From Eledone cirrhosa (Eukaryota): a stretch of 64,000 nt of DNA. Below are positions 1 to 64,000 of the stretch, in pieces. The DNA is taken from contig OZ024743.1 in NCBI GenBank assembly GCA_964016885.1, forward strand, positions 376,464,001-376,528,000, written 5' to 3'. The notes below the pieces were generated by a model, which saw only the letters and a program-made list of their open reading frames with translations, did not search any database and was not told the DNA's origin. The position numbers were made by a program, and so were the translations under genes. Positions within the stretch are counted from its first letter, which is position 1, and the number at the start of each line of letters is the position of its first letter.

Positions 1-1452
1 CTCACATGATGATGTGGACCGACATCCTAAAGCCAAGCAAACGCACTGCCAACAACTTCCAGGCGTCTAACAATGGCATACCACCCTTGTATGGGCTCCG
101 CAAAGACTTGGTACGAGTGATGAAGAACGTGTCCCGCATGTGCGACCCAACATAAATGGAAATACACATCCAACACTTCATCAACCGCATGCAGTTCTCT
201 GGCTACAACCAAAGAGACAGAATCAGAGTATACGAAGGAGCCACGGAGAAGTATAAGACCCTCATAGAACTGGATATGAAAGGAATTTGCCCATTATACA
301 GGAGCAAATCATGGAATAGCTTAGATAGGACTAGACATAAGATAGGGAAAGCCACCTCATGGTACGACAACCAGAGATACCAGAGTGTGATGTTTGTGGA
401 CGCTACCCCTGGAGGGAAATTAGCTAACCAGTGTAGAAAGGCCCTGAGAAAGACCCACTTAAAGATTAAGGTGGTAGAAAAGCCAGGAACCACCATAAAA
501 TCCCTGATCAGCAAAACCTACCCTTTTAAGAAAACCCACTGTACTAATAGGAAATGTATCATATGTAAAGTAAACCCCCGGATAAACTGCGAAACTAGAA
601 ACGTAGTCTATAGCATAAGATGTAGAGAGGGTACTTGCAGAAACATGACAACAACATACATAGGCGAGACAGAACACTGGGGGGAACTAAAGGGAAAAAA
701 AAAAAACGATTCAGTACTATACGAACATGCCAGACAACAACACAACGGTAACATAGACAACATAGAAGTTAGAATAATATCTAAACATAGAAATGACCCA
801 GCAGATAGGCAAATCAGAGAGGCCAGCGAAATAGAACTTAGAAGGCCAAAGCTAAACAGAAAAAATGAATGGAATAACAACACCCAAACAAACAACACTG
901 ACCCAAGAGAAGAATAAATAAATAAATAAATAAATAAATACATACACAAGCACAATAACAACAAATACATATAAACGCACACTAGTAAACTAAGATAGAA
1001 TACATTAACCAATACACAGTCACCCAAACAAGAACACACATCAAACAAAACACTATAGACACATGCAAACGCATGCGCAGAGAAGACAACAAAATAAACT
1101 AATAAATAAATAAATAAACAGACTAAATAAAGATGGCGTAGGCATACAATGCAACGGGAGGAAACATAATAGCACCGCAAACAATGTTGCAGATGTGCAA
1201 CGAAAGAACTTTGATAGACTATATCTATGTGTTTGTGTCTATATTGTATCTGTATTTTTCACCGTTGGGCAGTCAATGGTAACATTGAGGACCGAATAAA
1301 TTAAATTAACCGATATAAAAGACACAGAAGCGAAAACAGTGAGTGTGTTCGGTTATTAATTCTGGCAATATTATTTCACAAATATGACCCTCCCCAACTA
1401 TAAAAATATTTGTTTCAACAGACGATTTCATATCAAAAACCTCACAAAACTA
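1..1452 (+). mobile_element. Defective Penelope-like element, same family as 24396-28698: internally deleted RT, GIY-YIG region, pLTR and tail
   Basis: 1-107 matches about 26174-26280, then jumps to about 27333 (about 1.05 kb of RT core missing). ORF 156-917 is nearly identical to the C-terminus of the 1246-aa ORF. The 3' UTR/pLTR matches 28170-28698. Ends in (TA)n. Confidence 0.92.
156..917 (+). pseudogene. PLE thumb/Zn-linker/GIY-YIG remnant
   Basis: VVYSIRC...YIGET motif. An in-frame 27-nt deletion removes the ARSIGERID segment. TAA at 153-155 replaces a GAA of the intact copy. Confidence 0.88.
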
Positions 1453-2000
1453 TATATATATATATATATATAATTGGTGTTGGATGCTTAAAGCGTCCGT
1501 ATGCGGTAAGCCGTATGAGCACTCGATGCCCTCGTAGAGCAGAGTATGATATCACAGAAAAAGTATTGCCAAGCGAGCTTCTTAACCATTCAGCCATGTT
1601 GTGTCGACGTAGAATCGAGACGTATCCGAGGACCGCGCGATTTCAGAGTCAGGTTTGATCACCATATCGATCGTGCCTCGAGCTGGTCGCCCGAGAAACA
1701 ATTGTAATATGTCCAATAAATTCCTTTCGTCGCAACACTGATTCTTTTTTTTTCTGTGATATATATATATATATAATAGAACGTGAGTTTTTTTTTATAA
1801 AATGATTAAAAAAAACCGAGGTGTCCTACACCAGTGAAAGTATGAGGAAAAAAGATGAAATCGAAAATGCAACTGGAGTCTTTTTATTTTTAAATATGTA
1901 TTTATTTGGTCCCTTTACTGGTTTCGCACTTCTTCTGCTTTTCAAGAGTAGAATTTAGATGGAGGGTTGTGGTTTTTCTCATATATATATATATATATAT

Positions 2001-2065
2001 AGGAACCAGTAAGACCCCCGACAGCTGAGCTCAAGCCGTTTCGACGGCTAATTCTGGACTAATTC
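2001..2065 (-). repeat. Fragment of short TA-inserted element (half-hammerhead family)
   Basis: Same sequence at 9883-10088, 47450-47580, 47948-48151, 48781-48899, 53675-53863. Confidence 0.8.
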
Positions 2066-2070
2066 TATTA

Positions 2071-2120
<50 letters not shown>

Positions 2121-2397
2121 TAATAGAATCATTTGATAAAATATATACACTATTTCCTCTCCCAATTAGCATAATTAACGACATAAAAAATCAATTAGAC
2201 CAGGCTATAAGAGTAAAGGCTCCTATGAAGAAATATTTGATAAATAAACGAAAGCAGCCTCTTCGCGGCTGACCGCAATAGAATATTTACCCAACATTTC
2301 AACAGCATGTAGAAATCGACTAAATATACCGTCAACCATATACAATTAGGTATACATTTAAAGTTAGAAGAAATGCGTATACTCTTGCCGTGATTGT

Positions 2398-2476
2398 GTC
2401 CCTACCCTGGGGTTTCGTTCGCGTTTTGAGATAGCCTATTAAGGATAAATCTCGAGTATCGAACTCATCAGGAGAC
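2398..2476 (-). ncRNA. Type I hammerhead ribozyme in TA-flanked element (about 2120-2577)
   Basis: Minus strand: gtctc CTGATGA gttcg..cgaac GAAA ccc ca ggg TA gggac. Stems I, II and III all pair. Confidence 0.85.
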
Positions 2477-2573
2477 AAACTCTTAGGGCAGTTAATTTTC
2501 CAAAGAAATCCTCGCCAGAAATAGATTAAAAAATGGCTAAGAATCGTGACTTGGCAGTGGTCAAGTTAGAAAG

Positions 2574-2653
<80 letters not shown>

Positions 2654-2665
2654 GTATATATATAC

Positions 2666-2789
<124 letters not shown>

Positions 2790-2909
2790 TAATACAAATT
2801 TGGTATAAATTTCCGAGAGTAAGAGCACTCAGTCCGTAGGACGAGTTAAGTAACTAGTTATATATACAAACATGCATACATACATACATAAATACATACA
2901 TACATACAT

Positions 2910-3248
2910 GATGGCTGCCCACTCGTTATCGAGTATGGCCTTTGCACGATATACCATTATTAATAATTATCAATTAATTCTATCGTGCAATGCCTGTGCG
3001 CGAAGATATTTTTAAAGTGAGAAAAGACTGTGCACTGAGCCAATCCCACTCTCTGAGCGACAGTAGCTATAATCCGAAAAGAAGAAAAGATCAACATCAT
3101 CGGTAACTACTGAGCTGCAGGTTTTACATCGGAGTTATCCCAGTTTCCTGAGTTGCCTTCTCCTAGAAGAATACCCTGACAAAGGCTATGGGTCCTTCAC
3201 TCCCAGTGGTTTAAATGCGCGATCGGATATCCAGCCTATATCCCTGCG
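2910..3248. mobile_element. Dispersed repeat, possibly RTE-LINE 5'UTR/SINE-related
   Basis: 2910-3150 recurs inverted at about 61585-61822. 3146-3248 recurs directly at about 61360-61475. Confidence 0.65.
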
Positions 3249-3361
3249 CATATACATACACATGTACATGTGTACATACATACATACATACATACATACA
3301 TACATACATACATACATACATACATACATGTATAATCAGTTTATCGAAAAATGGTGCTTGC

Positions 3362-3438
3362 TGGATGTCCACAAAGTCACTAGACAATTTTATACAAATA
3401 GATATATCAAATTGTCTAGTGACTTTGTGGACACCCAT
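3362..3438. mobile_element. Tc1/mariner-type MITE (hairpin)
   Basis: tgtccacaaagtcactagacaattt / aaattgtctagtgactttgtggaca inverted repeat, followed by TA. Confidence 0.7.
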
Positions 3439-3801
3439 ATATATATATATAAACATATATATATATATATATATATAGTATGCTAGGGAAAGGATCAGGG
3501 GTGTATAACACTCCACTTATCCAGCAGGCAGTATGAGGTTAGCTCAATGTCTGAGGACAGAGCCGTAATATAATAAGTGCCTTCGTGGGCCCCTGATGTT
3601 TTCAAGAAATGTATTTTGAAAAATTGGTCAAGTGATACACATAACTGTGACATTTAGTGCCTTCGTGGGCCCCTGATATATTCAAGAGATATATTCTAAA
3701 AAAATATATATCTTATCTCAATTTACTTTATTTCATTTTATTTTATTTCATTTCATGTTATCTAATTTTATTTATTTACTTACTTGACTCCATTTATTTA
3801 C

Positions 3802-3844
<43 letters not shown>

Positions 3845-3920
3845 TATTTAAATTTAGATTTTAATTTTAAAATTTTAAAATTTTAATTTTAATTTTATTT
3901 ATTTATTTAATTTTTAATTT

Positions 3921-3952
<32 letters not shown>

Positions 3953-4563
3953 TTACATTTAATTACATTTAATTATACATATAATTATAATTACACATTT
4001 GATTTTAATTTTAATTTAGTCTATGTTATTTGATTTTAGTTTACCTTATTTTATCTTATTTTACGATTATACTATATTATGTTCTATGTATATAATTTTT
4101 AATTTTTAATTGTATATTATTTTATCTCATTCCTTACCCTATATTTTATATTTTATATGTAAGTTTGTTATGTATTTCTTTGTATTTCTTTTTATATATA
4201 TTATAAGTCTGTTTTTTACCTATTTTTTACCTATTTTTTACCTATTTTTTACCTATTTTTTACCTATTTTTTACCTATTTTTTACCTACTCTTACCTAAT
4301 CCCATTATCTTATCTACTCTTGTCTGTTCTCTTATCCATGTGTCTACTCTTGTCTGTTCTCTTATCCATGTGTATGCTTGTATGTAACTATATGTTGACA
4401 GCACACCGCCCAACTGTGACAGATAGCACCCCTTATTTTTATTTTTATTTTTATTTTCACTTTTATTTTTATTTACTTTTTATTCTTATCCTCTATCGTC
4501 TATTATTACCTTTCATTCTTCAATGTCTTGGATTTGTTATTGCTTGTATGGTATGTAATTAAC

Positions 4564-4621
4564 CTTTATGCTCTGATGAGTCCCACTTATAGTGTGGATG
4601 AAACAATGTTAGCAAGTAAAG
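4564..4621 (+). ncRNA. Minimal hammerhead ribozyme, 5' pLTR
   Basis: ctttatgct CTGATGA gtcccac ttata gtgtggat GAAA c aat g TT agca-a-gtaaag. Confidence 0.8.
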
Positions 4622-4827
4622 ATATGCATATGCTATAAGCGTTCTTTGTTATTTATTTATTATATTACGGCTCTGTCCTCAGACATTGAGCTAACCTCAT
4701 ACTGCCTGCTGGATAAGTGGAGTGTTATACACCCCTGATCCTTTCCCTAGCATACTATACGGCTCCCACTGGTTGAGCTTAAACTTTGATATACGCGGAT
4801 TTGCGTCCTTGTATATTATCAGGCAGT

Positions 4828-7318
4828 ATGCTAACAAAGACATACTTACCCATTTCCTTGAAGAATATTCCCACCCACCCCTAAAATCTCGTATGAGAAA
4901 TCATTGATAACTAGCATAAACTCATTCGTAAAACGTGTTCGGTGGCGTGCGTTCCACTTTGATAAGAGGTATGATAGCCCTGAGGAGAGGCGTAGTTTTA
5001 ATAATTATGGATTTAAGACCTATAGGAGCCCCCCGCATAATAGCCTGTTGGATAACTTCGAAAGTGAGCTATTATCCCTTGTTAGGAATATTAGATATAA
5101 AAAATCTAGATGTACCAATAAATTTCAGAGTAAACTAAGTTCAATCGTTAGGGACTTTAGGGATAATAAATCCATTCTGGTCCCCTCTGACAAAACTAAA
5201 AACTTATATAGTATGGATTATAAAACCTATCGAGGCTTCATTTATAATGAACTACATAGGAACTACAAAAAAACAACGCAGAGTAATTTAGATAATATTA
5301 ATCTGGAGGGGTATAACATAGTGGTAAAATTAGGTCTGGATAAACACACTCAGCCTTATTACCCCAGGCAGCCTAGATTCACCCTCAAGGACCACAAGGA
5401 AGATTTTATTAGCAGACCCTCGGTTAGGCTTATCTGCCCCTCCAAGTCTGACCTGGGGATTATTAGTAAGGGAATCTTGGATAGCGTTATTCCCCTGGTT
5501 AGAGAAAAAACTTTCCTTGAGCTTTGGGGTAACACTAGTGAGGTCATTACATGGTTCTCTACTGATTGTGGTCGTGACTCACTAAAATTCATCCAATTTG
5601 ATATTGATGCTTATTATACATCTATATCTCCTATTATCCTCAATAAGGCCCTCATCCTAGCCATGCGGAGGGGGGCAATTACTAGGCCACAGATAGATAT
5701 TGTTCTCGCTGCACGTAAAACCATTATTATGTTTGAGGATAATCTATGGACGAGAAAAAACACACCTGATAATTTTGACATCACTATGGGGTCGAGTGAC
5801 TCTGCTCAAGTCACTGACTTGGTTGGACTATACCTCCTCAATGAACTGCATAGTAACTTCCCTTTCCTTAGGGGTGGGTTGTACCGAGATGACGCCCTAC
5901 TCTCCATAGATACTAGTAAGTATAATATAGAGCGCATTAGGAAAAAGCTGCATAGCTTTTTTAAAACTTTTAACCTATCCATTACAATGGATGTAAATGA
6001 TAGAACTGTGAACTTCCTAGATGTTACACTGGACCTGGATAACCATACGTACACACCGTACCATAAGCCCAATGAATTGCTGACTTACGTGAATACCTAC
6101 TCCAACCACCCTAGGTCTGTCATCAGCGGTATACTGAAGGGCGTATCTAATAGAATAAGTTCACTCTCACATAGTGAGGAGGCGTTTGACTCGCAGGCTG
6201 ATTACTATAACGACGCCTTAGCTAGATCCGGCTTTAGGGACAAATTGTATTACACCCAGGGAAATAATGGTCCTAATAGTGGCTCTACCAGTGTTGTTAT
6301 AACACATAATATGTCCATTGGTAATCGAGGTGTCGCGAATGGGAGGGTTCTAAATGCCGGTGGAATGAAACAGCAGGGCACCATTAGTCTAAGTAATAAC
6401 AATAGAGGTGTCGTGAACGGGAGGTTTCTAGATGCCGGTGGAATGAACCAGCAGGGCACCATTGGTATAAGTAATAGCAATGGTGGGCCTCGCAGCTCCC
6501 CGCATGGACTAGGTGAGCATAGGAACCGTAGAAACAATAATGCTAATAATACTGATGGAAATAGAAAGAATAAAAAGAATAGAAGAAGATTGAATACATA
6601 CTTCAACCCCCCTCTTAATTCTGAAGTGGCTACAAATATTCCTAGGGCCTTCTTCTCTGTGCTAGAACGGAACTTCCCTCCTGGTAATAGGTACCACTCT
6701 ATCCTCAATAAGAATGTTGTTAAACTTTCATATTCTACAACCCAAAATCTAGCCTCTCATCTGGCCATTACTAATAATAAGAAAATAAAGGAAGGCCTGG
6801 ACAACCTAAGCCTAGGGGAAAACACGGTAGTGGATAGAGTGGGCAGTGACACTGGTGGTGATCTTTCTGAGAATAGCATCACCAGAGGTTGTAACTGTAG
6901 AAGGGCTTCGGGCTGCCCCCTGAATGGTTTCTGCCTTGTTAGAAACATAGTTTATGCGTGTGATGTGGTAACTACGGCGTCCACTATGACCTATATAGGA
7001 TCAACTTCCACCCCCTTTAAGACCAGGTTTAACTCTCATCAATGCACTTTTAGACATAATAAACTGAAGAACTCCACCTCCTTGGCAGCGTACGTCCATA
7101 ATTTAAAAAATGCACGGACACCTTACACACTTACTTGGCGGCAGGTTGCCAAATCCCATCCATATACTCCTCATAGTAGAGTATGCAACCTGTGCCTTGC
7201 CGAATCCCACTCTATTATATTTGCTAAATGCCCTCTACTAAATAGAAAGTCTGAAATTTTTTCCTCTTGCCCCCACCGAATATTAAGCTCTTTCTTCTAC
7301 TTTAAACCTGTTAGCTAG
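4828..7318 (+). CDS. PLE reverse transcriptase-GIY-YIG endonuclease (Naiad-like); ATG 4828 with a frameshift near 4870-4881, open 4904-7318
   Basis: RT motifs QFDIDAYY, MGSSDSA, YRDD, FLDVTL. CNCxxxxxCP linker, IVY/YIG, CNLC, LLN, CPH. Clade assignment is from motif recall. Confidence 0.9.
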
Positions 7319-8434
7319 CACGTCCTTATTCCTCCAGTTGGGCTGTCTTGTGTAACTGTCTCTGACTGAGTGTAACTGTCTCCTAATGTTGGTCGTCTAT
7401 GTATACGAGTCTGTGAATGTATACGTATGCCTGTGGGAGGATATTGATCTTGATATTGGGGTGTGCAGGGGAGTGTATGTTAATAAGCACCCCTGTTTGG
7501 TACAGTGGATGTAACCCATCCACGCTGGCCTACCCACCATTAGTGCATTGGTGGACCTATCCTGACGTATATCTTGTTGATTTGTACCTCTGTATGCGCA
7601 TGAGTTGTGATGTAATGTATTTATGTAAAGCGTGTACTGTGATTTAGGCTGCACTAGTAGAAATTTAGCCTGTAACTGTGGCGGACCCGAGCCATCCTGC
7701 CGTAAGCAGTGGATACGTGGCGCATATATGTGTTGCCCTCATATTCCGTGGTTCAAGATCTACAGGCTGACCTCTGGGAACTCTTACCCGGGGTTGTAGT
7801 CTTTCTAGCACGATCGGCCTTCCTTATATTGACGGTCGTTTTTATGATCCCGAAAGTAACGTTTTGGCCCCGATGGCCCTCCGTAGTTACTAACGGTCTG
7901 TGTACACTGGAATCGGTCAATGGCACGTGCAGACATGAATATCTCCGTAGGATTTCAACTGTATTTTAATACATCTCATCGTATGTATTTGTTTTGAATA
8001 TATTACCTGTGGTGGTGGGTCTGATCTAATGTGGTATTTCGGTGTTTAATATTTAATATTGTATTTAATATCGTATTTAATATCGACTTTGACCCGGGTA
8101 TCCTACGCTGTGTGTGTGGGCGTGTGTGCCCGTGTATACATTTATATGTCTATGGGTGTAGGTGGTTATATGTGTCTGTGTGTATATATATAAAAAAAAA
8201 TATATATATATATATATGTATACCGTCTCTGCATGTGCATGTGGTGTGTATACGTGCATATACGTACTGAACATATTGATGTGTACAATCTTGTGATGTC
8301 CCAATGCGGTGACTTAATGGCTTTTATATTTTGTATTTTGTATGCGCTACAACTGTATCTGCTTGCTTTAACCAAACGCTTGCATGTGAATTCTTCTACC
8401 TCCTTTGATGCACCTTTCTGACCATTTGACTCCT

Positions 8435-8795
8435 GCCCGTGTTGAACCGGTTTGTGATTACCCCACCGCTCGAGTGATACTGGTGACTGTGACACTTAGC
8501 GCCTTCGTGGGCCCCTGATGTTCTCAAGAAATATATTTTTAAAAAATTGGTGTGTGAACCGGTTTGTGATTACCCCACCGCTCAACTGTGTGAATGCACA
8601 CCCATGACTTTCGAGTGAACTTTCGAGACTGCCCAACCTGGGACGCCTCCATTGCCTTGCAATGGTCAAGTGATACTGGTGACTGTGACACTTAGTGCCT
8701 TCGTGGGCCCCTGATGTTTTCAAGAAATGTATTTTGAAAAATTGGTCAAGTGATACACATAACTGTGACATTTAGTGCCTTCGTGGGCCCCTGAT
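8435..8795 (+). repeat. Imperfect subrepeats at pLTR start
   Basis: gccttcgtgggcccctgat x3, aaccggtttgtgattaccccaccgctc x2. Confidence 0.8.
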
Positions 8796-8919
8796 ATATT
8801 CAAGAGATATATTCTAAAAAAATATATATCTTATCTCAATTTACTTTATTTCATTTTATTTTATTTCATTTCATGTTATCTAATTTTATTTATTTACTTA
8901 CTTGACTCCATTTATTTAC

Positions 8920-8958
<39 letters not shown>

Positions 8959-9034
8959 TATTTAAATTTAGATTTTAATTTTAAAATTTTAAAATTTAAA
9001 TTTAAATTTTATTTATTTATTTAATTTTTAATTT

Positions 9035-9066
<32 letters not shown>

Positions 9067-9655
9067 TTACATTTAATTACATTTAATTATACATATAATT
9101 ATAATTACACATTTGATTTTAATTTTAATTTAGTCTATGTTATTTGATTTTAGTTTACCTTATTTTATCTTATTTTACGATTATACTATATTATGTTCTA
9201 TGTATATAATTTTTAATTTTTAATTGTATATTATTTTATCTCATTCCTTACCCTATATTTTATATTTTATATGTAAGTTTGTTATGTATTTCTTTGTATT
9301 TCTTTTTATATATATTATAAGTCTGTTTTTTACCTATTTTTTACCTATTTTTTACCTATTTTTTACCTATTTTTTACCTACTCTTACCTAATCCCATTAT
9401 CTTATCTACTCTTGTCCGTTCTCTTATCCATGTGTCTACTCTTGTCTGTTCTCTTATCCATGTGTATGCTTGTATGTAACTATATGTTGACAGCACACCG
9501 CCCAACTGTGACAGATAGCACCCCTTATTTTTATTTTTATTTTTATTTTCACTTTTATTTTTATTTACTTTTTATTCTTATCCTCTATCGTCTATTATTA
9601 CCTTTCATTCTTCAATGTCTTGGATTTGTTATTGCTTGTATGGTATGTAATTAAC

Positions 9656-9713
9656 CTTTATGCTCTGATGAGTCCCACTTATAGTGTGGATGAAACAATG
9701 TTAGCAAGTAAAG
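9656..9713 (+). ncRNA. Minimal hammerhead ribozyme, 3' pLTR
   Basis: Identical to 4564-4621. Confidence 0.8.
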
Positions 9714-9749
9714 ATATGCATATGCTATAAGCGTTCTTTGTTATTTATT

Positions 9750-10121
<372 letters not shown>

Positions 10122-10125
<4 letters not shown>

Positions 10126-11659
10126 AAGGTTTAGCAAATAATGAAAAAGTTTCAAAATAAATTTTAAAAAATTGACTTTACCTACTATAGTTACCTTTAC
10201 CGATCGGTTTCGAATCCCAAAAATAAAACGGAGACCATACGGCCTTCGTTGCAAAGAAAGATTCTCGTCAGAAGGTTCTTTTCATTCAAAGAATATAAAA
10301 TTCCTGAATTTAAATCACAGACTAGCGCTATCAAAACTGTTCCCGGGATGAGAGTGGATGATGTAGAAACAGGTTTATCAAGGGCCGAAGCAAAGATAGA
10401 GGCAGAAGGAGGTAGGTCAAACAAGCCACAGCTATCGCTAGCAGCAGTCAGAACGACCAAATTTGTTCTCAACATTAGTGGAGGTAGTAGTAATAGGATA
10501 TGAGTTCCTTCACGCACAAGGCGCTAAGGTACGCATGTATTGTCCAACCAAATGCCAGTGTGGTTCAATGGCGGGTTAATAAATTAACGAGCCAGAACAA
10601 ATATAAACAAGCTTTAGAAAATAATGAAAAAGTTTCAAAATAAATTTTAAAAAATTGACTTTACCTACTATTGTTACCTTTACCGATCGGTTTCGAATCC
10701 CAAAAATAAAACGGAGACCATACGGCCTTCGTTGCAAAGAAAGATTCTCGTCAGAAGGTTCTTTTCATTCAAAGAATATAAAATTCCTGAATTTAAATCA
10801 CAGACTAGCGCTATCAAAACTGTTCCCGGGATGAGAGTGGATGATGTAGAAACAGGTTTATCAAGGGCCGAAGCAAAGATAGAGGCAGAAGGAGGTAGGT
10901 CAAACAAGCCACAGCTATCGCTAGCAGCAGTCAGAACGACTTAATTTGTTCTCAACATTAGTGGAGGTAGTAGTAATAGGATATGAGTTCCTTCACGCAC
11001 AAGGCGCTAAGGTACGCATGTATTGTCCAACCAAATGCCAGTGTGGTTCAATGGCGGGTTAATAAATTAACGAGCCAGAACAAATATAAACAAGCTTTAG
11101 CAAATAATGAAAAAGTTTCAAAATAAATTTTAAAAAATTGACTTTACCTACTATAGTTACCTTTACCGATCGGTTTCGAATCCCAAAAATAAAACGGAGA
11201 CCATACGGCCTTCGTTGCAAAGAAAGATTCTCGTCAGAAGGTTCTTTTCATTCAAAGAATATAAAATTCCTGAATTTAAATCACAGACTAGCGCTATCAA
11301 AACTGTTCCCGGGATGAGAGTGGATGATGTAGAAACAGGTTTATCAAGGGCCGAAGCAAAGATAGAGGCAGAAGGAGGTAGGTCAAACCAGCCACAGCTA
11401 TCGCTAGCAGCAGTCAGAACGACCAAATTTGTTCTCAACATTAGTGGAGGTAGTAGTAATAGGATATGAGTTCCTTCACGCACAAGGCACTAAGGTACGC
11501 ATGTATTGTCCAACCAATTAAAATTTATTTTGAAACTTTTTCATTATTTGCTAAACCTTGTTTATATTTGTTCTGGCTCGTTAATTTATTAACCCGCCAT
11601 TGAACCACACTGGCATTTGGTTGGACAATACATGCGTACATGTGAAGGAACTCATATCC

Positions 11660-11663
<4 letters not shown>
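10122..11663 (-). mobile_element. 483-bp tandem hammerhead repeat (about 2.9 units) with terminal inversion (11518-11663); retrozyme-like
   Basis: Units start at 10122, 10605 and 11088. One HHR per unit. (TA)n on both sides. Confidence 0.9.
10193..10276 (-). ncRNA. Type I hammerhead ribozyme (copies at 10676-10759, 11159-11242, 16123-16206, 16633-16716)
   Basis: acctt CTGACGA gaatc..gattc GAAA ccgatcgg TA aaggt. Palindromic stem III. Confidence 0.9.
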
Positions 11664-11709
<46 letters not shown>

Positions 11710-11737
11710 ATCAAAAGATGGTTAAAAGAGTTCCATA

Positions 11738-11808
11738 TATTTTATTATGCGCATTTCAAAAACAAATATCATCATTGGATGATATTTGTGTTCTCATCAG
11801 ATGAAATA
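11738..11808 (-). ncRNA. Type I hammerhead ribozyme
   Basis: tatttcat CTGATGA gaacacaaatatcatc..gatgatatttgttttt GAAA tgcgca TA ataaaata. Confidence 0.82.
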
Positions 11809-11859
11809 GGGAGACATGATATGAAGCTTAAAAAACACTTGCGAGCAGTGAAGTGTTAA

Positions 11860-11967
<108 letters not shown>

Positions 11968-11968
11968 C

Positions 11969-12910
11969 TACATATATAAGTATGTACACGTACATACATA
12001 TATGTATACAGACATACAGTAGTATGTATATATATATACATATATGCACACATATATATATGTACGTATGGATTCACCGAACATTTATTATAATGCTCGG
12101 TGTGTTTGTAAACAAACATCCCGTATTAAGCCGTAGTGTCTAGCAACCATCGTTGCTCGTTTGTTCAACACTGACAAAGGAGCGCTGTACTAGATTCAAG
12201 CTTATTAGCTATCGTCAGCAACGTATTCCTACCTGCCAGATTGTTGAACGTCTGAAAGTATATACTTTCCTTATGCATATTAACGGCTGAGTAGCCCAAT
12301 TTGCATATCGAGTGGGTTAATCGGCCGTATACAGACGATTAATGTATACAGACATATGTATATATGTATACAGACATACTACTGTATGTCTGTATACATA
12401 TATGTATGTACGTGTACATATTTATATTTAAGTAACAGCCGTACTAAGAGTGGGAAAGGAAATTTCGTTTCATTTTTTCCGTTTATGGTTTCTGTGCACC
12501 CGGCCGATTAACCCACTCGATATGCAAATTGGGCTACTCAGCCGTTAATATGCATAAGGAAAGTATATACTTTCAGACGTTCAACAATCTGGCAGGAAGG
12601 TATACGTTGCTGACGATAGTTAATAAGCTTGAAACTAGTACAGCGTTCCTTTGCCAGTGTTGAACAAACGAGGAACGATGGTTGCTAGACACTACGGCTT
12701 AATACGGGATGTTTGTTTACAAACACACCGAGCATTATAATAAATGTTCGGTGAATCCATACGTACATATATATATGTGTGCGTGTATGTATATATATAT
12801 ATACATACTACTGTATGTCTGTATACATATATGTATGTACGTGTACATACTTATATTTAAGTAACAACCATACTAAGAGTGGGAAATGAAATTCCCTTCC
12901 ATTTTTTCAG
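11969..12910 (+). mobile_element. Non-coding hammerhead element with large inversion
   Basis: 11969-12327 is an inverted copy of about 12501-12857. Other copies at 17635-18103, 23940-24263, 41828-42016. Confidence 0.85.
12605..12645 (+). ncRNA. Minimal hammerhead ribozyme (inverted copy 12182-12222 has GAAT; another copy at 24206-24246, minus)
   Basis: cgttg CTGACGA tagtt aata agctt GAAA ctag TA cagcg. Confidence 0.85.
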
Positions 12911-12913
12911 TCT

Positions 12914-14218
<1,305 letters not shown>

Positions 14219-14262
14219 ATATATATATATATATAGGTGTGTGTATATATATATATATATAT

Positions 14263-14313
14263 ACACATTTTTATTTGAATACTGTTGAAGTGTGTATACA
14301 CTTTTGGGACACC

Positions 14314-14357
<44 letters not shown>

Positions 14358-14432
14358 GGTGTCCCAAAAGTGTATACACACTTCAACAGTATTCAAATAA
14401 AAATGTGTATACAGTTTTTGTAACACGCTGTA
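14263..14432. mobile_element. Tc1/mariner-type MITE (about 80 bp) plus inverted partial copy
   Basis: TIR tacagggtgtcccaaaa. Related copy at 30690-30770. Confidence 0.75.
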
Positions 14433-14833
14433 TATATATAGTAATAGCAGAAAAGGCACATAGTTACATAAGGCGAACAGACAGATCCATCTTTAGCTCA
14501 TCTCACTGGAGTGCAACAGATTGATGAGCTGTTCTGCTGGTCAGATGCATGTGAGAAATACAATGAGATCCGTAGCATTGATCAAGTTGATTTCTATATA
14601 GGACGGATTCGCAGTATTACCTCCCTTTCCTGTCGACTGAACTTCTCTAAAATAGAGTTAGGGTCTTACTGTTGCATGGATTTAATCTCTATTAATTTTT
14701 CTGCTTCACACGCACACACACACATACACACACACAACCCCCCCCCCACACACAAACACACATACACATACACACACATATACACACGCACATATACATA
14801 CGCCACACACACATGCGCACACATATATATATG

Positions 14834-33739: not shown

Positions 33740-33869
33740 GCCGCCGCGGCCGCCGCCGCCTCTTCTGCCTCCACTTCTGGCCCTCCATCAGCGGCCGCCG
33801 CCGCCGTCAACTCTGTCGGGACTGGGCTAGAACTTATGTCCACAAGTAGTAACAACAACCATAACAACC

Positions 33870-33900
<31 letters not shown>

Positions 33901-34740
33901 CCACAGCCACAACAACCATCACCACAACAACAACCACAACAACCACAACAACCACAACAACCACAACAACAACATCAACCAAGCTACAGTTGGTACAAAC
34001 GTAACTAGTGTTCTATCTACATCAACATCATCTTGTTCCCCTTCGTCCTTATCGCCACCGGGGGCGGCATCTTCCCTAGTGGTGCAGCAACACCATCAAA
34101 GCCAAGCTGCTTTAAGTGGTGGACTAAACATAAACGTAGCCCCACCACAGCCTCCACCTGCACATTTGTCTCCGTCCCAACGTAACCAGACGTCAAGTCC
34201 TTCTTCGGTAATCTTACACGGTCATACACACCATCACCACAGTATCAATACCCTCACCTCTTCTTCTGCAAACTCAACTAGTGCGGTCACATCGCACCCG
34301 CCCAATATGCTGGTCAACAGCGTCGTTACGGCCGTGTCGGCTGCGGCCGCTGCCGCTGCGGCAGCGGCCGGAGCCACGGGGGTGTGTAAGTTGACTAAAC
34401 CATCAACATACAGTTCCCCACCACCGATTGCTAATAACCCTGAAAATAACGTCTGCAAATTGATTGAATACCGTGGTGCAAAAGTAGCAGCTTTCATGGT
34501 CAATGGAATCGAACTGATTTGCCTACCGCAAGCATTTGACCTGTTCCTCAAACACTTGGTGGGAGGTTTGCATACTGTCTATACAAAACTGAAACGTCTA
34601 GACATTACACCAGTTGTTTGTAACGTTGAGCAAGTAAGAATCCTCCGCGGTCTAGGAGCAATTCAACCGGGAGTAAACCGCTGCAAGTTGTTGTCGTGCA
34701 AAGAATTCGATATATTATACGAGGACTGTACGAACTCCAG
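33413..34740 (+). CDS. dac: Dachshund homolog, probable first coding exon (low-complexity N-terminus + DD1/Ski-Sno domain)
   Basis: CKLIEYRGAKVAAF...LCLPQAFDLFLKHLVGGLHTVYTKLKRLDITPVVCNVEQVRILRGLGAIQPGVNRCKL-type signature. First ATG at 33413 (alternative 33431). Donor AG|GTGAGT at 34740/34741. Confidence 0.96.
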
Positions 34741-34746
34741 GTGAGT
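34739..34746 (+). other. 5' splice donor (phase 2)
   Basis: ag|gtgagt at the end of DD1, before the expected RPGRPPKR. Confidence 0.9.
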
Positions 34747-35074
34747 ATTGGCAATGAGTAAAATTACGCAATGTTCGCATTTTTATGTAATAATAATAAT
34801 AATAATATTTCATGTTTTGTTCTCCGTTTGTTTGTATATTTTTTGTATATTTAATACATTTTTTTTTAGTCATTTTTTAAAAATGTATGCTTCAAAAAAA
34901 TTTGTATTTCATTAACATGATAATTCAGACTCGTAAATTACGTTCGATATTTTTTTTATTCTATCAAATTGCTAAAAGTTTGTTGATGACTTATTGAGAT
35001 GCGTGTAGAGACTTGTAAACATAAACACACACAAACATAAACAGACACACAAACAAACATAAACAGACGAACAG

Positions 35075-35113
<39 letters not shown>

Positions 35114-35618
35114 CATGCATACACGCATGTGCAGACATATATACATATAGATATATAAATATAGATGTATAAATATATATATATGTCCACACATACTTAC
35201 ATACATATTTACATACACAAACACACATATGCATGCATGTATGTATGTATGTATGTATGTATGTATGTATGTATGTATGTATGTATATATCTATGTATGT
35301 AGGTAGGTATGTATGTACGTATGTATATATGTATGTATAATTTACAATGAAGAGAAGTTGTTCATACTGTGACGATGCAGAGTTGAGAAATAATTCTATA
35401 AATTATCTGATTGACTAAATCTTGCTGAATATATATGTCAGGTTTCGGCAAGTATTGGCCCGGGCTATTATATGTATATATATATAATATATATATACAA
35501 TATATATATATAATATATATATACAATATATATATATAATATATATATGTATGTGAGTGTGTGCGTGCGTGTATGAGTATGTGTATTATTGGCACACACA
35601 CACACATACTCACATATG

Positions 35619-35668
<50 letters not shown>

Positions 35669-36068
35669 CATGTGTGGTGTATATGTATATACAAATGTAC
35701 AAATATTTTTAGACATGTAGACATAAACATGGGTGCACAGAATTTAACATTGCTGCATTTATGCAAACATACATGCATATGTACTTGTATATACACACAT
35801 ACATATATATAACTGCAGTTATAAATATACGTATATTTATACGTACGTATATATATGTATATATTTGAATCTGTCAATGCTTCTTTTTGTATATATTTGT
35901 GTATGAAGCACTTGCTGCGTCTGTTTACACTATATATATGTATATATATATATACATATATACATATGTAACGTACCTGCATATGTACACACAAACACTC
36001 ATATATATATATATAGATGTTTACAGACATAAGTATACATATCTATTCACCTATATACATATGTATAC

Positions 36069-36196
<128 letters not shown>

Positions 36197-36277
36197 GTAT
36201 ACATATGTATACATATATATATATATATATTTATACATACATACATATATATGTATGTATAAATATTTATATGTATG

Positions 36278-36376
<99 letters not shown>

Positions 36377-36770
36377 ATGTGTGTGAGTGTGTATGTATAT
36401 GTATCTAGAATAGTTTGTTAGTGTGTGTATTTATTGCGGTGTATAAAATTGTTTTTTACACACCAATAAATACACTGTTTAATACAGAAAAAAGGTACAT
36501 ATTTTAATAGTAAACTTAATAAATATAGATGCATAGATGTATACATACATGCATACATATGCCTGTGCGCACGCACACACACACACGCCCACACACACAT
36601 ACAGACACACACTAACACATATATATATATTAATATATAAAGCCATTTATGCATACTCACACACGTATTTCAAAAATGCTTAAATACAAACGCACGCACA
36701 CACACACTCGCACACACGCGCACACATTTATATATATATAAGACTATATATAAAAGTATATGATTATATA

Positions 36771-36847
<77 letters not shown>

Positions 36848-37078
36848 TTACATATGTATATATACATATATATATATATACATATATGTATGTATATATA
36901 TATGTATATAGATATGTATATATATATATATATATACATATATATATGTGTATATATATATATATACATATATACATATACATATATATACATATACATA
37001 TATATACATATATACACACACATATACATTTATATATATATATATGTATATGTGTGTATATATATGTATATATATATA

Positions 37079-37183
<105 letters not shown>

Positions 37184-37656
37184 ATTTAGTATTGTTACTA
37201 AATATAGTTAAAACAAAAAAAAAACTGTATACATGAAGAAACAACCGTCAGTTTTCAGTTTCCCAAAAAATAATTATTCTATATAGAAATATAATGGTGA
37301 TTGCACTGAAATGAATTATGTAATGATGGTCAGTTCTTAATCTATTTGTATATCGGTTCACAAGCCCACCATCACAATGTTATCAGGTACTTCACGTGGA
37401 GGAAGGTAGGTGTTAACTGACTTCAAATAAGGTCATATACCACAGGGACACATACAAATATTTTTATTAATGATTATCTCTTATATAACTCGAAATATTT
37501 GAATCGTTATAATATATATCCATACACTTAAACAAATAATATACTGTCATATTTTAGAGTCAAATATAATGCTTTATCATCTTATGGTTAACTATTATAA
37601 TGAAATCTAATATATATATATATATAATGTATATATATATATAAATAAATAAATAA

Positions 37657-37755
<99 letters not shown>

Positions 37756-37784
37756 TATATGTGTGTGCGTGTAGTGGGTGTGTT

Positions 37785-37971
<187 letters not shown>

Positions 37972-38022
37972 GTATATATATATTATTTATATATAAGTAT
38001 ATTTATGTCTGCATGTATGTGC

Positions 38023-38529
38023 AAGGCCAGATTTAATGGGATTCAAGAGGGACAACTGACCCGGGCCACTCGCACCGGGGGTAACCTCTAGGCTTTTTAG
38101 TTGTATAACTTTGACAACGAGAATTATATTCTTAACAAAAAGTATTTACTGTCCTTTCTGTGGCAAAATTCATCAACTTTTCTCAACTTTAGTGACATCA
38201 GATTGTTATCAGAACAATAAAATTTGTGTTAGGAAGGTCATCCATCCATAGAAACCATGCAAACTATCATATCTAAGAGAAAGATGCGGTCGCTCCGATA
38301 TGTCTGATCTCGGACTGTAACAATTCGCCCAACACATGCCAGTGTGGAAAGCGGACGTAAAATGAAGATGGTTTGATTTTTTAAATTTAGTAGCTGCATG
38401 TATAACTTTTCAATTCCAATTACTTGCGCCAAGCCGACTTTAATATGTAAAATTGTGGGTTTGCTGTGTATTCTAATTTGTTGTGTACGTGGGGACCTCA
38501 AGCCTGAAGTACCCTGCCCCACCGGCCCT
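38023..38529. mobile_element. hAT-like MITE
   Basis: Ends aaggccagattt / ccggccctg. Shares tgtataactttt..caattacttgcgccaagc with 14834-15092. Confidence 0.55.
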
Positions 38530-38591
38530 GTGTATGTATGTATACGTGTGTGACCTTACATACACACACAGAGGTATATATATATACATAT

Positions 38592-38655
<64 letters not shown>

Positions 38656-39143
38656 TAATAATAAGTTATGTATGTTTGTATATTTAGTCCCTGTGTGTGG
38701 GACCTCAAAATTTACACATAAGCCCTTACACACGGATACACATAAAGCACTTCCTATCTCAGTCAAATTTCTACAATATAAAGTTTGCTTTACAACGGTC
38801 GGTTTCCAGCCCTTTATTTGTACATTTTAAAAAGTTATTCATACATTTAATCCTGTATGTTATGTGTACATATATGCTGGACATCTAAGTAATTATATCC
38901 TAGAAATATGTTACTATTAGCAATGTTATCGTTACTTACTTCCACATGGGAGTAACTAACTTGAACAATACGGTTTCTCTCACACAAATCATTAATTTAT
39001 TAAATTTCTCTGCTTGCATGATTATTCATTTGTCCGGTATTCCTGGTACAAAAGGCATCTTGGATTCCAAAGATGTAATATGTTCAATGTTATTACCATC
39101 ATTGACTGCATTGGTCTACTGTATGTATATATAGGTATACGAG

Positions 39144-39201
<58 letters not shown>

Positions 39202-39264
39202 CTCGTATATCTATATATACATACATGTATATATATATAACTCGTATACCTATATATACATATA

Positions 39265-39412
<148 letters not shown>

Positions 39413-39460
39413 AAGTATAGGAGTTATATAAACACATGGGTTATATATAAACACATGAAT

Positions 39461-39524
<64 letters not shown>

Positions 39525-39532
39525 ACACACAT

Positions 39533-39563
<31 letters not shown>

Positions 39564-39931
39564 CACGCGCACATCATGATTTGATTAGCTAGCTGTCCAG
39601 CATTACGCGTAACTTTTGAACGTGTTACGATTCCTGGTGTAATATTACTATATATATATTTCTAAAATGTCATTTGTACATATATGCTGAACATTCATGT
39701 AATTATATCCTAGAAATATATTATTATAATATCCTTTTTATCTTTAATCACTTTCGGTGTCATAAAATATAGCATTTCTGTTATGCAAACCATTAATTTA
39801 TCAAAAGGCAAATGTCCCGGTTTCTTTGAGTGTTCATATACACGGTAATCCTGGTATATATATATATATATATATGAATGAAAAATGGCGTGCTGCGTTG
39901 TTGCGAATATGAACATATATATATATATATG

Positions 39932-40064
<133 letters not shown>

Positions 40065-40142
40065 TATTCGGGAGCTTCCAACAGTAATGGTTGCATTCTT
40101 TAAGGGTATGTCAATATTTATTTATAAAACTGATCTATATTA

Positions 40143-40207
40143 TATTTTATCTGATGAAAGCACACCATAATTTAACTTGGTGTCCTTGAAATATGTATAA
40201 TGAAATA
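40143..40207 (+). ncRNA. Type I hammerhead ribozyme, sense strand within dachshund intron
   Basis: tattttat CTGATGA aagcacacca..tggtgtcctt GAAA tatgta TA atgaaata. Related to 19065-19125. Confidence 0.78.
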
Positions 40208-40246
40208 AATATGGTTTTATAAATATAGTTTCCATTTGTTAATATC

Positions 40247-40301
<55 letters not shown>

Positions 40302-40319
40302 TGTATATATATATATATT

Positions 40320-40451
<132 letters not shown>

Positions 40452-40454
40452 TAA

Positions 40455-40576
<122 letters not shown>

Positions 40577-40733
40577 GGCATACCAATCCTGGATTTCCCG
40601 AAATTAAATATTTCCAACGTTATCGCCGTAATTGCTCATAATACAGCTCCACAAGTGTATAAATATATATATATATATACAGGAACGCATTATATATTTA
40701 TATGTATACGTATATCCGTTTATATATATGTGT

Positions 40734-40816
<83 letters not shown>

Positions 40817-41004
40817 TATATATATAGAGAGAGAGAGAGGGGGGGGGGATACATATATACTTACATACATACACAGGCACAAATATATACATAAATACAT
40901 ATGTATATATGAGTGTGTAATATATATATATATATAGATATAGACGGAAATTCAGATAAAAAGATATACATCCATACTTATACTCACACACACTCACACA
41001 GACG

Positions 41005-41038
<34 letters not shown>

Positions 41039-41721
41039 CATATATATATATATAATTACAGAATATTAATTTTAAAAAAACCTAAATCATTACACATGTC
41101 AGAATAAAATAGTAATTGTGTATTTAATGAACAATAAAATTTATTCTACCACGATACGACGATTTAATAATTTCCAGTCCAATTCCAAAGACATGACGGG
41201 ACCTCACACCAAATTACTCAACAAACAAGGAAAAATCTCGAAATATTTTAAATAATAAAACATTTGTTTTATTTGTTTCTGTTAAACCATTTTAATTTTT
41301 ACATATGTCTCACTCCACAAACTGTCCATTTCCGTCTCTCCCCTCTATCTTTTTCTCTCGCACCCCTACCAGGCTCACGTTGAGGATGAGTGTGTTGGTA
41401 GTTAGGGGTGTTGGTAGCGATGGGTTCTCTGTCCCCCAAGCCGTAGTGTAAACTTTCTATCATCCACCCTGAAGTACTCTTCCTCCTCTTTCCCTTTCTC
41501 TCCCTTTCTTCTTTCTACAAACACATTCCTCAATTGTAAACAACTAATTTTTGTGTATTTGCTAAACATATTTGCTAAGATAATCCGCTCCCTGTCATTG
41601 GGATGTCTGTCTGTCTGTCTGTATGTCTGTCTGTCTGTCTGTATGTATGTCTGTCTGTCTGTCTGTCTGTATGTATGTATGTGTGTATGTATGTATATAT
41701 GTCTGTATGTATGTATGTATG

Positions 41722-41752
<31 letters not shown>

Positions 41753-41757
41753 GTATG

Positions 41758-41823
<66 letters not shown>

Positions 41824-42043
41824 CATACAAACAAAACGAGCATTATAATAAATGTTCGGTAAACCGATACGTGCATATATGTATGTGTGCATGTATGTAT
41901 ATATATACATACTACTGTACGTCTGTATACATATATGTATGTACGTATACATACATACATACTTACATTTAAGTAACTGCCGTACTAAGAGTGAGAAATG
42001 AAATTTCGTTTCATTCTATTCTATATATACATATATATATATG

Positions 42044-42141
<98 letters not shown>

Positions 42142-42242
42142 TATGGATTTTAGTCTTCAATTTTATTATTATTACTATATATATATATATATATAGGTTT
42201 AGGATGGTGGCTTGGACGGGACAAGAGGAGAATACACACACA

Positions 42243-42307
<65 letters not shown>

Positions 42308-42401
42308 CATAAACAAGTCTGAATATATGCATATGTCTGTATGGATGTGTATATAAGTAAGTGTGTATGTATGTCTATGTATATATACAGATATATATTT
42401 A

Positions 42402-42437
<36 letters not shown>

Positions 42438-42477
42438 TATAGATATATATATGTGTGTGTGTATGTATGTCTGCATG

Positions 42478-42606
<129 letters not shown>

Positions 42607-42709
42607 TTATTTATTTATTAAAATATTTGCACTACGGTTCTTATATATTTGATATATATTTATCCTTATCAAGCCCTCTTTGGATTTTAGTCTTCAAATT
42701 AATTATTAT

Positions 42710-42751
<42 letters not shown>

Positions 42752-42755
<4 letters not shown>

Positions 42756-43028
42756 TGAAAAGATAACAAGGACGATTGGTTACTCCTTCATTACATTTAT
42801 TGGTAGGTGACGCGTGTTTCGCCACTGATCAGCTCAAGGTTCCATCTGTATCGATCTTACCCGACTCTATAATCGGCAGCTCGACGGACACTTTTTGAAG
42901 GAGTAACCAATCCTCCTTGTTATCTTTTCAATATAATACACTCTGTCTAGCTCTACACCTCCACACAGAAGTGAACCTAAACATCGAGTGCTCTCCCGGG
43001 TGAACCTACCATAACTCCAAGTTACACT

Positions 43029-43032
<4 letters not shown>
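42752..43032. mobile_element. TA-flanked element with inversion and 3' half hammerhead
   Basis: 42752-42790 is inverted versus 42895-42933. Minus strand ggc GAAA cacgcg TC acc. Confidence 0.6.
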
Positions 43033-43112
<80 letters not shown>

Positions 43113-43370
43113 TTAGTAAAATATATATATATATAGGCATATATGTAAGGCTGATCGGTAGAAAACGACAATTAAATAAGTTATCCCTCAATACATTAGT
43201 GGATCAAAAACATATATATAGTATATAGAAATAACTGTTTCTACTTTTGGCACAAGGCTAGCCATTGCCCCAGTGTATTACTGGTACTTTATTTTATCGT
43301 AGAAATAACATCTACAGACTTGTACTGAGTACATCAGATCTAGTCCGGTGGAAATAATTTCTCTATAATA

Positions 43371-43417
<47 letters not shown>

Positions 43418-43523
43418 ATGTGTGTGTCTGTGTGTATATATAAATATATATATATATATGTGTATGTGTGTGTCTGTGTATATATATAAATATCCTTACA
43501 TATATATATATATATGTGTGTGC

Positions 43524-43668
<145 letters not shown>

Positions 43669-43675
43669 TACGATA

Positions 43676-43735
<60 letters not shown>

Positions 43736-44027
43736 TATATATAGCAATTATTACACATACAGTAATAATTTGTTTCTTCTAGTAATATACTTCTCTATCA
43801 TACTGATGTCAACTGTTAAAAAGTAATTCTACACACACACATACACACACATATATATATATACATATATATTTATTTGTATATGTATATATATATATAT
43901 ACACACACACACACATACACACATATATATATATACATATAATTTTTATTATTATTATTATTATTAGCAAAGGTTAAAGGTTTAAGCAAGGTTTAAGCAT
44001 TGAGAGTTAGATATATATACATATATA

Positions 44028-44064
<37 letters not shown>

Positions 44065-44203
44065 AAGTATGTATATATAAATATGTATGTATATATATAT
44101 ATATAGTTACCATTCATTTATTGGATCGGGAACCTTCAGTTCCGGAGCAGCCTTATTCGTCTCTTTAACCTACCTACCTATATATGTATATATATATATA
44201 TAT

Positions 44204-44338
<135 letters not shown>

Positions 44339-44482
44339 TATATACATATATATATATATATACATATCTATATACGTATTCATAAACAATACATACATAA
44401 ATGCATACATAGACTCATATAGACACACACAAATACATATATATTTATTTGTATATGTATATATATATATACACACACACAT

Positions 44483-44515
<33 letters not shown>

Positions 44516-44518
44516 GAT

Positions 44519-44611
<93 letters not shown>

Positions 44612-44894
44612 ATGCATGAAACAGTTCTAGTCCTGTAGAAGCTTTTCTATATTAAAACATTTATACTCTGCTATGTATTGAGTACATTACTTATTGTGGT
44701 TATCCGCGGTTGTACCCGGAATAACTTATATATACATATATATATATATACATACATATATAGGTGTCAGTTTGTCTGTGTTAACAGATGGAGATAAAAA
44801 GAAAGATAAATGAAAGGTGTCTGTATATATTAATATCTTTGCGCGTGTGTATACATATGTGAATGTATTCATTCTGTATATCCACATATACATA

Positions 44895-45036
<142 letters not shown>

Positions 45037-45110
45037 TATGTACATACATATGTATACATATACATATATGCATGCCTATATACATACATATATATATGTG
45101 TATATATATA

Positions 45111-45173
<63 letters not shown>

Positions 45174-45185
45174 ATGAATATATAT

Positions 45186-45274
<89 letters not shown>

Positions 45275-45471
45275 TATACGTACATATATATCGATATGCA
45301 AGTGTACATATTTATACATGTATATATAAACTTATACATATATATTTATATTTATATATACATACATATGTAAGTGTAAATAAGTATCTATATACACACA
45401 CACACATATAAATATATATATATATATATATATGTAAATGTATATGTAAATTTATATATGTTTATATGTAA

Positions 45472-45613
<142 letters not shown>

Positions 45614-46016
45614 TCATAAGCAAAGACAAAAACACACGGATCTGGAACATTTAAAGTAATTGGAATTACACGTCAACTGGTGAATAAACCTTGCCTGTTG
45701 CCTGTAGCCGTGGGTTGTAGAGTAAAAGACTCATTGCACTCTCAGTCATAGATAATAATTACATTCCCATCTGGGGTGAACTCTCATAATGTAAGCTGTG
45801 GAATACACATGTGTGTTTACACATATACAAACGCGGACACTCATACACATACGCACATGCATACACATTCCCTACTCTCGTTTATACGTACAAATATATA
45901 TATATGTTTGTTTATTTATATATATACATATACATTTATACACATATCTATTGCTCTCATATAGATATGTGTGTGCATGTGTTTGTAAAATTATATATAT
46001 ATATTTACACACACAC

Positions 46017-46049
<33 letters not shown>

Positions 46050-46156
46050 TGTATGTATGTATGTATGTATGTATGTATAAACAGTATATGTATGAGTGTA
46101 TCCTTGTAAATCTTTTATAAATCTTTCATATACATTAACATATGTATATATGTATT

Positions 46157-46241
<85 letters not shown>

Positions 46242-46418
46242 ATAAATATATATATATATATATGTATGTATATAAATATATATATATATATATATGTGTA
46301 TATATATATATATATGTGTGTGTATATATATATATACTTATACATCTGTAAATATATACAAAAGGTTTGCAAAGATCACTCATTATATATACTGTATATA
46401 CATATACACATATGTGTA

Positions 46419-46458
<40 letters not shown>

Positions 46459-46633
46459 GTTAGACCGCGTGATGGCAGTGACAAAAGTTCACGTCGTACA
46501 ATATATGTAGGTAAATACCGCTTATCTCTTACATCAGAACCAGATGTTTCCACTCTTGATTACACGGTGAAATCATAGTTTATTTTATCCAGTATGCGTT
46601 TGGAAAGAAACCATTGTACACTTACTCAAACCC

Positions 46634-46693
<60 letters not shown>

Positions 46694-46840
46694 CTCTCTC
46701 TATCTATTGGGGAAAATCGACTAACTTTTTAAATTGCATTTGTGATAACATTTTACACGTTTTTATTGTATGTAAACTTCCCCCTTTGTATTTGTCCCCT
46801 TCTTTTGTACCTCTGTGGATAATAAAGAAACATATCTATC

Positions 46841-46896
<56 letters not shown>

Positions 46897-47007
46897 CATC
46901 TATGCTTCTGTTCGTCTGTCAACATGTTTCTCTTCTTGGCTGTCTGTCAATGTCTCTAAACACACACATATCCATACACACAACGATACACACACGCACC
47001 CCTCCCT

Positions 47008-47060
<53 letters not shown>

Positions 47061-47157
47061 GAATATATGTATACATTAAGGGCTCTGGAGAGGACTGGAA
47101 AATATGTAGATTCCCGGTGTGAATCGGGAGTGGACCATTGTCAAATATATATATATT

Positions 47158-47197
<40 letters not shown>

Positions 47198-47263
47198 CCC
47201 TTTTTTCTATATGTCTCTCCACCACTCCCCCACACAACCCTTGGAACTCTCTTCCCACACACT

Positions 47264-47340
47264 TTTCACCTGAAGAAGGGCTTATGCCCGAAACGTTGTT
47301 CCCCTCCCCCCAACCACATCACTCTCAAGAGCGTGAAACT
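47264..47340 (+). ncRNA. Hammerhead-like motif in probable solo pLTR (about 47196-47394)
   Basis: tttcac CTGAAGA a gggc ttat gccc GAAA cg ... gtgaaa, then aataaa. Stem III is degenerate. Confidence 0.55.
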
Positions 47341-47390
47341 AATAAACCTTTGTTCGTACTGCCTCTCTGTTTTGTTCCCGTTCAATTTTT

Positions 47391-47453
<63 letters not shown>

Positions 47454-47578
47454 CCGTCGAAACGGCTTGAGCTCAGCTGTCGGGGTCTTACTGGTTCCTA
47501 TTACCCACTGTACTACCTCAAGTATTGAGTACTTTGGTGCGTTATGGTCCACCTGGTTCCTTACCACATTTCCTTCGT

Positions 47579-47609
<31 letters not shown>

Positions 47610-47627
47610 TCATCATCATCATCATCA

Positions 47628-47863
47628 GGTTTAGCGTCCGTGTTCCACGCTTGCATGGGTTTGGACGGGGGTTTTCCCACTTGAGGCAAGAGTGGTTGTC
47701 TTGCTGGCATAGGACTGTCTGGCGGGTTTTCTACAGTTGGATGCCCTTCCTAACACCAACCACATTTACAGTGTGGGGCTGAGAGGTTTTTACCGTGTTG
47801 CCTACACGGCCACATTACAGCGTGGACTGTCTGGCGGGTTTTCTACAGCTGGATGCCCTTCCT
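47628..47863. mobile_element. SINE/RTE-related repeat fragment
   Basis: (CAT)n followed by a duplicated ggatgcccttcct motif. Confidence 0.5.
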
Positions 47864-47917
47864 ACATATATATATGTATATATATATATATGTATATGTA
47901 TATATATACATGTATAA

Positions 47918-47947
<30 letters not shown>

Positions 47948-47948
<1 letters not shown>

Positions 47949-48149
47949 GGAACCAGTAAGACCCCGACAGCTGAGCTCAAGCCGTTTCGACGGCTAATTC
48001 TGGACTAATTCAGTCCAGAATTAGCCGTCGAAACGGCTTGAGCTCAGCTGTCGGGGTCTTACTGGTTCCTATTACCCACTCTACTACCTCAAGTATCGAG
48101 TACTTTGGTGCGTTATGGTCCACCTGGTTCCTTACCACATTTCCTTCGT

Positions 48150-48151
<2 letters not shown>
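47948..48151 (+). mobile_element. Short inverted element, half-hammerhead family (also 47450-47580, 48781-48899, 53675-53863, 18135-18198)
   Basis: ccgtc GAAA cggc ttgagctca gctg TC ggggtc. Arms of about 58 bp. TA flanks. Confidence 0.8.
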
Positions 48152-48181
<30 letters not shown>

Positions 48182-48741
48182 CATGTATACATGTATATAT
48201 ATATATATGTCTTGTATACGGACAAGGGTTTACATGCTTAAAATTTCAGGCACACATACACATATATATGCGTCTATATACTAAACACGAAGATCAATTT
48301 CATTCGATCAAGACCCCGTAGTGTGTACTATGATTTCACGAAGGGCTTTATGTTGTCATATAGAGACAATTACACGCAAACATCTTCTTATTCTTGACCC
48401 AGCTGAGCCTTCAGGATGTAACAAATGGAAAGAGAGAAGCATGTCGTAATTCTCCACTGTTTTTTTCTTTATCTATTCAGAGATGATGGAAGACAGATTC
48501 GAATAAGGCGGGATTGCCATCCAAATTGAAATCGCAGATAGCTGAAACATATGTTGCGCAATAGATTCGACCGGTACACACACATGAATGTACACACATT
48601 CACCCTCTCTGTTTCTCTCTCTATATCCCACCCTCACTCACACACACACGCACACACACACATACACACACACATAAATGCATATTTATGCGCTAATAAT
48701 AATAATAATATTAATAATATTGATATATCGATATATATGTC

Positions 48742-48783
<42 letters not shown>

Positions 48784-48896
48784 GGAGGAAATGTGGTAAG
48801 GAACCAGGTGGACCATAACGCACCAAAGTACTCAATACTTAAGGTAGAATTAGCCGTCGAAACGGCTTGAGCTCAGCCGTCGGGGACCTACTCGTT

Positions 48897-48972
<76 letters not shown>

Positions 48973-48975
48973 TAC

Positions 48976-49042
<67 letters not shown>

Positions 49043-49069
49043 TATATATATATATATACATATACATAC

Positions 49070-49138
<69 letters not shown>

Positions 49139-49201
49139 AAGTATGTCCATAGAGCCATTTGATAAAATATATACACGATTTCCTCTCCTATATATATATT
49201 T

Positions 49202-49253
<52 letters not shown>

Positions 49254-49686
49254 TGAATTGTTCTCAGAAGAGGAATGTCAGGGAATGGCAGTTACATAAT
49301 GTACTTAATGCAATAGTAGAGAAGATACATATTTTATTTGTTACAGAAATAATGTTTACGTGACTAGAACTGTTCCATTCCTTTGAAAATATGCGTGTAT
49401 ATATGTATATATGTGTGTGTGTGTGTGTATTTATATACATGTACGTTTGTGTATATATATTAATACATATATTAATGTATATATATTAATAAACATATGT
49501 ATACATAATGTATATTTTTATATGCATATGCATATATATATATAGATACATACACTCACATAAATTTGTATATATACGTGTATATAAATATGTTTATATA
49601 TATGCCCATACACACACACATACACACCTACGCGCGTGCGCACATATAAATATAAATATATATATATATCTTTTTAAATATATGTA

Positions 49687-49772
<86 letters not shown>

Positions 49773-49967
49773 TATATACATATGTGTGTATATATATATA
49801 CGTTTATATATGTATATCTCTGCATGTTTTTACCAATATATACATATATACATACATTCATATATATATACATACACACGTGCATAGCTCCACATATACG
49901 TATACATTCATATATATATATACATACACACACGCATATACATATATATATACATATACATACGCAC

Positions 49968-50020
<53 letters not shown>

Positions 50021-50146
50021 ATTTAATATAATAAAGAGAGATAAACACAGATATATACATATGTGTTCAAATCATAGGGGACCAGATTCACTAGGGTATT
50101 TTAATTGTAAGGGACTATTCTGAATTTCTAACTCAATATATGCTTT

Positions 50147-50190
<44 letters not shown>

Positions 50191-50961
50191 TCACACATAT
50201 TCCCACATACACATGCATTCATATTTACATACATACATTAACATTACCTCTTCTTCTCAGATTATCGTTATTTTATTATTTGCTGAATTGTTGGTGCGTC
50301 GAACAAAATACCTTCTGGTATTTATTTCTACCCTTTATATTCTCACATCAAATCCCACCGACATCAACTTTAGTTTTCATTCTTTTGGAGGTAGAATATA
50401 TAACATGTTCATTATCTACTGGAGCTCGATGCAATTGACTGTTTCCTTTCCACTCCATATTACTGTTATTGTTAGAGACCAGCATTCATTTATTGGATCG
50501 GGGCCCTTCAACCCCGGAGCCTTATTCGTCTCTTTAGCCTACCTAAATTGTCTCTTTGTTTCTGAATTGTTTCATTTTTATTTAACTCTAAATAATCTGT
50601 AATGATTTAACCGAATATGTCTAAAATCAGATTTGTTAATTCATATGTTTAAAATATTCAGCATGTTGTGAAAATGTGCAGCAAACTGAAATAAAGGCTT
50701 TGAATATAAATTTTAATATTAATACGATGCAGTCATAGTGATGTTTTCTACTTTTCGAGAATATCTTGCTAATGCAGTTTCAGGTGGTATAGGCCTTTAA
50801 GAGTTAATCTCCTAACTTGTATTAAAATAAATGACCAGGTCAAATCTCATTGAGTAAAGAAAAAAAAAAAAATGAACTAAATTCAGATTTGTTTAGTATA
50901 ATAAATCCTACGCTTGCGATATACGTATATATATATATATATATATATACGTATATATATG

Positions 50962-50996
<35 letters not shown>

Positions 50997-51188
50997 GTAT
51001 GTATATATATATGTATGTATGTATATATGTATATATATATACATAAATTCACAAATATATATATACATATATATACACATATATATATATACATATATAT
51101 ACACATATATACATATATGTATATATATATATATATACATTCATGTATACATCGTTATTTCATCAATCCTAATATATATATATATATT

Positions 51189-51308
<120 letters not shown>

Positions 51309-51389
51309 CACACATATATGTATATATATATATATATACATTCATGTATACATCGTTATTTCACCAATCCTAATATATATATATATATT

Positions 51390-51489
<100 letters not shown>

Positions 51490-51533
51490 CACACATATAT
51501 GTATATATATGTATATATACATATAGTGACCAG

Positions 51534-51727
51534 CAGCGCTGGATTAACGATTAAACAAAGTAAGGACATGCTTAGGGTTTCAATGTGCGAAGGCCACAAT
51601 TTTATTTAAATGTCATTAAAAAATAAAAATAAATCAGAAATAAAATACTATTTGGCAGACTTTATATATGTGATGTACCATAATATTTCAATTGCCTGGG
51701 CCTTCAAAAGTACTTAATCTAACCCTC
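51534..51727. mobile_element. Degenerate hAT-like MITE
   Basis: cagcgctggattaa / ttaatctaaccct ends. Confidence 0.45.

Positions 51728-64000: not shown

What the first reader, a model, noticed from the sequence alone, without database searches (positions are those of the whole stretch)
10122..11663. 483-bp hammerhead trimer with inversion at its 5' end; second subfamily 4.4 kb away
About 2.9 near-identical units each have a minus-strand HHR with a long stem II insert and palindrome accgatcggt. The inversion lies at the 5' end of the ribozyme strand. The diverged copy at 16053-16783 ends at almost the same 3' position. Its HHR region is conserved while the rest has more substitutions, consistent with constraint on the ribozyme.
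Basis: partly seen in the sequence, partly recalled or inferred. Interest (0 to 1): 0.75.

Follow-up and report, generated by a model that had tools for sequence, protein, structure and literature searches.

The report
Octopus hammerhead retrozyme, long-armed ribozyme
This is a protein-free 483-base tandem repeat in an octopus genome that carries a predicted self-cutting hammerhead RNA with an unusually long side arm and was likely pasted into TA microsatellites by a Penelope-type retrotransposon's enzymes; it is a new member of a known class (retrozymes), and neither cutting nor RNA has been shown.

Summary
Array A is 2.9 x 483 bp (10122-11517) plus a 147-nt inverted arm (11518-11664). Array B (16053-16782) is 1.4 units of a subfamily about 8% diverged. 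All 5 units carry a complete minus-strand type I hammerhead: CUGACGA core, GAAA, GUA site, 53-nt stem II and a 10-nt palindromic stem III; 0 of 5000 shuffled units match as well.

Both arrays sit in (TA)n and share the same 3' end, 76 nt past the predicted cut and inside an ATATA motif. Their 5' ends are ragged. This is the insertion anatomy of Penelope-like elements (PLEs). The host is an octopus, and the family with its 483-bp period recurs in other sequencing runs.

The conserved block (unit 1-166) covers the ribozyme and also the tail up to the insertion end, so constraint is not ribozyme-specific.

Verdict: a new family of the known non-LTR retrozyme (non-autonomous PLE) class. Its variant features are a long stem II that Rfam misses and a two-armed insertion. 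Cleavage, RNA, circles and the partner PLE were not shown. This scan has already noted similar long-stem-II, two-armed retrozymes on other DNA.

The parts
10122..10604 (-). Unit A1, 3'-terminal unit of the main arm; 3' end at unit position 1 inside an ATATA overlap with the (TA)n flank
10605..11087 (-). Unit A2 (full 483 nt)
11088..11517 (-). Unit A3, 5'-truncated at unit position 430
11518..11664 (+). Inverted second arm: unit 370-483 plus 1-46 with a 13-nt deletion; contains no hammerhead; outer end joined to (TA)n
10193..10276 (-). Type I hammerhead of A1: stem I 10276-10272/10197-10193, core 10271-10265, stem II 10264-10212, GAAA 10211-10208, palindrome 10208-10199, predicted cut after 10198 (GUA)
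10676..10759 (-). Hammerhead of A2; predicted cut after 10681
11159..11242 (-). Hammerhead of A3; predicted cut after 11164
10090..10121 (.). (TA)n target flank at the 3' end of array A
11665..11709 (.). (TA)n target flank at the 5' end of array A
16053..16562 (-). Unit B1 of the second subfamily (510 nt, with a 26-nt internal duplication at 16195-16246); hammerhead core 16201, predicted cut after 16129; same 3' end register as A
16563..16782 (-). Unit B2, 5'-truncated at about unit position 220, no inverted arm; hammerhead core 16711, predicted cut after 16639

Best explanation
Arrays A and B are two separate tandem insertions of a non-coding 483-nt hammerhead repeat (a non-LTR retrozyme) that were likely written into (TA)n microsatellites by the reverse transcriptase and endonuclease of an autonomous Penelope-like element. 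SHOWN in the sequence: the tandem units, the complete type I hammerhead motif in each, a common 3' end 76 nt past the predicted cut, ragged 5' ends, an inverted 5' arm, and (TA)n on both sides. INFERRED: a minus-strand multimeric transcript is made; two neighbouring hammerheads pair through their 10-nt palindromes (double-hammerhead fold) and would cut after GUA, releasing 483-nt monomers that may circularise. INFERRED: the PLE enzyme nicks (TA)n and starts reverse transcription inside the RNA at a UAUAU motif 76 nt past the cut, probably helped by 5-7 nt of pairing with the target. It runs through several units of an uncut multimer or a circle. The other target strand would prime a second, short cDNA 114 nt further downstream in the unit, and the two arms join head to head, giving the inversion.
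For: Motif beyond chance (0 of 5000 shuffles). All 3 substitutions inside the hammerhead in B keep pairing (U-G to U-A, C-G to U-G twice). In reads from other runs, 1 of the 39 best-supported variable positions lies in the 84-nt hammerhead (binomial p=0.005; 40 of 103 rows shown). The double-hammerhead fold is 9-13 kcal/mol better than two single hammerheads in 3 of 3 unit pairs; the palindrome duplex is -16.6 against a hairpin of -0.9. The 3' ends of A and B coincide at one of only 2 five-nt (AT)n sites in the A unit and at the only 7-nt site in B. The 483-bp head-to-tail joint recurs in 3 of 4 other runs (X2, X5, and X11 with 223 reads from 19 starts), so the period is family-wide. The arm geometry matches priming from both target ends. 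A full PLE (3478-9757; 818-aa frame with RT YxDD and EN-like motifs) and a 310-bp hammerhead array in the same window show the same two-armed, (TA)n-flanked anatomy. Literature: 5' truncation, inverted 5' copies and microsatellite targets are PLE hallmarks (PMC8557442 passages); two internal RT start sites and priming on both strands were shown for PAc (PMC11167929 parts 1-2); animal retrozymes are proposed to be non-autonomous PLE derivatives (bioRxiv 10.64898/2026.07.22.740005 parts 1-3).
Against: No autonomous partner was found. The unit has no clear similarity to the ends of the two PLEs in the window (best score 42 vs shuffle maximum 39, a gappy alignment) and no real tblastn match to 120 PLE-like proteins (best E=0.034); no whole genome was held. 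The active folds are not the predicted minimum: 2.1 kcal/mol above it locally in 4 of 4 hammerheads and 3.4-4.0 above it in two-unit transcripts, where the palindromes pair with probability 0.15, 0.06 and 0.90. The circular monomer is no more folded than shuffles (z -0.54, 40 shuffles), unlike the 'highly self-paired' retrozyme circles. A2 and A3 share a derived base at unit position 8, which copying of one circle does not explain. In PAc the RT start site is not homologous to the target and hammerhead cleavage was dispensable. Only 1 of 9 Xenopus retrozyme dimers cleaved in vitro.
Confidence: 0.8

Rival explanations
1. The family is mobilised by PLE enzymes, but the hammerhead is an inherited passenger that rarely cuts. 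Templates are linear multimeric transcripts, no circle is involved, and part of the array grew by local duplication or gene conversion after insertion.
For: A2 and A3 share a derived allele at unit position 8, while A1, the inverted arm, B and nearly all reads carry the other base. The active fold is above the predicted minimum. The conserved block extends beyond the ribozyme. PAc insertion does not need cleavage, and 8 of 9 Xenopus dimers did not cleave.
Against: The core is intact in 5 of 5 units and the changes within it keep pairing. Variable sites are depleted there across runs. The tandem period is family-wide, so local duplication is not the origin of the unit.
Confidence: 0.3
2. A local DNA satellite born from one PLE terminal repeat by unequal crossing-over or slippage, with no RNA step for the array.
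For: This route is discussed in the 2026 preprint. The shared derived base in A2/A3 and a 26-nt slippage duplication in B1 show DNA-level duplication happens here.
Against: Two separate arrays of different subfamilies share the 3' end, have ragged 5' ends and lie between (TA)n runs. The same head-to-tail joint occurs in other runs. An inverted arm is present.
Confidence: 0.08
3. The unit is a small protein-coding or structural host RNA gene, and the hammerhead is a chance match.
For: Stop-free frames of 111 aa (+) and 108 aa (-) exist in A1 and A3. Rfam does not call a hammerhead.
Against: No Pfam match for either frame; no homologue among longer proteins for the + frame. The + frame has a stop in A2 and both frames are broken by indels in B. 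Motif chance is 0 of 5000.
Confidence: 0.02

Closest known systems
Metazoan non-LTR retrozymes (Cervera and de la Pena 2020, PMC7229834; passages and section 14 read)
   Same: Short non-coding tandem repeats, one type I hammerhead per unit, GC under 45%, dispersed multicopy; known in a mollusc (mussel).
   Different: Unit of 483 nt against about 170-400 nt; 53-nt stem II; 3-bp stem III within a 10-nt palindrome; monomer not especially self-paired; RNA and circles not shown here.
Non-autonomous PLE derivatives (Li, Clavereau, Pollet, bioRxiv 10.64898/2026.07.22.740005; parts 1-3 of 5 read; supplements closed)
   Same: Tandem repeats with at least two consecutive complete hammerheads, which is their criterion for an active retrozyme; unit size within their 51-972 bp range; PLEs co-occur in the genome.
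   Different: Their sample (31 vertebrates, 3 insects, 1 coral) has no cephalopod; homology to a PLE pLTR, shown there for Xenopus families, was not found here.
Penelope-like element insertions and PAc internal initiation (PMC8557442 passages; PMC11167929 parts 1-2 of 4)
   Same: 5' truncation, inverted 5' copy, partial tandems, microsatellite or AT-rich target, 3' end downstream of the hammerhead, two start positions.
   Different: No RT/EN frame. The two inferred start sites are 114 nt apart, not 30-40. The main start shows 5-7 nt identity to the (TA)n target, whereas PAc starts at a non-homologous site.
PLE and metazoan type I hammerheads that work as dimers (Cervera and de la Pena 2014, PMC4209133; passages)
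   Same: Short stem I, palindromic helix III, G10.1-C11.1 pair, predicted dimeric active fold.
   Different: Helix II there is at most 7-8 bp; here a 7-bp stem is extended by an internal loop and two further helices (53 nt in all), and there is no extra base between positions 9 and 10.1.

Membership tests
Type I hammerhead ribozyme | Core CUGANGA, GAAA and NUH site in type I order | tested here: met
   CUGACGA / GAAA / GUA in 5 of 5 units
Type I hammerhead ribozyme | Three helices around the core, with G10.1-C11.1 and A15.1-U16.1 | tested here: met
   Stem I 5 bp, stem II 7 bp plus extension, stem III 3 bp or 10-bp dimer duplex; the active fold is 2-4 kcal/mol above the predicted minimum
Type I hammerhead ribozyme | Match to an Rfam hammerhead model | tested here: not met
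   0 hits at gathering score in the window; none of the 150 rows shown of 162 at E up to 5 overlaps the arrays. The long stem II is the likely reason
Type I hammerhead ribozyme | Loop 1-loop 2 tertiary contact | not testable with these tools
   No structure data
Type I hammerhead ribozyme | Self-cleavage | not testable with these tools
   Needs an in vitro assay or RNA ends
Non-LTR retrozyme | Tandem units each with a complete type I hammerhead (two or more in a row) | tested here: met
   3 in A, 2 in B
Non-LTR retrozyme | Non-coding | tested here: met
   Frames of 108-111 aa have no Pfam match, the + frame has no longer homologue, both are broken in B, and there is no PLE protein remnant
Non-LTR retrozyme | GC under 45% and small unit | tested here: met
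   GC 39%; 483 nt is above the 170-400 nt of PMC7229834 but within the 51-972 bp of the 2026 preprint
Non-LTR retrozyme | Dispersed multicopy family | tested here: met
   971 contigs (X2) and 2089 reads (X11) laid on one unit, with many variant alleles and the 483-bp joint; copy number not measured
Non-LTR retrozyme | Expressed as linear and circular monomer RNA | not testable with these tools
   No RNA holder listed
Non-LTR retrozyme | Highly self-paired monomer circle (a described trait, not a diagnostic) | tested here: not met
   Circular MFE -100.4 vs shuffles -97.1 +/- 6.2
Non-autonomous PLE derivative | PLE insertion anatomy: fixed 3' end, 5' truncation, inverted 5' arm, microsatellite target | tested here: met
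   2 of 2 arrays share the 3' end and are 5'-truncated in (TA)n; 1 of 2 has the inverted arm
Non-autonomous PLE derivative | Sequence homology to the pLTR of an autonomous PLE | tested here: inconclusive
   None to the 2 PLEs in the window; no genome available
Autonomous Penelope-like element | RT plus GIY-YIG open reading frame | tested here: not met
   Absent from both arrays

The most novel reading that the evidence does not exclude
Octopus retrozymes of this kind form a long-stem-II hammerhead subclass, invisible to Rfam and short-spacer descriptors, in which the 53-nt arm is a selected functional domain (a tertiary contact or a handle for the PLE protein). Their insertions record a PLE mechanism not described from PAc: both target strands prime cDNA at two fixed internal sites, the main one by base-pairing of (TA)n with a UAUAU motif, while the enzyme rolls around a 483-nt RNA circle.
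Probability: 0.2. Interest if true: 0.55.

Novelty: new member of a known kind. Interest (0 to 1): 0.3.

Why it matters
The class is known and its link to Penelope-like elements is in print, so this is mainly a new family in a lineage (octopus) where my searches found no description. Those searches were 'hammerhead ribozyme + octopus', 'Penelope + octopus + transposable + cephalopod' and a term search of the 2026 O. vulgaris repeat annotation PMC13282606, with 0 occurrences of ribozyme or retrozyme in the main text (supplements not opened).

It has modest value in two ways. First, a 53-nt stem II escapes Rfam, so ribozyme counts in such genomes are likely underestimates. Second, small two-armed insertions with a fixed, target-like 3' start give a compact test of how PLE enzymes start and finish reverse transcription, which is still poorly known. 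The scan has seen the same features in several other repeats, so this locus is not unique.

Tried and rejected
- No whole genome is held, so no copy census or partner search was possible.
- No RNA holder listed among the 12 runs; this is no evidence either way on expression.
- Rfam gave no hit at gathering score; the E-value scan was dominated by microsatellite-driven miRNA matches.
None resembles the unit by BLASTN and only 2 of 119 have even 3-bp stems I and II, so these were rejected as chance.
- Read begin/end pile-ups in RAD run X11 fall on AATT sites (6 of the 6 shown). They are restriction ends, not ribozyme or insertion ends.
- The 3' end could not be tested across copies: reads are cut at TA repeats, and only 23 of 196 loose-end rows were shown, none at the 3'-end position.
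- Summed contig depth is not a copy number and was not used as one.
- The coding-frame hypothesis was rejected; the minus-strand frame was not searched for homologues.
- A weak local alignment to the 3' end of the neighbouring PLE was judged chance.
- The paper search for 'long/extended stem II' hammerheads returned 1 unrelated paper; a phrase search cannot show absence from print.

Full report
Observation. The window is animal DNA rich in (TA)n. A dachshund exon at 33200-34744 (Pfam PF02437) is 100% identical over the aligned part to Octopus bimaculoides dachshund, so the host is an octopus; I did not fix the species. Array A consists of A1 10122-10604, A2 10605-11087 and A3 11088-11517 (period 483, 2.9 copies). 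It is followed by an inverted arm, 11518-11664, which equals unit positions 370-483 plus 1-46 with a 13-nt deletion. Array B (16053-16782) has one full unit with a 26-nt internal duplication and a 220-nt partial unit; A1 and B1 differ by 38 substitutions. Both arrays have (TA)n on both sides.

The ribozyme motif. Each of the 5 units carries, on the minus strand, a 5-bp stem I, the core CUGACGA, a 52-53-nt stem II closed by 7 bp starting with G10.1-C11.1, GAAA, the palindrome ACCGAUCGGU and a GUA site. Of 5000 dinucleotide-shuffled units, 0 gave a motif as good and 6 gave a loose one. Stem II folds as an interrupted hairpin (z -2.0; 7 of 200 shuffles as good). Rfam does not detect it. As a single unit, the active fold lies 2.1 kcal/mol above a fold in which the core pairs with the palindrome (4 of 4 tested). 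In two-unit transcripts the double-hammerhead fold, with a 10-bp palindrome duplex, is 9-13 kcal/mol better than two single hammerheads, but still 3.4-4.0 above the unconstrained minimum (3 of 3). This fits the dimer mode described for metazoan and PLE hammerheads with palindromic helix III (PMC4209133, passages). It is a prediction only; cleavage is untested.

Constraint. Between A1 and B1 the hammerhead has 2 substitutions in 84 nt (p=0.043 against the rest), the tail between the cut and the insertion end has 1 in 71 (p=0.029), and unit 167-408 has 30 in 242. The three hammerhead changes in B1/B2 all keep pairing. In four other runs laid on one unit, 1 of the 39 best-supported variable positions falls in the hammerhead (p=0.005) and 0 in the inner 39 nt of stem II (p=0.04). 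Only 40 of 103 rows were shown, and some rows are alleles private to the reference unit. So the ribozyme, including its long arm, looks constrained, but so does the tail.

Insertion anatomy. The 3' ends of A and B are in the same register, 76 nt past the predicted cut. There the unit itself reads ATATA (A) or ATATATA (B), continuous with the flanking (TA)n. Such sites are rare in the unit: 2 of 483 positions in A and 1 of 510 in B. The 5' ends differ (unit 430 with inversion; about unit 220). A fixed 3' end with ragged 5' ends points to target-primed reverse transcription of a minus-strand RNA, the strand that carries the hammerhead. Because the insertion runs past the cut site and through several units, the template was an uncut multimer or a circle, and priming was internal.

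The inverted arm reads in cDNA sense from its outer end (unit 370, 114 nt downstream of the main start), as expected if the second target strand primed its own cDNA. This resembles twin priming of L1 (recalled, no call). Whether this second site is fixed is only weakly supported. Summed contig depth in X2 rises from 2,894 to 11,099 to 24,136 across unit positions of about 347-397, and one X5 contig joins (AT)n to this region. Raw reads of X11 show only a mild rise. The idea of two fixed ends came from earlier scan notes.

Other insertions in the window show the same layout. A full-length PLE (3478-9757, hammerheads at 4573 and 9665) has arm starts about 90 nt apart. A 310-bp hammerhead array (19667-21816) has arm starts 33 nt apart. 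PLE insertions are known to be 5'-truncated, often with an inverted 5' copy, and biased to microsatellites (PMC8557442, passages). Purified PAc protein extends both target strands from two internal RNA sites, though without homology to the target and without needing hammerhead cleavage (PMC11167929, parts 1-2 of 4).

Family. Eight of 12 listed runs hold part of the repeat, none more than 43% of its words and none on record as RNA. One unit attracted 971 contigs in X2, 29 in X5, 6 in X7 and 2089 of 12.8 million reads in X11. The 483-bp head-to-tail joint was seen in 3 of these 4 runs, and a 513-nt contig in X3 spans more than one period. Several majority alleles in those runs differ from both window subfamilies, so they probably come from relatives of the window's species (inference). 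Copy number was not measured.

Against a simple single-circle model. A2 and A3 share a derived base at unit position 8 that A1, the inverted arm, B and almost all reads lack. This needs a heterogeneous linear template, a later local duplication or conversion, or an assembly error. The circular monomer is no more structured than shuffles. No partner PLE was identified.

Comparison and verdict. The element meets the sequence definition of an animal non-LTR retrozyme (PMC7229834, passages and section 14; supplements not opened). The 2026 preprint argues that these are non-autonomous PLE derivatives and reports cleavage for only 1 of 9 dimers tested (parts 1-3 of 5; supplements closed, and they may list similar families). 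It works like a retrozyme mobilised by a PLE; the RNA-level defining features are untested. Its departures are the 53-nt stem II, the larger unit and the target-like main start. Two more hammerhead candidates with 47-48-nt stem II lie in this window. In addition, 317 of 495 earlier scan notes on this genome fit the word hammerhead, and three describe similar long-stem-II retrozymes; those notes are unchecked and are not support. I rate it a new member of a known kind, interest 0.3.

Noticed in passing
window 3478-9757: Apparently full-length Penelope-like element: 818-aa frame (4862-7318) with YRDD and GIY-YIG-like motifs, direct pLTRs 3576-4665 and 8694-9757, canonical hammerheads at 4573 and 9665, and an inverted arm at 3478-3576. 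Pfam gave no hit; relatives exist in Argonauta.
   Followed up: partly
window 24397-28699: Second PLE-like element with a 1252-aa frame (YVDD, CxxxxCxxC linker); fragments at 1-1450 and near 54155-54970. My scan found no canonical hammerhead in it.
   Followed up: partly
window 19667-21816: Another retrozyme-like array: 6.3 x 310 bp, plus-strand hammerhead core at 20097 (short stem II, palindromic ACGCGU stem III, GUA site), inverted arm 19667-19863, arm starts 33 nt apart.
   Followed up: partly
window 2392-2482 and 18295-18381 (minus): Two unrelated hammerhead candidates with 47-48-nt stem II, each in a short (TA)n-flanked element; the one at 18261-18726 is two-armed. The 18370 candidate lacks a good closing pair at the base of stem II.
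   Followed up: partly
window 15745-15815, 16823-16939, 40151, 53123: Further hammerhead-like motifs (weak Rfam HH9 match at 15745-15815, E 0.009; weak Hammerhead_3 match at 16846-16893 inside a palindromic insertion).
   Followed up: no
run X11 laid on window 10685: A variant with one extra base in the stem III palindrome (102 reads at depth 583, 10 starts; also in X2 and X5 contigs). It would break the perfect palindrome and allow a 4-bp monomer stem III, so it is possibly a monomer-active subfamily.
   Followed up: no
runs X2 and X11 laid near window 10507: A subfamily has a more TA-rich sequence at the place where the inverted arm starts (unit about 365-385).
   Followed up: no
window 11974-12903 and 13023-14184: Other inverted or two-armed repeats between TA runs in which my canonical hammerhead scan found nothing.
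   Followed up: no
window 33200-34744: Coding exon of dachshund on the + strand, about 21.5 kb from array A.
   Followed up: partly
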